NCBI RefSeq assembly: GCF_057098645.1
Contig: NZ_CM169472.1
Length of the DNA: 64,000 nt
Direction: 5' to 3' (one strand)
Positions 1 through 64,000 of this stretch are shown here, piece after piece (position 1 is the first letter of the stretch; the number at the start of each line of letters is the position of its first letter). A program made the position numbers and the translations under genes. A model generated the notes under the pieces. That model saw nothing but the letters and a program-made list of their open reading frames with translations. It was not told the origin of the DNA and did no database searches.

Positions 1-428
1 GTCAGTTCAAGAAAACCGCTCATAATCTGCAACAGATGCTGACCAACGCGGCGGGCGTTTTCTGGCTGACTAAACCAGTTGCCAATCAACAACGCCGGTT
101 CGTGACGTCGAATCAATGCCACCAGCGACTGGGTATCGAGAAATTTTTCCTGCACGAACTGACCGAGATTTTCTCCAATCCGGTCTTTATTACGCGGGAT
201 AATCGCCGTATGACGAGAAATGATCGGAATTGGCACGCGGCGAAACAGCGCCACCACCGCAAACCAGTCCGCCAGCGCGCCGACCATCGCCGCTTCAGCA
301 ATCGCCTTCACGCCGCTCACCCAAAAATTGGGCGGCAAAAACAGCGTAACGACAAAGGTAGCAGCGGCGATAAGCAGTAAAGAGAGCGCCAACATTTTGG
401 CGCGTCTGAGTTCAATGAGTTTATTCAT
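1..428 (-). CDS. yjiN: DUF445 inner-membrane protein YjiN, N-terminal part (gene runs off the window start)
   Basis: Continuous minus-strand frame from an ATG near 426-428 to the window edge, translating [30 protein letters not shown]...; absent from the ORF track because no stop lies inside the window. Identity from recalled YjiN sequence and its position next to mdtM. Confidence 0.6.
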
Positions 429-468
429 AACGTTAAGAATAGAGCCTGACGGCAGGATCGCGCAAAAA

Positions 469-1701
469 TCACCGCTCCTCCGCCAGCTCGGCAGCCTGAT
501 GTTGGCGCACGCGATTAAGCAATCCGGCCAGGGTGAAAACGACGATAACGCCCGCCACAACGGCTAACAGATGAAACGGCAAGCGACCGCCGTTAAACCA
601 CAGCCAGCGGCCAATTTCGACCGAGACAGACATCACCATCAGGATCACCATATTCAGCGATGCGGAGACGGTCCCTTTCGGTAAGTTATTGGAAAACAGC
701 GTAAAGCGGAATAAGGTCGGGAAGATCAAACCAATCCCGAAAGCATACAGACTGGTGCCCAGCACCGACCACAGCCAGACGTGCGGTGACAGCAGATTGC
801 CGATAATCAACAGCGCGAGGCCGACCAGTTGAATGGGTACGGCACGCCAGATAAAGCGCGGTTCGGTCGGATCTTTAACGAAACGCGCCACGACGGCATT
901 CGCGACAATCACCGCGCCGAACACCGGAACCTGTGTCCAGGCGAACTGCGAAGTTGTTAAGCCGCCCGCGTCGATCAGGATCACCGGCGAGACAGCCACC
1001 CAACTCATCATTGGGATATAGCTTAAAGAGATGGTTGCTGCGCCAAAGAGGAACAGCCGATTGCAAAAGACATTACGAAAATCGCGTAATACGCTTTTGG
1101 CGCTAAACGGAACCGCGCCGCGCTTCACCGTCTCTGGCATCGCCAGCAGTAAGCCAACAAATGAGATAAAACCCATAACCGCAATGATGGCAAAAAGGAC
1201 TTTCCAGTGCACAAAGTGCATCAGAGCTGCGCCGGAAAGCGGGCCAATAATCGGCGCAATCAGTACGATGGAGGTGATAATCGCCATCAACTTGATCCCT
1301 TTTGTCTGTCCGAACGCCTCCTGCACCGTGACATAACCAACGGTAGCAATAAAACAGATACTGGTGCCCTGAATTGCACGCGCGATAAGAAACTGTGTCA
1401 TAGACGTTGTGAACATTGTCGCAGCGCAGGCAAGGGTAAAAATGAGCGCCCCGGTAATCAGCACTGGCCTGCGGCCAATCCTGTCGGAAAGTGGCCCCAG
1501 CAGCCACTGTAACGCCATACCGCCAGCGAGATAGAGACTGACGGCAGCAGGGGCCAGACTGACATCGGCATTAAAATCACGGACCACATTAATGATCCCC
1601 GGCTGGATCAGATCCGTCGAAAGATAGGCGGCAAAGTCATACAAAATCAACGCCATCGGGAAAAACAGCGTAGCGGCATGGCGGGCAAAAAAACGTGGCA
1701 T
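469..1701 (-). CDS. mdtM: MFS multidrug efflux transporter MdtM (YjiO)
   Basis: ORF 469..1710; translation from internal Met [43 protein letters not shown]... matches MdtM; 410 aa from this start. Confidence 0.85.
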
Positions 1702-2167
1702 AACAAACAACTCCTTGTCCGGAGAACCCCAACGGGGAAAACGAAATTCAATACCGTCGGTAATGACGAAAGGCAGGCGAGAAGGACAAATGTACTGAAT
1801 TTCATGTAATCAACCACACTGCCTGTGAACACACAGACAGAGAAATACCTTCTGACTCCAGGTCAGAATGTATAACGATTACAAATAGTCATCAGCACAT
1901 TACACCTCTTTAATTGATGGGTTGCATAGAAAATATACACCTTAAGTGTAATTAAAATTTGCGGTTAATCAAAAGAGCGCGGTGGAAAGGGGAATATCTG
2001 CCGGGTACAGGAAATGTAAAACGCGAGCCTGTTTCCGGAAAAATGTATCGTTTGCAGAGGAACAAAAATAGCCTGGAAAGCGCCTCGGGGAACGGAAAAT
2101 AGCCAGGTGAGAATGGTTTTGTTAGTCGCTAAAGTCGGGCCATCTTATCTACAGGTGACGGATCGCC

Positions 2168-3112
2168 ATGACAAACTTCACGACCAGCACGCCGCATGAC
2201 GCATTATTTAAGTCCTTTCTCACGCACCCTGACACCGCGCGGGATTTTATGGAGATCCACTTACCCAAAGATTTACGTGAACTGTGAGATCTCGACAGCT
2301 TAAAACTGGAATCCGCCAGCTTTGTCGATGAAAAATTGCGGGCGCTACACTCCGATATTCTGTGGTCGGTAGAGACCCGTGAAGGTGATGGCTATATCTA
2401 TGTGGTGATTGAACATCAGAGCCGTGAGGATATTCATATAGCCTTTCGCCTGATGCGCTATTCCATGGCGGTGATGCAGCGCCATATCGAGCATGATAAA
2501 CGCCGGCCGTTACCGCTGGTCATCCCGATGCTGTTTTATCACGGTAGCCGTAGTCCTTATCCCTGGTCCCTGTGCTGGCTGGACGCATTTGCCGACCCGA
2601 CTACTGCACGGAAACTTTATACTGCAGCGTTCCCGCTGGTGGATGTCACTGTCGTGCCAGACGACGAGATTGTGCAGCACCGCAGAGTCGCCCTGTTGGA
2701 GTTGATCCAAAAGCATATTCGCCAGCGCGATCTAATGGGGCTTATTGATCAACTGGCAGTATTACTGGTTACAGGGTGCGCTAATGACAGCCAGATAACC
2801 GCGCTGTTAAATTACATTTTACTGGCTGGCGATGAAGCGAGTTTTAAAGAGTTTATCAGCGAACTAACCAGTCGAATGCCACAACACAGGGAGCGAATAA
2901 TGACGATTGCAGAGCGAATTCATAATGATGGATGGCTGTTAGGGATGGTAAAGGGGAAAGAAGAAGGGGAACAACGCCTCCTTAGATTGCTTTTGCAGAA
3001 CGGTGCGGATCCTGAATGGATACAACGATATACTGGACTTTCGGCAGAGCAAATGCAGGCATTAGAGCAACCCTTGCCTGAAAGCAAGCGCGATCCATGG
3101 ATCGAGTACTAA
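2168..3112 (+). pseudogene. rpnD: Rpn-family recombination-promoting nuclease (RpnD, yjiP/yjiQ), interrupted by in-frame TGA at 2285..2287
   Basis: ATG at 2168 gives [39 protein letters not shown] then TGA; same frame continues into ORF 2336..3112 (…[26 protein letters not shown]…), typical Rpn/transposase_31 family. K-12 carries the same locus as a pseudogene. Confidence 0.7.
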
Positions 3113-3206
3113 TCAGAGACTGATGACAAACGCAAAGCTGCCTGATGTGCTACGCTTATCAGACCTACATTACCTCTGCAATCTATTGAATTTGCGCGAT
3201 TTGTAA

Positions 3207-3236
3207 GCCGGATAAGGCGTTCACGCCGCATCCGGT
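3207..3236. repeat. REP (repetitive extragenic palindrome) element
   Basis: gccggataaggcgttcacgccgcatccgg palindromic unit in the rpnD-yjiR intergenic region. Confidence 0.5.
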
Positions 3237-3353
3237 ATGAACAAAGCACACTTTGCCTAAGCCATGCTGGAACGTGGCGATGCCCCTGCAAAGATAAAAC
3301 GAGTCACAGGCGATTCGTGAGAGGAAATCAGGGGCCTCGCCACTAATTCGAAT

Positions 3354-4766
3354 TCATTCCATTGCCTGATACACGGCCTCGCCAATTTGCTTCAGTGCTT
3401 CGCGATAGGTTTCGCTGAGCGGCAAAGCGCAGTTGATGCGCAGGCAGTTACGGTATTTGCCGGAAGCTGAGAAAATCGAGCCTGCCGCCACCTGGATTTT
3501 CATGCGGCACAGCTGCCGCGCGACGCAGACCATATCGACCTGTTCAGGCAATTCTATCCACAGTAAAAATCCGCCTTTCGGGCGCGTAATACAGATTTCG
3601 CAGGGAAAATATTCCCGTATCCAGCAGGTATAAAGCGCCAGATTGCGCTGATAAGTCTGCCGCATCCGCCGGATATGGCGATGATAGTGACCTTCCAGAA
3701 CAAACGTTGCCGCCGCCATTTGCGTGGACGGCACATTAAAGCTGCTGATGGCGTATTTCATATGCAGCAGTTTATCGTGATAACGCCCCGGTGCGACCCA
3801 ACCTACGCGCAGGCCTGGAGCAATACTTTTACTGAACGAGCTGCACAACAGCACTCGCCCGTCGATATCCCAGGAATGAATGGTCCGCGGGCGCGGATAC
3901 TCCGTTGCCAGTTCGCCGTAGACATCATCTTCAAAAATCACAATATCATGACGCTGAGCGAGAGAGAGAACGGCCCGTTTGCGCGCGTCCGGCATAATAA
4001 ATCCCAGCGGATTATTACAGTTTGGCACCAGAATGATGCCTTTAATCGGCCACTGTTCCAGCGCCAGTTCCAGCGCTTCAACGCTGATGCCTGTTTCTGG
4101 ATCGGTTGGGATTTCAATCACTTTCACGCCCATGCCGCGCAGCATCTGCATTGAACCGTAGTAACAGGGGGATTCGACCGCGACAATATCGCCCGGTTTA
4201 CACACCGCCATTAACGCCATCGACATCGAGTTATGGCAGCCGCTGGTGATGATGATGTCATCGGCGGTGACCACCGAGCCGCTGTCGAGCATCAGGCGGG
4301 CAATTTGCTCTCGCAACACTCGCTGACCGGCTAACAAGTCATAACCGAGAACGGTTTGCAGATTATGCTGTACCACCCGGCTTAGCTCCCGCCAGAGTGG
4401 TTTCAGGCTGGGCGTTTCGACATCCGGCGTGCTTTTGCTTAATGGAACAATGGAACTGTCGCTATGCGCCTCCAGCATATCCAGTACCTGATCCCACTGG
4501 GTAATTTCCACCGGGCGCTGCACCGGACGCGTCATCGGCGGCACTGGCGGCTGGGCTTTACGTTGTGCGACAAAATACCCCGAACGCGGCTGCGGAGTGA
4601 TGAGCTTCATCGTCTCCAGCGTCTGATACGCCTGCTGCACGGTGCTGATGCTGACGCCGTGCTCCTGACTTAAGCTGCGCACCGACGGCAATTTCTCCCC
4701 GTGACGATACAGCCCTTGCTCAATCCGCTCGGCAAGCAGAGTTGCCAGATGTTGATAACGCGTCAT
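3354..4766 (-). CDS. yjiR: MocR/GntR-family transcriptional regulator with aminotransferase-like domain YjiR
   Basis: 470-aa ORF; N-terminal HTH (LPSVRSLSQEHGVSISTVQQAYQTL) plus PLP-aminotransferase-like body; matches YjiR. Confidence 0.85.
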   Translation of the reverse strand: MTRYQHLATLLAERIEQGLYRHGEKLPSVRSLSQEHGVSISTVQQAYQTLETMKLITPQPRSGYFVAQRKAQPPVPPMTRPVQRPVEITQWDQVLDMLEAHSDSSIVPLSKSTPDVETPSLKPLWRELSRVVQHNLQTVLGYDLLAGQRVLREQIARLMLDSGSVVTADDIIITSGCHNSMSMALMAVCKPGDIVAVESPCYYGSMQMLRGMGVKVIEIPTDPETGISVEALELALEQWPIKGIILVPNCNNPLGFIMPDARKRAVLSLAQRHDIVIFEDDVYGELATEYPRPRTIHSWDIDGRVLLCSSFSKSIAPGLRVGWVAPGRYHDKLLHMKYAISSFNVPSTQMAAATFVLEGHYHRHIRRMRQTYQRNLALYTCWIREYFPCEICITRPKGGFLLWIELPEQVDMVCVARQLCRMKIQVAAGSIFSASGKYRNCLRINCALPLSETYREALKQIGEAVYQAME

Positions 4767-4942
4767 GCTGTATTCCTTATTTGGACCATACAGAGAGAAA
4801 AACCGGTACAGATGAGGCTAAAAAACCGGATGCAGATGCTGTTTTAACCTGTCTGTATGTTAAATAAAACTAATATTTGCATCTGTATTGTGAACTGCCA
4901 GAAGACGGATGATGAAGCCTCTGAAAGATGAGGAGGCAGCAG

Positions 4943-5107
4943 ATGGAATTTCACGAAAACAAAGCCAAAACGCCGTTTATCAGACTTGTGCAACTCTGGC
5001 AGGCGGTGAGGCGTTGGCGGCGGCAAATGCAGACCCGACGAGTGTTACAGCAGATGAGTGATGAGCGGTTGAGGGATATCGGGTTACGCAGGGAGGATGT
5101 GGAGTGA
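4943..5107 (+). CDS. yjiS: DUF1127 small protein YjiS
   Basis: 54-codon ORF MEFHENKAKTPFIRLVQLWQAVRRWRRQMQTRRVLQQMSDERLRDIGLRREDVE preceded by a GAGGAGG Shine-Dalgarno; below the ORF-track size cutoff. Confidence 0.65.
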   Translation: MEFHENKAKTPFIRLVQLWQAVRRWRRQMQTRRVLQQMSDERLRDIGLRREDVE

Positions 5108-5458
5108 ACTATGGGCGGCGTGTTGGCAAATGCTGCCTGTCTGCATTCAAAATTGCTACAAAATCCAACCATAAAAGTCGTTTACAACATATTTTTCTGA
5201 TTTACATACAGATAATGACCTGAGCTGTCTCACTGGGGGTCATCATCTATGCGTCCGGGGGATCTGTCACAAAAAGGAATAGAACAAAATCATCAGCGGT
5301 GAATAAAGCGATTCGTTTTAGATCACATTAATAAAATTTTTGTATCAAAAATTAGTTATCGCGCTCACAGTTCATAATGAAACAATTCTCTGCAAATAGA
5401 TAACCGAAGCTTCGTTGCTAGTATCAATTCGCTAATTATACACCTGCCAGAGGATACA

Positions 5459-7999
5459 ATGAAAAATAGAAATCGTATGATCGTGAACTGTGTTACTGCT
5501 TCCCTGATGTATTATTGGAGCTTACCTGCACTGGCTGAGCAGTCGTCAAGTGAGATAAAGATTGTTCGCGATGAATACGGCATGCCGCATATTTATGCCA
5601 ATGATACATGGCACCTATTTTATGGCTATGGCTATGTAGTAGCACAAGATCGCCTTTTTCAGATGGAAATGGCACGTCGCAGTACTCAAGGGACTGTCGC
5701 GGAAGTGCTTGGCAAAGATTTTGTGAAATTTGATAAAGATATCCGTCGTAACTACTGGCCGGATGCTATCCGGGCGCAAATTGCTGCCCTTTCCCCAGAG
5801 GATATGTCCATTCTGCAAGGCTACGCTGATGGAATGAATGCCTGGATTGATAAGGTAAATACCAATCCAGAGACGCTCTTACCAAAACAGTTTAATACAT
5901 TTGGCTTTACTCCTAAGCGCTGGGAACCGTTTGATGTCGCGATGATATTTGTGGGCACCATGGCAAACCGCTTCTCTGATAGCACTAGCGAAATTGATAA
6001 TCTGGCACTGCTAACGGCTTTAAAAGATAAATATGGTGTATCACAAGGCATGGCGGTATTTAATCAGTTGAAATGGCTGGTAAACCCATCAGCGCCAACC
6101 ACTATTGCCGTACAAGAGAGTAGCTACCCACTTAAATTTAATCAGCAAAACTCGCAAACAGCAGCTCTGTTGCCACGCTACGATTTACCTGCACCAATGC
6201 TTGACCGACCAGCAAAAGGGGCGGATGGCGCACTGCTGGCGTTAACAGCAGGGAAGAACCGGGAAACTATTGCTGCACAATTTGCACAGGGTGGTGCCAA
6301 TGGTCTGGCGGGGTATCCAACGACCAGCAATATGTGGGTGATCGGCAAAAGCAAAGCCCAGGATGCGAAAGCAATCATGGTAAATGGTCCGCAGTTTGGC
6401 TGGTATGCGCCTGCGTATACTTATGGTATTGGTCTGCACGGTGCTGGTTATGATGTCACTGGCAATACACCATTTGCCTATCCTGGGCTGGTTTTTGGTC
6501 ATAATGGTGTGATTTCCTGGGGATCAACGGCAGGTTTCGGCGATGATGTCGATATTTTTGCTGAACGGCTGTCGGCAGAGAAACCAGGCTACTACTTGCA
6601 TAATGGTAAGTGGGTGAAAATGTTAAGCCGTGAAGAAACCATTATGGTGAAAAATGGTCAGGCAGAGACCTTTACTGTCTGGCGCACGGTGCATGGCAAC
6701 ATTATCCAAACTGACCAGACGACACAAACGGCTTACGCTAAATCCCGCGCCTGGGATGGTAAAGAGGTGGCGTCTTTGCTGGCCTGGACTCATCAGATGA
6801 AGGCCAAAAATTGGCAGGAGTGGACACAGCAGGCAGCAAAACAAGCACTGACCATCAACTGGTACTATGCTGATGTGAACGGCAATATTGGTTATGTTCA
6901 TACTGGTGCTTATCCGGATCGTCAATCAGGCCATGATCCGCGATTACCCGTTCCTGGCACGGGAAAATGGGACTGGAAAGGGCTATTGCCTTTTGAAATG
7001 AACCCTAAGGTGTATAACCCCCAGTCGGGATATATTGCTAACTGGAACAATTCTCCCCAAAAAGATTATCCCGCTTCGGATCTGTTTGCCTTTTTGTGGG
7101 GTGGTGCAGATCGCGTTACGGAGATCGACCGACTGCTTGAGCAAAAGCCACGCTTAACTGCTGATCAGGCATGGGATGTTATTCGCCAAACCAGTCGTCA
7201 GGATCTTAACCTGAGGCTTTTTTTACCTACTCTGCAAGCAGCGACATCTGGTTTGACACAGAGCGATCCGCGCCGTCAGTTGGTGGATACATTAACACGT
7301 TGGGATGGCATCAATTTGCTTAATGATGATGGTAAAACCTGGCAGCAGCCAGGCTCTGCCATCCTGAACGTTTGGCTGACCAGTATGTTGAAGCGTACCG
7401 TAGTGGCTGTTGTACCTATGCCATTTGATAAGTGGTACAGCGCCAGTGGCTACGAAACAACCTAGGACGGTCCAACTGGTTCGCTGAATATAAGTGTTGG
7501 AGCAAAAATTTTGTATGAGGCGGTGCAGGGAGACAAATCACCAATCCCACAGGCGGTTGATCTGTTTGCCGGGAAATCACAGCAGGAGGTTGTGTTGGCT
7601 GCGCTGGAAGATACCTGGGAGACTCTTTCCAAACGCTATGGCAATAATGTGAGTAACTGGAAAACACCTGCAATGGCCTTAACGTTCCGGGCAAATAATT
7701 TCTTTGGCGTACCGCAGGCCGCAGCGGAAGAAGCGCGTCATCAGGCGGAGTATCAAAACCGTGGAACAGAAAACGATATGATTGTCTTCTCACCAACGAC
7801 AAGCGATCGTCCGGTGCTTGCCTGGGATGTGGTCGCACCCGGTCAGAGTGGATTTATTGCTCCCGATGGAACAGTTGATAAGCACTATGAAGATCAGCTG
7901 AAAATGTACGAAAATTTTGGTCGTAAGTCGCTCTGGTTAACGAAGCAGGATGTGGAGGCGCATAAGGAGTCGCAGGAAGTGTTGCACGTTCAGAGATAA
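5459..7999 (+). pseudogene. pga: Penicillin G acylase (amidase) precursor gene interrupted by a single in-frame TAG at 7463..7465
   Basis: ORF 5459..7465 (668 aa, [74 protein letters not shown]…) and ORF 7511..7999 (…LHVQR) are in the same frame separated only by TAG; the combined 846 codons match the E. coli penicillin G acylase precursor. Confidence 0.85.
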
Positions 8000-8012
8000 T
8001 TAAGCCCGAAAG

Positions 8013-8039
8013 CCCTCATATTCAGGAGGAATATGAGGG
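8013..8039. terminator. Stem-loop between convergent pga and yjiA (possible bidirectional terminator)
   Basis: Inverted repeat ccctcatattc-aggagg-aatatgaggg just after the pga stop; the flanking U-run is weak. Confidence 0.3.
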
Positions 8040-8076
8040 TGATAAAGTCTCAGGTATTGTGATGTTGGAGGGCTGG

Positions 8077-9033
8077 TTACTTTTTGAGTTCCGCAAACGC
8101 CGCCCGAATCTCTTCCTCCGGCAACTGAATCCCGATAAACACCATCGTGCTATGCGGTTTTTCATCGCCCCACGGGCGGTCCCAGTCGGCGCTGTAGAGG
8201 CGCTGGACGCCCTGGAACAGCAGGCGGTTAGGTTCGCCGTCAATCCACAGCATCCCTTTGTAACGCAGCAGTTTATCTGCCGATTCCAGCAGCAGGTTTT
8301 CCATCACCCGGGAAACTTCGCTGATATCTACCGGGTAATCCAGTTCCACCACAATCGACGAAATATCGTTTTGTTTATCCGCGATAAAGTGGAAACGCGG
8401 TTTGGTGCTGACGACGTTCTCTTCCAGCATAAAACCGTTGGTGTTGAACAGCAGGCCCAGGTCGATGTCGCCGTGGGTGACGGTGTAGACCGGTGCACGG
8501 GCGTTGATGCGCGCCAGGCGTTCGCGCAGTTTTTCTGCTTCGCCTGCGACGTCGGTTTTGGTCAGCAGAATACGGTCGGCGTAGCCAACCTGGGACTGGG
8601 CGATGGTGAACTGATTCATCTGCTCATCGGCATGTACCGCATCCACCAGCGCAATCACGCCGTCCAGCAGGTAACGCTGGCATAAAATCTCATGGGAGAA
8701 AAAGGTCTGAATAATCGGGCCGGGATCGGCCATGCCGGTGCATTCAATGACCAGACGATCGAACTGAATATTGCCCTTATCGAGATTATCCAGCAGGTCG
8801 AGTAGTGCGTCTTCCAGCTCGTTGGAGCGCGAACAGCAGATGCAGCCGTTGGTCAGCGTTTTGATCTGCGTGGCGCGGTCGCCAATCAATTGATCATCAA
8901 CGGAGACTTCGCCGAATTCGTTTTCAATCACGGCAATCTTGTAGCCGTGTTGTTCGTTAAGAATATGGCGCAGCAGGGTGGTTTTGCCCGCGCCTAAAAA
9001 ACCGGTGAGTAGGGTAACTGCAATCGGGTTCAT
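8077..9033 (-). CDS. yjiA: CobW/P47K-family GTPase YjiA
   Basis: Translation from internal Met MNPIAVTLLTGFLGAGKTTLLRHILNEQHGYKIAVIENEFGEVSVDDQLIGDR… with GCICC motif; 318 aa. Confidence 0.9.
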   Translation of the reverse strand: MNPIAVTLLTGFLGAGKTTLLRHILNEQHGYKIAVIENEFGEVSVDDQLIGDRATQIKTLTNGCICCSRSNELEDALLDLLDNLDKGNIQFDRLVIECTGMADPGPIIQTFFSHEILCQRYLLDGVIALVDAVHADEQMNQFTIAQSQVGYADRILLTKTDVAGEAEKLRERLARINARAPVYTVTHGDIDLGLLFNTNGFMLEENVVSTKPRFHFIADKQNDISSIVVELDYPVDISEVSRVMENLLLESADKLLRYKGMLWIDGEPNRLLFQGVQRLYSADWDRPWGDEKPHSTMVFIGIQLPEEEIRAAFAELKK

Positions 9034-9043
9034 GCTCTCTCCA

Positions 9044-9247
9044 TTAACAACAGCGCATACCGCCTTTACCATCGCCGCCGTAGCGCGCGTTCTGGCGTTC
9101 GCGGAAGAATTCTTCATAGCTCATGTACGGCTTGTCGGGATGGTTGGTCTTCATATGCTCGACGTAGTTGTCGTAGTCTGGAATGCCAATCAACATCTTT
9201 GCCGCCTGGCCGAGATATTTTTTTGCCTGTCCTAAGTTACCAAACAT
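9044..9247 (-). CDS. yjiX: DUF466 small protein YjiX
   Basis: 67-aa [51 protein letters not shown]…, directly downstream of btsT. Confidence 0.85.
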
Positions 9248-9296
9248 AGTTCACTCTGATAAGAACAAAGCCCCGCCGAAGCGGGGCTAAACACGG

Positions 9297-11447
9297 TTAG
9301 TGGTGCGAAGAGATCTTCACGCCGCCTTCCGGGATTGGAACGTACGGTGTTTCTTTGTCAGTACGTTTGTCGCTGTTACGCACCGCAAGCCACGTTTTGA
9401 AACCGTAGAAGATGATGCTGTACACCACAATCAGGAACAGAATACTCAGGCCTGCGTTGGTGTAGTTGTTCACAACGATGTGGTTCATGTTGGCAATCTG
9501 CTGCGCCGTCAGGTCAGTACCGTTAGCAATCTTCTCTTTGTACTGGCTTGCCATGTAGAAGAAGCCTTCCATCTGCGGGTTGGTGCTGAACAGTTTCAGG
9601 CCCAGCGCCCAGGTGGTGCAGATAAGCAGCCATACAGCCGGAACAACAGTTACCCAGATGTATTGGGTGCGCTTCATCTTAATCAGCACAACGGTACCCA
9701 GTACCAGCGCTACGGCTGCCAGCATCTGGTTGGAGATACCGAACAGCGGCCACAGGCTCTTAACGCCGCCCAGCGGATCGACCACGCCCTGATACAGCAG
9801 GTAGCCCCACAGACCCACACAGCCCGCAGTACCGATGATACCGGCAACCAGAGAGTCGGTTTTTTTCAGGAACGGGATGAAGTTACCCAGCAGATCTTGC
9901 AGCATAAAGCGGCCAGAACGGGTACCCGCATCCAGCGCGGTCAGGATGAACAGTGCTTCGAACAGAATACCGAAGTGATACCAGAAGCCCATGTCAGCCA
10001 TCGGCAGCACTTTGTGGAACACGTGAGCGATACCTACCGCCAGCGTCGGCGCACCACCTGCACGGTTCAGGACAGAAGGCTCACCAATGTCTTTCGCGGT
10101 TTGCAGGATCTGCTCTGGCGAAATCACGAAGCCCCAGGAGCTGACGGTCGCTGCCGCGTGTGCGGTAACGTCTTTCAGCTGCGCCATGATGATCGGCGCG
10201 TTCTCGCCACCCATTTCATGCAGGTTAGGCATGGTGATGCCAAGGCCCGCAGGCGGGGTGTTCATCGCGAAGTAAAGACCTGGTTCGATGATGGACGCAG
10301 CAACCAGCGCCATAATCGCCACGAAGGACTCCATCAGCATTGCGCCGTAGCCAATGAAACGCGCGTCGGTTTCGTTAGCCAGCAGTTTCGGCGTCGTACC
10401 GGAAGAGATCAGCGCGTGGAAGCCAGATACCGCACCACAGGCGATGGTGATGAACAGGAACGGGAACAGAGCGCCTTTCCACAGCGGGCCAGTACCGTCA
10501 ATGTACTGGGTCATCGCAGGCATTTTCAGTTCCGGGTTCAGCACCACGATACCCAGCGCCAGGCCGACGATAACGCCGATTTTCAGGAAGGTTGCCAGAT
10601 AGTCGCGCGGTGCGAGGATCAGCCACACCGGCAGCAATGCGGAAACAAACGCATAGCCAATCAGCGCGAAGGTAATGGTGGTGTCTTTAAAGGTCAGTGC
10701 CGGACCCCAGTACGGATCGTGAGCAATCACGCCACCGAAGTAGATAGAGGCAACCAGCAGCACGATACCAATAACAGAGACTTCACCCACACGCCCCGGA
10801 CGGATAAAGCGCATGTAGATACCCATAAACAGCGCAATCGGTACGGTTGAGCAAACGGTGAAGACACCCCACGGACTTTCGGCCAGGGCTTTAACCACAA
10901 TCAGCGCCAGAACGGCGAGGATGATGATCATGATTAAGAAACAGCCAAACAGCGCGATAGTCCCCGGTACTGGTCCCATCTCTTCTTTGATCATCTCACC
11001 GAGAGACGCGCCGTTACGGCGAGAGGAGATAAACAGCACCATAAAGTCCTGAACCGCACCGGCCAGCACGACCCCCGCCAGCAGCCACAGCGTGCCAGGC
11101 AGGTAGCCCATCTGTGCGGCGAGAACCGGACCGACCAGCGGACCAGCACCGGCGATAGCGGCGAAGTGGTGACCAAACAACACGTAACGGTTGGTCGGAA
11201 CGTAGTTCAGACCGTCGTTGTTAATAACCGCAGGCGTCGCGCGCGTGGGGTCGAGTTTCATCACCTTCTGGGCGATATACAAACTGTAGTAGCGATACGC
11301 CACCAGATACACCGACACAGAGGCGACCACGATCCACAGGGCGCTGACGTGCTCCCCCCGACGTAATGCAACTACCGCGAGGCAGAATGCACCGATGATT
11401 CCGAGAATCACCCAGGGTATGTGCTTGAATAGTTTTTTCGTATCCAT
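9297..11447 (-). CDS. btsT: CstA-family pyruvate/H+ symporter BtsT (YjiY)
   Basis: Translation from MDTKKLFKHIPWVILGIIGAFCLAVVALRRGEHVSALW…; 716 aa polytopic membrane protein. Confidence 0.9.
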   Translation of the reverse strand: MDTKKLFKHIPWVILGIIGAFCLAVVALRRGEHVSALWIVVASVSVYLVAYRYYSLYIAQKVMKLDPTRATPAVINNDGLNYVPTNRYVLFGHHFAAIAGAGPLVGPVLAAQMGYLPGTLWLLAGVVLAGAVQDFMVLFISSRRNGASLGEMIKEEMGPVPGTIALFGCFLIMIIILAVLALIVVKALAESPWGVFTVCSTVPIALFMGIYMRFIRPGRVGEVSVIGIVLLVASIYFGGVIAHDPYWGPALTFKDTTITFALIGYAFVSALLPVWLILAPRDYLATFLKIGVIVGLALGIVVLNPELKMPAMTQYIDGTGPLWKGALFPFLFITIACGAVSGFHALISSGTTPKLLANETDARFIGYGAMLMESFVAIMALVAASIIEPGLYFAMNTPPAGLGITMPNLHEMGGENAPIIMAQLKDVTAHAAATVSSWGFVISPEQILQTAKDIGEPSVLNRAGGAPTLAVGIAHVFHKVLPMADMGFWYHFGILFEALFILTALDAGTRSGRFMLQDLLGNFIPFLKKTDSLVAGIIGTAGCVGLWGYLLYQGVVDPLGGVKSLWPLFGISNQMLAAVALVLGTVVLIKMKRTQYIWVTVVPAVWLLICTTWALGLKLFSTNPQMEGFFYMASQYKEKIANGTDLTAQQIANMNHIVVNNYTNAGLSILFLIVVYSIIFYGFKTWLAVRNSDKRTDKETPYVPIPEGGVKISSHH

Positions 11448-11839
11448 AGTAAAACCTGGCATTTTACTCGTCGTCTTTTGGCTTACAGGTGCGGCAGCTG
11501 CGTTCGTTCACCCCTGTCACTTACTGTTGTAAGCTCCCGGTGATTCACTCACTTGCTGCCTTCCTGCAAACCAAAATCCATAGAGTAATTTGTTAATCAT
11601 AGGCCGAAGCCGTTCTAGGTTTGCGTTGCGTTTGAGGAGGTAAATTGACCGCTATCCTGCAGTGATGTTGCCAGAGATACGCGCGCGTAAAGTAAGGTAA
11701 ATAACTGAGTGGTTATTTTAGGGATGTAAGCGGTCAGGAATGGCGGTGAGCGGTTGGGCAAGAATTATTCATCGGGTGGATATGTGATTGAGATCACAAT
11801 AAAAATGCCCCTTCGACGAATACGTGAAGGGGCTGGAGC

Positions 11840-12352
11840 TTAAATCGCAGCTTCCATTTCCAGCATCACCGGATGGAAACGGCGTTTAAAGTAGATAAGT
11901 CCGTGACCTTCTGCACTGAGGATGATGTTTTTAATCTCCACCAGATACACCAGATGTGTGCCAATTGCCTGCACATCGCGGATCTCACCTTCAAGACTGG
12001 CCAGCGAACCTTTTAGCACCGGCTGCGCCAGCGGACCTTTTTGCCAGCATGAGAGGCTAAAACGCTCTTCCATCGCCATGCCTGTCATGCCCGCGAAGTG
12101 GCGTGCCATCAGTTCCTGCTCATGGTTGAGGACGTTGACGCACAACTTGCCGTTGCCCTGAAAAACCGGGTTCATCGCACTGTTGGCGTTAATGCACACC
12201 ATCAGCGATGGTGGTGTATCAGTGACCGAGCAGACGGCCGTTGCCGTAATCCCGCATTGTCCGGCGTCGCCCTCGGTGGTGATAATATTTACCGCTGCCG
12301 ACAGGCTGGCCATCGCGTCACGAAAGCGCAGGCGTTGTTCATCTAATTGCAT
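11840..12352 (-). CDS. hpaC: 4-hydroxyphenylacetate 3-monooxygenase reductase component (flavin reductase)
   Basis: 170-aa ORF MQLDEQRLRFRDAMASLSAAVNIITTEGDAGQCGITATAVCSVTDTPPSLMVCINANSAMNPVF…. Confidence 0.9.
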   Translation of the reverse strand: MQLDEQRLRFRDAMASLSAAVNIITTEGDAGQCGITATAVCSVTDTPPSLMVCINANSAMNPVFQGNGKLCVNVLNHEQELMARHFAGMTGMAMEERFSLSCWQKGPLAQPVLKGSLASLEGEIRDVQAIGTHLVYLVEIKNIILSAEGHGLIYFKRRFHPVMLEMEAAI

Positions 12353-12369
12353 CTTAACCTCCTGCTGCG

Positions 12370-13932
12370 TTATTTCAGCAGCTTATCCAGCATGTTGATA
12401 TCGTCGTTGTTGTGCAGGTGCGGCACAGTCCAGCCGTTCTGGTCGTATTCCGACAGGCAGCGATCAACCATCGCCATCATCTTGTCCATATTGCCGGAGC
12501 TTTGTGCCTGGCGCAGACACTGCAGGCGAATCTCATCCTGGCTACCGGAGTAGTTGATTTCATACAGTTCGTGACGACCACCAAATTCGCTGCCAATAGC
12601 ATCCCACATCAGTTTGAGGATCTTGATGCGCTGGACGTGATCCATACCGTTCGAACCGCGCACATACTTCGCCAGATACTGGTTGATCTGCGGGTTATTC
12701 AGGTCACGGGCACTGGAAGGGAGGTAGATCAGGCCACTGGTAACGTTGCGTTCGATAATGTTTTTGATCTTCGCGTAGGCCATTGGTGCCAGTACGCGAT
12801 AGGTTTGCAGTGCGGCATGATCCGGTAAATAAGCCCCGTTGACCCACGGCGTCGCTTCTGAACACATCGAGTCACTTAATGCCCAGAAGGTGTTGCGCCA
12901 CGCTACCACTTCACCGAGATCGGCCTGCACACCACGGAACTCCAGGGTGCCGGTACATTCGAGTGATTTTTTCAGCAGTGCCGTGATGAAGTCGAGTTTC
13001 ACTGCCAGGCGCACACAGGCTTGCAGCGGATACATACGGGCAAAACCGCCTTCCATCGTCCAGCGACGGCAGCGATCGAAATCGCGGTAGATCAGCACGT
13101 TTTCCCACGGGATCAGTACGTTATCCATCACCAGGATCGCATCGTTCTCATCGAAGCGGCTGGAGAGCGGGTAGTCGTACGGCGAGCCGGTAGCACCCGC
13201 GACCATCTCATAAGAGGCGCGGGAGATTAATTTCACGCCATCGGCATCCATTGGCGCAACGAACATCAGTGCGAAGTCCGGGTTTTCGCCCATCACTTGT
13301 GCCGAGCCGAAGCCAATCATGTTGTAGTGAGTCAGCGCCGAGTTGGTGGCAACCACTTTCGCACCGCTGACGATAATCCCGGCGTCAGTCTCTTTTTCCA
13401 GCTTGATGTAAACGTCTTTCACTTTATCGGTCGGCAAATGACGATCGATCGGTGGGTTAACAATCGCGTGGTTAAAGTAGAGGCCAGTTTCCTGAATACG
13501 GGTATACCAGTTACGGGCGTTCTGCTCGAACTGACCGTAAAAGCCCGGATTCGCGCCCAGTGCGCAACCGAAAGCGGCTTTGTAGTCTGGGGTACGGCCC
13601 ATCCAGCCATAGCTCAGGCGTGACCACTCAGCGATGGCATCGCGTTGCTGGCGCAGGTCGTCGGCACTTTTCGCCACGCGGAAGAATTTATGGGTATAGC
13701 CGCCGCTGCCGGTGTCGGTGCTCCAACACAGAGAGTCCTGCATCTCCGGTTTGTGCAGCGCGTCGTACAGTTGGGCAACAGACGCTGCCGCATTACGAAA
13801 TGCCGGATGAGTGGTGACGTCTTTCACTCGCTCGCCATAGATATAGATCTCGCGACCATCCTGCAGGCTTTTCAGATACTCTTCCCCGGTGAACGGACGT
13901 TGGGTACTGGCGCGGAAATCTTCTGGTTTCAT
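12370..13932 (-). CDS. hpaB: 4-hydroxyphenylacetate 3-monooxygenase oxygenase component
   Basis: 520-aa ORF MKPEDFRASTQRPFTGEEYLKSLQDGREIYIYGERVKDVTTHPAFRNAAAS…. Confidence 0.9.
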   Translation of the reverse strand: MKPEDFRASTQRPFTGEEYLKSLQDGREIYIYGERVKDVTTHPAFRNAAASVAQLYDALHKPEMQDSLCWSTDTGSGGYTHKFFRVAKSADDLRQQRDAIAEWSRLSYGWMGRTPDYKAAFGCALGANPGFYGQFEQNARNWYTRIQETGLYFNHAIVNPPIDRHLPTDKVKDVYIKLEKETDAGIIVSGAKVVATNSALTHYNMIGFGSAQVMGENPDFALMFVAPMDADGVKLISRASYEMVAGATGSPYDYPLSSRFDENDAILVMDNVLIPWENVLIYRDFDRCRRWTMEGGFARMYPLQACVRLAVKLDFITALLKKSLECTGTLEFRGVQADLGEVVAWRNTFWALSDSMCSEATPWVNGAYLPDHAALQTYRVLAPMAYAKIKNIIERNVTSGLIYLPSSARDLNNPQINQYLAKYVRGSNGMDHVQRIKILKLMWDAIGSEFGGRHELYEINYSGSQDEIRLQCLRQAQSSGNMDKMMAMVDRCLSEYDQNGWTVPHLHNNDDINMLDKLLK

Positions 13933-14182
13933 ATCGACCTCTACAGTATTAATCGGAATACAATTGTTAATTTTGTGTGTTGTTTTTGTTATTCAATTAA
14001 AGCTTGCAGGGGCGATTACGGGAAGAGACTTTTGGGACAATGGCTGGTACTTTTCAGGTCGGGTACGGTTTTGTGATCGAGGTCGCTTTTAGCTATTTTT
14101 GACGTTACTAAATCCCCTTGCTCCAGGCGGAGAAAGAGGAATAGCAGGTGATGCCTGGTTTCCCGTTAAGGCTAAGGGATTT

Positions 14183-15073
14183 TCACGTCACAGGTACTTT
14201 TTTGGCACGGTAAGCACTGGGCGAGCAACCGACTAAACGATTAAAAAAGCGCGCAAAATAAGCCGGATCCTTAAAACCGAGTTGCCAGGCAATATTGTTC
14301 ACGGCGTTATCAGAAAACAGCAGCAGCCGCTTGGCTTCTCGCAGCTGCCTGTCGAAAATCAACCGTTTTGGCGGACGGTTGGCAAAGCGGCGGCAGATGT
14401 CCGTGAGGCGTGATTCGGTGATATGCAGTTCGTTAGCGTAATCCGGTACTGTCCAGTGCTGATGAAAATGGCTTTCAATCAGCATATGAAAACGCTGGAA
14501 CAGTTTTAATTCTCCGCGCATTCCGCTGGCGGCATGGTCGTCGAGTTTTGCGTTACGCAGCAGTAGGGTGAACACTGCCTGTGCCAGGAGCGTCAGGGTG
14601 TGTTCCCGTCCAGGCAGTTGTTCCACCGATTCCCGTTCTATCAGTTGCCAATAGTGTTCCAGCGCCGCCAGTTCGTCGGGTTTATCTGCCAGTGACAGGC
14701 AAATCCCCGGCAGGCCGAAGGTTTCCCGAGTGCCTGGATAAAGAACTTCCAGCAGGGGCCAGATCAGATCTTCCCGTACCGTCAACACATGACCGTCGGC
14801 GTCAGACTCCGTAATAAACGCATGAGGTACTGACGGCGGCGTCAGGACAAACAGGGGCGCTTCCACCGAGTAGCGATGATCGTCAAGCTGTAGCTCAATC
14901 TGTCCGCTATTGAGGAAATGCATCTGAAAGTACTGTTCGTGGCGATGTGGCAGCATATGGCGGCCAAAAAATGCCGCCATGCGGGCGAAGGACTGATAAT
15001 GCACATCGTCCGTGCCCAGGCTTTCATCGTACTCTTTGCTGATATCAATATTGGCAATCTGACGGTCACACAT
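14183..15073 (-). CDS. hpaA: AraC-family activator of hpaBC
   Basis: 296-aa ORF with C-terminal AraC-type HTH (…AWQLGFKDPAYFARFFNRLVGCSPSAYR…); position between hpaX and hpaB. Confidence 0.85.
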   Translation of the reverse strand: MCDRQIANIDISKEYDESLGTDDVHYQSFARMAAFFGRHMLPHRHEQYFQMHFLNSGQIELQLDDHRYSVEAPLFVLTPPSVPHAFITESDADGHVLTVREDLIWPLLEVLYPGTRETFGLPGICLSLADKPDELAALEHYWQLIERESVEQLPGREHTLTLLAQAVFTLLLRNAKLDDHAASGMRGELKLFQRFHMLIESHFHQHWTVPDYANELHITESRLTDICRRFANRPPKRLIFDRQLREAKRLLLFSDNAVNNIAWQLGFKDPAYFARFFNRLVGCSPSAYRAKKVPVT

Positions 15074-15082
15074 CGTCGTTCC

Positions 15083-16459
15083 TTACGGGGTCGCTCGCGG
15101 ACGGGAGGACTGCATTGGAATTGCCCAGATAATCCCTGCACCAATCACCAGCAGCGCGGCAACAAACCACAATCCACTGTTAAAGCTGCCGGTCAGATCT
15201 TTCAACCAGCCGATCATAAACGGACTTAATGCTGAACCAATGTTGCCAGTGGCGTTGATCACCGCAATACCGATCGCTCGTGCCCGCAGGCTGATGGACT
15301 GATCCGGTGTTGTCCAGAAAATCGCCATTGCGCTGAATGATCCGGTCGAAGCCATAATAATCCCCAGCATCTGGATCATGTTGTGATCAGTTGCCGAAGC
15401 CAGTAACCAACCAGCGGCAGCGAACAAATAAGGAAGGGCGGTGTGATGCCTTCGTTCCTGGCGGCGATCTGAGTGACGGCTCCAGTAGATCATCCCGAGA
15501 ATGGTACAAATCTGCGGTACGGCGGCCAGCAGGCCGATGGTGATATTACTGCTGCCCTGATTAAAGCTTTGCAGGATCTGCGGTGTCCAGATGCTGATCG
15601 CACTAAGTGTGTTGGTCAGGCAGAAATACGCCAGGGTATACATCATCACCACCGGAGTGAAGATCTCCCGCCACATGCTGCGTTGTTGCATGGCGTGGTG
15701 GCTGATGGCTCCCTCTGGCTGAACCAGCGTCAGACGATCGTTATCCATCATCTCTTGCAGGCATTTTTTGTCTTCTTTCGTCAGCCAGTTAGCTTTGTCC
15801 GGTGAGTCATCAAGCCAGAACCATACCATGACGCCGAGTAATACCGACGGGAAGCCTTCCAGCAAAAACAGCCACTGCCAGCCTTTTAATGCCATTACGC
15901 CATCCAGCGACAAAATGTAGCCGGAAACGATCGATCCCAACGCTGTCGTTACCGGCATTGCCACCATAAACAAGGCGTTGGCACGGGCGCGGAAATAGGC
16001 CGGAAACCAGAAGGTTAAATAGAGCAGAATGCCAGGCAGAAAGCCGGCTTCGGTAATGCCAACCAGTATACGCAGTACGTATAAGCTGGTGGGGCCAGTG
16101 GCAAACATGGTGGCAGTAGAGGCGATGCCCCAAAGCACCATGATGGTGGCGATCCAGCGTCGCGCACCGACAATACTCAGCATAATGTTGCTGGGAATGC
16201 CGAAGATGACATAAGCGGCATAGAACAGGGTGGTAGCGAGGCCAAACATGGTGGCGCTCAGACCGAGGTCGCGTCCCATAGTTAGTCCGGCAAAACCAAT
16301 GTTGATGCGATCAAGGAACGAGAAGATAAACAGCACGAACAGAAAGACGATCAGGCGGCGAAATAGCTTCTTAATAACCGCCTGTTGTCCGGCAGTCAGC
16401 GCTTTATGCTGATTCGCCGGATCGATACTCTCCGGTATGGCAGGTGAGGTGTCGCTCAT
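15083..16459 (-). CDS. hpaX: MFS 4-hydroxyphenylacetate transporter
   Basis: ORF 15083..16519; translation from MSDTSPAIPESIDPANQHKALTAGQQAVIKKLFRRL…; 458 aa, 12-TM MFS. Confidence 0.85.
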   Translation of the reverse strand: MSDTSPAIPESIDPANQHKALTAGQQAVIKKLFRRLIVFLFVLFIFSFLDRINIGFAGLTMGRDLGLSATMFGLATTLFYAAYVIFGIPSNIMLSIVGARRWIATIMVLWGIASTATMFATGPTSLYVLRILVGITEAGFLPGILLYLTFWFPAYFRARANALFMVAMPVTTALGSIVSGYILSLDGVMALKGWQWLFLLEGFPSVLLGVMVWFWLDDSPDKANWLTKEDKKCLQEMMDNDRLTLVQPEGAISHHAMQQRSMWREIFTPVVMMYTLAYFCLTNTLSAISIWTPQILQSFNQGSSNITIGLLAAVPQICTILGMIYWSRHSDRRQERRHHTALPYLFAAAGWLLASATDHNMIQMLGIIMASTGSFSAMAIFWTTPDQSISLRARAIGIAVINATGNIGSALSPFMIGWLKDLTGSFNSGLWFVAALLVIGAGIIWAIPMQSSRPRATP

Positions 16460-16504
16460 TTTTCTTCCTCTAATGGGATTTTTGTAGGGTACGACAAGGT
16501 TTAT

Positions 16505-16632
<128 letters not shown>

Positions 16633-16633
16633 A

Positions 16634-17422
16634 TTAATACACGCCGGGCTTAATCGCTGTAGCCTGCGCGCCAAACCGTGCTGCCAGCGCTTCGGCGGCG
16701 CGGGCGAGCAGGGTGGTGTCAACGCCGACGGCGACAAACAGCGCGCCCAGTTCCAGATAGCGTTTTGCCAGTTGCTCATTGGCGATCAGGATCCCCGGCG
16801 CCTTACCCGCTTCGCGGATCTGCACGATCGCCTGCTCAATCGCGGCCTGCACTTCCGGGTGTTGCGGATTACCGGCGTAACCCATATCGGCGCTCAGATC
16901 CGCTGGGCCGATAAACACGCCGTCGACTCCTTCCACGTCCAGAATCTGCGGTAAGTTCTTCATTGCCTCACGGGTTTCGATCTGCACCAGCACGCACATT
17001 TGATCGTTGGCTTTTTGCAGGTAATCAGGAATGCGATTCCAGCGCGAGGCGCGAGCCAGCGCACTGCCCACACCGCGAATACCGGCGGGGGGATAACGGG
17101 TGGCGCGTACCGCTTCACGGGCTTCGTCGGCGTTTTGTACCATCGGCACCAGTAAGGTTTGTGTGCCGACATCCAGCAGTTGTTTGATTTGCACCGGATC
17201 GTTCCACGACGGACGTACTACCGGCTGGCTGGGGTAGGGCGCAATCGCCTGTAGTTGGGTGAGCACGGTTTGCACGTTATTCGGCGCGTGCTCACCGTCG
17301 ATCAATAACCAGTCGAATCCTGCTCCGGCCAGTAACTCTGCGCTGTAGCTGCTACTCAGCCCCAGCCATAATCCGATCTGCGGGCGGCCTGCTTTCAGCG
17401 CCGCTTTAAAACTGTTTTCCAT
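16634..17422 (-). CDS. hpaI: 2,4-dihydroxyhept-2-ene-1,7-dioate (HpaI) aldolase
   Basis: Translation from [48 protein letters not shown]…; 262 aa. Confidence 0.85.
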
Positions 17423-17432
17423 CGTTCTCTCC

Positions 17433-18236
17433 TTAAACAAAGCGGCAGCTAATGGAGCCCATGTTGCCGTAATCGACGTGGAAGGTGTCGCCCTTACGCG
17501 CCGGAACCGGGCGGGTAAACGAACCGCCGAGAATGATTTGCCCGGCTTCCAGTTGTACGTCATACGGTGCGAGTTTGTTCGCCAGCCAGGCCACGCCGTT
17601 TGCCGGATGATTCAGCACACCAGCGGCGACGCCGGTTTCTTCAATCACGCCATTGCGATACATCAGGGCGGAGATCCAACGCAGATCCAGCTCGTCAGGT
17701 TTGATCGGACGACCACCGAGGATCACCCCGGCATTGGCGGCGTTATCAGAAATGGTGTCGAACACTTTGCGCGGGCGCTGGGTTTCCGGATCGATGTTGT
17801 GGCAGCGGGCGTCGATCAGCTCCAGCGCCGGGATCACATAGTCCGTGGCGTTGTAAACGTCGAACAGCGTGCAGTTTGGTCCACGCAGCGGTTTTGCCAG
17901 CACGAAAGCCAGCTCCACTTCAATGCGCGGCACGATAAAGCGATCGGTCGGGATATCGCTGCCATCGTGGAAGAACATGTCATCCAGCAGGGCACCGTAA
18001 TCCGGCTCGCTGATTTGTGAGCTGGCCTGCATAGCTTTCGAGGTCAGGCCGATTTTGTGGCCTTTCAGCGTACGGCCTTCGGCGATTTTCAGGCGAACCC
18101 ATTCGCGCTGCACGGCGTAGGCGTCTTCGATGGTGATCTCGGGGTAATCCAGGGAGATCGCGCGGATCTGTTCGCGCTGTTTTTCTGCCTGATCCAGACG
18201 CTGGGCGATCAGGGTGTGGGTGTGTTTATCGAACAT
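17433..18236 (-). CDS. hpaH: 2-oxo-hept-3-ene-1,7-dioate hydratase
   Basis: Translation from [46 protein letters not shown]…; 267 aa. Confidence 0.85.
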
Positions 18237-18303
18237 AGCGATATCCTGTGGCATTGCCGGATGCGGCAGCGCCTTATCATCCGGCCTGGAAGCTGGTGCA
18301 AAT

Positions 18304-18684
18304 TTATTTAAACAACGCGTGTACGTTGTTCTGTTTGAAATTCAACGTCGGGTGCAGCTCTGCAATCTCAAATGAAAGCGCCAGGTAACGGCTCTCCATC
18401 AGTGAGGCGAAGTGCGTTTTAATCAGATCAAACAGCATTTCGCCCACTTCCTGACGGCTTTCCAGACTGCGTCCGCTGCCGATTTTTAGCGTCATATGCA
18501 CAAAGGCGTAATCGTGCTTGCCATCAGCCATTTGCCAGGTATCGATCCAGTGCGCCCGGCTACGTATTCCCCCAAGCGGAAAAATCCCCGTTGCCGCCAG
18601 TGCAGTGTTAACACTGGCAAACAGCTCAGGTAAGCGGGCTTCTTCACGAATATTTTCAGTACATTCCACGATAAAGTGCGGCAT
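18304..18684 (-). CDS. hpaF: 5-carboxymethyl-2-hydroxymuconate isomerase
   Basis: 126-aa [49 protein letters not shown]…. Confidence 0.85.
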
Positions 18685-18693
18685 AAAACGTCC

Positions 18694-19545
18694 TTACGCG
18701 GGCAGCGGGAAAACAGCGTTAACCTGACCGGTGCCAGAGCTTGGGAACAGCTCGGTAATAAACTCCACCTTGCCGTCGTATTTATCCCAGCCGAGCATCC
18801 CCAGCAGCATCACCGTGTCGTGCATATTGCCTTCGCCGTAGCAGTAGTCGGCGTACTCCGGCAGCATATTGCAAAACTCTTTGAACTGGCCTTCGCGCCA
18901 CAGCTTCACCACACGCTCGTCCATCTGGCGGTCGAACTCGCGGGTGTAGCTGTTCATCCCTTCTTCCGCACGCTGATCGTCAATAAAGCGGTGCGATAAC
19001 GAACCGCTGGCAAGGACCGCCACGGTGCCGTCGTACTGTTCGATCGCTTTCAGAATCGCTTCGCCCAGCTTGCGGCTGTCGGCAAAATCGTGAACCGTGC
19101 AGAAAGCCGAAATGGAGACCACTTTGAAGTGCTTGTCTTCATTCATGTAGCGCATCGGTACCAGCGTGCCGTACTCCAGTTTCAGGCTGGGAATGTTGTG
19201 CGCTTTCGCCCGCACGCCGAGTTTTATTGCTTCATCGGCAATTAGCTGCCCCAACTCCGGGTTGCCTTCGTAGTTGTAGGTCATGTCGCGAATAAAGTGC
19301 GGCAGCTCGTTGCTGGTGTAGACGCCTTCAAAATGGTCTGCACAGTTGATGTGATAAGCACTGTTGACCAGCCAGTGGGTATCGAAAACGATAATGGTAT
19401 CGACGCCCATTTCCCGGCAACGCTTGCTGATCTCTTTATGTCCGTCGATCGCACCCTGGCGACAACCGTGGTTTTTTCCTGGTAGTTCAGAGAGATACAT
19501 CGACGGTACGTGCGTGATCTTGGCGGCTAACGCTAACTTACCCAT
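18694..19545 (-). CDS. hpaD: 3,4-dihydroxyphenylacetate 2,3-dioxygenase
   Basis: 283-aa ORF MGKLALAAKITHVPSMYLSELPGKNHGCRQGAIDGHKEISKRCREMGVDTIIVFDTHW…. Confidence 0.9.
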   Translation of the reverse strand: MGKLALAAKITHVPSMYLSELPGKNHGCRQGAIDGHKEISKRCREMGVDTIIVFDTHWLVNSAYHINCADHFEGVYTSNELPHFIRDMTYNYEGNPELGQLIADEAIKLGVRAKAHNIPSLKLEYGTLVPMRYMNEDKHFKVVSISAFCTVHDFADSRKLGEAILKAIEQYDGTVAVLASGSLSHRFIDDQRAEEGMNSYTREFDRQMDERVVKLWREGQFKEFCNMLPEYADYCYGEGNMHDTVMLLGMLGWDKYDGKVEFITELFPSSGTGQVNAVFPLPA

Positions 19546-19546
19546 A

Positions 19547-21013
19547 TCAGACTCCCCATTTCGGAATTGGATGGTCGCCCATGGAAATGCAGACGTTCTT
19601 CATTTCCGCGAACACTTCGAAGCTGTACTCACCGCCTTCACGCCCGGTGCCGGAGGCTTTTACGCCGCCAAACGGCTGGCGCAGGTCGCGCACGTTCTGG
19701 GTGTTGACGAACACCATGCCTGCTTCAATGCCACGCGCCAGGCGTAACACTTTGCTGACATCCTGTGTCCAGATGTACGACGCGAGGCCGTACTCCACGT
19801 CGTTTGCCAGGCGTAAGCCTTCGGCTTCATCTTTAAACGGCAGCAGGCAGGCGACCGGCCCGAAAATCTCTTCCTGGGCAACGCGCATACGGTTATCTAC
19901 GTCCGCCAGCACCGTTGGGCGCAGGAAGTTGCCGCCTTTCAGGTGCGCAGGCAGGTCGGACGGTTTATCCGGACCGCCCGCCAGCAGGGTTGCGCCTTCT
20001 TCAATGCCTAGACGGATATAGCCGGAGACTTTTTCCCAGTGCTGCTGGCTGATAAGAGCCCCAACCTGGGTGTTCGGATCGTTCGGATCGCCCACGCGCA
20101 GACGGTTGGCGCGTTCGGCAAAGCGTTTAACGAATTCTGGATAGATGCTCTGTTGAATAAAAATGCGCGAACCGGCGGTGCAGCGTTCGCCGTTGATTGA
20201 GAAGATGGTGAACAGGGCAGCGTCCAGCGCACGTTCAATATCGGCATCTTCAAAAATCAGCACCGGCGATTTACCGCCCAGTTCCATGGAGTATTTTTTC
20301 AGCCCGGCGTTTTTCATGATGTTGCGCCCGGTGGCCGTACCGCCGGTGAACGACACGGCACGTACGTCATGATGACGAACCAGCGCATCCCCTGCGGTTG
20401 CGCCGTAGCCCTGTACCACGTTCAGCACGCCCGCCGGAATACCGGCTTCCAGCGCCAGCTCACCCAGGCGGTCAGCGGTCAGCGGGGAGAGTTCCGACAT
20501 CTTCAGCACCGCGGTATTGCCCAGAGCCAGACACGGCGCGACCTTCCATGTGGCGGTCATAAACGGCACGTTCCACGGCGATACCAGCGCACAAACGCCT
20601 ACCGGTTGCACCAGCGTGTAGTTGAGCATCTTGTCGTCAACCGGATAGGTCTTGCCGTTCATCTGCTGGCAGACTTCCGCGAAAAATTCAAAGTTGTGAG
20701 AAGCGCGTGGGATCAACACATTTTTGGTCTGATGGATCGGCAGGCCCGTGTCCGCGGTTTCCATCGCGGCGATCTCAGGCACGTTCTGGTCGATCAGATC
20801 GCCCAGACGGCGCATCAGGCGCGCACGCTCTTTCATCGGCAGATTGGCCCATTTCGGGAACGCCTCTTTCGCTGCCGCTACCGCCTGATTGATCTCCGCT
20901 TCACCGCCAGAGGCCACATCCGCCAGCACTTCACCCGTTGCCGGATTGGTGGTCTGGAAGTAGTCGTTACCTGCGACATTTTTGCCGTTGATCCAATGAT
21001 TTACTTTTTTCAT
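19547..21013 (-). CDS. hpaE: 5-carboxymethyl-2-hydroxymuconate semialdehyde dehydrogenase
   Basis: 488-aa aldehyde dehydrogenase family ORF (…ELGGKSP…, catalytic Cys context GERCTAG). Confidence 0.9.
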   Translation of the reverse strand: MKKVNHWINGKNVAGNDYFQTTNPATGEVLADVASGGEAEINQAVAAAKEAFPKWANLPMKERARLMRRLGDLIDQNVPEIAAMETADTGLPIHQTKNVLIPRASHNFEFFAEVCQQMNGKTYPVDDKMLNYTLVQPVGVCALVSPWNVPFMTATWKVAPCLALGNTAVLKMSELSPLTADRLGELALEAGIPAGVLNVVQGYGATAGDALVRHHDVRAVSFTGGTATGRNIMKNAGLKKYSMELGGKSPVLIFEDADIERALDAALFTIFSINGERCTAGSRIFIQQSIYPEFVKRFAERANRLRVGDPNDPNTQVGALISQQHWEKVSGYIRLGIEEGATLLAGGPDKPSDLPAHLKGGNFLRPTVLADVDNRMRVAQEEIFGPVACLLPFKDEAEGLRLANDVEYGLASYIWTQDVSKVLRLARGIEAGMVFVNTQNVRDLRQPFGGVKASGTGREGGEYSFEVFAEMKNVCISMGDHPIPKWGV

Positions 21014-22299
21014 TTCGCTGTATCCTCACTCACAATTCGGTTCACCAGGCGGCCCACGCCTTCTACTTCCACCACTACTTCATCGCCAGGCACCACGTCA
21101 GATAAGCCTTTTGGTGTGCCGGTGGCGATCATGTCGCCCGGATTCAGGGTCATAAATTCGCTTAAGTAGGCGATCAGGAAGGGCACGCTGAAGATCAGAT
21201 CGGCGGTGGTGCCTTGCTGGCGTAACTCGCCGTTGACGAAGGTGCGAAGGGTCAGATTATGCGGGTCCGGGATCGCCTCTTTCGGCACGATGGTTGAAAG
21301 CATCGGCGTCAGTCCGTCGCGGCTTTTTACCCGCAGGTTAGGGCGGTAGTAGTTTTCCAGATAGTCGCGAATGGCGTAGTCGTTACACACGGTGTAGCCC
21401 GCGACATAATCCATGGCATCGGCTTCGCTGACGTTACGCGCCTGTTTGCCAATAACTACCACCAGCTCCGCTTCATAGTGCATGTATTCAATATTGTTTG
21501 GACGCACGGAGGTCTGGTTATCGCCAGTGAGGGTATTTGGCGCTTTCAGGAACACCAGCGGTTCTTCCGGTGGCTTAAATTCCAGTTCGCTGGCGTGGTC
21601 GGCGTAGTTCAGGCCGAGGGCAAACAGCGTACCGTGCGGGTGTGGCAGCGTTGGGAAGCTCTTGCGCGTGGTCACTTCACGTTCGTCCACTACCGGATTT
21701 TCCAGCGGCAGGAAACCTTCTGCGAGAACACGCACGCGATCGCCTGGCTGTATTTCCACGCGCGCCTGTGGCGTGCCGAGCAGAATGGCATCGCCTGGGT
21801 TCAGCGTGGCAAATTCGCTCAGGGCGCTCAGCAGCTGTGCGGCGTTACGTTGTAAATCGGCGGTGTTCCAGTGATCGGCAGGACGCCCGTTGATCTCGGT
21901 ATAGATAGTCAGATTATCGACATTGCTGAGAGCCACGGTTTCGCCAATGGGGCAGAATCCATCACGACATTTTGCTTTGATTGCCGGACGGTAAAAGCTC
22001 TCTTCCGGCAGGCTGACGTCGTTAGCCAGCGCATATCCGGCGATGTACTCTGCCGCATCTTCTTCACGTACTTTCGTCGCCGTTTTTCCCACAATCAGCG
22101 CAACTGTCGCACCGCTCAGTACCTTTTCACCCTGTGGAAAGGGAATCGGTTCACCGCAACCAATCACCGTATTGCGCGGTTTAATAAACCAGACCGCAGT
22201 TTTAGGCGGGGCTTTGTAGGGGGATTGCTGGAACGCTTCCTGCCAGGCATAAAGTTGGCTGCGATGGTTCAATGCTACGGCGAAGATAGTGCCTTTCAT
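21010..22299 (-). CDS. hpaG: Bifunctional 5-oxopent-3-ene-1,2,5-tricarboxylate decarboxylase / 2-hydroxyhepta-2,4-diene-1,7-dioate isomerase
   Basis: Translation from MKGTIFAVALNHRSQLYAWQEAFQQSPYKAPPKTAVWFIKPRNTV…; duplicated FAH-fold; 429 aa. Confidence 0.85.
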   Translation of the reverse strand: MKGTIFAVALNHRSQLYAWQEAFQQSPYKAPPKTAVWFIKPRNTVIGCGEPIPFPQGEKVLSGATVALIVGKTATKVREEDAAEYIAGYALANDVSLPEESFYRPAIKAKCRDGFCPIGETVALSNVDNLTIYTEINGRPADHWNTADLQRNAAQLLSALSEFATLNPGDAILLGTPQARVEIQPGDRVRVLAEGFLPLENPVVDEREVTTRKSFPTLPHPHGTLFALGLNYADHASELEFKPPEEPLVFLKAPNTLTGDNQTSVRPNNIEYMHYEAELVVVIGKQARNVSEADAMDYVAGYTVCNDYAIRDYLENYYRPNLRVKSRDGLTPMLSTIVPKEAIPDPHNLTLRTFVNGELRQQGTTADLIFSVPFLIAYLSEFMTLNPGDMIATGTPKGLSDVVPGDEVVVEVEGVGRLVNRIVSEDTAK

Positions 22300-22570
22300 T
22301 ACCACTCCTCGGATTCGATCATCTTGATCATTAATATGTTAATGATTGCTTTTATTCCCGATTGCGTAGTTTGGCAAAAGTAAGTGATATAAATGTGATC
22401 TAATTAACAAACTATTTACATTTAAAGATAATAAAATATTAAATATCAGTAAGTTAATAAAATATCATCAATTTTGATAAAATCAGGAATTGCGAGGACA
22501 GCTCAGTCCCGGTAACGTGACGATTAACTGTTTCTATATTAATGATTTTGAATTTTTCAGGGGAAAGATA

Positions 22571-23017
22571 ATGCACGACTCACTAACTATTGCGTTGCTC
22601 CAGGCGCGAGAAGCGGCGATGAGTTATTTTCGCCCAATCGTTAAACGGCATAATTTGACTGAGCAACAGTGGCGCATCGTGCGTATTCTGGCGGAAAGCC
22701 CATCAATGGATTTTCACGATCTGGCGTATCGCGCCTGCATTTTGCGCCCAAGCCTGACCGGGATCCTCACGCGGATGGAACGCGACGGTTTAGTGTTGCG
22801 ATTAAAGCCGATCAATGATCAGCGGAAGCTCTATATCTCGCTAACCAAAGAGGGGCAGGCGCTGTATAACCGCGCCCAGACACAGATTGAAGAAGCCTAT
22901 CGGCAGATTGAAGCTCAGTTTACTGCCGAGAAAATGCAACAGTTAACCCATCTGTTAGAGGAATTTATTGCTCTGGGCAATTCCCGACAAGAAGACATCC
23001 CGGGCGATAATGAATAA
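22571..23017 (+). CDS. hpaR: MarR-family repressor of the hpa meta-cleavage operon
   Basis: Translation from MHDSLTIALLQAREAAMSYFRPIVKRHNLTEQQWRIVRILAESPSMDFHDLA…; divergent from hpaG. Confidence 0.85.
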   Translation: MHDSLTIALLQAREAAMSYFRPIVKRHNLTEQQWRIVRILAESPSMDFHDLAYRACILRPSLTGILTRMERDGLVLRLKPINDQRKLYISLTKEGQALYNRAQTQIEEAYRQIEAQFTAEKMQQLTHLLEEFIALGNSRQEDIPGDNE

Positions 23018-23135
23018 CTTTTTAGTATCTGATAACCAGCGCCTGGTTTTTCCATGGATGGCGGGTTACACCTTTTCATAAAGTTTTTGCTTTCCAGGCC
23101 GAAAATCTTGCATCGGTCCACAGGAAAGAGAAACC

Positions 23136-24800
23136 ATGTTAAAACGTATCAAGATCGTGACCAGCTTACTGCTGGTTTTGGCCGTTTTTGGCCTTTTACA
23201 ACTGACATCAGGCGGTCTGTTCTTTAATGCCTTAAAGAATGACAAAGAAAATTTCACTGTTTTACAAACCATTCGCCAGCAGCAATCCACGCTGAATGGC
23301 AGCTGGGTCGCGTTGTTGCAGACGCGTAACACCCTCAACCGCGCGGGTATCCGCTACATGATGGATCAGAATAATATTGGTAGCGGTTCAACCGTTGCTG
23401 AGCTGATGCAGAGTGCCAGTATTTCGCTGAAACAGGCGGAAAAAAACTGGGCGGATTACGAAGCGTTGCCGCGTGACCCGCGTCAGAGCACCGCCGCAGC
23501 GGCAGAGATCAAACGTAATTACGATATTTATCACAATGCGCTGGCGGAGCTGATCCAACTGTTAGGTGCAGGCAAAATCAACGAGTTCTTTGATCAGCCA
23601 ACCCAGGGATATCAGGACGGTTTCGAGAAGCAGTATGTGGCTTACATGGAGCAAAACGATCGGCTCTATGATATCGCCGTCAGCGATAACAATGCCTCCT
23701 ACAGCCAGGCGATGTGGATTCTGGTGGGCGTGATGATCGTCGTACTGGCGGTCATCTTCGCCGTCTGGTTCGGTATTAAAGCCTCGCTGGTAGCGCCAAT
23801 GAATCGTCTGATTGACAGCATTCGTCATATTGCAGGCGGCGATCTGGTGAAACCAATTGAGGTGGATGGCTCTAATGAGATGGGGCAACTGGCAGAGAGT
23901 TTGCGCCATATGCAGGGAGAGCTGATGCGTACCGTCGGTGATGTGCGCAACGGGGCCAATGCCATTTATAGCGGTGCCAGCGAAATCGCCACCGGCAATA
24001 ACGATCTCTCTTCGCGCACCGAGCAACAGGCCGCTTCGCTGGAAGAGACGGCAGCCAGCATGGAGCAACTGACCGCAACGGTGAAACAGAACGCCGAGAA
24101 TGCGCGCCAGGCCAGCCACCTGGCGTTAAGTGCTTCTGAAACGGCGCAACGCGGCGGCAAAGTGGTAGATAACGTGGTGCAGACTATGCGTGATATCTCC
24201 ACCAGTTCGCAGAAAATCGCCGATATTATCAGCGTAATTGACGGCATTGCCTTCCAGACCAATATTCTGGCTTTGAACGCGGCGGTTGAAGCAGCGCGTG
24301 CGGGTGAGCAAGGACGTGGTTTTGCGGTGGTTGCGGGAGAAGTGCGTAATCTGGCCCAGCGTAGCGCTCAGGCGGCTCGTGAAATTAAAAGCCTGATTGA
24401 AGACTCGGTGGGGAAAGTGGATGTTGGCTCTACGCTGGTCGAAAGCGCCGGGGAAACAATGGCGGAGATTGTCAGTGCCGTGACCCGCGTGACGGACATT
24501 ATGGGCGAAATAGCTTCTGCTTCTGATGAGCAGAGCCGTGGTATCGATCAGGTTGGCTTAGCGGTTGCTGAGATGGACCGGGTAACTCAACAGAACGCCG
24601 CGCTGGTGGAAGAATCTGCCGCCGCCGCCGCCGCGCTGGAAGAGCAGGCCAGTCGCCTGACCGAAGCTGTGGCAGTGTTCCGGATTCAGCAACAGCAGCA
24701 ACAGCAGCGTGAAACATCGGCTGTGGTAAAAACCGTGACGCCAGCTGCGCTGCGTAAAATGGCCGTGGCAGATAGCGGGGAGAACTGGGAAACGTTTTAA
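23136..24800 (+). CDS. tsr: Methyl-accepting chemotaxis protein I (serine chemoreceptor), C-terminal NWETF
   Basis: 554-aa [83 protein letters not shown]…ENWETF. Confidence 0.9.
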
Positions 24801-24808
24801 CGCAATGA

Positions 24809-24838
24809 CGCCGGATGAGTATTTCATCCGGCGTTTTT
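24809..24838 (+). terminator. Rho-independent terminator after tsr (bidirectional with the convergent TRAP operon)
   Basis: cgccggatgagtatttcatccggcg hairpin followed by TTTTTATTATT. Confidence 0.6.
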
Positions 24839-24842
24839 ATTA

Positions 24843-26114
24843 TTAAACCAGGAACAGTGAAATCGCCGGGATATATGTCACCAGCATTAGCATTAATAGT
24901 AGAGCCGCCAGTAGAGGCAGGGATTGTTTAAAGAAATTTCCCACCGAAACTTGCGTGATGTTACATACCAGCAGCATCACGGTACCTACCGGTGGCGTGA
25001 ATGCGCCAATCGACAGGTTGAAGATCATGATGATGCCAAAATGCACCGGATCGATGCCAAAGTGTTCGACCACCGGTTTTAATAGTGGTACCAGGATCAG
25101 CAAAATGGCGTTTCCTTCCAGAAACATCCCCAGCGTCAGCAGCAATATGTTGATAATTAACAGGAACATATATTTATTTTCGGTCAGCGAAGTCACAAAA
25201 TTCGCCACTGCGACACCAGCATGTTCCATTGAGAAAATCCATCCCAACGCGGCGCTGGCCATGATTACCAGCATCACCGATGCGGTTGCGCGTGCCGTTT
25301 CGCCCAATGCTTTGACGACATGAGAAATCCGCATTTCACGATAGATAAAAAAGCCAATCGCCAGCACGATTAGCACCGCTGCTGCACCTGCTTCTGTTGG
25401 GGTGAAAATGTTAGCGCGAATACCACCCACCACAGCAAAAATGAGGAACAGCGCAGGCCAGGCCTGCCCCAGCGAGAACACCACCTCTTTGCCCGTAGGC
25501 CAGCTTTCACGCGAGGGTTTAGCGTTAGTTTTGCGGGCGACCAGGTAGACGGTAAACATCAGGACGACTGCGCATAGCAAACCAGGTACCAGACCGGCGA
25601 TAAACATTTTTCCGATAGAGACGTCGGCAACCAGACCGTAAATAATCAGGGCTATTCCCGGCGGTATGATCGGGGTGACTAACGAGCCACCAGCGGTAAT
25701 GGCGGCGGCAAATGCGCGATTGTAGCCTTTACGCTCCATCTCCGGCACCATCATGCGCGACAGCATCGCCGCGTCAGCAAGGTTAGAGGCGCTGACGCCG
25801 CCCATCATGGTGCTGACGAGAATGTTTGCCACGCCAAGTCCGCCGCGCATTTTCCCCACCAGAACGTTGGCAATGTGCAGGATGCGTTCGGCAATGCCGG
25901 TGTAGCTCATTAGTGTGCCGAGCAAGATAAAAAACGGAATTGCCAGCAATGATGGGCTTTGCGTTGGCGCGATCAGTCTTTGCACGGCAATTTCAATCGG
26001 TACGCTGGAGAAGAATAAAAAGTAAGCGATGATGCCAATAAACATCGCCAGATAGACCCGAATGTTGAGAAACAAACAGACGATCATTAGCGGAATAATC
26101 AATAACCAACTCAT
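24843..26114 (-). CDS. TRAP transporter large permease (DctM family)
   Basis: 423-aa polytopic ORF with DctM-family signature segments (…LLAIPFFILLGTLMSYTGIAERI…, …PIIPPGIALIIYG…). Confidence 0.8.
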   Translation of the reverse strand: MSWLLIIPLMIVCLFLNIRVYLAMFIGIIAYFLFFSSVPIEIAVQRLIAPTQSPSLLAIPFFILLGTLMSYTGIAERILHIANVLVGKMRGGLGVANILVSTMMGGVSASNLADAAMLSRMMVPEMERKGYNRAFAAAITAGGSLVTPIIPPGIALIIYGLVADVSIGKMFIAGLVPGLLCAVVLMFTVYLVARKTNAKPSRESWPTGKEVVFSLGQAWPALFLIFAVVGGIRANIFTPTEAGAAAVLIVLAIGFFIYREMRISHVVKALGETARATASVMLVIMASAALGWIFSMEHAGVAVANFVTSLTENKYMFLLIINILLLTLGMFLEGNAILLILVPLLKPVVEHFGIDPVHFGIIMIFNLSIGAFTPPVGTVMLLVCNITQVSVGNFFKQSLPLLAALLLMLMLVTYIPAISLFLV

Positions 26115-26584
26115 TGCATTTTTTCTCCGCTATCGGATTGTTTTATATCGTGTATTAACCAGTAGAGGGTATAAATAGCCGTTGCCAGTGCGCCGACAGG
26201 GACCGCCAGATCGATCCAGAACCAGGAAACCTTCAGAATTTGTGTCACTTTAAACTGCGCCATTTCGGCTAGTCGGTAGCCCAGCCAGGCCATATACAGC
26301 AGCAGTGTGATGGAGAGAACGGCGACCAGTACTGCAATAACACGCCTGTGTTTGCCTGGAAGCATCTCCATCAGGAAGGGAATGGTCAGGTGCGCCCTGT
26401 CACGTTCCGCCACCACTCCACCTAACATCACCACCCAAATCATCAGCATTCCCGACATTTCTTCTGTCCATTGAAGCGGTTGGCCGATGAAATAACGCAT
26501 AAATACCGCTCCAATTGTCATCACAACCAGAACGAATAGCGCAAAGGCAGCACTAAATTCTGCCACTTTGCCAAAAAGACGCAT
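26111..26584 (-). CDS. TRAP transporter small permease (DctQ family)
   Basis: 157-aa 4-TM ORF overlapping the DctM start by 4 nt (translational coupling). Confidence 0.7.
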   Translation of the reverse strand: MRLFGKVAEFSAAFALFVLVVMTIGAVFMRYFIGQPLQWTEEMSGMLMIWVVMLGGVVAERDRAHLTIPFLMEMLPGKHRRVIAVLVAVLSITLLLYMAWLGYRLAEMAQFKVTQILKVSWFWIDLAVPVGALATAIYTLYWLIHDIKQSDSGEKMQ

Positions 26585-26647
26585 GAAACCTCCTGTTAGT
26601 GCGTGTCCTGCCTAAGAGAGATGAGGCAGGACGCTGAGCATTAATGC

Positions 26648-27619
26648 TTATTGCAGTTGCTGTTGAATGGTTTCGTACAGACCTGGTGTCCATTCCGGGA
26701 ATTGAGAGTAAACTTCGCGTGCTTTCTTCTGGAATGGTCCAGTATCGGGATAGATCACTTCGACGCCCGCTGCCTGCATGGTTTTCAACATTTCGGCATC
26801 ACGCTCAAGAGTGAGTTTCTGGCTATAGACACCCGCTTCATAGCCGGTCTGGTGGATCATCTCCAGTTGTTCTGGTGAAAGGGTGCTAAAGAAGGCTTCA
26901 CTACCTATCCATACTGAGGTATTTGTCAGGTAGTTAACCATTGTCAGATATCTTGCCTGCTCATACAGTTTTTGCCCTTGCAGCACTGAAATTGGGTTTT
27001 CTACGCCGTCAATGACGCCCTGGGTTAATGCGGGATAAACTTCGCCTAATGGCATGGGAGTTGGTGTTGCCCCCATCGCCTGAATGGCTTTTATTTGCAT
27101 GACGTTATTAGGAACGCGAATTTTTAAGCCTGCGAGATCGTCAACGGTGCGAATGGGTTTTTTCGAAATAATCTGTCGAGTGCCATAGAGATAATTATTC
27201 ATTACCACATGAATTCCCTTTTTCTTCAGACTTTCATTTTTTTGTTTAAACCAGTCGCTTTCATATATTTTGAACAGTTTTTGTGGATCGTCAGTCAGAT
27301 ACGGTCCAAACAAAATACCCAAATCGGGTTCATAATCGGCAAGAAAGGCCACATCACTCAAGGTTATGACATTCATGCCCATCATGGCTTGCTCGGTGAC
27401 ATCCTGTTTTGAGCCCAATTGGGAACTTGGATAGAGCGCAAGTGTTATTTCGCCATTACTTTTTTTATTTAATAGGTCTGCCCAGTAACGCATGACCACA
27501 TCCAGGGGTTCTCCAGGGTTATTTTCATAGGCAACTTTTATCGAAATAGGTTTTGCCTGGATTATTGACGGTAAAAAAAGGGTACTGACAGTAATTAGCA
27601 TCGCTATTATTTTGCTCAT
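26648..27619 (-). CDS. TRAP transporter periplasmic substrate-binding protein (DctP family)
   Basis: 323-aa ORF with N-terminal signal peptide MSKIIAMLITVSTLFLPSIIQA; AT-rich relative to flanks. Confidence 0.8.
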   Translation of the reverse strand: MSKIIAMLITVSTLFLPSIIQAKPISIKVAYENNPGEPLDVVMRYWADLLNKKSNGEITLALYPSSQLGSKQDVTEQAMMGMNVITLSDVAFLADYEPDLGILFGPYLTDDPQKLFKIYESDWFKQKNESLKKKGIHVVMNNYLYGTRQIISKKPIRTVDDLAGLKIRVPNNVMQIKAIQAMGATPTPMPLGEVYPALTQGVIDGVENPISVLQGQKLYEQARYLTMVNYLTNTSVWIGSEAFFSTLSPEQLEMIHQTGYEAGVYSQKLTLERDAEMLKTMQAAGVEVIYPDTGPFQKKAREVYSQFPEWTPGLYETIQQQLQ

Positions 27620-28298
27620 CTTTACTTACTCCATGCTAAGGAAATAAAACTCCAACATTGTTGTCGGGAGTGAAACCTTATGAAAAAGCAGTCATTACTG
27701 AAAAGTAGTCAGCGAATAGCGGAATGGCTGCAGATGTGTCATAAATTCGTGCACCGGGTAATACTTTGCTGCTTTTAATCGGTTTTTAATGCATTTTTTG
27801 ATTGTATATCTTAAAGTTATGTAATGCATGACGTTACAAGGAACACCCTCTGATGAGTTTAGTTACCGCTGATAAGATCTCTTATTCGGTTGATGATTTA
27901 TTAAAAATAAAATCATTAATTTGGCTGTGGCTATTTTTACAGATAAAAACTAAGTGTTGACGCAGAATGGTGGTATCCATTAAATTTATTTAGTGCTGAT
28001 TTAATACATTTGCTGAACGTATAATTCATGCTGACGTTAAAAGAAAGCCGTCATTCACTAAATAACTTGTTCGGCAAGGAGATCAAAGAGTAACGGATGA
28101 TTCGTTACAACGGTTAAAGGTAGTAAATATTCACGTGATGAATTTGTTATCAACTGGAAAACTCATCTCACTGGTTTCCTCCTGAGCATGTGAGTGAACG
28201 TTGTGATTAATGATTAACGTTAAGTGCTAACCAGGGCGCTTTTATGAAGTTAAATTAATAATATCCATTATTTATGAATGAGGAAGCCTGTTTATTAT

Positions 28299-29951
28299 AT
28301 GGAAATATTTTTAACAATTTTAATTCTTACGTTGGTAGTATCATTAACCAGCGTGCTTACGCGTCTGTCTCCTGTTCAGATACCACTTCCTTTAATCCAG
28401 ATTGCCGCTGGCGCTTTACTGGCCCAACCCATATTTGGTCTGCATGTGGAATTCAATCCTGAACTTTTTCTCTTATTGTTTATACCCCCCTTGTTGTTTG
28501 CTGAAAGCTCAAAAATACAACCTAAAGAATTGATCAAGCACAGTCGGGAAATTGTCAGCCTGGCGCTTGTGTTGGTGCTAATCACTATTTTTGGTGTCGG
28601 CTATGTGATTCATTTACTCTTACCGAATGTGCCGCTCATCGCTGCTTTCGCATTAGCCGCCGTGTTGTCGCCTACCGATGCCGTGGCGTTGCTGGGGATT
28701 GTCGGGAAAGGGCGTATCAGCAAAAACATCCAGGAAGTGCTCGAAGGCGAAGCGTTGATGAATGATGCTTCCGGCCTGGTGGCGTTGAAATTTGCTGTTG
28801 CAGTGACGATGGGAACGATGGAATTCAGCGTTCATGGCGCAACCATTGCGTTTTTTGTCGTTGCGTTGGGTGGTATTGCCGTGGGGATCGCTGTTACCTG
28901 GTTATATGGCAAAGGGCTGCTGTTGATCAGTCGATATGCTCACGATGAACCTTCCATTCAGATTGTATTGATGCTTCTGTTGCCGTTTATTGTTTATCTG
29001 GTTGCGGAACATTTTGGCTTATCTGGCATTCTTGCCGCTGTCGCCGCGGGGTTAACAACCAGTCGCATTGGCGTAGTCCACCACGCGCCTATCCGCCTGA
29101 GAATTAAAGCTAAAAGTAGCTGGTCGATGCTTGAATATGTCTTTAACGGCATGGTGTTTCTGATTTTAGGCTTACAACTGCCGGGCATTATTTCGGAATC
29201 ACTGATCCGTGCAGAAAACGATCCACTGGTAGACACCGGATCGCTGCTCCTTGATGTCATTTGGATCTACCTGGCGTTAATGGTTGTGCGCCTGGGCTGG
29301 CTTTGGCTGATGCGTCTGTATAGCCGTAAACGACCCGGCAAACATCCGATGCTGTTTGCTGGATATAAAACGCGTCATATGCTGCTGGCGACCTTTGCGG
29401 GGGGGCGCGGAGCCATCACGCTTGCGGGGGTGCTTTCTATCCCGTTATTGCTGCCGGATGGCACACCTTTTCCCGGGCGTTACTTACTGGTATTTCTCGC
29501 CACAGGTGTGATCCTCTTTTCGCTGGTTTGCGGCATTATTATTCTGCCGTTACTACTGGGGAAAAATGTGGGCATTTTCAGCGATAACCGGCAAAAAGAA
29601 GAGGAAGCTGCCGATCTGTTTATGGCCAAAATGGCCATACTCAGTGTGCAAAAGACTGAGCAACGTTTGCTACGCACCAGTACAGAAAACCTCGACAACG
29701 AGTTGATTATGGAAACAGGGGCCAGAGTTATCGGTTATATGCGGCGTAGCGAAGATGATATGTCGGAAAATGATAATTCTTTACATATGCAGCGCGCGAA
29801 GTTGGAAAGAACATTTAATCTGGCAGCGTTAAATGCCAGGCGTGCGGCTATTTACCAGATGCGTGCACGGCAAGAAGTCAGTGATGAAACACTGGCAAAA
29901 ATAGTCAGTGAATTAGATGTGCTGGAAACGTTAATCATGGATAGCCGATAA
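28299..29951 (+). CDS. CPA1-family Na+/H+ exchanger, YjcE-like
   Basis: ORF 28278..29951; translation from MEIFLTILILTLVVSLTSVLTRLSPVQIPLPLIQIAAGALLAQPIFGLHVEFNPELF… resembles YjcE; C-terminal cytoplasmic tail. Confidence 0.75.
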   Translation: MEIFLTILILTLVVSLTSVLTRLSPVQIPLPLIQIAAGALLAQPIFGLHVEFNPELFLLLFIPPLLFAESSKIQPKELIKHSREIVSLALVLVLITIFGVGYVIHLLLPNVPLIAAFALAAVLSPTDAVALLGIVGKGRISKNIQEVLEGEALMNDASGLVALKFAVAVTMGTMEFSVHGATIAFFVVALGGIAVGIAVTWLYGKGLLLISRYAHDEPSIQIVLMLLLPFIVYLVAEHFGLSGILAAVAAGLTTSRIGVVHHAPIRLRIKAKSSWSMLEYVFNGMVFLILGLQLPGIISESLIRAENDPLVDTGSLLLDVIWIYLALMVVRLGWLWLMRLYSRKRPGKHPMLFAGYKTRHMLLATFAGGRGAITLAGVLSIPLLLPDGTPFPGRYLLVFLATGVILFSLVCGIIILPLLLGKNVGIFSDNRQKEEEAADLFMAKMAILSVQKTEQRLLRTSTENLDNELIMETGARVIGYMRRSEDDMSENDNSLHMQRAKLERTFNLAALNARRAAIYQMRARQEVSDETLAKIVSELDVLETLIMDSR

Positions 29952-30121
29952 TTTTATCGCTGCCAGTAATAGGGAGTTAAATGATGGCTGAGAGTAATAC
30001 TTCCAGCATCGTTTATTCCCTATGTATTTCCTTATGGGCAGAACAATCGCCTGAATTAATACTGCATTAATACAACATAGTGATATAAACCAAGAATCAA
30101 TGTTTTTAATCTGTACTTAAT

Positions 30122-31027
30122 TTATCGGTGATGTTGCCTGATGGAACGAATCATTGATTGTTTGGCGGTATCCAGATGGTTTCGCAACGCCGTTATTGCA
30201 TCTAAATCGCTACGGCAAATCAGGGCGCTGAGAATGGTCATATGCTCATCAACAGCAATGATATTGCGCTGCTTGAGATCGCTTTCATCCCATTGATAGT
30301 GAAAATGAAAGATCACCGAGATAATTTCAAGTGATTGATTAAAAAAGATGTTGTCAGCAGCGGATAACAGCATGGCATGAAAATCACGGTCTAATTGAGA
30401 AAACATCCGAAAGTTGCTGCCAATGCTGTCGCGCAATGTCCTGTGACGTTCGAGCATGGTTTTCGCCTGCAACCAGCGGGGATCGTCATCGGGAAGGTTG
30501 AGAAAGTGTTGCAGGGAATGTGTTTCGAGCATTTCGCGTAGCTCAAACAGCTGCTCGGCGTAGGATTGATCGAACTGCTTCATGCTCCACTGGCCGCGCT
30601 TTTCGCTTTGAATAAGATTATAACGACCGAATTTCAAAAGATATTCTCGCACCACTACCGGACTGACGCCTGCCGCTCGCGCCAGCTGAAGTTCGGAAAA
30701 GCTTTCTCCGGCGCGTAACTGACGCAGGTTAATCATGGTGAAAAATGCCTGCTCGAAAAGACGGTTTTGCTCTTTCAGCGAGGCCGTGATGCAATCAAAT
30801 CCATCGTTCTGTTCGGGTTTGCGGGCGATAACATAATTTTTCCCCACCAGGGTGAGCACGCCACATGCGCTTAAATGCTGGAGTATGTGGCGTACCGTAG
30901 TGCGACTGATGTTATACATTTCTGCCAGCCCGCTTTGTGAAGGCAGCGGAGAAGGAATATTGCCCCTCGCCATATCTTCAATTACCTGATTTATGACGTT
31001 ATGACGTAAATTCTGCGAACGACTCAT
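30122..31027 (-). CDS. lgoR: GntR-family regulator of L-galactonate catabolism LgoR (YjjM)
   Basis: 301-aa ORF MSRSQNLRHNVINQVIEDMARGNIPSPLPSQSGLAEMYNISRTTVRHILQHLSACGVL…. Confidence 0.8.
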   Translation of the reverse strand: MSRSQNLRHNVINQVIEDMARGNIPSPLPSQSGLAEMYNISRTTVRHILQHLSACGVLTLVGKNYVIARKPEQNDGFDCITASLKEQNRLFEQAFFTMINLRQLRAGESFSELQLARAAGVSPVVVREYLLKFGRYNLIQSEKRGQWSMKQFDQSYAEQLFELREMLETHSLQHFLNLPDDDPRWLQAKTMLERHRTLRDSIGSNFRMFSQLDRDFHAMLLSAADNIFFNQSLEIISVIFHFHYQWDESDLKQRNIIAVDEHMTILSALICRSDLDAITALRNHLDTAKQSMIRSIRQHHR

Positions 31028-31165
31028 TCTTCCCTCCAGTTCGGCATTAAAAACCGATTTAAAACATTTTTATGCGTGATCATCCGCATATTTTATGGGT
31101 AAATTCAGGCGCTCTTATAAATTCGACGATATCTGAAAGTCATAAAATAAAAGGAGCGGTGAATC

Positions 31166-32188
31166 ATGTCCACAATGAAAGTATTAATTTGTCAGGAAAT
31201 AAAGAATTTAGTATGGGAAGTCCGGGAAAGACCGGTGCCAGGCGATAATGAAGCATTAATAAAAATTAAAACTGTCGGGATTTGCGGTACAGATATTCAT
31301 GCCTGGGCGGGCAATCAACCATTTTTTAGTTATCCACGCGTTTTAGGCCATGAAATATGTGGGGAGATTATTGAATCAGGAAAAAACATTCACAATTTTA
31401 ATATCGGACAGCAAGTTGCGGTAATTCCGTATATTTCTTGTCAGCAATGCCCGGCGTGTAAAAGCGGGCGTACAAATTGCTGTGAAAAAATTTCAGTCAT
31501 TGGCGTGCATCAGGATGGCGGTTTTAGTGAGTATTTGAACGTGCCGGTGGCGAACATTTTGCCCGCAGACGGTATTGACCCGCAGGCGGCCGCATTGATT
31601 GAACCTTTCGCTATTAGCGCTCATGCGGTGCGTCGCGCAGCCATTGCTCCCGGCGAGCAGGTGCTGGTGGTCGGGGCGGGGCCAATCGGTCTGGGCGCGG
31701 CGGCAATCGCTAAAGCCGATGGCGCACAGGTGGTGGTGGCGGATACCAGTCCGGCGCGCCGTGAACATGTGGCAACGCGTCTGGAGTTGCCCGTGCTGGA
31801 CCCGTCAGCCGAAGATTTTGACGCGCAGCTGCGGGCGCAGTTTGGTGGTTCGCTGGCGCAGAAAGTGATCGACGCGACAGGTAATCAACATGCGATGAAT
31901 AACACCGTGAATCTGATTCGTCACGGCGGCACGGTGGTATTTGTCGGCCTGTTTAAAGGTGAGTTGCAGTTCTCCGATCCGGAATTCCATAAAAAAGAAA
32001 CGACGATGATGGGCAGCCGCAACGCCACGCCGGAAGATTTTGCTAAAGTCGGTCGACTGATGGCGGAAGGAAAAATCACTGCTGACATGATGTTAACCCA
32101 TCGCTATCCGTTCGCCACGCTGGCAGAAACCTACGAGCGCGATGTGATTAACAATCGTGAGTTAATTAAAGGCGTAATTACTTTCTGA
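31166..32188 (+). CDS. lgoD: L-galactonate 5-dehydrogenase (Zn-dependent MDR family) LgoD (YjjN)
   Basis: 340-aa ORF with GHEICGEI zinc motif and GAGPIGLGAAAIAKADGA Rossmann motif. Confidence 0.85.
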   Translation: MSTMKVLICQEIKNLVWEVRERPVPGDNEALIKIKTVGICGTDIHAWAGNQPFFSYPRVLGHEICGEIIESGKNIHNFNIGQQVAVIPYISCQQCPACKSGRTNCCEKISVIGVHQDGGFSEYLNVPVANILPADGIDPQAAALIEPFAISAHAVRRAAIAPGEQVLVVGAGPIGLGAAAIAKADGAQVVVADTSPARREHVATRLELPVLDPSAEDFDAQLRAQFGGSLAQKVIDATGNQHAMNNTVNLIRHGGTVVFVGLFKGELQFSDPEFHKKETTMMGSRNATPEDFAKVGRLMAEGKITADMMLTHRYPFATLAETYERDVINNRELIKGVITF

Positions 32189-32325
32189 TAAGGCGAGATT
32201 ATTAAAGTTGCCATGCAGCGTCCGGGGAAGTGTTGGGCGCTGTTTTTTTTGTTTCTTAATAATGTGTTGTAAGCCGGAGAAGGTGTGTAGGTCGCACCCT
32301 ATGCGACCTACATATCAGTCAGGAA

Positions 32326-34614
32326 TTACCCTTCACGTTCTACCACTTTAATTTCCACCATGCCGATCCCGAGCTTACGCGGCGAGTGTCCGAGGATATT
32401 CCCTTCGTTGGTTGAGACAGGTTCCGGCGGCACAATTACCAGTGTGTCGGCATCGGTTGGGTTATCGAAATGCAGTGTGGTGGTGGTCACTTCATTGCCC
32501 AGCACAAGAGTTTGTTCTTCATTGCCTACGCGTACCGGAATAGGACGGCTGGCGTTATTGCCGTATGCTTTGGCGGTAATCACCAGGTCAAATTTCTTCG
32601 GCAGCGGATGCTTGTACTCGATTTTTACTTCATCGCCCAGCTGCGCGTTGGACCAGCGGCCCCACGACTCCGGACGGGAAATCCCGCTAAACTGTTTCAC
32701 CTCTTCTGGCGCACCGGCGACGTTAAAGATGAAACTGTCGGCTTTGTAGCGAATATCGTTATCAACAATCTTCAGCGTATCGACATTGCCTTTGTAACGC
32801 GCCATGTCGATGACCGTATCTTTAAATGCCGTCTTGCTCTTCCATGTTGTTTTGTCAACATGCTGAACAATTTGCTGACCGCCAAGCTGCCCCTGCGAGA
32901 CACACCAGTCGGTGGAAAGTGCCAGTTCCGGAGCCCAGAGTTGTGCCATCTTGTAGCAACGGTCAACCCAGACGAAATTGTCGCGTGGAGCGAAATCGGC
33001 CAGCTGGAAACGCAGCGGTGCTGAGTATTCGCTTTCCGGCAGCGGTTCCACGCGTTTGTCTGAAACCCGCAACAGCAGCGGCAAACGGAAATGGCTACCC
33101 GAGAAGGCAATCATGTTTTTCTGCTGGTCGATGGTGAACTCTTTCATCTCTTTAGGGAATTTCCACAGGCGGATGATATCTGGCTTCCACGCCAATGTTT
33201 TCTCTTTGATATTGAGGAAGATTTCCGACATCGACTGCCCGGATAAACTGCTACGACCAAGTCCGAGATAGTTATCGCCACCGAGAATGTCCAGCACCGT
33301 CGCGCCGTTATCCATCGTGTTACGCTTCACTGCCAGCGTCTCTTGCTGCGGCTTGTCGCCACGAATGACAAAAAACAGGTTATTGCGATCCTGCTTATTG
33401 AGGTATTTCCACGCCGTGTTGTTCATCGCTAAATGGTCAGAAGAGACGACGATGACGGTATCTTTAAACCACGGTGACGCTTTGATTTTGTTGATAAACG
33501 TCGCGATGTTCTCCTGGCTGCAACTTACCGCGCTGAATGACTGATTCGGCTTACCGTCAAAATCATATTTTTTGCGGTTACAGGTGCGCGAGATAAAACC
33601 ATCCGGGTGATGGGTATCGACTGTCAGGGTAAACAGTGAGAATCGCTGACCTGAGCGGGAAAGCTCTTCAAACTTTTTCCACGCTTCATCGAGAACGGTA
33701 TCGTCGTAGAATCCCCAGTCGTTGCGATAGTGCGGGTCGGCTACCACGCTTTTCAGCTCTTCTGAGCCGTATAAGTGGTCGAAGCCATGCGACTTCAGGA
33801 ACACATCTTTACCGGCAAAACGCAGATTCGCGCCCTGCACGAAATAGTTCTGATAACCCGAGTTTTTCAGGATATCGCCCAGACAGATGTTCTGCGGGAA
33901 GAAGCTGGAAACAGAAGCGGAGGCGTTACCTTCAAAGGGGGCAAACAGCGGTATGCCACACTGAGAAGCCACCATGCCCGCAATCGTGTAATCTGTTCCC
34001 GGCAGCTGCTGCGTGTGGCTGAAATCCAGGCCTTCATCTTTCAACGCGCCCAGTTCAGGCGTGAGATCCGGGAAAGCCTCGTTATCAAAATAGGTCCGCT
34101 CGAGACTTTCGCCGTAGATATAAACCAGGTTGAGTTTCGGGTCAGGGATAGTTTTCGATGGCTCTTTATAATAAGCCGCAAAGTCCGGGTCGCCGTCGCG
34201 TGACTGGGATTTCACCAGTTCCGTTATCTGACGAAATGCCGGGCTGGCGTCCACCGAACCCAGCGCCAGTAAGAGCGCCAGCAGGCTGTAACCAAAATGG
34301 TGCGGATGATGACGACGGCGCAGGATCCAGCCCAGCGCACCGAACACCGCCGTCAGCCCCAGCACAATGCCGATACCCGGCAGGATGTATTTGCTGACGC
34401 CAGCACCGGTCAGGCTGTTGGTTAAGGTATAGAGAACCGCGTCGTTAATACCATCGCCAGTAAAATAGTCGCTGGCAAACAGGGTGATATTTAAAACGAC
34501 AAATAGCCCCAGCACCGTTAATGTGGCTGCAAACCACCAGGTGTTACGTCCCGCTTTCCATGCGTAAATCAGCACAGAGGCGAGAAAAAGGGCGAAAGAG
34601 AGTAGTTCTGACAA
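32326..34614 (-). CDS. opgB: Phosphoglycerol transferase I (OPG biosynthesis)
   Basis: 762-aa [65 protein letters not shown]…. Confidence 0.9.
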
Positions 34615-34867
34615 CGGGCGATCCTCACTAAACCGGGCCGTTTAGCCAACGTTTAAGCTTTTTGAGAAGCACAATGTAATGGCGTCGCCATATTGCTGCA
34701 ATTCTAGTGTCAAAAAAATGCGATGTTGTTAGGAATTAGTTTATAAACAGACTTTTTTGATCGCGGTCGCTTCCCGTGTAACAGGGGGAAAACCGTCCAG
34801 GAGCAGGGAAAAGGGCAGGAGAGAGCCGCGTCAGCCGGGTAACAGCTAAAACGCGGCGTTTCGCGGT

Positions 34868-35302
34868 TCAGGAAATGAAGTTCAGCCCCTGCTTTAACAC
34901 CAGATCGCAGGCTTTGGTTTTCACCTTTTCTGCCAGCGGAGTCGTTCCGATGTTATCCAGATTGAGTTGCTGACCATCTTTGGTTTTCAGCAAACCCTGA
35001 ATACCGTCCAGATAGTTGGTGTCTTCTTTTTGCTCTTCACTGTTCAGGCCCAGCTTTTCCAGCACCTGATTCTTGATGTTTTCGGCATCGGTTACCGACG
35101 CCAGCTTTTGCTTCGCGCAGTATTGCAGAATGCCTGCGGCATTGTTCATGTTATCTGCGCTTAAGGCCTGGTTTCCGCTGCTAAGCAAGTTAGTTAATGA
35201 CGCGAGCGACCAACCGCCTTCCTGTGTCGTGCTGTTTTGGTTGCCAAGTTCGCTGGCGGCAATGGCACAGCACAGAAGATGTTTAACAGTTTTCATCATC
35301 AT
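34868..35302 (-). CDS. yjjA: DUF2501 secreted protein YjjA
   Basis: 144-aa ORF with signal peptide MMMKTVKHLLCCAIAASELG; position upstream of dnaC. Confidence 0.7.
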   Translation of the reverse strand: MMMKTVKHLLCCAIAASELGNQNSTTQEGGWSLASLTNLLSSGNQALSADNMNNAAGILQYCAKQKLASVTDAENIKNQVLEKLGLNSEEQKEDTNYLDGIQGLLKTKDGQQLNLDNIGTTPLAEKVKTKACDLVLKQGLNFIS

Positions 35303-35347
35303 TACTCAAGGTGGAATTGTGTCGCAGTATACCGCCAGAAACGGGGA

Positions 35348-36085
35348 TTAATACTCTTTACCTGTTACACGGCTACGGTAGCTATCCCAGTTGAAGATCA
35401 CCCACAAACTGTTACCCAGGCGCATACGGTCCATCACGCGTTCGCCCAGCAACTTGGTCATCTCTTCCATATTACTATTGGTCAGCATCCCGGTTGGGCG
35501 TTTGGAAGAAGAGCGGCGATCGACGATCTGGTTGATGATCACTTTTTCGTATTTCGATTCGGTCTGCACGCCGATCTCATCGATCACCAGCAGATCAACG
35601 TTGCTCAGATCGTTAAGCAGTTGTTCTTCGCTGGTACCGCTATTCCTGAAGGTATCTTTCATCGCCGACATAATATCGGCCACGGTGATGATCAATACGG
35701 ATTTACCGCGTAGCAGCAGCTCGTTGCAGATTGCCGCCGCCAGATGGTTTTTGCCGGTTCCTGGCTTACCAGAAAAGATAAAGCTGGCGATGTTGCCGTC
35801 AAACTCTTCGACATACTGGCGCGCTTTGCTTAACGCATTCATCTGCCCTTCACACTCAACGCGATAGTTCTCAAAGGAGCAGTTCTGATGCAGTGGACGA
35901 ATACCGGAGCGGTTAAAGGTGCGCTGCATTTTCATCGCCCGATTTTCACGTTCGAGAGCGGCAGAGCGGATCGCCCCTTGTTCTTTTTGCCAGGCCAGTA
36001 GTTCTTCACCCGTTTTGAATGCGGGTTTGATATGGGCAGGCATCATTTTTTGCAGGCGTTGCATCAGGTCGCCAACGTTTTTCAT
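35348..36085 (-). CDS. dnaC: DNA replication helicase loader DnaC
   Basis: 245-aa ORF MKNVGDLMQRLQKMMPAHIKPAFKTGEELLAWQKEQ… with Walker A GKPGTGKNHLAAAI. Confidence 0.9.
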   Translation of the reverse strand: MKNVGDLMQRLQKMMPAHIKPAFKTGEELLAWQKEQGAIRSAALERENRAMKMQRTFNRSGIRPLHQNCSFENYRVECEGQMNALSKARQYVEEFDGNIASFIFSGKPGTGKNHLAAAICNELLLRGKSVLIITVADIMSAMKDTFRNSGTSEEQLLNDLSNVDLLVIDEIGVQTESKYEKVIINQIVDRRSSSKRPTGMLTNSNMEEMTKLLGERVMDRMRLGNSLWVIFNWDSYRSRVTGKEY

Positions 36086-36087
36086 CG

Positions 36088-36627
36088 TTACCCTCTGAAT
36101 CCTGGTGGAATTTGGCTGTCAGGTTCGCTGACCGTATTCACATCTCGTTTCGGCAGTCCGCCGTTGCTGGCACGACCGATTTGCAGGCTGCGCGCCAGTT
36201 TTTGTTGCCACTGCACATGGTGAAAGACTTTACCTTCCGCCTGCCAGTAGGCAATGAATGAGGCCAGTTCTTCGGTGGTCACCGGCTCTCTTAGCGCCAC
36301 GCCCCATAGCGCCGCCAGGCGGATAAAATCGGCATCGGGTTGCCAGTCCGGATACATGGCGAATTTCCCCATGGGTACAGCAACGGGAGCGGCTTGCGGT
36401 TCCTGATAGAGTTGATCGTCCAGATCGACATCGCTTCCCGGACGCGCCAGCTTTTCTTCCAGCGCCAGCAGTTCAGCCAGGCGTGCAGGCGTGACGGCAT
36501 AAAACGCCGGGGCATTGTTAGCAAATACGGCAACCACACCGCCTTCAGCTTTTGCCAGAACGGTTTGGTGATCGTGTACCAGGGCGTCAATACCAACGAC
36601 GTCCGGGGTCAAAACTCTGGAAGACAT
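36088..36627 (-). CDS. dnaT: Primosomal protein DnaT
   Basis: Translation from [35 protein letters not shown]… ending …[10 protein letters not shown]; 179 aa. Confidence 0.9.
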
Positions 36628-36733
36628 ACTGTTTCTCAAATATGGAACGATGAACGAGAAGGGAGATAACTTTTATAGTAACACACGGAGGAGAGGAGGC
36701 TGTCTCTCATCCGTGTGCTTAAGCGAGGCAATT

Positions 36734-37207
36734 TTATACGCGAGGGCGCTTGCGGTACAACCATAATCCAGGAATGGAAAGACCGATGGATAACGCACCA
36801 ACAATCGATGAAGCTGTAAGAAAGTTGGTTAACAGGGTAATCATCAACGGTTCGCTGTAACCTAACTGGCTGATTTTTACCGCCGAAATCATTGCGGTAT
36901 AAGCCGATATGCCCGGGAACATAGGGATAACGGCCGCCACGGTAAACACTTTCGGATGCGCCAGATACCAGCGCGACCATTGAATACCAATGGTGCCGAC
37001 CAGCATAGAAGCCATAAAGGTTGACCACTCAATATTCAACCCGCTGGTCATCAAGATCATTCGGGAACCATGACCTATCGAGCCAAGCAGCGCACACCAG
37101 CGTAACGCCCGCACGGGAACGTTGAACACCATCGCAAAGCCGACCGCAGGAATGGCGGCGAGGATCATATCCTGCGCCAATGCAAACAGAAATTCGATCA
37201 CACCCAT
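36734..37207 (-). CDS. yjjB: Inner-membrane protein YjjB (ThrE-family partner)
   Basis: Translation from [37 protein letters not shown]…; 157 aa. Confidence 0.75.
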
Positions 37208-37968
37208 CCGCGTAGCCCCCAAATCGTCAGTGCCATCACCACGCCGACGCAGGTAGCCAGTGTCAGCAGACTGGCGATCGCCCAGCGTGCCAGTCCGGTA
37301 TTGATGTGGCCTTTAAACATATCGGCGACGGCATTAATCAACGGAAAGCCCGGCACCAGCAGCAGAACGCTGGCGGCCATCGCAATGGTGGGGGTATTGC
37401 TGAAAGTGGGGAGTTGCAAAAGCAATCCGGAAATGGTGGTGGCGGCGAAAGCGGTAAGGCAAAAGTTGATCTGTGGATGAAGATGACGTTGTGCCAGCAG
37501 CTGGCGGATATACATCGCGGTCGTACTGGCAAAGAAGGTGATGACGGCACCATCCCAGCCACCGTTATTGAGTTTACAGAAACAGGCGCAAGAAAGGCCA
37601 ACCATTAAGGCTACCAGCCATCTTGGGTAACGTAATGGCTGAATTTGGCTAAATCGTTTCTCTACGCCTTTGTAATCCAGCAGATGGTGCTCCGCCAGAA
37701 TCACAATGTGCTGGACTTCAGTCACCACATGCATATTAATGCCGCGATCGTGATTTTTTCGTGTCGATGTCAGGCATTGCCCATCTTTAATAGTTGTCAG
37801 CACTATGGCGTTCGAAGAGATAGAACTTTCGACGCTGTCCATTCCCAGCGCCCGACCCAGTCGTGAGGAAAGCTCATCAACCAACGCGCTTTCCGCACCA
37901 TGTTGCAAAAGAAATAATCCACACTGGATACAAAGCCGTGTTACGGCTCGCTGTTGCTCAGTTTGCAT
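37198..37968 (-). CDS. yjjP: Inner-membrane protein YjjP (ThrE family)
   Basis: Translation from [42 protein letters not shown]…; overlaps yjjB start. Confidence 0.75.
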
Positions 37969-38587
37969 AACTCGCCCTTTGTCATAGACGTGATGCGTAT
38001 TGTTCAGATAATGAGAATCCATTTGTATCATGAAGCACGGTTGTTTTGCGGTAGGTTAAGATCAAAATTGCGCTGATTAATCCTGGTTATCGGGAGACGC
38101 TTGGTGATAAAAAGCGAATTATCTCTCGCCGTAAACAAACTATCGCATGAATATTATCACTATAATGAATTTATTGTTTGACCTTTACGAGTCAGGATAA
38201 TAGATAACCGGGCGCGTTTTTTAGTGTTAACAAGTTAAAACCATCAGGTTTTATTGAATAAATATTGATTGTGTGATTTTTACATTCTGCGGGAAGAGAT
38301 ATCATTTAATTATAAATTAAATGAATGAGATTTCTGTTTTTCATTAAGTATTTCTAACAACTTAATGTAGATATTTTAAATGTCTCCAGGCTATTTCACC
38401 AGGTTATCATTTGATGCTAACCTTCTGACACATGCAGTGGAGTTAATGTGCAGCAGGAGTATGCTGATATGAAAGTGAATGCAAAGGATAAATTATTCGC
38501 TTAATCTATTAATTTGCTGGAAATATTTAAGGAATGAATATCCTGAATAAACCATCATGATTTATAGACAGTGGATGTGGAGGAAAT

Positions 38588-39313
38588 ATGTTGCCAGGAT
38601 GCTGCAAAAATGGAATTGTTATCAGTAAAATACCTGTTATGCAAGCAGGGTTAAAAGAGGTCATGAGGACTCACTTCCCTGAATATGAAATAATATCCAG
38701 CGCCTCTGCGGAGGACCTTACCTTATTACAATTACGTCGTTCCGGATTAGTCATTGCTGATTTAGCCGGTGAAAGTGAAGATCCACGTTCTGTTTGTGAA
38801 CATTATTATTATTTAATCTCACAATATCGGGAAATTCACTGGGTTTTCATGGTGTCACGCTCCTGGTATTCCCAGGCAGTAGAACTGCTCATGTGCCCTA
38901 CGGCGACGTTATTGTCTGATGTTGAACCCATTGAGAATCTGGTCAAGACCGTACGTTCCGGCAATACGCACGCAGAGCGTATCAGCGCTATGCTGACTTC
39001 CCCGGCAATGACTGAAACTCATGATTTTAGCTATCGCTCCGTCATTCTCACTCTTTCAGAGCGCAAGGTACTGCGGCTATTAGGTAAAGGATGGGGCATC
39101 AACCAGATAGCTTCATTGCTTAAGAAAAGTAATAAAACTATCAGCGCCCAAAAAAACAGTGCGATGCGTCGACTGGCAATTCACAGCAACGCTGAAATGT
39201 ATGCATGGATAAATAGCGCGCAGGGTGCAAGAGAACTTAACTTGCCTTCTGTTTATGGAGATGCCGCAGAATGGAACACAGCCGAATTAAGAAGAGAAAT
39301 GTCGCACTCATAG
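38588..39313 (+). CDS. yjjQ: LuxR-family transcriptional regulator YjjQ
   Basis: 241-aa ORF with C-terminal LuxR HTH (…[41 protein letters not shown]…). Confidence 0.8.
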
Positions 39314-39948
39314 AAAAATGCGTCATGAGTAGTATCGGTATTGAGAGTTTATTCAGAAAGTTTGCGGGTAGCCCTTATAAGCTCCATACCTATACCAGTC
39401 AGGAGTCATTTCAGGATGCCATGTCGCGGATCTCGTTTGCGGCGGTCATTTTTTCTTTTTCTGCCATGAGAAGTGAGCGCAGAGAGGGATTATCTTGCCT
39501 GACTGAACTGGCGATTAAGTTTCCGCGTACCCGGCGTTTAGTTATTGCGGATGATGATATTGAAGCTCGGCTGATTGGTTCATTGTCGCCATCACCGCTG
39601 GACGGTGTATTAAGTAAAGCGTCAACGCTGGAGATTTTTCATCAGGAACTCTTTTTGTCATTAAATGGTGTACGTCAGGCGACCGACCGACTGAACAATC
39701 AGTGGTACATTAACCAAAGCCGGACGCTAAGCCCGACGGAGAGAGAAATATTGCGCTTTATGTCGCGTGGCTACTCAATGACACAAATTGCCGAGCAGCT
39801 TAAACGTAATATCAAAACGATCCGCGCGCATAAATTTAATGTGATGTCGAAACTGGGCGTCAGTTCTGATGCAGGGTTGTTGGAGGCCGCAGATATTCTG
39901 TTATGTATGCGGCATTGCGAAGCAAGTAATGTGTTGCATCCCTATTAA
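39271..39948 (+). CDS. bglJ: LuxR-family transcriptional activator BglJ
   Basis: 225-aa ORF overlapping the yjjQ 3' end; LuxR HTH (…[43 protein letters not shown]…). Confidence 0.8.
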
Positions 39949-39985
39949 TCCGCATGATGCCGGGTTTACTTCCCCGGCAGTGCTT

Positions 39986-40774
39986 TCATTTCAGCGTACA
40001 ATCGCCACATTGCTGCACATCCGGTAAGCGATAACGCTGGCAGCAAGTGCGGCGCACCAGCAGGCCGTCGCGCAGTACCACGGTACGCCAGAGTGGATTA
40101 TCTTCACCGGTAGTAAGCGTTTTCTCAAAAAAGAGGGCATGGCGCAGCGATTCAACCGTCGCCTCGCCGAGCAGTTGCTTCATCTCAGTAAGATACCAGT
40201 TGATCAAATAACCGGTATTACTCCAGATAAGTTTGCCGTTAATCTCTCCCGTTGCTTCTAGTGCCAGCACAACCGGAACCAGCGCCTGGCTGATTAACGT
40301 TTCCATTCGATGCTGCGGCGAATGTGGTGTTACGTTTTTATCTTCACACACATCGACCCAGAAACAGGCGACGCGTCCGGTTTCGTGAAACTCAGCATGG
40401 AAATGTTCCGGCGACACATCTAATGCTTTTTCCTGCGTCAGTAGCGCCAGCATTAATGGTGGTACCATCAGGCCGATATACCACTGCGCCCACAGTGAGA
40501 TCAGCGGTTTGTTCTCGCGGATCATCGTTGGTTGGTTGCGATAGATATGATCGGAATAGACCGCCAGTAGAGAACTTAGAGCATTCGGTGATGACCATTG
40601 CGCCAGCGTCATGGCGTTAAGCGGAGCGGGTTCATCCAGGCGGATAAACTCCAGCAAATGTTCACGATGTTCGGCGATCATCGCCCGTACGGCTTGTGCA
40701 AGCCCAGCATCCTGCGGCTGGAGATGTGTTCGCCAGATGACATCTTCATAGAGCGGTGCGGAACGATAGGCCAT
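39986..40774 (-). CDS. fhuF: Ferric-siderophore reductase FhuF (2Fe-2S)
   Basis: 262-aa ORF MAYRSAPLYEDVIWRTHLQPQDAGLAQAVRAMIAEHREHLLEF… with C-terminal C-C-x10-C-x2-C cluster. Confidence 0.85.
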   Translation of the reverse strand: MAYRSAPLYEDVIWRTHLQPQDAGLAQAVRAMIAEHREHLLEFIRLDEPAPLNAMTLAQWSSPNALSSLLAVYSDHIYRNQPTMIRENKPLISLWAQWYIGLMVPPLMLALLTQEKALDVSPEHFHAEFHETGRVACFWVDVCEDKNVTPHSPQHRMETLISQALVPVVLALEATGEINGKLIWSNTGYLINWYLTEMKQLLGEATVESLRHALFFEKTLTTGEDNPLWRTVVLRDGLLVRRTCCQRYRLPDVQQCGDCTLK

Positions 40775-40792
40775 AATCGGGATAGTAATCTA

Positions 40793-40900
40793 AATGATAA
40801 TGATTGCTAATCCTAGCGATAGGTTTACCCGATAGCAAGGGATTTCTCTGGCTTGCAAATGATAAAAATTATCATATGATATTGGTTATCATTATCAATG
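40793..40900. promoter_or_regulatory. Fur boxes in the fhuF / yjjZ divergent promoter region
   Basis: aaatgataatgattgctaatc and aatgataaaaattatcatatgatattggttatcattatcaatg match the GATAATGATAATCATTATC Fur consensus. Confidence 0.5.
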
Positions 40901-40914
40901 AAAGAGATGAAACC

Positions 40915-41151
40915 ATGTTGCAACGTACGCTGGGCAGTGGCTGGGGAGTGTTGCTGCCGGGATTGCTGATTGCAGGGCTGATGTATGCGGATTTATCGCC
41001 GGATCAGTGGCGGATTGTCATTCTGATGGGATTGATATTGACGCCGGTGATGCTGTATCACAAACAGTTACGGCATTACGTTTTGCTACCATCGTGCCTG
41101 GCGCTTAGTGCTGGCATCATGCTGATGCTAATGAATTTGAATCAGGGATGA
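40915..41151 (+). CDS. yjjZ: Small membrane protein YjjZ
   Basis: ORF 40804..41151; translation from MLQRTLGSGWGVLLPGLLIAGLMYADLSPDQWRIVILMG…; 78 aa. Confidence 0.6.
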   Translation: MLQRTLGSGWGVLLPGLLIAGLMYADLSPDQWRIVILMGLILTPVMLYHKQLRHYVLLPSCLALSAGIMLMLMNLNQG

Positions 41152-41189
41152 AAAATCAAGGAAGAAACAAGAAAGGAAGTAAAGATAAT

Positions 41190-41276
41190 TGGTGCGAGGG
41201 GGGGGACTTGAACCCCCACGTCCGTAAGGACACTAACACCTGAAGCTAGCGCGTCTACCAATTCCGCCACCTTCGC
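41190..41276 (-). tRNA. leuV: tRNA-Leu (anticodon CAG), encoded CCA
   Basis: 87-nt unit tggtgcgaggggggggacttgaacccccacgtccgtaaggacactaacacctgaagctagcgcgtctaccaattccgccaccttcgc is the reverse complement of tRNA-Leu(CAG) with long variable arm. Confidence 0.9.
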
Positions 41277-41310
41277 ACAGTCATCTTACTTTTTTTGATA
41301 TCGCCTCGTT

Positions 41311-41397
41311 TGGTGCGAGGGGGGGGACTTGAACCCCCACGTCCGTAAGAACACTAACACCTGAAGCTAGCGCGTCTACCAATTCCGCCACCTTCGC
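41311..41397 (-). tRNA. leuP: tRNA-Leu (anticodon CAG), variant copy with one substitution in the variable arm
   Basis: Second 87-nt copy; differs from the other two at one position (aagaacact vs aaggacact on the plus strand). Confidence 0.9.
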
Positions 41398-41425
41398 CCA
41401 GTGCGAGCAATATCAACGTGGTTTT

Positions 41426-41512
41426 TGGTGCGAGGGGGGGGACTTGAACCCCCACGTCCGTAAGGACACTAACACCTGAAGCTAGCGCGTCTACCAATTC
41501 CGCCACCTTCGC
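41426..41512 (-). tRNA. leuQ: tRNA-Leu (anticodon CAG)
   Basis: Third 87-nt copy, identical to the first. Confidence 0.9.
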
Positions 41513-41639
41513 ATACCATCAATTCTTAAAAAGAATTGCTACCACGGAGGCGCATTCTAGTGGTTTTCAGCTTTTCGTCAATAGTTAATTATCGACAGAG
41601 GTGTAATTGCTGGAAAAATATCCATCAGGAGACTAACGT

Positions 41640-41800
<161 letters not shown>

Positions 41801-41812
41801 TCGGCGAGATAA

Positions 41813-42844
41813 TTAACCTTTCTTCGCCTGGAGGGTCATAATGGCGCGATACACCTTGAAGCGCCCGGTTTGCGCGATAACTTCATGGAAGCCAAATGTC
41901 TCATCCAGCACGTCCGGGTAAGGCAGGAAGGCGTTCGCTACAATTCGCAGCTCGCCGCCGCTATTAAGATGACGCACCGCGCCGCGAATCAGCGTTTGCG
42001 CCGCATCCAGGCTGGTTTGCATCCCATCGTGGAACGGCGGGTTGGAGATGATCATATCAAAACGACCTTTCACCTCGGAAAAGACGTTGCTGGCAAAGAC
42101 TTCACCTTCAACACCGTTGGCCGCAAGCGTTGCACGGCTGGCTTCTACCGCCGGGGCAGAGACATCGCACAGAGTGAGACGAATTTTCGGCGAATGGCGC
42201 GCAAAGGCAACCGAAAGCACGCCCGCGCCACAGCCGACATCCAGCACTTTACCTTTCGTGTGCGGAGTTAACGTTGAGAGCAGCAACTGGCTACCGACAT
42301 CCAGACCGTCGCGGCTAAACACGCCAGGCAGCGTTTTGACCGTCAGGCCATCGACGCTGTATTCGCCCCAGAATTTATCGGCATCAAATACCGGCTGTTT
42401 TTCCAGACGACCAAAATAGAGGCCACAGCGACGAGCGCTGTCGACTTTATTCAACGGCGCATAATCTGCCAGCATCTGCTCGGCGCTGCGCACGCCGCTG
42501 CGGTTCTCGCCAACGACAAAAATATCTGTCCCCACTGGCAGCAGAGAAAGTAAATTCATCAACTGGAACTGGGCTTCCGGTTTGTTCTTCGGCCAGTAGT
42601 AAATCAGCGTATCGCAATCTGCGACATCATCCGCCGTGGCGACCAGGCTAAAACGGGCGTTATCCCCCATCTGGCGGCTTAACACCTGCCAATGGTGGAA
42701 TTGCTGGGTATGAGCACGGCTGGCCGCGGTATCTAAACGCGCGGGCAGGTCATCCTGTAAGTCTCCGGCAAACAGAATACGGCTTTGTTCGAAATCATCA
42801 CTGTGACGCAGCAAGACTTCACTTGCCGGGGTAAATGCAGACAT
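41813..42844 (-). CDS. rsmC: 16S rRNA (guanine1207-N2)-methyltransferase
   Basis: 343-aa [41 protein letters not shown]… with SAM motif [11 protein letters not shown] and NPPFH. Confidence 0.9.
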
Positions 42845-42946
42845 GGAATGCTCCTCAATTGATACTGGCGGCGATTATAGCCATATGTTGGCGCGGTATC
42901 GACGAATTTGCTATATTTGCGCCCCTGACAACAGGAGCGATTCGCT

Positions 42947-43360
42947 ATGACATCCCGACGAGACTGGCAGTTACAGCAACTGGGCATTACCCAGTGGTCG
43001 CTGCGTCGCCCTGGCGCGTTGCAGGGGGAGATTGCCATTGCGATCCTGGCACACGTCCGTCTGGTGATGGTGGCAAACGATCTTCCCGCCCTGACTGATC
43101 CTTTAGTGAGCGATGTTCTGCGTGCATTAACCGTCAGCCCCGATCAAGTGCTGCAACTGACGCCAGAAAAAATCGCGATGCTGCCGCAAGGCAGTCGCTG
43201 CAACAGCTGGCGGTTGGGTACTGACGAACCGCTATCACTGGAAGGCGCTCAGGTGGCATCACCGGCGCTCACCGAATTACGGGCAAACCCAACGGCACGC
43301 GCCGCGTTATGGCAACAAATTTGCACATATGAACACGATTTCTTCCCTCGAAACGACTGA
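42947..43360 (+). CDS. holD: DNA polymerase III psi subunit
   Basis: 137-aa ORF MTSRRDWQLQQLGITQWSLRRPGALQGEIAIAILAHVRLVMVANDLPA…. Confidence 0.85.
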   Translation: MTSRRDWQLQQLGITQWSLRRPGALQGEIAIAILAHVRLVMVANDLPALTDPLVSDVLRALTVSPDQVLQLTPEKIAMLPQGSRCNSWRLGTDEPLSLEGAQVASPALTELRANPTARAALWQQICTYEHDFFPRND

Positions 43361-43775
43361 TTTACCAGCGGCTTACCACATTGAACAACGCGCCCACGCC
43401 TTTCCGTGGAGTGAAAAAACCTTTGCCAGCAACCAGGGCGAGCGTTATCTCAACTTTCAGTTAACGCAAAACGGCAAAATGGCGGCGTTTGCGATTACGC
43501 AAGTGGTGCTGGATGAAGCTACATTGTTCAATATTGCGGTCGATCCTGACTATCAGCGTCAGGGATTGGGAAGGGCGCTGCTGGAACATCTGATCGACGA
43601 ACTGGAAAAACGCGGCGTGGCGACACTATGGCTGGAAGTCCGTGCCTCAAATGCTGCCGCCATTGCCCTGTACGAAAGTTTAGGCTTTAACGAGGCGACG
43701 ATTCGCCGCAATTACTACCCCACCACGGACGGTCGCGAAGACGCCATCATCATGGCGTTGCCAATCAGTATGTAA
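43329..43775 (+). CDS. rimI: Ribosomal protein S18 alanine N-acetyltransferase
   Basis: 148-aa GNAT ORF overlapping holD 3' end (…[45 protein letters not shown]…). Confidence 0.85.
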
Positions 43776-43789
43776 GACAAGGTGGAATA

Positions 43790-44467
43790 ATGAAGTGGGA
43801 CTGGATTTTCTTTGATGCCGATGAAACGCTGTTTACCTTTGACTCATTCACCGGCCTGCAGCGGATGTTTCTTGATTACAGCGTCAACTTTACCGCTGAA
43901 GATTTTCAGGACTATCAGGCCGTTAACAAGCCACTGTGGGTGGATTATCAAAACGGCGCGATCACTTCATTACAGCTTCAGCACGGGCGTTTCGAGAGCT
44001 GGGCCGAACGGCTGAAAGTTGAAGCAGGCTTGCTTAACGATGCCTTTATTAATGCGATGGCGGAAATCTGTACGCCGTTGCCGGGCGCGGTTTCTCTGCT
44101 TAACGCCATTCGTGGCAACGCTAAAATCGGCATCATCACCAACGGTTTTAGCGCCTTGCAGCAAGTGCGTCTGGAACGGACGGGCCTGCGTGATTACTTC
44201 GATTTGCTGGTGATTTCCGAAGAAGTTGGCGTTGCCAAACCGAATAAGAAAATTTTCGATTATGCGCTGGAACAGGCGGGCAATCCTGACCGTTCACGCG
44301 TGCTGATGGTTGGCGACACTGCCGAGTCCGATATTCTCGGTGGCATCAACGCCGGGCTTGCGACCTGCTGGCTGAATGCGCACAATCGCGAGCAACCAGA
44401 AGGCATCGCGCCCACCTGGACCGTTTCTTCGTTGCACGAACTGGAGCAGCTCCTGTGTAAACACTGA
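43790..44467 (+). CDS. yjjG: HAD-family pyrimidine 5'-nucleotidase YjjG
   Basis: 225-aa [20 protein letters not shown]… with HAD motif I DxDxT. Confidence 0.85.
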
Positions 44468-44557
44468 TTGCCTCCCCCCCGTTGATGGGTAAAATAGCCG
44501 CAATTTTTCGTTTTCAACAAGCGCGGCGCGATGCCGCTTACTCAAGAAGAAAGAATT

Positions 44558-44632
44558 ATGACGTTGTCTCCTTATTTGCAAGAGGTGGCGAAGCGCCGCA
44601 CTTTTGCCATTATTTCTCACCCCAATAATTAA
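44558..44632 (+). pseudogene. prfC: 5' remnant of peptide chain release factor 3 gene, truncated by prophage insertion
   Basis: ATG 44558 gives [22 protein letters not shown] then NN-stop; the expected continuation DAGKTT (GTPase P-loop) is missing and AT-rich phage DNA follows. Confidence 0.75.
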
Positions 44633-44779
44633 GCCCAAATTAAAGCTCTTTTACTCTTTCAAAGTCCTTTCAGTTAATTGAGTGTTAATCATATAACTCA
44701 TTTAATAACATGATGTTATGTGGTTTCTTTAATTGAAAATTCTTTCATGTAACTTTAAATCGATCAGGTTGCTTTCATC

Positions 44780-44852
44780 AAAAATCTGTACATGTGCTTG
44801 TACATAATGTACAAAACAGCAGAGGTGGTTTTTTATTTGTACAAGGTGAGTA
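44780..44852. repeat. TGTACA-containing repeats upstream of int (candidate arm-type or operator-like sites)
   Basis: tgtacatgtgcttgtacataatgtacaaaac … tttgtacaagg: four TGTACA motifs within about 60 bp. Confidence 0.35.
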
Positions 44853-46091
44853 ATGGCGCTGTCTGATGCGTGGTTGCGTTCAGTCGTTGGAAAGGAACGT
44901 GATAAGGTTTTGGTTAAATCCGATCGTGATGGTCTGTCTGTCAGAGTATCACCGAAAGGTCGCGTAGTGTTCCAATATCGTTATCAATGGGCAGGGAAAG
45001 GTGAGCGCCTTGATATCGGAACTTACCCGGCAACTGGATTAAAAGAGGCCAGAGAAGAAGTTATCCGTCTCCGTGGTGAACTCGAGTCAAACCGCAATCC
45101 ACGATTAGTCAAGCAGGCTGAAAAACGAAAAGCTACTGAAGCTATGACGGTAGAGTCTGTGATCCGTGCCTGGTATGAAGCATATTGTGTAAAAAATAAA
45201 AAAGGTTCTGAACAGATACTCCGCTCGTTTGAGCTGCACCTGTTCTCTAAAATCGGGAATATCCCTCACGATGCAGCTACATTGCATGATTGGTTAGAAG
45301 TCCTGGAGCCTCTTAGCACTAAGACTCCAGCAATAGCAGACCGATTGCTAATTAACGCAAAGCAGGCCCATGTCTGGGCGTATAAGAGAAAGCTCATTGA
45401 AACTCGCCCGCTGTCGGATATCACGGGTAAAGATATGGATATCCGTAAAGGTCAGAAGAAACGGTTTCTGACACATGATGAAATTAAAATCCTTTATGCT
45501 GCGATCGATGGTTCTCGAATGGTTCCCAAATACCGGGCCTTCATTAAACTATTGCTGCATTTCGGCTGTCGTAGTTCAGAGCTGATTACTGCCAGGGTGG
45601 ATGATTTTGATTTCATTAATAAGGTATGGACTGTACCGCCAGAACGACATAAGACAGGTGATATAACAGGCGAACCGCTAAAGCGCCCCATTATTGAACC
45701 GGTTGAAGAGCTTATAAAATACGTTATCTCTATGAACAACGGTTCCGATATGCTTTTTACCAAGGAAGGAAGCAAGGAGCCAGTTGGTCGGACATCATTG
45801 CAGTCGCTGCCTTACAATTTAATGCAGTACGCATGGCGGCGTTTGGGGTATCAATTTCCTCATTGGTCTCTTCATGATTTGAGACGAACAGCACGAACAA
45901 ACTTTTCTGATCTTACTGCGCCTCATATTGCTGAAATAATGCTCGGTCATAAACTGCCAGGGGTATGGCAAGTTTATGATAAGAGCGATTATCTAGAAGA
46001 ACAGCGTAAAGCCTATCAGGCATGGTGGGATAGGGTTGATTCGATTCTTACTTACACTAATTTAGGTTCCAACAGACAGCCTATTGAATAA
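44853..46091 (+). CDS. int: Phage tyrosine integrase (P4-type family)
   Basis: 412-aa ORF with catalytic-domain motifs (…HFGCRSSELITARVDDF…, …HDLRRTARTNFSDL…, …GHKLPGVWQVYDKSDYLEEQRK…); first gene inside the junction. Confidence 0.9.
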   Translation: MALSDAWLRSVVGKERDKVLVKSDRDGLSVRVSPKGRVVFQYRYQWAGKGERLDIGTYPATGLKEAREEVIRLRGELESNRNPRLVKQAEKRKATEAMTVESVIRAWYEAYCVKNKKGSEQILRSFELHLFSKIGNIPHDAATLHDWLEVLEPLSTKTPAIADRLLINAKQAHVWAYKRKLIETRPLSDITGKDMDIRKGQKKRFLTHDEIKILYAAIDGSRMVPKYRAFIKLLLHFGCRSSELITARVDDFDFINKVWTVPPERHKTGDITGEPLKRPIIEPVEELIKYVISMNNGSDMLFTKEGSKEPVGRTSLQSLPYNLMQYAWRRLGYQFPHWSLHDLRRTARTNFSDLTAPHIAEIMLGHKLPGVWQVYDKSDYLEEQRKAYQAWWDRVDSILTYTNLGSNRQPIE

Positions 46092-46196
46092 TGAATAGAC
46101 ATACAGAGTAAGAAAATAGTAATGATTCTTGGATTATAATTAACTGGTTGCTGATATTTTGATTTGCCGATTTATGAAGAGACGGTCATTATACTT

Positions 46197-46237
46197 ATAA
46201 AAACACCACTCCTTATCCTTACAGAAATAAGGAGTGG
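46197..46237 (-). terminator. Terminator of the cargo operon (bidirectional, between convergent int and the cargo gene)
   Basis: 11-bp stem ccactccttat / ataaggagtgg with loop ccttacagaa; on the minus strand it is followed by TTTTTATAA. Confidence 0.5.
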
Positions 46238-46243
46238 AAACAG

Positions 46244-47851
46244 TTATGGCTGAGACTCTGGTTTAGCAATCTCGTTTATAAATTTCTTAGCTACAACAGT
46301 CTCATACTTTCTATAATCATCAAGATATTGAACATCTATATGATTTTCGTAGCGAGCATTAAATTTATTTGCAGCCCCTGTTTTATCATCTTTACGTTCA
46401 TCCGTTGGTCTGAAAAATTTATGGTAGCGGCGGGGTGATACCCCCTCAAAATCACAAAATATTACTTTGGAAGATTCTTCGTTCTTTGTTATTGCATCAT
46501 TATGCAGATCAAGAGCAAGACTTTTATCAAATGGCTCTATATATACTACTTTTTTTATTCCAGCTGCGACAATATGCCTTGCACAGTTGTGGCAGGGATA
46601 GGTTGTCGTAAAAAGAATTTTATCTTTAGTATCGCCGTTTTGTTTTCTAGCCATTGATGTAATGACGTCCATTTCAGCATGAATTGATCTGGAGTACTCC
46701 ATTACACTTGATATTTTGCTGTCTTTGTAAATGCCTTCTGCAATATTATCTAATTTGTTTAGAAGTCGTGTTATATTAATATCGGCAACAGTTTGTCCTG
46801 CGGAAATACCTAATACAGTTCTTACTTCGGTTGATAATATGCTTTTTATACGGTCTTTAATTTTTAGCTTGTTTGCATCATTATAACACTTACCACTTTT
46901 GTGAACGCATCGATGATCGTTATCAAAATCATCACTGCTATACAACCCGCCACCAGCTTTAGGTACGTCGTTCTTACCCACGGCAAGCAAATTCCCTTCA
47001 TCATCAAACAGTGCAGCCCCTACTTGACGTGATAAACAAGCTGATTGTAATGATGTTGAAAAGGCAGCATACATACCTTTCTCGTTAAAAGTTGGTGTTA
47101 AACCATTTTTGCCATGAATAAGACCGAAAAACCGATCAATCTTCTTCTTTAATTCACTTTTTTGGCTGAAGTTATTTTTAATAAAAAAATCTGAATCAAG
47201 AATGGTTTCCCCGGTTCTTTGTCCATACGGATCAGAGGATTTATTATCAATATTGATAATTAAATGAAGGTCGTTCTTTGTCGATTCGTCATCAATGAGA
47301 TTCTGAATTCGGTAATCTAAATCGCGCAAAACTCCTAACAAATAGAAATTATGCTGATATATAACTCTGAATAACTCTATTTCTTCCGGCCTTTTGAATT
47401 GATCAATGATGAAGACAGTACCTTTATATTCATCATTATTATAATCATTATTATAATCAATATTATTTTTCTCTGCTGCGATTGCTGCAATAGCAGCTTC
47501 TGCAAGCAACTCATTTTTTTTGTAATGTTTACGAAGTTTATTGGCAATATCCTGGAGTTTTAAATGTCTATTAGCTTGTGTGCTTTCGGATACCTTCAGT
47601 GCTGCTGGCTCAAAATATAATGGGTTTTCCATAAGCGCACTTATGCGGATGTGTACAACATTATACCCCCATTCTTTGGATATCTCTTCGATAATTTTGT
47701 TTATCGTTCTCATGCCACATCCAACATATCCACACAATCCAAGATAAATATCTTTTGATTGTCGTGAATTCACAATCTCAAGTGATGATGCCGATGTTGA
47801 GCCTTTTTTTTCATTCAGCTTTTGTGGAGTTTTTTTTGCTGCTTCAGCCAT
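46244..47851 (-). CDS. Fusion protein: N-terminal degenerate P-loop kinase-like domain + C-terminal zinc-dependent deoxycytidylate/cytidine deaminase domain; candidate antiphage nucleotide-depletion enzyme
   Basis: 535-aa ORF. C-terminal half has the CDA-fold motifs …RQVGAALFDDEGNLLAVGKNDVP…, …SIHAEMDVITSMA… and …TYPCHNCARHIVAAGIKKVVYIEPF… (H-A-E / P-C-x-x-C). N-terminal half has a glycine-rich loop DIYLGLCGYVGCGMRT and a hydrophobic strand followed by Asp (TVFIIDQF). AT-rich; lies between int and xis. Confidence 0.6.
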   Translation of the reverse strand: MAEAAKKTPQKLNEKKGSTSASSLEIVNSRQSKDIYLGLCGYVGCGMRTINKIIEEISKEWGYNVVHIRISALMENPLYFEPAALKVSESTQANRHLKLQDIANKLRKHYKKNELLAEAAIAAIAAEKNNIDYNNDYNNDEYKGTVFIIDQFKRPEEIELFRVIYQHNFYLLGVLRDLDYRIQNLIDDESTKNDLHLIINIDNKSSDPYGQRTGETILDSDFFIKNNFSQKSELKKKIDRFFGLIHGKNGLTPTFNEKGMYAAFSTSLQSACLSRQVGAALFDDEGNLLAVGKNDVPKAGGGLYSSDDFDNDHRCVHKSGKCYNDANKLKIKDRIKSILSTEVRTVLGISAGQTVADINITRLLNKLDNIAEGIYKDSKISSVMEYSRSIHAEMDVITSMARKQNGDTKDKILFTTTYPCHNCARHIVAAGIKKVVYIEPFDKSLALDLHNDAITKNEESSKVIFCDFEGVSPRRYHKFFRPTDERKDDKTGAANKFNARYENHIDVQYLDDYRKYETVVAKKFINEIAKPESQP

Positions 47852-47861
47852 TGCTAATTAC

Positions 47862-48047
47862 CTAGTCGAAAACTATATCAGTATTTATTATTTCAAAAAA
47901 TGCATCAAGAATTTCTTTATTTTTCTTTTTACTTTCAAATGAAATGACATTATCTTGATTAAATGTTGTTAATTCAATGCAGATAGAATCAACCTGATCA
48001 TTGGCGGCGATGCTCGATTCTATTTCATTAAATGCTATTACATTCAT
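47862..48047 (-). CDS. Small acidic hypothetical protein co-oriented with and 10 nt upstream of the deaminase gene
   Basis: 61-aa ORF MNVIAFNEIESSIAANDQVDSICIELTTFNQDNVISFESKKKNKEILDAFFEIINTDIVFD with ATG start; same AT-rich composition as the downstream gene; weak Shine-Dalgarno. Confidence 0.35.
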   Translation of the reverse strand: MNVIAFNEIESSIAANDQVDSICIELTTFNQDNVISFESKKKNKEILDAFFEIINTDIVFD

Positions 48048-48391
48048 TTATCTTATCCAAACATAATAAAAAACCATATGGCCTTTAGTGTACAACAAAA
48101 CCATACTCTTTCCCCTCATTTTAGAGGGGGAAGTGTGGTCCACATCATGTTTTTTCCCACCCATGAAAATGTTCACCTAGGCTGGTGATGCATTTTATGT
48201 ACATCAACTCTTTGAGTTGAATCATTATTTTAGTATTTTTTCTATCATTGTGTAAATGTCTTCGTTTCAATACATCATGCTTGGGGAGCGGTCCCCGTTT
48301 CCTGATAATTAATGCTTGTGGATAGCAACGTCCGTGCCTGTATCGCTCAGACAGACGCTTACCGTGCCATAGACGTGTCTGTTCACATACG

Positions 48392-48586
48392 TCATTCAAT
48401 AACTCCTGCAAACCTGTAAATCTTGCGTGAAGCCCATTTATTTGGGCATGATTTAATATCAGGATCTGGAAAATCAGGCCTGTACTTCTGGCCAGTTCTC
48501 CGGTTTACGCTGTTCCAGCGAAGAACTGTCGATACTGAAACGCCACAGAAGTCGGCGACTTGTTTAGTTGTCATTAAGTTGTTCAT
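48392..48586 (-). CDS. xis: Excisionase / AlpA-family DNA-binding protein
   Basis: 64-aa ORF MNNLMTTKQVADFCGVSVSTVLRWNSVNRRTGQKYRPDFPDP… (winged-helix excisionase signature). Confidence 0.7.
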   Translation of the reverse strand: MNNLMTTKQVADFCGVSVSTVLRWNSVNRRTGQKYRPDFPDPDIKSCPNKWASRKIYRFAGVIE

Positions 48587-49206
48587 TACTTCACCTCCTG
48601 CGGCGGTTCCGGTAGCGGCATCCAGTGGGTTACTTTCGATGCCGGTTCTTCTCCATTGTCAGTAACTGCCCACCATTTGTTTCTCGAACAATCATAATAC
48701 CCTTCGAAGGTATCGCACTCAGTCCAGCCGTAAGACTTACCCCGACACCAAACATACTGTTTATCGTTCGGCATTCGCTCACTACAGCTTATCCAACCAT
48801 CCGGAGTTACCGGAGAGTTGCCCGACAGCTTGTTCAACTTGTAAGTCTGGCTTACAGGTTTGGCACCATGAAGCATGGTGGCGCGGCAGGCGTTCCAGCC
48901 TTCATCAAAACCGACTATGCCATTATTTAAAGACGGACGAGCATCTGGCACCACCAGTACTGGCTTGGCTATATATAGCGGCTGAACATACCAGCCCTTT
49001 GATAACCAACTGTCAGCAATGTTTTTGCTCCTGGTTATTGCCGGAATACCTAAGCCATTGTCTGAATGCAGCCATGCCACCGGCTCCTCTTCCAGCGATG
49101 CCAGAGCAATTTCATAAGCACGGCGCTCAATATCGTCTCGAACCTCTAGGCTGCTGATTCGTTCTTTGATTTCTTTAATCAGTTCTTTATTGGTAAATGT
49201 GGTCAT
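48586..49206 (-). CDS. Prophage early protein (DUF551 / YfdT-like)
   Basis: 206-aa ORF, Cys/Trp-rich C-terminal half (…WISCSERMPNDKQYVWCRGKSYGWTECDTFEGYYDCSRNKWW…); stop/start overlap with neighbours. Confidence 0.5.
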   Translation of the reverse strand: MTTFTNKELIKEIKERISSLEVRDDIERRAYEIALASLEEEPVAWLHSDNGLGIPAITRSKNIADSWLSKGWYVQPLYIAKPVLVVPDARPSLNNGIVGFDEGWNACRATMLHGAKPVSQTYKLNKLSGNSPVTPDGWISCSERMPNDKQYVWCRGKSYGWTECDTFEGYYDCSRNKWWAVTDNGEEPASKVTHWMPLPEPPQEVK

Positions 49207-49568
49207 TATGCTCCAGCCTCCGGCGCTTTGGGTATTACTGCCCAGTGAGTGATATTGAAGTTTTCAAGGTCCCCGACCTGAAATGTCCACTGCCATTCTC
49301 CGGTTTCTTTTTGTCCCCAGGTGTACCAGAGAGAACGCCAGCCAATCAGCCAGCCTTCTCCGTTAGCATCAAATAACAGAACACTTTCATTTGCTGGTGG
49401 CAGTTCAGCTGACACTGGTATTATTTTGTTTTCCAGTGCCGCACATTTAGCTTCAAGCGCGTCGAATTTACGTACCAGGTACTCAGCATTTGTTTCGTTC
49501 ACTTTCAGATCTCGCGGTACACATTTCCCGCGAAGAAACCCTTCCATTTCGAAAACATTCATGCGCAT
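49206..49568 (-). CDS. Prophage early protein (YfdS-like)
   Basis: 120-aa ORF in an overlapping operon arrangement. Confidence 0.5.
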   Translation of the reverse strand: MRMNVFEMEGFLRGKCVPRDLKVNETNAEYLVRKFDALEAKCAALENKIIPVSAELPPANESVLLFDANGEGWLIGWRSLWYTWGQKETGEWQWTFQVGDLENFNITHWAVIPKAPEAGA

Positions 49569-50095
49569 TTGCGTAACTCCGATAATTCGTTAAAGCGTTC
49601 CATAAACATCCCGTAGGCATGGCCTGGAGCCAGTGGAATCACGTTGATCATCTCTGTTGCCGGGATACCTTCCAGCACAGGCCAGAAAGAGCCATCATCA
49701 AGCCCGAGATCGCGGCGTTCGGTTGCCAGCATGATGAGATCGGCATATTTCACGGGTGTACTCATAACCGGGGGTAACCCGTATTTCTCACGGATTACGG
49801 CGTCTATTTTTTCTTCCATCCGTTTATAGTCAGGAAGAAGGCGTTTCAGTGGAGCCGGGATGTCCTGGCAATACGCTTCTGTTGCATCATGCATTAACGC
49901 TTCAAAAGCAAATTCCTGCGGTACCAGTTTGCTGCAAAGCACCGCATGTTGGGCGACGCTGTAGAAGTGTGAAAGATGACCGGCAAAGCGACAGATATTT
50001 GAAAGGGAAACTGCGATATCGTTAATCACGATGTCGTCTTTATTTATCCTGTCATAATAAAAATGCTTCCCGGAAAAAGTTTTAATAAATGACAT
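49559..50095 (-). CDS. HD-domain phosphohydrolase, YfbR/YfdR-like 5'-deoxynucleotidase
   Basis: ORF 49559..50122; from MSFIKT… 178 aa; HD motif context (…NICRFAGHLSHFYSVAQHAVLCS…, …HDATEAYCQDIP…). Confidence 0.7.
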   Translation of the reverse strand: MSFIKTFSGKHFYYDRINKDDIVINDIAVSLSNICRFAGHLSHFYSVAQHAVLCSKLVPQEFAFEALMHDATEAYCQDIPAPLKRLLPDYKRMEEKIDAVIREKYGLPPVMSTPVKYADLIMLATERRDLGLDDGSFWPVLEGIPATEMINVIPLAPGHAYGMFMERFNELSELRKCA

Positions 50096-50222
50096 TTTGT
50101 TCTCCACGTATATGCGCTGCACCGCGCTGAATTTTGGTTAAAGAAAACCCTCGCCATCAGGCGATTATTGAGTCAATTATGTTTCCATAAATGCCCCCGC
50201 AGGGGCATTTGCAGTAAGGAAA

Positions 50223-51047
50223 TCAGGCGGTAAAAGTACCAATAAAGGTTTCTACTTTGCTGTCTTTGAGTTTCTCAACAAGCAGATCACGAAATTCGTT
50301 AGCCATTTCTTCCTGCACTGCTTCCAGCTGAATAATGCGCAGAACCAGTACAGGACGATCGCCAGTGATAATGCTGAGGCGTAATTTAAACGGACGTTCT
50401 TGCAGGCCTTCAAACGGAACGCATTTAAATTCAAATGCCACTGGCATAATGTCTTTGGTCTTCGCTTCGACAGATTCCATCAGGGAGCGTTTGCCGCTGA
50501 AGTCATTATCTTCAAAATCAGCGGTCTGGTTTGCTTCAATCGTGATTTTACGGACTGCCGCAGCCGCTTTTGTTGCCTGAATGGCGTCACCATTAGCATC
50601 AAAGCCCACAAGGTAGTCGGCCCAGTCTTCAATCCATTCTGCCAGTGACTTCTGGGAGTTACGCTCGCCGTTAACAGACAACAGGGCAGAGAACGGTGCT
50701 GTCTTTTTCAGTTTGAGAGTGGCGGTGTTATCTGCGTGACCTGGTTCATCAATAGTACCCAGGTTAAGCACACTGACGGCACGCATATTATCAGCATCGA
50801 TAAAGCAGCGGGTGCCTTCATCTGCAAGATCTTTAGAATAACGGGTAAAATCATCGATGCTGGCAGTGGAAAGCGCGCCACGGAAACGGAAGCGATTTAA
50901 ATTAAATTTTTCCAGATCATGAATGCGGAAATTCTCAGGCAATGCCACAGCATCGGCACCAATCTTACTGATAATTTCATTAACACCCTGAGCAGAAATA
51001 AGGGCATGGATTTGATTAATTGCGGTTGCGTCTAAGTTCTGAGACAT
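50223..51047 (-). CDS. Prophage protein, YfdQ-like (DUF2303)
   Basis: 274-aa [51 protein letters not shown]…; length and position match the CPS-53 yfdQ-type gene. Confidence 0.55.
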
Positions 51048-51112
51048 AATAAGTCCTCACTATATAAAGATATTCAGTGATGAGATAAATAATCAGTTAA
51101 TTAAGAACGATA

Positions 51113-51475
51113 TTAATGACCTGCTGCGCGTAGTTTTCCGTCAGGTTCACCGGCAAGAGTCAGTAATTGTCCCTGGTCTTCCTGCAGAATAGTCAGGCGA
51201 CCACCGCGATTGACATACATCGGCGTTTCGGTGGTGTCTTCTTCGGAAATTTTCCCGCGGTTAGTCGGGCGAACATATGAGAGTTTGTGTTTGATTTTCA
51301 CACGGTTCTCATCAAATGGTTCGATTTCCAGGTTGAGTGAGACCTTACCTTTGGTTTTCGTGTTCATCACACCGGAAGCGACTTCACTGAGAACTGCGCC
51401 GATTTTGGTTTCAAATACGCCGCCGTCCAGCTCCCCGATAAATGCCTGCACATCAGTACTGCGTTCGCTAGCCAT
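51113..51475 (-). CDS. Prophage protein, YfdP-like; first gene of the early-left operon
   Basis: Likely start at ATG (MASERSTDVQAFIGELDGGVF…) preceded by AGGAG; the ORF-track start at 51706 is a TTG and the intervening translation looks non-coding. Confidence 0.5.
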   Translation of the reverse strand: MASERSTDVQAFIGELDGGVFETKIGAVLSEVASGVMNTKTKGKVSLNLEIEPFDENRVKIKHKLSYVRPTNRGKISEEDTTETPMYVNRGGRLTILQEDQGQLLTLAGEPDGKLRAAGH

Positions 51476-52075
51476 TTTGCTGCTCCTCATCATATCGACC
51501 CTGCAAGGTCGGTTGGTTTCTCCACAAAACAGAGAAGAACACCTGCGGTGGCAGCCGCCCGGATGGATTGGGTTATGAGCCCGTCGTCCGGTGATGCTCT
51601 TCTCTGTTTTGTAAAAAGAGCGGTACCAGCCGGAAGCAAGTGTACAAACTGGTACCGCCAAAGCAGTGGCTGTTGTGGTGGGCTTGTCACTCAGGCGTAT
51701 GGTCAACCTGACAATCCGGTGTCCTCAACGGGGAAAGAGTAACCCCGCCATACTTACCGCCGCGCCATTTCGCGGATTACCACAACGCTGAGAGCACTTA
51801 GCCAGTTACAGCACCACACTTTGTCGCGGCTCCATAAATGCCCTCATCGTTGCACCCTGGTCTCTTCCCAGGCGTCAAACCGAATCGCCACGCTGGTTAG
51901 GCGTCTTATCAGCATCATCATTGACTTGCACATTCCGGCTACCTGGTTTGTTTGCCCGAGCAAGGAGTGGATTGTCCCCTTTAACGTCCCCAGACCGCTA
52001 ACGACGCATGTGCCATACGCCGTGTTACAACCAAATTTTGTTTAATCTTGCCTGTGCTGTGTTTCTTTTAGATAC

Positions 52076-52104
52076 ATTATGTATCCCAAGGGTACATTGT
52101 CAAG
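52076..52104 (-). promoter_or_regulatory. Candidate pL-type early-left promoter with overlapping operator
   Basis: On the minus strand TTGACA (52099..52104), 17-nt spacer, ATAATG (52076..52081); the spacer contains a GTACC…GGaTAC operator-like half-site pair. Confidence 0.45.
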
Positions 52105-52105
52105 T

Positions 52106-52129
52106 ATAAAAAAACCTGCCGAAGCAGGT
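52106..52129 (-). terminator. Rho-independent terminator downstream of cI
   Basis: cctgccgaagcagg hairpin flanked by an A-run (U-run on the cI transcript). Confidence 0.55.
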
Positions 52130-52141
52130 TATAAATATTGA

Positions 52142-52816
52142 TTAGGCCTTTATTATGTATCTTCTTGGTTTTCCTGAGAAAATCACTGTACCAATTATAG
52201 AGCAATTACCGTTGATCTTAATGTAAGGTTCAGGCCAGTTTGGGTTTAATGCTTTGAGGTAACGCTGTGTTCCATCTTCTATCAACCGCTTGAAGGTGGT
52301 TTCGCCTGTATCGTGCATCAATGCAATAACGTCGTCACCGTGGCAGGCAGGGACTTCAGGATCAACAAAAATCATGTCTCCCGGGCGGTACTCATCAATC
52401 ATTGAATCACCAATCACCCGCAAGATATAAGTCATTTCGCCACAGGGTACAGGGCAGGGGTAAGTTTCTGCTGTGCTCAAATCAACCTCAGAATAGCCAA
52501 CTTCTTTCCATGCTCCGGCCTGTACCCATGATATGACAGGGACTAACGTTATTTGTTTGTTAGTGATTGAAACATCAGGTTTTTTTGTGATGTTCGTGGT
52601 CTGGTGTTCTTGATCAAGCCATCCGACAGGCAGGTCGAAACATTTTTCGATGTGCCGCGCCATGCTGTCACCGATATTTTTAGTAGCACCATCTCCCATA
52701 AACCTGCTGGTCTGGGTTGGCTCGCGATCAATCATGGTGGCAAAGGAAGAATTCCCGCCAACACCATCTCTCAGTTTTCTGGCGTTAGACCGCCGGATGT
52801 CATGGACTGTTTTCAT
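52142..52816 (-). CDS. cI: Prophage repressor, cI-like (N-terminal DNA-binding domain + C-terminal S24 LexA-type peptidase)
   Basis: 224-aa ORF; C-terminal …LRVIGDSMIDEYRPGDMIFVDPEVPACHGDDVIALMHDTGETTFKRL… with Ser and Lys catalytic dyad context. Confidence 0.8.
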   Translation of the reverse strand: MKTVHDIRRSNARKLRDGVGGNSSFATMIDREPTQTSRFMGDGATKNIGDSMARHIEKCFDLPVGWLDQEHQTTNITKKPDVSITNKQITLVPVISWVQAGAWKEVGYSEVDLSTAETYPCPVPCGEMTYILRVIGDSMIDEYRPGDMIFVDPEVPACHGDDVIALMHDTGETTFKRLIEDGTQRYLKALNPNWPEPYIKINGNCSIIGTVIFSGKPRRYIIKA

Positions 52817-52832
52817 AAAGAAATTAAAACCT

Positions 52833-64000: not shown

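Follow-up and report, generated by a model that had tools for sequence, protein, structure and literature searches.

The 64,000-nucleotide stretch of DNA analyzed here (the window; contig NZ_CM169472.1 of assembly GCF_057098645.1) encodes a clear, full-length member of the anti-phage dCTP deaminase family (DCD/AvcD). The best explanation of the locus, to which we assign a probability of about 85% with the family assignment included, is that it is a two-gene cargo module carried by an E. coli prophage that is integrated at the 5′ end of prfC: a small ORF is followed after 10 nt by the deaminase gene, in the same orientation, and then by the module's own terminator, and the module serves the infection-triggered depletion of dC. 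The present data show that the protein belongs to the family, has the two-domain fold and carries the catalytic motifs; they also show how the module is built, that it is mobile, and that selection on the small ORF is of the protein type. The deaminase gene as such is already known, and its finding is in itself ordinary: the identical RefSeq protein, WP_088129574.1, carries the product name 'anti-phage dCTP deaminase'.

Judging from the tested homologs, the deaminase would be present in the uninfected lysogen but kept inactive. An infecting phage that stops host transcription would bring about the loss of a short-lived inhibitory upstream product (the AvcI RNA in Vibrio), after which the zinc deaminase domain would turn dCTP, and also dCMP according to the work on Vibrio and ETEC, into deoxyuridine forms; the dC pool would collapse and phage DNA replication would stall. 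The activity would depend on the kinase-like N-terminal domain, which lacks the Walker lysine and most likely serves to bind a nucleotide. AvcI was lost after treatment with rifampicin, T5 or T7, and AvcD was activated by rifampicin and not by spectinomycin (PMC10511110). It is from such relatives that we infer what the enzyme in the window acts on, what triggers it, that the upstream locus holds it back and that the lysogen is protected.

A first, sequence-only reading of this gene had proposed a member or relative of the antiphage family that combines a kinase-like with a deaminase domain, and full-length profile matches, motifs and fold all agree with that proposal. The protein scored 464.7 bits against the NCBIfam equivalog NF041025 ('anti-phage dCTP deaminase'; curated trusted cut-off, 400), with aa 35-487 aligned to model positions 2-437 of 437, and it matched the PADLOC dCTPase model PDLC02373 with E = 1.9e-164, so that the suggested check against the defense databases came out in favor. 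The quoted strings were all found in the minus-strand ORF as exact matches to its translation, the deaminase motifs RQVGAALFDDEGNLLAVGKN, HAEMDVI and YPCHNCARHIVAAGIKKVVY lying at aa 275-294, 391-397 and 418-437. The ATG start is backed by the homologs, whose alignment begins at the first residues. The reported AT-richness was likewise reproduced, with a GC fraction of 0.33-0.37 over positions 46000-48000, whereas int has 0.44-0.45 and the early-left genes have 0.43-0.50. The length of 535 aa, compared with 531 aa in most alleles, is explained by the DYNNDYNND repeat, which falls in a low-confidence loop of the AF2 model (residues 131-140, pLDDT 67). The features of the locus are listed in Table 1.

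Table 1. Features of the deaminase module and its surroundings, in window coordinates.
Feature	Position	Strand	Basis and remarks
Left prophage junction	44559..44626	+	First ~22 prfC codons, then AT-rich phage DNA; sequence, RefSeq partial CDS
Tyrosine integrase of the prophage (int)	44853..46091	+	NCBIfam integrase matches, RefSeq annotation
Intrinsic terminator	46206..46237	-	13-bp stem + T-run, 7 nt past the deaminase stop; terminator scan and sequence; strong
Deaminase gene, DCD/AvcD family	46244..47851	-	ATG start, 535-aa ORF
Zinc deaminase (CDA-fold) domain, aa ~256-470	46442..47086	-	Pfam, PDB sequence search, Foldseek
PCHNC zinc-binding motif, P419-C423	46583..46597	-	P419, C420, H421 and C423 invariant in homolog alignment A2
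HAE catalytic motif, H391 A392 E393	46673..46681	-	Invariant in homolog alignment A2
Kinase-like (P-loop-like) domain, aa ~30-245	47117..47764	-	AF2 model, Foldseek
Walker-B-like D150-Q151-x-K153	47393..47404	-	End of a hydrophobic strand; D150, Q151 and K153 invariant in alignment A2
12-nt tandem repeat, 2.9 copies, encoding DYNNDYNND	47432..47466	-	TRF; inside the kinase-like domain
Glycine-rich loop GLCGYVGCGMRT, aa 38-49	47705..47740	-	Met replaces the Walker-A Lys; read from sequence
Small ORF, 61 aa	47862..48047	-	Stop 10 nt before the deaminase ATG; AvcI/DifV antitoxin position
GC-rich hairpin CTTCCCCCTC / GAGGGGAAG	48109..48133	-	Between the xis-like gene and the small ORF; read from sequence
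xis-like helix-turn-helix ORF, 64 aa	48392..48586	-	NCBIfam excisionase matches weak, E = 5e-4 to 5e-3, below cut-offs

In the prophage, the deaminase gene has int on one side and the xis-like gene on the other, and its own terminator follows its 3′ end. No attR repeat matching the prfC junction was found inside the 64-kb window, and the prophage therefore extends beyond the window end. The hairpin that precedes the small ORF may serve to shield the module from transcription of the early-left genes; it was not among the terminators that the scan called. Directly before the small ORF there is no convincing sigma-70 promoter, and the sole 10/12 sigma-70 match (48227..48256) is located upstream of the hairpin. 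A mobile element rather than a nucleotide-metabolism operon is the setting both here, as prophage cargo, and in the relatives, which occur in V. cholerae VSP-1, beside AAA_15/AAA_21 genes, in conjugative-transfer gene clusters and on small mobilizable plasmids; close relatives are also found on ICE-like elements, and the plasmids in question are 4.6-5.8 kb in size. The dCTP deaminase family has been described as enriched in defense islands (10.1101/2021.04.26.441389).

Such a distribution would also suit a toxin-antitoxin addiction cassette whose main role is to stabilize its mobile element, with phage defense as a side effect. The small plasmids, one of which places the gene next to a RelE/ParE toxin, and the conjugative elements speak for this, as does the toxicity of AvcD homologs, seen as filamentation, when the cognate upstream locus is missing (10.1101/2021.03.31.437871). 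Addiction as the main role is nevertheless unlikely, given that defense was measured directly for several homologs (10.1101/2021.04.26.441389; PMC10511110); the two roles, moreover, are not mutually exclusive.

Among the tested proteins, the closest to the window deaminase is AvcD of ETEC H10407 plasmid p58 (NC_017723.1), which is 60% identical and 77% similar end to end, has 532 aa compared with 535 aa here, and has all of the catalytic and glycine-loop motifs in common with it. The layout on p58 is alike, with a 61-aa same-strand ORF directly upstream of the deaminase gene and a gap of 12 nt compared with 10 nt, while the ETEC copy resides on a 5.8-kb mobilizable plasmid and the window copy is chromosomal prophage cargo. 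The two small ORFs have similar C-termini (...EIINTDIVFD in the window and ...KILKKEIILD in p58), but they are only about 22-30% identical and their BLASTP similarity is not significant (E = 0.79). ETEC AvcD-AvcI reduced the dC nucleotides and gave protection from T3, SECphi17, SECphi18 and SECphi27 (Hsueh et al.; PMC10511110; 10.1101/2021.03.31.437871); phage specificity varies among the tested homologs.

The deaminases of the AvcD-AvcI (DcdV-DifV) systems of V. cholerae VSP-1 and V. parahaemolyticus have the same two domains and are 44-45% identical to the window protein (45% for V. cholerae AvcD), from which they differ by an extra insertion of ~30-40 aa in the deaminase domain. Here too a small same-strand ORF, of 56-58 aa, precedes the deaminase, but the gap is 76-77 nt instead of 10 nt, and the encoded peptide ends in ...A-x-K/Q-L-G-W-stop whereas that of the window clade ends in ...I-V-F-D-stop. 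The residues mutated in V. cholerae (S52, D162/Q163, E384 and C411/C414) are numbered differently from the retrieved sequence and are equated with those of the window protein by motif only. The DCD proteins of E. coli AW1.7 and U09 (DefenseFinder/PADLOC 'dCTPdeaminase') belong to the same PADLOC/NCBIfam family and likewise combine a kinase-like with a zinc-deaminase domain. As published, AW1.7 DCD has 576 aa, the zinc ligands that were mutated in it, C370 and C401, are 31 residues apart, and it therefore represents a different subclade from the window deaminase. In that protein, a Gly-Cys pair in the nucleotide-binding loop is essential (Tal et al.; 10.1101/2021.04.26.441389).

The deaminase is predicted to consist of an adenylate-kinase-like N-terminal domain and a dCMP-deaminase-like C-terminal domain. 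In the C-terminal half, the deaminase-fold match that had been expected was obtained with Pfam dCMP_cyt_deam_1 (PF00383; E = 6.5e-14 over aa 256-438), far above chance. The T4, human and S. mutans dCMP deaminases were matched both by sequence in the PDB and by Foldseek, where the target-normalized TM-scores were 0.66-0.82; the PDB sequence search returned dCMP deaminase domains only, and no solved full-length relative was found there. The housekeeping and phage enzymes T4 Cd, human DCTD and PBCV-1 bi-DCD have the CDA fold and the HAE/PCxxC zinc site in common with the window protein at ~28% identity over ~60-180 residues, and differ from it in substrate and regulation and in having neither the kinase-like N-terminal domain nor a small partner gene.

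This homology of the catalytic domain to T4 and cellular dCMP deaminases, together with a YfdR-type 5′-deoxynucleotidase (49559..50122) in the same early-left region, might be taken to mean that the protein makes dUMP for dTTP synthesis in the prophage's own metabolism and has no part in defense. We regard this as very improbable. The T-even dCMP deaminases cover only aa 263-444 at 28-29% identity, whereas the full-length, two-domain architecture fits the defense equivalog above its curated cut-off. The gene also forms a separate AT-rich module that adjoins int, has its own terminator and stands outside any nucleotide-metabolism operon, and its close relatives are carried by small plasmids, ICE-like elements and VSP-1. 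Least probable of all is an APOBEC-like deaminase that mutates phage DNA or RNA instead of depleting free nucleotides, since the weak Pfam matches to MafB19, SNAD4, APOBEC2 and NAD1 deaminases (aa 382-439, E = 5e-7 to 0.04) span no more than the zinc-binding core that all these deaminases share, dCMP deaminases are the best matches in both structure and sequence, and DNA-seq and RNA-seq of the AW1.7 homolog detected no editing (10.1101/2021.04.26.441389).

The proposed kinase-like character of the N-terminal half was borne out by structure prediction and Foldseek only, as the Pfam scan gave no match in this half. The AF2 model of the deaminase has a pLDDT of 82 and a pTM of 0.76, with most of the N-terminal domain at a pLDDT of 90 or above, and Foldseek matched that domain to the adenylate-kinase-related structures 3h0k and 3lw7, to dephospho-CoA kinase 4i1u and to archaeal adenylate kinases (E = 1e-6 to 1e-4 for the adenylate-kinase-related and dephospho-CoA kinases). 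The hydrophobic strand ending in Asp corresponds to VFIIDQ at aa 145-151, where the model places a strand at residues 145-150. The glycine-rich loop does have Met in place of the Walker lysine, but its degeneracy is not peculiar to this gene: across 24 homologs, C40, G41 and G44 never vary, G46 varies hardly at all, and the Lys position is hydrophobic in all 24. Because the lysine-less P-loop is common to the whole family, a sensor instead of an active kinase can only be inferred from it; the domain itself is required.

The sequence-only reading had treated the deaminase gene as standing alone, and in this it overlooked the 61-aa ORF just upstream on the same strand. In size and position this ORF corresponds to the AvcI antitoxin locus of the characterized AvcID systems of Vibrio and ETEC. 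The 309 bp that contain it and the deaminase gene occur together in every one of 48 E. coli genomes, and the ORF stays open across ~80 homologous loci, with a conserved C-terminal peptide motif and freely varying third codon positions. Its dN/dS is 0.11-0.27 across the family (0.18 against Budvicia and 0.26 against Morganella), and in distant lineages the small ORF is found downstream of the deaminase instead of upstream. The open frame, the peptide motif, the low dN/dS and the downstream placement are signatures of a protein; judged from these comparisons, the small ORF evolves across the family as a gene that encodes a protein does. It matches phrog_9966, a phrog with no assigned function, and gives a weak match to the family-wide profile of W-type small proteins (HMM E = 0.06-0.08; hhalign P = 9.5e-4, probability 22%).

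On balance, these data lead us to favor, with some reserve, the reading that the AvcI locus encodes a conserved protein of ~50-80 aa which is an integral second component of dCTP-deaminase defense across bacterial phyla, the 61-aa ORF included, and that the peptide, alone or with its mRNA, helps to control the deaminase, so that this would not be a pure type III (RNA) toxin-antitoxin pair. The putative protein has a central N-V-[IV]-x-F motif and a C-terminal amphipathic helix ending in A-x-K-L-x-W-stop, the window clade having F/Y plus 0-2 extra residues in place of the terminal W. In an AF2 model of a deaminase-(GGGGS)6-small ORF fusion, built from an alignment with 23 paired rows, the C-terminal helix of the small protein reached a pLDDT of 77-85 and the rest ~27-34; the pTM was 0.68 compared with 0.76 for the deaminase alone, a score that does not report docking.

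In the papers covered by the literature search, AvcI is described as a non-coding RNA only, and Vibrio AvcI is reported to be an abundant, separate RNA of ~280 nt (PMC10511110). In the window, an Rfam scan of positions 44000-50000 (E <= 1) returned only a chance match to a miRNA model in int and no RNA family upstream of the deaminase. Folding of the 249 nt upstream of the deaminase was no better than that of shuffled sequences (z = -0.12), and the same was true of the equivalent ETEC region (z = -0.55). RNAalifold, applied to a shallow alignment of six clade members, gave one 6-bp hairpin and a consensus energy of -2.2 kcal/mol, which leaves a conserved structure unsupported, and TRF found no repeats in the upstream region. 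The 10-nt gap has no room for a terminator, and an abundant AvcI-like sRNA with its own terminator, as described for Vibrio, is therefore not obviously possible. In type III toxin-antitoxin systems, the antitoxin is a structured, often repeat-containing non-coding RNA that has a terminator of its own or is released from the toxin mRNA by processing. With its short gap and protein-coding selection, and with no Rfam match, structure or repeats, the upstream locus does not have the features of such an RNA antitoxin; an activity of the RNA in vivo is possible.

The deaminase itself is one more prophage-borne copy of a defense gene that annotation pipelines already name, and its locus illustrates the cargo slot that adjoins int. 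The partner ORF could carry more weight. If it is translated and functional, the single-gene definition of 'dCTPdeaminase' in PADLOC would miss a component, as would the apparently single-gene one in DefenseFinder, and clones of the deaminase that include the upstream 200 bp could not be equated with clones that lack them. Whether the RNA or the peptide acts is directly testable with recoded and frameshifted alleles. If the partner ORF proves to be translated and functional, the model in which AvcD is curbed solely by a labile sRNA and freed by transcription shut-off would need revision.

The 535-aa ORF proposed in the sequence-only reading is present, starts with ATG and contains all of the quoted strings, and its coordinates are listed in the table with those of its surroundings. 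The claim that it belongs to the antiphage family that joins a kinase-like to a deaminase domain was borne out. A scan for defence systems matched the PADLOC dCTPase model to aa 10-533 (E = 1.9e-164), the NCBIfam equivalog NF041025 'anti-phage dCTP deaminase' scored 464.7 bits (curated cut-off, 400 bits) with the entire model covered, and RefSeq gives the name 'anti-phage dCTP deaminase' to WP_088129574.1 of NZ_CP062901.1, which carries the identical 2.6 kb. Annotation pipelines thus recognise the gene already; the earlier finding is correct and its interpretation supported, and it is not new. In terms of Pfam domains, the predicted C-terminal deaminase domain was recovered (PF00383, aa 256-438, E = 6.5e-14), whereas the N-terminal half, for which a match had been thought possible, gave none. 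The window is E. coli chromosomal DNA, and blastn detected copies with at least 80% of the deaminase gene covered in 48 of 5,426 complete E. coli genomes.

Features of the deaminase module and its surroundings, with examples of small ORFs from homologous loci
Feature	Position	Strand	Remark
yjjG	left of prophage		context
prfC, first ~22 codons	44559..44626		then abruptly AT-rich phage DNA
Tyrosine integrase	44853..46091	+	after AT-rich DNA
Terminator, 13-bp stem	46206..46237		3' of deaminase stop codon
Deaminase gene	46244..47851	-	535 aa
Glycine loop GLCGYVGCGMRT	aa 38-49 of deaminase		read from ORF
Hydrophobic strand with terminal Asp, VFIIDQ	aa 145-151 of deaminase		read from ORF
Upstream deaminase-domain string RQVGAALFDDEGNLLAVGKN			quoted earlier; read from ORF
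HAEMDVI	aa 391-397 of deaminase		read from ORF
YPCHNCARHIVAAGIKKVVY	aa 418-437 of deaminase		read from ORF
12-nt tandem repeat, 2.9 copies	47432..47466		within deaminase gene
Small ORF, 61 aa, ATG	47862..48047	-	ends 10 nt before deaminase ATG
GC-rich hairpin	48109..48133		between small ORF and xis-like gene
xis-like HTH ORF, 64 aa	48392..48586	-	weak assignment; without RefSeq annotation
DUF551 gene, then yfdR/yfdQ/yfdP-type prophage genes	right of xis-like ORF	-	
cI-like repressor	right of yfdR/yfdQ/yfdP-type genes		
Small ORF of L083	2753..2923		
Small ORF of L084	2748..2924		
Small ORF of L057	2760..2987		
Small ORF of L063	3704..3928		

An alignment of 24 homologues, with identities down to 40%, showed that C40, G41 and G44 of the glycine loop, D150-Q151-x-K153, H391-A392-E393 and P419-C420-H421-x-C423 are invariant, and G46 nearly so. 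The lysine-less glycine loop described earlier is real, but it is not a peculiarity of this protein. At the Walker-A Lys position all 24 homologues have a hydrophobic residue (M, I, V, L, F or A), so that the 'degenerate P-loop' characterises the family and does not mark a decayed copy. The AlphaFold2 model built from this alignment (mean pLDDT 82, pTM 0.76) gave two separate sets of Foldseek matches in the PDB, one of dCMP deaminases (human 2w4l, T4 1vq2, S. mutans 2hvw, cyanophage S-TIM5 4p9e, PBCV-1 bi-DCD 7fh4) and one of small nucleotide kinases (adenylate-kinase-related 3h0k/3lw7, dephospho-CoA kinase 4i1u, archaeal adenylate kinases). The predicted fold is consistent with the anticipated C-terminal likeness to dCMP deaminase, and with a kinase-like fold as well; no full-length relative with a solved structure was detectable by sequence in the PDB. 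The window allele has 535 aa instead of the usual 531 because of one extra unit of the 12-nt repeat, which is translated as DYNNDYNND and falls in a surface loop of the kinase-like domain that was modelled with low confidence. By every sequence and fold comparison that could be made, the deaminase is a textbook case of a defence family that has already been annotated.

Two groups described this family in 2021-22. Tal et al. cloned homologues, each with its native promoter, from E. coli U09 and AW1.7; these defended against several phages and depleted dCTP upon T7 infection, and no DNA or RNA editing was found (10.1101/2021.04.26.441389). Hsueh et al. studied V. cholerae DcdV/AvcD and homologues from V. 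parahaemolyticus, P. mirabilis and ETEC H10407, which are inhibited post-translationally by the 5' locus DifV/AvcI, reportedly as RNA (10.1101/2021.03.31.437871; PMC10511110). The window deaminase is 60% identical and 77% similar over its full length to ETEC H10407 AvcD, encoded on the 5.8-kb plasmid p58, and 44-45% identical to the V. cholerae and V. parahaemolyticus proteins; its predicted function is that of relatives no more than 60% identical.

The prophage is inserted at the 5' end of prfC. A second copy of the prfC junction was searched for as a repeat within the window and was not found, and the prophage therefore extends beyond position 64000. The AT-richness that had been noted was confirmed (GC 0.33-0.37 at 46000-48000; the integrase gene has 0.44-0.45 and the genes farther right 0.43-0.50). 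Together with the flanks, the terminator and the hairpin, at which early-left transcription may end ahead of the defence module, it marks a self-contained insert between int and xis, and this fits the earlier description 'cargo position'. A second deoxynucleotide enzyme, a YfdR-type 5'-deoxynucleotidase (49559..50122, minus strand), lies 1.7 kb from the dCTP deaminase. Relatives of the module occur on very small mobilisable plasmids (4.6-5.8 kb), one of them adjoining a RelE/ParE toxin gene, and within conjugative-transfer gene clusters with TraG, TraU and TraC neighbours (L002, NC_017723.1; H125, NZ_CP148273.1; H126, NZ_CP128792.1; L085; L086). The deaminase module travels between mobile elements of widely differing type.

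The first reading overlooked the small ORF that occupies the AvcI/DifV position. Its stop codon overlaps the probable ribosome-binding site of the deaminase (TAGGTAAT), and the two may therefore be translationally coupled. On ETEC p58 a 61-aa ORF stands in the corresponding place, with a gap of 12 nt instead of 10 nt. Among the E. coli genomes, the 309 bp preceding the deaminase occur in the same 48 that have the deaminase gene, and in no others. The ORF mostly lacks PGAP annotation and corresponds to phrog_9966 in PHROGs, with no function assigned there. Published work on AvcI/DifV reported no similarity for the four small ORFs.

To judge from their sequences, the small ORFs beside dCTP-deaminase genes form a protein family. 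The comparison drew on a collection with one genome per species (80 loci), to which the loci of V. cholerae and V. parahaemolyticus and four intermediate ones were added. ATG ORFs of 50 aa or longer were present in the upstream 330 nt (median GC 0.38) in 62% of sense, 5% of antisense and 9% of shuffled sequences. The family is defined by the motif N-V-[IV]-x-F and by a C-terminal A-x3-[IVL]-x3-A-x-K-L-x-W-stop common to most translations. It includes both experimentally studied Vibrio AvcI loci, which were published as non-coding (...LLEQAKQLGW and ...LIDQASKLGW). At conserved residues, codon positions 1 and 2 hold 1-2 bits and position 3 about 0.1 bit, with Leu written as CTT, CTA, CTC, TTA or TTG and Ala as all four GCN, and the 48 nt past the stop codon are flat (0.09-0.13 bits). 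The dN/dS of unsaturated pairs is 0.11-0.27, except for L003-L004 (0.68, few substitutions), and 0.05-0.09 for the deaminases of the same pairs. In most of the ORFs the ATG is preceded, at 9-14 nt, by a Shine-Dalgarno-like motif, which those of the window clade lack. When a profile of the W-type ORFs, which end in Trp, was run against six frames of all loci, all 56 ORFs found at E < 0.1 adjoined the deaminase on the same strand. In 13 more distant loci from Betaproteobacteria, Desulfobacterota and others, left out of the first W-type profile, the ORF lies directly downstream of the deaminase, with codon periodicity of the same kind (0.65, 1.25 and 0.39 bits at positions 1, 2 and 3). Downstream placement was noted at L057, L063, L075, L067, L047, L033, L059, L064, L036, L032, L030, L065, L052 and L037. 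Gene order changes while the peptide motif is kept, which is the behaviour of a protein partner and unlike that of a 5' leader RNA. Neither the window ORF nor the family has a matching model in Pfam, NCBIfam or PADLOC.

The window clade (window, Budvicia, Morganella, Dickeya/Citrobacter, ETEC and three metagenomic relatives) keeps N-V-[IV]-x-F, as DNVISF in the window, and ends in K-E-x-[LI]-x-[AS]-F-x-x-I-[ILM]-x-x-[DE]-[IL]-x-[FLY] plus 0-2 residues, with an aromatic residue or Leu in place of the Trp. Homology to the W type is weakly indicated: the W-type profile scored the window ORF best of all ORFs outside that type (E = 0.06-0.08), and hhalign gave P = 9.5e-4 and a probability of 22%. 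The two types grade into each other, since locus L088 has a W-type partner beside a deaminase 52% identical to that of the window. Within the window clade, selection on the peptide is clear from the dN/dS values (0.18 against Budvicia, 0.26 against Morganella).

The model of AvcI as an RNA has direct experimental support in Vibrio. Constructs running from start to stop, or lacking the RBS, still blocked filamentation (10.1101/2021.03.31.437871), and AvcI made in vitro reportedly binds and inhibits AvcD. AvcI RNA is lost upon rifampicin, T5 or T7 treatment, and AvcD is activated by rifampicin and not by spectinomycin (PMC10511110), which argues against the peptide as a classical labile type II antitoxin. 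In V. cholerae, AvcI is 20-60-fold more abundant than avcD through separate termination, for which the 10-nt gap of the window clade leaves no room, and a search for conserved RNA structure upstream of the deaminase in this clade gave no sign of any. An AlphaFold2 model of a deaminase-linker-small-ORF fusion (23 paired rows, output without contacts) gave the small protein a confident C-terminal helix (pLDDT 77-85) and a disordered N-terminal two-thirds, with pTM down to 0.68. The open-access papers and preprints searched, including reviews to 2025-26, make no mention of translated AvcI. Our data do not contradict the RNA activity of AvcI; the substitution patterns indicate purifying selection on the peptide as well. 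One explanation would be a bifunctional transcript; the other, a distinct function of the peptide, for example in assembly, stabilisation or sensing.

The module of the window very probably works, by analogy, as DCD/AvcD does. The deaminase would be restrained by one or more products of the small locus beside it, transcription shut-off by the phage would release it, and the freed enzyme would deplete the dC nucleotide pool and starve phage replication. That the small partner ORF is a functional protein component of dCTP-deaminase systems is given a probability of roughly 0.6. If it is, the current type III toxin-antitoxin model would be modified, and so would the single-gene definitions in defence-finding tools.

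Follow-up and report, generated by a model that had tools for sequence, protein, structure and literature searches.

The 61-codon reading frame that lies directly upstream of an anti-phage deaminase gene of Escherichia coli in the stretch of DNA analysed here (the window, 64,000 nucleotides of contig NZ_CM169472.1, assembly GCF_057098645.1) is most likely the gene of the cognate inhibitor of this deaminase, and a translated one. Stated in full, our reading, to which we give a probability of about 0.62, is that this frame is the translated inhibitor gene, at the antitoxin position, of an AvcID-type dCTP-deaminase phage-defence module.

Anti-phage defence by dCTP deaminases (AvcD systems) is widespread, and the central question about such systems is how the enzyme is silenced and released. 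Current models take the inhibitor to be RNA alone, AvcI having stood for four years among the non-coding RNA antitoxins (type III-like), and catalogues list the AvcD system as a single gene. If the microprotein reading is true, AvcID needs reclassifying, and the dCTP-deaminase systems now called 'single-gene' would consist of two genes, in Proteobacteria, Bacteroidota, Acidobacteriota and others. A conserved translated partner would alter the choice of components for purification and structural work, as well as the interpretation of existing start-codon and truncation mutants. It also bears on the class to which the system is assigned (type II, type III or dual-function), and on the calling of the small gene by annotation pipelines.

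The deaminase and the predicted operon

By its domains and motifs, the enzyme is an AvcD-type anti-phage dCTP/dCMP deaminase. The PADLOC dCTPase model PDLC02373 matches residues 10-533 (E 1.9e-164), the RefSeq product name is 'anti-phage dCTP deaminase', and an N-terminal P-loop kinase-like domain is joined to a C-terminal zinc deaminase domain, as expected of AvcD. The residues H391-A392-E393 and P419-C420-H421..C423 are invariant in two alignments. Generic dCMP deaminases of the PDB match residues 382-446, in the C-terminal domain, and a PDB sequence search with the deaminase returned no AvcD or AvcD-AvcI structure. The enzyme of strain H10407, which has been studied experimentally, is 60% identical to that of the window.

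Table 1. Features of the small ORF-deaminase locus (positions in the window)
Feature	Coordinates	Strand	Basis
Promoter-like site, TTTACA-18 nt-TAAAAT	48227..48256	-	consensus scan, 10/12 matches; consensus match only
5' leader with short G+C hairpins, e.g. CCCCCTCTAAAATGAGGGG	48048..48226	-	conserved within the enterobacterial clade
Small ORF, 61 aa, acidic, at the avcI/difV position (61 codons, 186 nt; ATG start at 48047, TAG stop at 47864-47862)	47862..48047	-	clade conservation, dN/dS, phrog_9966 match
10-nt spacer GTAATTAGCA, small-ORF stop to deaminase ATG	47852..47861	-	sequence
Deaminase, 535 aa (ATG at 47851)	46244..47851	-	PADLOC, RefSeq name, motifs
Intrinsic-terminator-like hairpin, 13-bp stem then T run	46206..46237	-	terminator scan

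The elements of the locus are listed in Table 1. The coordinates bear out what the preliminary description had stated, namely that an ATG-initiated 61-codon ORF shares the strand of the deaminase and stops 10 nt short of it; that strand, which the description left unnamed, is the minus strand. The promoter-like site lies about 180-210 nt 5' of the ATG of the small ORF, and its counterpart in Budvicia aligns as TTTGCA...TAGAAT; conservation among clade members climbs from about -240 nt, and reaches 82-88% identity in the leader from -120 to -1 in the clade alignment. The leaders of H10407 and Dickeya show no conservation with that of the window. We discounted a possible additional gene within the leader, a 42-aa GTG ORF (48048-48176), since its frame is broken by a 1-nt indel in relatives.

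The spacer measures 10 nt in all 13 clade loci. A scan for terminators between the two genes found none, and the gap leaves no room for one. A weak Shine-Dalgarno-like AGGT for the deaminase (anti-SD duplex -3.7 kcal/mol) overlaps the stop codon of the small ORF, so that translational coupling between the two genes is possible. Starting 7 nt past the deaminase stop codon, the terminator-like hairpin marks the end of what is predicted to be a two-gene operon. The arrangement is that of AvcID, with an element of about 170-220 nt directly 5' of the enzyme gene, in the same orientation and in one operon, the operon being predicted from sequence.

The small ORF and its conservation in close relatives

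The product of the small ORF, MNVIAFNEIESSIAANDQVDSICIELTTFNQDNVISFESKKKNKEILDAFFEIINTDIVFD, is as acidic as had been claimed, with 12 D/E for 4 K/R and a pI of 4.06, and the GC content of the ORF is 27%. The weak Shine-Dalgarno noted in the preliminary description was also found (best anti-SD duplex -3.1 kcal/mol), and this weakness is a trait of the window clade only. A PHROGs search matched the protein to phrog_9966, a family of unknown function, at E 1.9e-43. PADLOC, NCBIfam and Pfam searches gave no match, DNA-binding and other Pfam domains included, and tblastn with the small protein gave none among INPHARED phages. RefSeq annotation is uneven, with some genomes listing the small gene as a hypothetical protein and others omitting it; PGAP leaves it uncalled in many genomes.

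The preliminary description allowed that the ORF might be a chance frame in AT-rich DNA. When the 379-nt leader plus ORF was dinucleotide-shuffled 5000 times, 2.9% of the shuffles gave an ATG-initiated frame of 61 codons or more on the same strand, and 1.5% gave one that has 55 codons or more and stops no further than 60 nt from where the deaminase starts. Such a frame is thus only moderately unlikely by composition alone. What shows its reality is comparison among loci and not the single sequence: frame, length and amino-acid motifs are conserved beside deaminase homologues across many phyla, and the idea of a chance frame is rejected.

In the window clade, 29 relatives of the small ORF are 75-98% identical to it, and nearly all are exactly 61 aa long. 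Its dN/dS is 0.28 in frame, versus 0.63 and 0.74 in the two other frames, and variable sites number 18, 13 and 27 at codon positions 1, 2 and 3. Leu47, for instance, is encoded by CTT, CTG, CTA, CTC or TTG. Disruption of the frame in close relatives, which would have counted against the ORF, is not seen, with no indel in any of the 13 clade loci. Judged by these substitution patterns, the small ORF is under purifying selection at the protein level. Its synonymous diversity (pS 0.226) is lower than that of the deaminase (0.322), which leaves room for an additional constraint at the RNA level. The two genes move as a unit, being found in P4-like, P2-like, ICE, plasmid and defence-island contexts with a constant 10-nt spacer.

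Alleles disrupted by an IS exist as well. Their deaminase is already frameshifted, so that they are uninformative as a natural experiment.

A family of small proteins beside deaminases

The conservation of synteny, proposed earlier as a check, extends well beyond this clade. A related ORF of 40-80 aa adjoins the deaminase in 65 of 84 loci and never lies on the opposite strand; it precedes the enzyme gene in 36 of them and follows it in 29. This count comes from an HMM of the full family and is partly circular. The same HMM gave no matches away from a deaminase. An HMM trained on the upstream ORFs only recovered, at E < 0.5, 17 downstream homologues directly 3' of the deaminase and on the same strand, all from loci devoid of an upstream ORF, and none elsewhere among 11,000 ORFs. 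Two further profile matches, found independently of any deaminase, also adjoin one. This distribution shows a widespread family that travels with AvcD-type deaminases in either gene order. The synteny contradicts the 'non-coding' part of the published description of AvcI.

Members of the family share a central N-V-[VI]-x-F motif, a basic stretch that is K/R-rich in most of them, and a C-terminal helix ending in A-x-x-L-x-W-stop. In the 27 upstream ORFs this end takes the form K-A-[LI]-x-x-[IVL]-[LIV]-x-x-A-x-K-L-x-W-stop, and the Trp directly precedes the stop in 27 of 27. The conserved residues are encoded by varied synonymous codons: GCT 7, GCA 6, GCC 5 and GCG 2 for Ala(-14), GCA 9, GCT 8, GCC 4 and GCG 2 for Ala(-6), and CTA 6, TTG 5, CTT 4 and TTA 2 for Leu(-3). 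Among the 41 ORFs ending in W, pairwise nucleotide identity at codon positions 1, 2 and 3 is 0.375, 0.519 and 0.293, for an expectation from composition of 0.28, 0.31 and 0.28, so that third positions are close to random expectation. The BLOSUM62 score per site in this set is +1.34 in frame, versus -0.3 to -0.7 in the other frames. Shine-Dalgarno-like sites of -4 kcal/mol or stronger precede 62% of family ORFs, versus 23% of random ATGs (p 2.4e-11), and the H10407 small ORF carries a TAGGAG Shine-Dalgarno. By these measures, the small ORF is a protein-coding gene, belonging to a small-protein family that has no name.

The window protein has the corresponding motifs, D-N-V-I-S-F (residues 32-37) followed by the basic patch S-K-K-K-N-K (39-44), which together read D-N-V-I-S-F-E-S-K-K-K-N-K, and a predicted amphipathic helix (44-55). 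The helix is closed by a C-terminus I-V-F-D-stop, whereas the W family ends in L-x-W. Alignment of the clade ending in FD to the W family with hhalign superposed the motif region (E 3.1e-4, probability 39%), and the proposed homology between the two groups is based on position, size and this modest profile match. An end-anchored ungapped comparison of the last 30 residues of the window and H10407 ORFs scored 48, versus -21 +/- 13 for shuffles; BLASTP between these two ORFs was not significant (E 0.79). The window ORF is homologous to the H10407 and Dickeya ORFs, the identity by codon position falling in the order 2 > 1 > 3.

For Vibrio parahaemolyticus, the primers used for avcI exactly delimit an ORF running from ATG GTT ACA... 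to ...CAG AAA ATT CGT TGG TAA, which thus ends in Q-K-I-R-W-stop, like the W family. A word-indexed protein search returned no family member from V. cholerae. These comparisons show that the avcI of V. parahaemolyticus, which has been validated by experiment, belongs to the family, as does a homologue of the element found in ETEC H10407.

How the small gene may act

In the published AvcID/DcdV-DifV systems, the inhibitor gene directly precedes that of the deaminase, has the same orientation, and is co-transcribed with it. AvcI (difV) is described as a non-coding RNA inhibitor of the AvcD deaminase, and the small ORFs of AvcI elements were reported to have no similarity to each other. The ETEC H10407 element acts in trans, at a post-translational level, to inhibit its cognate deaminase; inhibition is cognate-specific for the ETEC and Proteus mirabilis elements; the inhibitor is labile upon transcription shut-off; and the deaminase is active and toxic in Escherichia coli when the small gene is missing. 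Substitutions in AvcD that were reported to confer insensitivity to AvcI are E123K, A126T, K201R, K511E and Q514R. The earlier suggestion that the small ORF might be an inhibitor agrees with these experiments, which concern the same position in homologous loci.

We propose that a single promoter (about 48256) would drive the leader, the 61-codon gene and then the deaminase, up to the terminator at 46206. In uninfected cells, the deaminase would be kept inactive by the small gene's product. On shut-off of host transcription by a phage, the supply of this labile inhibitor would cease, and the freed deaminase would convert dCTP and dCMP to dUTP and dUMP, starving phage DNA synthesis. The encoded peptide probably takes part in inhibition. 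In its predicted form it is mostly disordered; its N-V-I-S-F motif, in the centre, resembles a beta strand, and is followed by the basic patch and by the amphipathic helix at the C-terminus. The most plausible route is that this helix binds the deaminase, perhaps in company with the mRNA that encodes the peptide. Read in this way, avcI has a dual function, as a coding gene and as an RNA, and is not a pure non-coding RNA. A narrower proposal has AvcI as the message for a conserved microprotein, some 60 aa long, that the inhibitor cannot do without, whether the protein serves as antitoxin itself or makes up the protein half of an RNA-peptide complex that silences the deaminase; we give it even chances. 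Against our reading stand the published Vibrio experiments described below, which argue that the RNA suffices by itself; the weak Shine-Dalgarno of the window clade and the lack of a docking signal in the AlphaFold2 model limit it further.

It might be that the protein alone blocks the deaminase, as a type II antitoxin would, the RNA effect being an overexpression artefact or specific to Vibrio; we hold this to be unlikely. All the coding evidence would fit, as would the two gene orders, which are also seen in type II pairs, the cognate specificity of inhibition, and the fast divergence of a small partner beside a slowly evolving enzyme. The protein itself has a suitable aspect: AlphaFold2 predicts it to be disordered, with the C-terminal helix at pLDDT 72-75 (protein modelled alone). 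Moreover, difV loses its activity when 4 bp are deleted from its 3' end. If the V. cholerae ORF ends in TGG-stop like that of V. parahaemolyticus, this deletion would take away the stop codon together with the final base of the TGG. However, V. cholerae mutants in which the start codon is changed to a stop (ATG to TAA), and constructs devoid of an RBS, still suppress the deaminase; AvcD is activated by rifampicin, and not by the translation inhibitor spectinomycin; and a complex of AvcI RNA with AvcD has been reported in vitro. A labile peptide as the sole inhibitor therefore misfits the Vibrio data. The lack of a DNA-binding or other Pfam domain also counts against it, as does the AlphaFold2 model of a deaminase-linker-small protein fusion (27-row paired alignment), in which the enzyme folds (pTM 0.67) and pLDDT gives no sign of docking, the helix being at 72-74 in the fusion versus 72-75 alone.

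Those same Vibrio experiments are what the published model would lead one to expect, if left unchanged, with an untranslated small RNA as the only inhibitor (a type III-like antitoxin) and a frame that has no protein function. The weak Shine-Dalgarno of the window ORF and its somewhat depressed pS would agree with it. Nevertheless, we consider this model improbable, because it fails to predict third-position identity at random level together with conserved first and second positions, conserved Ala and Leu written with all their synonymous codons, an invariant Trp-stop, a low dN/dS in one frame only, the enrichment in Shine-Dalgarno sites, and the relocation of the same peptide motifs 3' of the deaminase. 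Nor do RNA analyses favour it. The fold z-score is -0.39 for the small ORF alone (-1.97 for leader plus ORF), and RNAalifold detected no covariation in the clade alignment, the diversity of which is too low to make this decisive (covariation term -0.07; 2 of 90 pairs compensatory); these fold and covariation results speak neither for nor against an activity of the RNA. An Rfam scan of positions 44000-50000 at E <= 1 returned only a spurious miRNA match inside an integrase gene, and positions 47862-48300 contain no tandem repeats of the ToxI kind, the sole weak array lying inside the deaminase gene.

Alternatively, the protein may be real and have a role other than inhibition: sensing of a phage trigger, loading or release of the RNA on the deaminase, activation, or chaperoning, the last of which the preliminary description had also mentioned. 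Since overexpressed RNA alone inhibits, selection on the peptide needs another explanation, and such a role would supply one. The basic patch could bind RNA, and the authors of the published work, unable to obtain the enzyme in active form by purification, suspected that a cofactor was missing. This is set against the activity and toxicity of the deaminase alone in E. coli, and we would give such a role little credit. Finally, that translation of the small ORF acts only in cis, coupling ribosomes to the deaminase or stabilising the transcript with an irrelevant peptide, agrees with the constant spacer and with the overlap of the weak deaminase Shine-Dalgarno and the small-ORF stop, but it leaves the conserved amino-acid motifs unexplained, is inapplicable where the small gene lies 3' of the deaminase or the spacer reaches 85 nt, as in other family loci, and is very improbable.

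Comparison with known systems

The window locus is closest to AvcID. The two enzyme domains are the same, and so is the placing of a small element, which directly precedes the deaminase gene on its strand without an intervening terminator; it counts 61 codons in the window, 61 in H10407 and 57 (174 nt) in V. cholerae. The difference is that AvcI is held in the literature to be non-coding, whereas here we find a protein family with three motifs, coding selection, and a gene that is sometimes located 3'; the small ORF does not behave as a non-coding inhibitor gene free of reading-frame selection. The window deaminase also matches the PADLOC dCTPase of the single-gene 'dCTP deaminase' system (Tal et al., Nat Microbiol 2022; PADLOC, DefenseFinder), the catalogue models of which have no conserved small partner gene.

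As in type III toxin-antitoxin systems (ToxIN, CptIN, TenpIN), AvcI is described in the literature as labile, dependent on transcription and acting on the toxin after translation, and the toxin is released by phage-induced transcription shut-off. In contrast to these systems, which combine a tandem RNA repeat array with an endoribonuclease toxin, the window has no tandem RNA repeats, no endoribonuclease and no Rfam match; the toxin is a deaminase, and the inhibitor locus is under coding selection. With type II systems, the locus shares a small, fast-evolving, largely disordered protein (as predicted) beside a toxic enzyme, cognate specificity, and an adjacent small gene in either order (36 loci upstream, 29 downstream). 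It differs from them in that the small protein has no recognisable DNA-binding domain, which type II antitoxins usually have for autoregulation, and that the published labile species is an RNA.

No dual-function antitoxin of the AvcI kind was found in the literature searched. One transcript can nevertheless be both a regulatory RNA and the mRNA of a small protein, as in SgrS/SgrT and RNAIII/delta-haemolysin. SgrS/SgrT and RNAIII act through base-pairing with mRNAs, whereas the AvcI RNA is reported to bind the enzyme instead.

The small ORF and its setting

The preliminary description had placed a 61-codon ATG ORF 10 nt before the deaminase gene, on the same strand, and it is indeed present there, on the minus strand (see table). 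The product is strongly acidic, as described (12 D/E against 4 K/R, pI 4.06), the G+C content is 27%, and the ribosome-binding site is weak, TTTGGATAAGATAA preceding the ATG with a best anti-Shine-Dalgarno (SD) duplex of -3.1 kcal/mol. In dinucleotide shuffles of the leader and small ORF, an ATG-initiated ORF of 61 codons or more appeared on that strand in 2.9% of cases, and an ORF of 55 codons or more ending at most 60 nt from the deaminase start in 1.5%. Judged by composition, the frame is only slightly unusual; with such frequencies a single sequence is indecisive, and comparison across loci is required.

The 535-aa neighbour matches the PADLOC dCTPase model (E 1.9e-164), and its RefSeq product name is 'anti-phage dCTP deaminase'. 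The window is from E. coli (NZ_CP062901.1 is 100% identical); among complete genomes of the species, 48 of 5426 have its deaminase allele at 95% identity or more. A CPS-53/KpLE1-like prophage adjoining yjjG holds the module at its integrase-proximal end; yfdP, yfdQ, yfdR, a DUF551 gene and a cI-like repressor gene of this prophage are in the window. No terminator-like signal was found between the small ORF and the deaminase gene. The inverted repeat at the integrase-gene 3' end (TCATAAACTTGCCA ... TGGCAGTTTATGA) gave a sub-threshold Rfam match to 'mir-3204' (23 bits; gathering score 90) and is certainly not a miRNA.

Features of the deaminase module and its surroundings in the window
Feature	Position	Strand	Remark
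Small ORF	ATG 48047, TAG stop 47864-47862	-	61 codons
Deaminase start	ATG 47851	-	10 nt downstream of small ORF, same strand
Promoter-like site TTTACA-18-TAAAAT	48256-48227	-	upstream of small ORF
Leader	48048-48226	-	short G+C hairpins
GTG ORF in leader	48048-48176	-	42 codons; end directly abuts small-ORF ATG (TAAATG)
A8 homopolymer run	47830-47837	-	near deaminase start, codons 5-8
Strong terminator-like hairpin	46237-46206	-	after deaminase
Perfect 14-bp inverted repeat	45934-45994	-	within integrase-gene 3' end
P4-type tyrosine integrase and CPS-53/KpLE1-like prophage beside the module (module as cargo)	44853-46091; 48392-53000	+ (44853-46091)

PGAP calls the small ORF hypothetical protein WP_040091656.1 in some genomes (NZ_CP062901.1; locus L002 among the deaminase loci compared, which carry L-numbers) and leaves it out in others (NZ_CP013663.1, L001). 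The ORFs of the two groups differ by one amino acid, N7D, so annotation of the small gene is inconsistent. In a Shiga-toxin-type E. coli lineage (L100, L101, L102), the deaminase A8 run is A7, which frameshifts the enzyme (MAEAAKKLHKS-stop). The A7 genomes also have an IS1A insertion 48-55 nt before the start codon of the small ORF, an IS421 copy within the deaminase gene (3' part), or both, and their small ORF is intact. The run might act as an on/off switch prone to slippage; alternatively, the A7 alleles may simply be decaying.

Selection within the window clade

A protein search gave 29 relatives of the small ORF with 75-98% identity, nearly all exactly 61 aa long, in Serratia, Budvicia, Yersinia, Klebsiella, Proteus, Salmonella, Morganella, Enterobacter and Cronobacter. 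We call these enterobacterial ORFs, which end I-V-F-D, the window clade. In 13 of the 13 clade loci whose DNA was compared, the small ORF is followed by a 10-nt spacer and the deaminase gene. Flanking genes are unrelated from locus to locus, which indicates that the two genes move as a unit; among the settings are a P4-like primase island, a ParM plasmid region, P2 ogr/psu genes, neighbouring GmrSD, BamHI and EcoRII genes, and various integrases. Across other genera, the pair was seen in P4-like satellites, P2-like prophages, ICEs, small mobilisable plasmids and defence islands, where it adjoins GmrSD, BamHI and EcoRII genes.

Among the 13 loci the small ORF is free of indels, 18 first, 13 second and 27 third codon positions vary, and Leu47 is encoded by five synonymous codons. 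The dN/dS ratio is 0.28 in frame versus 0.63 and 0.74 in the other two frames; that of the deaminase is 0.09. The synonymous rate is lower in the small ORF (0.226) than in the deaminase gene (0.322), which leaves room for an extra, RNA-level constraint on the small ORF.

A small-protein family across deaminase loci

An ORF of 60-62 aa is found just upstream in five of five divergent E. coli deaminase loci: the prophage, plasmid p58 of H10407 (an ETEC strain whose deaminase and 5' element were studied experimentally), a 4.6-kb plasmid, an ICE and a 69-kb plasmid. A wider survey covered 80 further loci, taken from a deaminase-alignment scan with one genome per species. The deaminase gene is preceded, at a distance of 8-85 nt, by an ORF of 53-80 aa on the same strand in most loci from Gammaproteobacteria, several from Betaproteobacteria and one Acidobacteria MAG. 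Twenty-seven upstream ORFs terminate K-A-[LI]-x-x-[IVL]-[LIV]-x-x-A-x-K-L-x-W-stop. Trp at position -1 is invariant (27 TGG), whereas synonymous codons are mixed for Ala at -14 (20/27; GCT 7, GCA 6, GCC 5, GCG 2), Ala at -6 (23/27; GCA 9, GCT 8, GCC 4, GCG 2) and Leu at -3 (17/27; CTA 6, TTG 5, CTT 4, TTA 2); the stop codons are TAA (20), TAG (6) and TGA (1). Conservation in these ORFs is at the amino-acid level.

Over the last 19 codons before Trp in 41 W-ending ORFs, mean pairwise nucleotide identity is 0.375 for first, 0.519 for second and 0.293 for third codon positions, against 0.28, 0.31 and 0.28 expected from composition only; third positions are therefore saturated, and first and second positions constrained. 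Read in frame, the 41 ORFs average a BLOSUM62 score of +1.34 per site; the other frames each give -0.3 to -0.7. When a profile was searched against 1.84 billion representative proteins, 60 clusters matched at E <= 1e-3; all are 39-104 aa long and contain the motifs. Two matches that had not been reached via the deaminase were on evaluable contigs (a third was too short to judge), and lie 67 nt downstream and 33 nt upstream of a deaminase homologue. Anti-SD duplexes of -4 kcal/mol or stronger precede 62% of family ORFs versus 23% of random ATGs (Mann-Whitney p 2.4e-11); the H10407 ORF has the SD-like TAGGAG. The suggestion of a chance frame in AT-rich DNA is contradicted by the low dN/dS in frame only and by the family-wide amino-acid conservation: the frame is real, and under protein-level purifying selection.

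By BLASTP, the window and H10407 ORFs are apparently unrelated (E 0.79). An ungapped alignment of their last 30 residues, anchored at the C-terminus, nevertheless scores 48 (shuffles, -21 +/- 13), and that with the Dickeya ORF 57; nucleotide identity falls from codon position 2 to 1 to 3 in both comparisons (0.73, 0.50, 0.43 and 0.67, 0.63, 0.30, respectively). The relationship between the window clade and the W family (small ORFs ending L-x-W-stop) is suggested more weakly: the two groups share position, size and a D-N-V-I-S-F plus lysine-rich motif, and hhalign joins them at E 3.1e-4, with a probability of only 39%. Downstream forms like L076 (N-N-V-I-S-F ... I-I-V-D-stop) look intermediate by eye, with a score that lacks significance.

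Gene-order permutation

An HMM built from the 27 upstream ORFs only was searched against 11,000 stop-to-stop ORFs from all loci and the window. It detected members directly downstream of the deaminase gene, on the same strand, in loci without an upstream ORF (best L048, 8.5e-8; then L056, L078, L051, L068, L029, L039, L026 and others). There were 17 such matches at E < 0.5 and, training set and window clade aside, none elsewhere. The downstream genes share the central [SN]-N-V-[VI]-x-[FL] motif and the C-terminal helix, and have an additional N-terminal Q-L-S-L-D-F. With a full-family HMM, synteny beside deaminase homologues extends to 65 of 84 loci (36 upstream, 29 downstream), a count with some circularity, as the same sequences went into the HMM; the other ~8,100 ORFs gave no match. 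Relocation 3' of the enzyme with retention of a peptide motif is unexpected for a cis-acting leader or a pure RNA. Translation signals stand before most family members, and the small gene accompanies the deaminase whichever of the two comes first.

Downstream members come from Beta- and Deltaproteobacteria, Bacteroidota and candidate phyla. Q-L-S-L-D-F, found in L026, L028, L029, L031, L032, L035, L046, L048, L051, L067, L080 and others, is absent from the window clade and most gammaproteobacterial upstream versions; Bacteroidota members end N-T-K-S-F, not L-x-W.

Leader and predicted structures

Within the window clade, a leader of ~130-180 nt is conserved to the same degree as the ORF itself. 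Its hairpins in the window are CCCCCTCTAAAATGAGGGG and CCATATGG, and no conservation was found with the H10407 and Dickeya leaders. It may bind a regulator, belong to the functional RNA or act as a stability element. The GTG ORF within it is probably not a gene, its frame being shifted in all relatives by a 1-nt indel in a T run. RNAalifold gave no covariation support in the clade alignment (term -0.07, compensatory pairs 2/90), and by itself the small ORF is no more stably folded than its shuffles (z = -0.39).

From the family alignment, AlphaFold2 predicts a single helix, at residues 44-55 (pLDDT 72-75), in an otherwise mostly disordered peptide. When the peptide was fused to the deaminase through a linker and modelled with a 27-row paired alignment, the enzyme folded (pTM 0.67) and the helix reached pLDDT 72-74; as this is no higher than for the peptide alone, no interface is claimed. 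A PDB search found no solved AvcD structure.

Relation to the published inhibitor

The V. cholerae anti-phage dCTP deaminase DcdV/AvcD is inhibited post-translationally by an element immediately 5' of it, initially taken as an ORF of 222 nt and later delimited to one of 174 nt (Hsueh et al., bioRxiv 10.1101/2021.03.31.437871; final version Nat Microbiol 2022). The small ORF is thus at the position of a known inhibitor, one described as non-coding. Because start-to-stop-codon mutants and an RBS-less construct retained inhibition, the authors named the element a small RNA (DifV/AvcI); it was inactivated by loss of 18 bp at the 5' end or 4 bp at the 3' end. Elements of homologous loci each suppressed their own cognate enzyme, and the authors saw no similarity among four ORFs, amino-acid or nucleotide (bioRxiv 10.1101/2021.03.31.437871). 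The avcI transcript, ~280 nt and labile, is lost upon rifampicin or phage infection, not upon spectinomycin (PMC10511110), and reviews up to September 2025 still term AvcI a non-coding RNA. In the PMC10511110 primer table, the V. parahaemolyticus avcI 5' primer (probe), ATGGTTACAAATTTAAATG, reads M-V-T-N-L-N, and reverse-complementing the 3' primer gives TTACCAACGAATTTTCTG (CAG AAA ATT CGT TGG TAA), or Q-K-I-R-W-stop. The validated 'RNA' is thus bounded exactly as an ORF, with the family's terminal Trp.

That the locus inhibits its cognate deaminase, and that the labile species is RNA, we take from the literature. The simplest way to reconcile coding selection with the published RNA inhibition is to regard avcI as a dual-function gene. 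On this reading the transcript can inhibit the deaminase when abundant, and the peptide would also contribute, most plausibly by binding the enzyme via its predicted C-terminal amphipathic helix, and perhaps together with its own mRNA, held by a basic patch. A protein-only antitoxin is allowed by the data, as is a peptide with a non-inhibitory role; both accommodate the coding selection, and the former has to be set against the inhibition retained in start-to-stop mutants. An RNA-only element, for which those mutants speak, with a functionless ORF is hard to sustain beside the selection in frame.

The module is of the AvcID/dCTP-deaminase type, an already known system. In the literature searched and the family libraries scanned, we found neither an inhibitor gene encoding a conserved protein family, nor this family's three motifs, nor a gene order permuted relative to the deaminase. 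All three bear on how the whole AvcID system is classified.

What the first reader, a model, noticed from the sequence alone, without database searches (positions are those of the whole stretch)
49559..50095. HD-domain 5'-deoxynucleotidase-like gene in the prophage early-left operon
Seen in sequence: a 178-aa YfbR/YfdR-like HD-domain ORF sits among YfdP/Q/S-like genes. Established knowledge: YfbR-type enzymes dephosphorylate dNMPs. Inference: a phage-encoded dNMP phosphatase could remodel nucleotide pools early in induction, which is notable next to a host-protective deaminase candidate that also acts on nucleotide pools.
Basis: partly seen in the sequence, partly recalled or inferred. Interest (0 to 1): 0.4.

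Follow-up and report, generated by a model that had tools for sequence, protein, structure and literature searches.

The report
Known prophage gene yfdR (HD hydrolase)
The flagged ORF is yfdR, a common and already studied E. coli prophage gene for a small HD-type phosphohydrolase that has weak nucleotidase activity and binds the host replication initiator DnaA, so the finding is real but ordinary.

Summary
The ORF exists exactly as described, on the minus strand (49559-50095, 178 aa). It is yfdR: 174 of 178 residues match E. coli K-12 CPS-53 YfdR, RefSeq names it yfdR, and it occurs in 2970 of 5426 complete E. coli genomes. It lies in the order yfdP-yfdQ-yfdR-yfdS, downstream of a repressor-controlled leftward promoter, in an apparently intact ~43 kb lambdoid prophage at prfC.

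It is an HD-fold protein. The metal ligands H50, H69-D70 and D119 and the YfbR-type residues R36, E73 and D78 are conserved across the family, and dN/dS against K-12 is 0.04. It is only a remote relative of YfbR and falls below the Pfam and NCBIfam cut-offs. Its nearest solved structure is Atu1052, of unknown function.

Published work on the K-12 orthologue reports low-affinity nucleotidase activity. It also shows direct binding to DnaA domain I and inhibition of oriC initiation together with yfdQ and yfdS or yfdT.

The nucleotide-pool idea is plausible but leaves out the DnaA binding. The proposed link to the neighbouring anti-phage dCTP deaminase is not supported: the deaminase is a low-GC insert found in 48 genomes and near 1 of 80 related viral loci. 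Novelty: already known. Interest: low.

The parts
49559..50095 (-). yfdR: 178-aa HD-fold phosphohydrolase, the gene in the finding
50096..50222 (-). 127-nt yfdQ-yfdR spacer with two conserved hairpins; the second (50164-50151) is followed by GGGUUUUCUUU and looks like a terminator or attenuator
   Evidence: Terminator-like site. Folding z-score -3.17. Compensatory changes in both stems across K-12, other prophages and phage Flotzy. A sub-threshold STnc100 match at 22 bits against a cut-off of 47.
50223..51047 (-). yfdQ (DUF2303), the usual upstream partner of yfdR
   Evidence: PF10065 at E 8.7e-93. 99% identical to K-12 YfdQ. Directly upstream of yfdR in 64 of 77 viral loci.
51113..51475 (-). 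yfdP, the first gene of the leftward operon
   Evidence: RefSeq annotation. PHROG 204. No Pfam hit.
49206..49568 (-). yfdS-like gene; its start overlaps the end of yfdR by 10 nt
   Evidence: 98% identical to the K-12 gene downstream of yfdR. Weak DUF551 hit. Directly downstream of yfdR in 52 of 80 viral loci.
48586..49206 (-). 206-aa DUF551 protein whose first 42 aa match K-12 YfdT
   Evidence: PF04448 at E 3.8e-18. 40/42 identical to the YfdT N-terminus.
52076..52103 (-). pL-like promoter (TTGACA-16-CATAAT) with an operator palindrome at 52080-52096 in its spacer
   Evidence: 11 of 12 match to the promoter consensus. The operator pattern TGTAY-N6-GGTACA occurs at only 3 sites in the 64 kb window, against 0.03 expected.
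52142..52816 (-). CI-type repressor (LexA-like, S24 peptidase) that presumably controls the operon
   Evidence: PF00717 at E 1.5e-26. RefSeq 'LexA family protein'. Operator copies at 52834-52850 and 52884-52900 lie between it and the cro-like gene.

Best explanation
The ORF is yfdR, the HD-fold phosphohydrolase of CPS-53/SfV/mEp460-type lambdoid phages. Here it sits in its native setting, the CI-repressed leftward early operon (pL - leader - yfdP - yfdQ - yfdR - yfdS - DUF551 gene - xis) of an apparently intact prophage.

Shown here:
- It is the yfdR gene.
- Its metal-binding and catalytic residues are intact.
- The protein is under strong purifying selection.
- The operon is repressor-controlled.

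Inferred by 98% orthology to the published K-12 protein: after induction YfdR does two things.
1. It binds DnaA domain I at the Phe46 patch and competes with DiaA and DnaB. Together with YfdQ and YfdS or YfdT it damps initiation at the host oriC, plausibly freeing replication resources for the phage.
2. It acts as a metal-dependent, low-affinity 5'-(deoxy)nucleotidase.

Which activity matters for phage fitness is unknown. My inference is that catalysis is the ancestral, family-wide function and DnaA binding is an enterobacterial addition.
For: Identity:
- 174/178 aa identical to K-12 YfdR.
- RefSeq names it yfdR.
- Present in 2970 of 5426 E. coli genomes and in phages mEp460, SfII, SfIV and Stx2c phages at 97-98% identity.

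Active site and selection:
- H50 is invariant, and H69, D70, E73, D78, D119 and R36 are at least 90% conserved in 73 homologues of 38-67% identity.
- The HDATEAYCQDIPAPLK segment aligns with YfbR's HDASEVLTGDLPTPVK.
- The model is confident, with pLDDT 97.5.
- dN/dS is 0.04.

Operon control:
- An 11/12 promoter sits just after the cI terminator.
- The operator palindrome is shared with the cI/cro region: 3 sites against 0.03 expected.
- The prophage has lysis, head and tail genes.

Published function (PMC4776307):
- Purified YfdR binds DnaA domains I-II, and the binding depends on Phe46.
- It moderately inhibits DiaA-DnaA and DnaB-DnaA binding.
- Multicopy yfdQRS or yfdQRT inhibits initiation in vivo, and YfdQRST-overproducing extracts inhibit it in vitro.
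- A 2025 eLife paper restates this role.

The cited paper also reports that YfdR has nucleotidase activity with much lower affinity than YfbR.
Against: - The DnaA effects were seen only on overexpression. Deleting yfdQRST had no initiation phenotype, and the authors concede a possible artefact.
- YfdR alone was not sufficient in vivo.
- yfdR occurs without yfdP and yfdQ in SfII-type loci and without yfdS in 28 of 80 loci. The four-gene module is therefore not obligatory.
- Homologues occur in phages of Bacillus, Caulobacter, Burkholderia and others, often beside nucleotide or replication enzymes. This points to catalysis rather than DnaA binding as the conserved role.
- No experiment has been done on this allele or in a phage life cycle.
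- Zimmerman 2008 could not be read here.
Confidence: 0.65

Rival explanations
1. YfdR acts mainly as a dNMP phosphatase that remodels nucleotide pools early in induction, for example by feeding a deoxynucleoside salvage route to dTMP or by disposing of dNMPs. It would work in functional concert with the neighbouring dCTP deaminase.
For: - All HD and YfbR-type catalytic residues are conserved.
- PHROG and RefSeq name it a dNMP phosphatase / 5'-deoxynucleotidase.
- Distant family members sit between thymidylate synthase, DHFR and thymidine kinase in Bacillus phage Sophrita, and between DNA ligase and DNA polymerase in a Burkholderia phage.
- Phage T5 encodes a non-homologous dNMP phosphatase, Dmp, as a pre-early gene. 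This is a functional precedent.
Against: - YfdR's nucleotide affinities are reported to be much lower than YfbR's, with its function described as 'elusive'.
- Deleting yfdR did not change CMP yield in an engineered strain.
- The coupling to the deaminase is not supported. The deaminase is in 48 genomes and yfdR in 2970. The deaminase is within 4 kb of yfdR in 1 of 80 viral loci.
- The deaminase block is 35% GC and tied to one integrase and attachment site.
- YfdR has no PADLOC hit.
Confidence: 0.3
2. YfdR is a catalytically active HD hydrolase whose physiological substrate is not a canonical dNMP. Candidates are a dNTP (as for cyanophage DatZ or OxsA), or a damaged, modified or signalling nucleotide. 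The weak dNMP activity would then be a side reaction.
For: - There is a weak match to the PHROG 'dATP triphosphohydrolase' family, E 1.4e-4.
- The only close solved structure, Atu1052, has no assigned function.
- Low affinity for the nucleotides tested has been reported.
Against: - There is no direct evidence for any alternative substrate.
- The residues YfbR uses for dNMP binding have equivalents here (R36, F37 and D78, by alignment, interpreted from my memory of the YfbR structure paper).
Confidence: 0.15
3. The gene is a decaying remnant carried along with the prophage and has no current function.
For: The K-12 copy lies in a cryptic prophage, and its deletion has no initiation phenotype.
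Against: - dN/dS is 0.04 at dS 0.24.
- The ORF is full length in 2947 genomes and in plaque-forming phages.
- This prophage looks intact.
- The active site is conserved across thousands of clusters.
Confidence: 0.02

Closest known systems
E. coli K-12 YfdR (b2361, CPS-53/KpLE1 cryptic prophage)
   Same: Same length of 178 aa with 174 identical residues. The same yfdP-yfdQ-yfdR-yfdS order and the same 127-nt yfdQ-yfdR spacer and 10-nt overlap with yfdS. By orthology it shares the published DnaA domain I binding and weak nucleotidase activity (PMC4776307).
   Different: There are four conservative substitutions: R16K, K56Q, I150F and E169D. In K-12 the repressor and pL region is deleted and the prophage is defective. 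Here the operon sits behind an operator-bearing promoter in an apparently complete prophage. K-12 yfdT (101 aa) is replaced by a 206-aa DUF551 protein that shares only its first 42 residues.
Atu1052 of Agrobacterium tumefaciens (PDB 2GZ4), structural-genomics protein of unknown function
   Different: Only 26% identical. It is a chromosomal protein of an alpha-proteobacterium, and no function or partner is known.
E. coli YfbR 5'-deoxynucleotidase (PDB 2PAQ; PF12917, NF003009)
   Different: Sequence similarity is limited to about 40 residues. Scores fall below the family cut-offs: 19.5 against 122 bits and 24.2 against 25.9 bits. Foldseek TM is only 0.44. Nucleotide affinity is reported as much lower. 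YfbR is a housekeeping enzyme, whereas YfdR is phage-borne and binds DnaA.
Phage T5 Dmp (deoxynucleoside-5'-monophosphatase, pre-early gene)
   Same: It is a phage-encoded early enzyme annotated as degrading dNMPs to deoxynucleosides.
   Different: It is not homologous. hhalign probability is 0.1%, and Dmp has no Pfam HD hit.
Other inhibitors that bind DnaA domain I or hijack initiation (DiaA competition, B. subtilis SirA, Dps, lambda P)
   Same: According to PMC4776307, YfdR uses the same DnaA Phe46 surface as DiaA and DnaB, as SirA uses Phe49 in B. subtilis. Lambda P is a precedent for a phage protein that inhibits DnaA.
   Different: These proteins have unrelated folds. None is an HD enzyme, and lambda P targets DnaA domain III.

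Membership tests
YfdR orthologue group (CPS-53-type prophage YfdR) | Near-identical full-length sequence to K-12 YfdR | tested here: met
   174/178 identical with no gaps. RefSeq names it yfdR.
YfdR orthologue group (CPS-53-type prophage YfdR) | Synteny yfdP-yfdQ-yfdR-yfdS in a lambdoid left arm | tested here: met
   YfdQ is directly upstream in 64 of 77 related viral loci.
YfdR orthologue group (CPS-53-type prophage YfdR) | Binds DnaA domain I in a Phe46-dependent way | not testable with these tools
   Known only from experiments on the K-12 protein (PMC4776307).
HD-domain metal-dependent phosphohydrolase superfamily | H...HD...D metal-ligand motif | tested here: met
   H50, H69-D70 and D119 are present. 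They are invariant or at least 90% conserved in 73 homologues and align to the same residues of Atu1052.
HD-domain metal-dependent phosphohydrolase superfamily | All-helical HD fold | tested here: met
HD-domain metal-dependent phosphohydrolase superfamily | Score above the curated cut-off of a Pfam HD-clan model | tested here: not met
   PF12917 scores 24.2 against 25.9 and PF13023 17.3 against 22.5. PF01966 gives no hit. 68 of 73 family members hit PF12917 at E <= 0.01.
YfbR 5'-deoxynucleotidase family (NCBIfam NF003009 equivalog) | Score at or above the equivalog cut-off | tested here: not met
   19.5 bits against 122. phmmer against the PDB does not find YfbR. BLASTP gives a 40-aa local match only.
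YfbR 5'-deoxynucleotidase family (NCBIfam NF003009 equivalog) | Equivalents of YfbR's catalytic and substrate residues (E72, D77, R18-W19; roles recalled from the YfbR structure paper, not re-read) | tested here: met
   E73 and D78 align with them. R36-F37 corresponds to the R-W pair, with W replaced by F; Atu1052 has R-W.
YfbR 5'-deoxynucleotidase family (NCBIfam NF003009 equivalog) | Strict, high-affinity dNMP phosphatase activity | not testable with these tools
   Affinities are reported as much lower than YfbR's. The primary paper is not held.
DatZ/OxsA-type small HD dNTP hydrolases | Closer structural or sequence similarity to these than to monophosphatases | tested here: inconclusive
Phage T5 Dmp family | Detectable homology | tested here: not met
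   hhalign probability 0.1%.
Known anti-phage defence systems (PADLOC) | Match to a defence-protein model | tested here: not met
   No hit for YfdR, YfdP, YfdQ, YfdS or the DUF551 protein. Only the neighbouring deaminase hits, to the dCTPase model at E 1.9e-164.

The most novel reading that the evidence does not exclude
YfdR may be a true two-function phage early protein. It would be an active HD nucleotide hydrolase whose catalytic state or product is coupled to its binding of DnaA domain I. This would link host replication shut-down to nucleotide supply during lytic growth. Its dosage relative to yfdQ would be set by the conserved structured spacer (terminator or attenuator) between the two genes. 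The intact, repressor-controlled operon found here would be the natural system in which to test this. My data do not exclude it.
Probability: 0.1. Interest if true: 0.45.

Novelty: already known. Interest (0 to 1): 0.1.

Why it matters
It matters little as a discovery. The gene is annotated in thousands of genomes, and its product has been studied biochemically and genetically. Three modest points are useful:
- The 'ancestral propagative' form of the yfdPQRS operon, which Noguchi & Katayama thought might be extinct, is common. It is present here behind an intact repressor/operator switch, so the DnaA-inhibition hypothesis can be tested in a live phage.
- Strict Pfam and NCBIfam thresholds miss this large phage HD family, whose nearest solved structure has no assigned function.
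- The proximity to the dCTP-deaminase defence gene should not be read as a functional pairing.

Tried and rejected
1. Homology to phage T5 Dmp. I suspected it because a Rhizobium phage hit lay next to an 'A1 protein'. It is rejected: hhalign probability is 0.1% and Dmp has no Pfam domain.
2. Membership of a defence system. YfdR and its operon partners have no PADLOC hit.
3. Functional pairing with the dCTP deaminase. It is rejected on distribution (48 against 2970 genomes, and 1 of 80 viral loci), on GC content, and on linkage to one integrase and attachment site.
4. Reading Zimmerman et al. 2008 for YfdR kinetics. The paper is not held, so I relied on second-hand statements.
5. Rfam scan of the operon. 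It gave only a sub-threshold STnc100 match over the yfdQ-yfdR spacer, at 22 bits against 47. I do not claim it as a family member.
6. The search for related loci on viral contigs, meant to sample distant contexts. It returned almost only near-identical enterobacterial loci. It served for co-occurrence counts, not for family-wide context, which I took from individual phage records instead.
7. Co-folding YfdR with DnaA domain I as a linker fusion. I considered it and confirmed the DnaA sequence against 2E0G. I did not run it, because the tool returns no inter-residue confidence or contacts, so no interface could have been evaluated.
8. The longer GTG start at 50122. It is rejected in favour of the ATG at 50095 (Shine-Dalgarno sequence, RefSeq call, homologue N-termini).

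Full report
**1. Observation**

On the minus strand an ORF runs from the ATG at 50095 to a stop ending at 49559 and encodes 178 aa. GGAGAA lies 6 nt upstream of the ATG. Its last 10 nt overlap the start of the next gene (49206-49568). The window is 100% identical over this gene to the E. coli WWCOL-256 chromosome (NZ_CP178548.1), where RefSeq annotates it as 'yfdR: 5'-deoxynucleotidase'.

**2. Identity**

- The protein is 174/178 identical to YfdR of the K-12 cryptic prophage CPS-53. YfdQ is 99% identical and the YfdS-type protein 98%.
- The gene is present in 2970 of 5426 complete E. coli genomes at 90-99% nucleotide identity.
- It is also present at 97-98% protein identity in phages mEp460, SfII, SfIV and Stx2c-converting phages.
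- Against the K-12 allele there are 28 nucleotide but only 4 amino-acid differences. dS is 0.24, dN is 0.0096 and dN/dS is 0.04, so the protein is under strong purifying selection.

**3. What kind of protein it is**

Curated thresholds are not reached. PF12917 (YfbR-like) scores 24.2 against 25.9, PF13023 scores 17.3 against 22.5, and the YfbR equivalog NF003009 scores 19.5 against 122.

Deeper evidence nevertheless establishes an HD fold:
- PHROG 318 ('deoxyribonucleoside 5' monophosphate phosphatase') matches at E 9e-109.
- An exhaustive search finds 22,697 clusters at 50% identity with E <= 1e-3, and 15,267 with E <= 1e-10.
- In an alignment of 73 homologues (38-67% identical), H50 is invariant. 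H69, D70, E73, D78, D119 and R36 are at least 90% conserved.
- A profile of that alignment hits Atu1052 (PDB 2GZ4) at E 1e-30, Lin2634 at 1e-5 and YfbR at 6e-5.
- The AlphaFold model is very confident, with pLDDT 97.5 and pTM 0.92.
- Foldseek gives TM 0.81 to Atu1052 but only 0.44 to YfbR.
- Direct BLASTP against YfbR finds only a 40-residue match, HDATEAYCQDIPAPLK against HDASEVLTGDLPTPVK. I confirmed the YfbR sequence against 2PAQ.

YfdR is therefore an HD phosphohydrolase with an intact active site. It is a remote relative of YfbR, not a member of that family. The nearest solved structure has no assigned function.

**4. Context in the window**

The gene order on the minus strand is:
- cI-type repressor (S24 peptidase, 52142-52816) and its terminator
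- a promoter, TTGACA-16-CATAAT (52103-52076, 11 of 12 match)
- a leader of about 600 nt with few ORFs
- yfdP, yfdQ, then a 127-nt spacer
- yfdR, yfdS, a DUF551 gene and xis

The 17-bp palindrome TGTAY-N6-GGTACA occurs at only three sites in the 64 kb window, against 0.03 expected. One site is inside the spacer of that promoter (52080-52096). The other two lie between cI and the cro-like gene (52834-52850 and 52884-52900).

The host record shows Q antiterminator, lysis, terminase, portal, capsid, tail and tail-fibre genes, ending at prfC. This is an apparently intact prophage of about 43 kb, and the window holds its left 19 kb. In K-12, by contrast, the repressor and pL region is missing.

**5. 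What is known about YfdR**

Noguchi & Katayama 2016 (PMC4776307) isolated yfdQRST as a multicopy suppressor of over-initiation in hda-185. They reported that:
- yfdQ plus yfdR plus either yfdS or yfdT is needed for the effect.
- Of the four proteins, only YfdR binds DnaA.
- Binding maps to DnaA domains I-II and depends on Phe46.
- YfdQRST-overproducing extracts inhibit oriC replication in vitro.
- Deleting the genes has no phenotype, and an overexpression artefact is not excluded.

Citing Zimmerman et al. 2008, which I could not read, they state that YfdR is a structural homologue of YfbR with much lower nucleotide affinities and that its function 'remains elusive'. A metabolic-engineering paper cites the same source for activity on CMP and found no effect of deleting yfdR. 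A 2025 eLife paper treats YfdR as a prophage-encoded inhibitor that competes with DnaB for DnaA domain I.

**6. Family-wide context**

- In phage Flotzy (67% identity) the same CI ... yfdP-like, yfdQ-like, HD gene ... exonuclease, integrase layout is kept.
- Among 80 related viral contigs, YfdQ is directly upstream in 64 of 77 informative loci. A YfdS-type gene is directly downstream in 52 of 80.
- In SfII-type loci yfdR follows the pL leader directly, without yfdP or yfdQ. Other loci carry PAPS-reductase or unrelated genes downstream.
- More distant homologues occur in other settings:
  - a Mu-like Klebsiella phage;
  - a Burkholderia phage, between DNA ligase and DNA polymerase;
  - a Caulobacter phage, near a DHH phosphoesterase and RNase H;
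  - Bacillus phage Sophrita, between thymidylate synthase, DHFR and thymidine kinase, next to Pol III alpha.
- Predicted viral structures with TM 0.8-0.9 are numerous.

This pattern, together with the conserved active site, argues that catalysis on nucleotides is the ancestral, selected function of the family. DnaA binding may be a lineage-specific addition. That last step is my inference.

**7. The deaminase link**

The 535-aa protein at 46244-47851 is an anti-phage dCTP deaminase. It scores 464.7 bits on NF041025 against a cut-off of 400, and E 1.9e-164 on the PADLOC dCTPase model.
- It is found in only 48 of 5426 genomes.
- In the three other loci inspected it sits next to a similarly placed tyrosine integrase at the same yjjG/prfC site.
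- It lies in a 35% GC block, against 45-50% GC for its neighbours.
- It is within 4 kb of yfdR in 1 of 80 viral loci.

It is an insert in the integrase-proximal slot of one prophage lineage. Nothing suggests a functional partnership with yfdR.

**8. Explanation and rivals**

Best explanation (confidence 0.65). This is yfdR in its native, repressor-controlled early-left operon. By orthology it binds DnaA domain I and, with YfdQ and YfdS or YfdT, damps host initiation after induction. It also retains a low-affinity nucleotidase activity.

Rivals:
- Nucleotide-pool remodelling as the main role (0.3). The deaminase partnership within that idea is essentially excluded.
- An HD hydrolase with a different true substrate, such as a dNTP as for DatZ and OxsA (0.15).
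- A functionless remnant (0.02), which the selection data contradict.

**9. Verdict**

Novelty: already known. Interest: low (0.1).

Noticed in passing
window 46244-48391 (minus strand): Anti-phage dCTP deaminase gene at 46244-47851: NF041025 scores 464.7 bits against a cut-off of 400, and PADLOC dCTPase E 1.9e-164. A 540-nt AT-rich upstream stretch follows, holding only a 61-aa ORF (47862-48047) and a promoter-like site (48256-48227). The whole block is 35% GC. It occurs in 48 of 5426 E. coli genomes; in the three other loci inspected it lies next to the integrase at the yjjG/prfC site. From my memory of AvcID-type systems, the upstream stretch might encode a regulatory or antitoxin RNA. I did not test this.
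   Followed up: partly
window 50096-50222 (minus strand): The yfdQ-yfdR spacer holds two hairpins, AAAUGCCCC-UGC-GGGGGCAUUU and UCGCC-UGAU-GGCGA, the second followed by GGGUUUUCUUU. Folding z-score is -3.17. Both stems show compensatory changes across K-12, other prophages and phage Flotzy. There is a sub-threshold Rfam STnc100 match (22 bits against 47). It may be an internal terminator, attenuator or processing site of the pL operon.
   Followed up: partly
window 52080-52096, 52834-52850, 52884-52900: Three copies of a 17-bp palindrome, TGTAY-N6-GGTACA, are the only ones in the window (0.03 expected). One lies in the spacer of the pL-like promoter and two between the cI and cro-like genes. 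They are probably the operators of this phage's repressor.
   Followed up: yes
window 51476-52075 (minus strand); loci L013, L030, L063, L065, L070: A leader of about 600 nt without a convincing ORF lies between the pL-like promoter and yfdP. In SfII-type phage loci yfdR follows this leader directly, with yfdP and yfdQ absent. No Rfam family matches the leader.
   Followed up: partly
window 48586-49206 (minus strand): A 206-aa DUF551 protein has 40 of its first 42 residues identical to K-12 YfdT (101 aa), after which the two diverge. K-12 yfdT therefore looks like a recombinant or truncated version of a longer DUF551 gene.
   Followed up: partly
window 53151-56070 (plus strand): The rightward early region has a CII-like protein (Phage_CP76), an Ash-family protein and one candidate replication protein (54761-55579; HTH_36 plus a weak DnaD_N hit). 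No recognisable helicase loader or helicase was seen. This is of interest because YfdR is reported to interfere with DnaA-DnaB contact.
   Followed up: no
window ~44558-46091 and host flank: The prophage is integrated at the 5' end of prfC, and a 69-bp duplicated fragment is annotated next to int. The host gene about 0.6 kb outside the attachment site is yjjG, a pyrimidine 5'-nucleotidase. I take this to be a coincidence with the yfdR annotation.
   Followed up: no
proteins P0121, P0127, P0129, P0139, P0146, P0157, P0182, P0201: Some family members of about 350-410 aa match the query in two separate stretches. They may be tandem-duplicated YfdR-type HD proteins or gene-fusion calls. I did not examine them.
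   Followed up: no

Follow-up and report, generated by a model that had tools for sequence, protein, structure and literature searches.

A conserved pseudoknotted RNA and a DicF-type locus in the early-left leader of an N-less lambdoid prophage

We describe a conserved structured RNA of ~190 nt, here called the core RNA, which occupies the 5' part of the leader of the early-left operon in a lambdoid prophage and is followed there by a locus homologous to dicF of the K-12 Qin prophage. The prophage lies in a 64-kb stretch of DNA that was analysed as a whole (the window). The core RNA is genuinely structured, comprising six helices and a pseudoknot, and we could not find it described: as far as the searched literature and Rfam 15 go, it represents a new RNA family. 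On balance, the leader as a whole is probably a polycistronic precursor of non-coding RNAs that heads a repressor-controlled early-left operon, an arrangement resembling dicBF with an extra RNA at the 5' side.

The window carries a lambdoid prophage of the cdtI/Ayreon/Stx2c/mEp460/SfV type. The borders of the leader are formed by the following features.

52816..52142, minus strand: repressor gene (cI-type, S24), upstream of the leader
52130..52113, minus strand: intrinsic terminator of the repressor gene (a terminator also annotated in Ayreon and SfV)
52103..52076, minus strand: pL-type sigma-70 promoter, TTGACA-16-CATAAT, matching at 11 of 12 positions
52026..52069, minus strand: short 5' segment, from the predicted start site to the border of the core RNA
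51113..51487, minus strand: yfdP-like gene with its Shine-Dalgarno sequence (GAGGAG at 51487..51482, ATG at 51475, 120 aa)

An initial annotation of this DNA had placed an early-left promoter downstream of the cI terminator, and a strong, near-consensus sigma-70 promoter is indeed present, directly 3' of the terminator of the repressor gene. Its description needs some adjustment: the TTGACA box (52103..52098) holds, but the spacer measures 16 nt instead of 17 and the -10 box reads CATAAT (52081..52076) instead of ATAATG. The operator-like half-sites claimed for the same place are found as an inverted repeat (52060-52096; core GATACAT/ATGTATC) that overlaps the promoter. In the record of phage Ayreon, a phage that grows on K-12, the depositors annotated a promoter and a terminator at the equivalent place. 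Transcription is predicted to start at ~52069. The final ~12 nt of the 5' segment (AUUUGGUUGUAAC) are common to the window and P1, and the mosaic boundary with respect to other immunity types falls at ~52042. As had been noted before, the first gene with a good Shine-Dalgarno sequence begins about 590 nt further on; this yfdP-like gene, whose product belongs to phrog_204 (a PHROG family without known function), heads the early-left operon, with yfdQ-, yfdR- and yfdS-like genes coming next.

The whole leader folds better than its shuffled counterparts (z = -3.76, with none of 100 shuffles as good). It is conserved in many phages, and BLAST against phage genomes shows that the 600 nt split into three blocks, each with a distribution of its own. 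A seven-way alignment revealed long invariant runs with variable hairpins between them, as well as compensatory changes. The core RNA found here is composed of the elements below (core numbering, with position 1 at 52025).

52025..51837, minus strand: core structured RNA, a single copy in the 64-kb window (cmsearch, 150.8 bits), with covariation
Core 4-8/20-24: helix P1
Core 29-36/80-83+87-90: helix P2; P3 and P4 are variable hairpins
Core 122-125/133-136: helix P5, with the 7-nt loop YUNACCA
Core 154-158/166-170: helix P6, with the loop GAAGAGA
Core 128-131/145-148: pseudoknot PK2

Listed between P4 and P5 is the invariant GGUAGCCGGAAUGUGCAAG. The hand-built alignment (33 diverse sequences) was the basis for helices P1, P2, P5 and P6, the variable P3 and P4 and two candidate pseudoknots; here 97.2% of the cells are paired and 14 pairs change on both sides, a result reached by none of 500 shuffles, and every slid control collapses. 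The model-based alignment (96 hits, 71 distinct) likewise has 97.2% of its cells paired, with 12 of 22 pairs changing on both sides (0/500 shuffles reach this), and the covariance model finds one copy in each of the 96 loci. G-U pairs are frequent in the core, so that its signal is strand-specific. An earlier suggestion that the leader encodes a structured regulatory RNA, with RNA folding and covariance across relatives proposed as the check, is supported by covariation in the core helices and in helix P7 and the DicF-type hairpin described below.

In PK2 the CACC of the P5 loop pairs with GGUG, for which the window's lineage has AACC with GGUU. At one of its pairs, 59 distinct sequences have C-G and 11 have A-U, and mixed combinations do not occur; this exchange may represent a single evolutionary event. 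The other candidate, PK1 (the P1 loop GCACAU with AUGUGC), was rejected: all of its pairs are invariant and the rare variants are uncompensated. Scanning for a compensated variant gave three contigs, and since the two informative ones carry a change in the 3' strand with no compensating change in the 5' strand, PK1 is unsupported.

The invariant 19-mer GGTAGCCGGAATGTGCAAG of the core is found in at least 120 IMG/VR contigs, and the core itself in 1833 of 5426 complete E. coli genomes (about a third), at 1914 chromosomal and 554 plasmid places; among the matches listed in these genomes it is left unannotated by PGAP. Records over the core are either blank or hold mutually inconsistent "hypothetical proteins". 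The 593 plasmid records with a core are mostly P1-like and come from Escherichia, Salmonella, Klebsiella and Shigella. Overall, the carriers are Stx/lambdoid phages, epsilon15-like phages and P1-like phage-plasmids, and they include Stx2a, Stx2c and Stx2k converting phages, phages of Shigella, Salmonella and Klebsiella, and the P1 family. The 5' block also follows the repressor gene in other lambdoid immunity types, for instance mEp390. All matches with a named host belong to the Enterobacteriaceae (Escherichia, Shigella, Salmonella, Klebsiella, Enterobacter). A gapped degenerate pattern did not find the core in 100,044 species-representative genomes: its 17 matches are all due to chance, lying in unrelated phyla and lacking the other motifs. 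True members are matched by a gapped pattern of similar design, from which we conclude that the species representatives lack the family.

Rfam 15 holds no family matching the core, be it in the window, in the leader (51476-52110, E <= 10) or in seven diverse relatives (E <= 10). The Rfam matches obtained were tRNAs, plus C4 and isrK elsewhere in the window; in the window's leader, neither ARAGORN nor the Rfam tRNA model detects a tRNA or tmRNA. Literature searches for the RNA, for overlapping locus tags and for large enterobacterial phage RNAs, which covered the older literature incompletely, returned no published description.

Downstream of P6 the leader continues with a long helix, a DicF-type locus and a second hairpin.

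51780..51855, minus strand: helix P7 (strands 51854..51836/51800..51780), ~18 bp with a 1x1 internal loop, enclosing a variable hairpin
51786..51613, minus strand: long-DicF homolog, matching the 190-nt "long DicF" region of the K-12 Qin prophage
51664..51786, minus strand: long-DicF body (module B), in which GUUGUGGU (51786..51779) pairs with ACCACAAC (51679..51672)
51613..51659, minus strand: DicF-type terminator hairpin (stem 51659..51649/51629..51619, 19-nt loop, U5 at 51617..51613)
51524..51612, minus strand: long hairpin H10, ACAAAACAGAGAAGAGCAUCACC ... GGUGUUCUUCUCUGUUUUGU, conserved in its interior and immediately preceding the ribosome-binding site of yfdP

P6 is followed by a conserved YAAC and then by a purine-rich strand, RAGAGCRY, that pairs with RYGCUCUY 40-100 nt downstream, just before the conserved CGUUGUGG. 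Helix P7 exists in many compensated versions (GAGAGCAUU/AGUGCUCUC, AAAGAGCG/CGCUCUUU, AGAACAUUG/CAAUGUUCU, AAGCGCACUCC/GGAGUGCGCUU and GAUGGCU/AGUCAUC), and its true strand pairs reach a mean of -16.8 kcal/mol against -11.2 for mismatched partners. A look-alike of boxA present in some relatives, UGCUCUUU, was set aside: as the 3' strand of P7 it is base-paired and changes in step with the opposite strand, and it therefore does not qualify as a boxA conserved in single-stranded form. In 31 contexts a tRNA-Arg(UCU) starts exactly at the end of P7, and in these relatives RNase P would consequently cut there.

P7 of the window has its counterpart in the K-12 duplex within which RNase III generates the 5' end of long DicF. 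K-12 keeps this duplex (-35.7 kcal/mol); counting back 190 nt from the 3' end of DicF places the 5' end within the 3' strand of the duplex. DicF of K-12 has been reported in two forms, one of 190 nt that depends on RNase III and one of 53 nt that depends on RNase E, both derived from the dicBp transcript, and a transcript extending past dicF was not detected (10.1101/2023.04.14.536235). The geometry of the K-12 duplex agrees with both reported species. The motif GUUGUGG has two possible partners, either upstream (in the lower part of P7) or downstream (CCACAAC), which makes the fold around the RNase III site ambiguous.

The DicF-type locus in the 3' third of the leader had not been seen in the initial annotation. 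Between 51786 and 51613 the window aligns with K-12 over a stretch that starts slightly 5' of dicF and takes in the DicF hairpin with its U-run; the long-DicF body is closely similar to the Qin region just 5' of dicF, and the block 51786..51664 matches the annotated 'dicF-like region' of P1. At the position of this body, the epsilon15-like and Klebsiella phages have a tRNA-Arg(UCU). The hairpin occurs in 68 of 130 contexts and its stem covaries. Its flanks are conserved between the window and K-12 (UUUGGCGGUAYCAGUUU ... CCGC(C/U)CUUUUU), a homology that argues for a hairpin of the DicF type. The Rfam DicF model (RF00039) has no match in window positions 51476-52110 at E <= 10, and homologs of the module are left unannotated by PGAP. 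Targeting of ftsZ by the window hairpin was considered and rejected: it scores -24.7 kcal/mol with 137 of 200 shuffles as good, against -38.5 kcal/mol and 1 of 200 for K-12 DicF with the ftsZ translation start region. The versions of phiV10 and Klebsiella do no better than shuffles with the ftsZ start region.

The outer stem of H10, a hairpin also present in SfV, shows compensatory changes between the window and one relative's context (L013). The epsilon15-like and Klebsiella phages have a different second hairpin, then a canonical terminator and immediately thereafter a Shine-Dalgarno sequence and ATG; as the Shine-Dalgarno sequence directly follows the terminator U-tract, no room is left for a promoter. 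Over the 130 contexts, a terminator-like hairpin lies 3' of the core in 98 (mostly within 500 nt) and a co-oriented tRNA accompanies it in 34, being Arg-UCU downstream or Ile2-CAU upstream. One group (L037-type) has core and P7 closed by a plain terminator.

On the upstream side, a TTGACA-type promoter accompanied by operator-like palindromes precedes the core by 6-55 nt in lambdoid phages of several immunity types, and epsilon15-like phages have a TTGACA box with an adjoining palindrome ~100 nt upstream of it. Given these repressor-type promoters and the C1-repressed ban operon of P1, synthesis is expected early, upon infection or induction. The core is always co-oriented with the genes downstream, the first of which are diverse ORFs of unknown function; there is accordingly no fixed protein partner.

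The architecture of cI, gap and yfdP without N recurs in Stx2a_1447 and phiSTEC1575-Stx2k, and SfII, SfV and SfIV have been reported to lack N, cII and cIII (SfIV genome paper). SfV has the same repressor and promoter region, with the core missing and an acidic 98-aa ORF instead, and keeps the DicF-type module. The 5' block stands directly before tRNA-Arg(UCU) in epsilon15-like Uetakeviruses and a Klebsiella phage, and in phages P1, P7 and D6 it lies, unannotated, directly after tRNA-Ile2 and before ban. Because SfV has the 3' modules without the core, and the P1 core is 2 kb away from the dicF-like region, the modules are separable and their co-processing is not obligatory.

For the window we propose the following course of events. 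Upon induction or infection pL would fire, and the pseudoknotted core RNA of ~190 nt would be made first, followed by the ~18-bp helix P7 and then by the long-DicF homolog with its DicF-type hairpin and U5 at the end. RNase III would cut in P7, as in the homologous duplex of K-12, and so part the core from the DicF-like RNA; in the relatives where a tRNA-Arg replaces the long-DicF body, the equivalent cut would be made by RNase P. Many polymerases would presumably stop at the DicF-type terminator, and those reading through would transcribe H10 and the early-left operon from the yfdP-like gene on.

What the core does once made is a separate question. It is possible, though somewhat short of probable, that it is a released early phage RNA which, by way of its invariant loops and junctions, acts on a component of the host. 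We favour such a role for the reason that the core is bracketed by the proposed processing sites, is ended by a terminator in most contexts and stands alone in P1.

The main competing idea is that the core replaces N, as an RNA-only processive antiterminator of the put kind that works in cis on the nascent pL transcript and binds polymerase. The put RNAs of HK022 are ~70 nt long, form two stem-loops and occur at both pL and pR; they act in cis on RNA polymerase via the beta' zinc-binding domain and suppress termination (put cryo-EM paper). Membership of the put family, which the initial annotation had brought up, finds no support: HK022 putL, when read directly, shares none of the invariant core motifs, the core covariance model finds no match in the HK022 immunity region, and there is no likeness in sequence or architecture. 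Nonetheless, the location of the core is what such an element would need, immediately behind early promoters under repressor control in N-less phages of several immunity types, always co-oriented with downstream genes that are themselves diverse, and with terminators between it and the first gene (in the epsilon15-like and Klebsiella phages with no space for another promoter). In K-12, where the core is missing, the transcript past dicF went undetected (10.1101/2023.04.14.536235).

Other observations are harder to reconcile with antitermination. Each phage has one copy of the core and none in the pR operon, and phages of the SfV type keep the terminator module and the early-left genes without core and without N. 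In the epsilon15-like phages, where three terminators stand within ~600 nt, a polymerase resistant to them would continue into the terminase gene in antisense direction. A cut in P7 or at the tRNA would release the core; put, however, requires no tether (put cryo-EM paper). We therefore hold antitermination by a put-like core to be unlikely, and it would be just as unlikely in the form of a new class of RNA-only antiterminator unrelated to put and nearly three times larger. If true, N-less Stx/lambdoid phages, epsilon15-like phages and P1 would use the core to carry polymerase through DicF-type and other early terminators.

It might further be argued that the whole leader of ~550 nt is a single 'ornate' phage RNA comparable to ROOL and GOLLD, forming a self-assembling or tRNA-associated particle. 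GOLLD and ROOL have been reported to lie close to tRNA islands, and the linker of GOLLD can itself contain tRNAs; the present RNA is prophage-borne too, has many helices and a pseudoknot, and in some relatives embeds a tRNA in the linker between the conserved and the more variable parts. A single particle is nevertheless improbable, considering that the modules occur apart (the core alone in P1, the 3' part alone in SfV and K-12), that the homologous RNA of K-12 is cut into species of 190 and 53 nt (10.1101/2023.04.14.536235) and that Rfam gives no GOLLD or ROOL match in seven diverse members at E <= 10, nor any in the window.

Slightly less probable still is a riboswitch-like core that senses a ligand, protein or tRNA and chooses between termination at the DicF-type hairpin and read-through. 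The compact pseudoknotted fold, the long invariant junctions and the terminator that follows are what one would look for in a sensor; moreover, the CACCA of the P5 loop resembles the 3' end of a tRNA, so that its partner GGUG could in principle be competed for, and GUUGUGG has its two alternative partners. The terminator, however, is 150-450 nt off, with variable inserts or a whole tRNA in between and without the overlap seen in known riboswitches, the P1 core has no terminator after it, and the covariation of PK2 shows that internal pairing is the selected state.

Finally, the leader could be coding, either as a decayed N gene or through a hidden small protein, such as a 74-aa antisense ORF or a TTG-extended yfdP frame. 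Between the promoter and yfdP there are only mechanical ORFs (39, 26 and 66 aa on the minus strand, 74 and 64 aa antisense, and the TTG-started extension of yfdP). Depositors of cdtI, mEp460, Ayreon and phiSTEC1575 annotated hypothetical proteins over the region, and the 74-aa antisense ORF is annotated in several phage records, yet position and strand of such ORFs vary from one record to the other. Similarly, a frame free of stops over 60 codons or more exists in 85 of 99 distinct cores, but it is not the same frame across sequences, and the spacers between invariant blocks have lengths in all three classes modulo 3. Together, the spacer lengths and the varying open frame rule out a conserved protein on either strand. 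As stated in the initial annotation, the leader ORFs from promoter to yfdP are short and include no Arg-rich or N-like peptide. With invariant runs of up to 19 bases free of wobble variation, compensatory changes in the helices and strand-specific G-U pairs, a decayed N region (also raised there) or a hidden protein can be dismissed as hardly credible. A lambda N/nut system was likewise rejected: no Arg-rich ORF follows pL, and the proteins encoded downstream fall into PHROG families without known function.

The practical consequences are several. About one third of complete E. coli genomes carry, without annotation, a highly conserved pseudoknotted RNA of ~190 nt, and the family merits a covariance model in annotation pipelines. 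As regards early-left expression in N-less lambdoid phages, nothing but the core is conserved between pL and the first terminator, and for that reason N-independent early transcription can be tested directly on this element. Viable temperate phages, moreover, are now seen to carry DicF-type RNAs as a normal part of their make-up; in an earlier survey by BLAST, none had come up among ~2,000 phage genomes.

Compared with known systems, the leader shares with GOLLD and ROOL that it is borne by phages or prophages, has an elaborate fold and can have tRNA genes adjoining or embedded; it differs in that the core is smaller and without Rfam match, the modules are independent and the named hosts are all Enterobacteriaceae. 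With putL and putR of HK022 it has in common a structured RNA immediately downstream of pL, in a lambdoid phage without N and with terminators downstream. Unlike put, with its two stem-loops in ~70 nt, the core has six helices plus a pseudoknot in ~190 nt and is unrelated in sequence. In addition, it is single-copy in the 64-kb window, after pL only with none on the pR side, and it is also found in non-lambdoid P1 and in epsilon15-like phages.

The ban operon of P1 comes nearer, as both modules lie within one C1-repressed operon and a homolog of the long-DicF body with a terminator hairpin is located near the promoter. Its layout is nonetheless its own: the core, unannotated in the P1 record, sits 2 nt after tRNA-Ile2 and ~100 nt before ban, the order of the modules is reversed with ~2 kb between them, and the P1 core has neither helix P7 nor a terminator after it. 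In dicBF of the K-12 Qin prophage there is no core, and the protein genes ydfABC precede dicF; the window hairpin, for its part, is longer, has no equivalent of the 19 single-stranded nt that form the 5' part of the 53-nt DicF, shows no complementarity to ftsZ and is missed by the Rfam DicF model. What the two loci share is a repressor-controlled operon of the early-left type in a lambdoid prophage, from whose polycistronic transcript an RNA is released by processing in K-12 and, as we propose by homology, in the window as well.

In the K-12 Qin prophage (L151 1671-1759), the P7 duplex, a helix of about 18 bp that in the window lies just 3' of the core RNA, and the YAAC junction preceding it are kept 5' of dicF, with the core RNA itself absent. 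Retention of the duplex and junction without the core suggests that the Qin locus is derived from a core-bearing ancestor. The DicF-type hairpin also has a homolog with 84.6% identity in e14 of K-12 strains, where it lies beneath the gene ymfH.

Further arrangements of these elements are observed among the relatives. For the group of L037 (IMG/VR 2791355398_000002, about 7940-8560; similar loci are L068, L072-L074 and L108), the core and P7 are closed by a plain terminator, and GGAAAGAC(C) motifs are repeated on both sides of this entire unit, in at least six copies. The small hairpin AAUACCACCGAGCCUGAUGUGGUGAAAAGACAGGCA is a recurrent non-coding module 5' of the core in some immunity types (L013, L034, L081, L106) and is located directly 5' of the DicF-type module in SfV (L002 2225-2260). 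Upstream of the core in phiV10 (L005 2430-2490) and other Uetakevirus loci we find GUCGUUAAAU...GGAGUGNGCUUU..GUGUG, which is similar to the P7 3' strand plus GUUGUGG motif as present in K-12 and L037. This resemblance hints at modules of tandem or permuted ancestry.

The surroundings of the core RNA in the window contain several additional features:

41190-41512 (-): tRNA-Leu(CAG), three genes in tandem, some 10 kb away from the early-left region
50052-50231 (-): STnc100, weak, sub-threshold Rfam match, in the gap that follows the yfdQ-like gene
51524-51612 (-): long hairpin before yfdP, with conserved interior CCGGACGACGGGCUCAUAACCCAAUCCAUCCGGGCGG
51821-52045 (+): 74-aa ORF antisense to the core RNA
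54059-54135 (+): isrK, strong Rfam match (63.7 bits)
54160-54247 (+): C4 antisense RNA, strong Rfam match (82.8 bits)

The 74-aa ORF and its equivalents are called hypothetical proteins in several phage records (e.g. mEp460_037 ('similar to UTI89_C5094'), a cdtI CDS). Since the reading frame is not conserved across the core RNA family, these annotations are probably false gene calls over an RNA gene. The long hairpin is retained in SfV, SfII and ST64B-type phages, all lacking the core, and may control yfdP as an element of its 5'-UTR. Weak, sub-threshold STnc100 matches are also seen in the P1 ban operon (L004 1571-1690) and in locus L001 (3470-3650); together with that in the window they may mark a further non-coding element common to these early operons. 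The tRNA genes are presumably those of the host.

Within the immunity region, both isrK and C4 lie on the pR side. A mechanical ORF of 278 aa (53699-54535) spans the two RNAs and is labelled 'immunity region' in the SfV and Ayreon records, which may be a mis-annotation. The isrK/C4 pair is an antirepressor control module, similar to immI of P1/P7 or to that of Gifsy-1.
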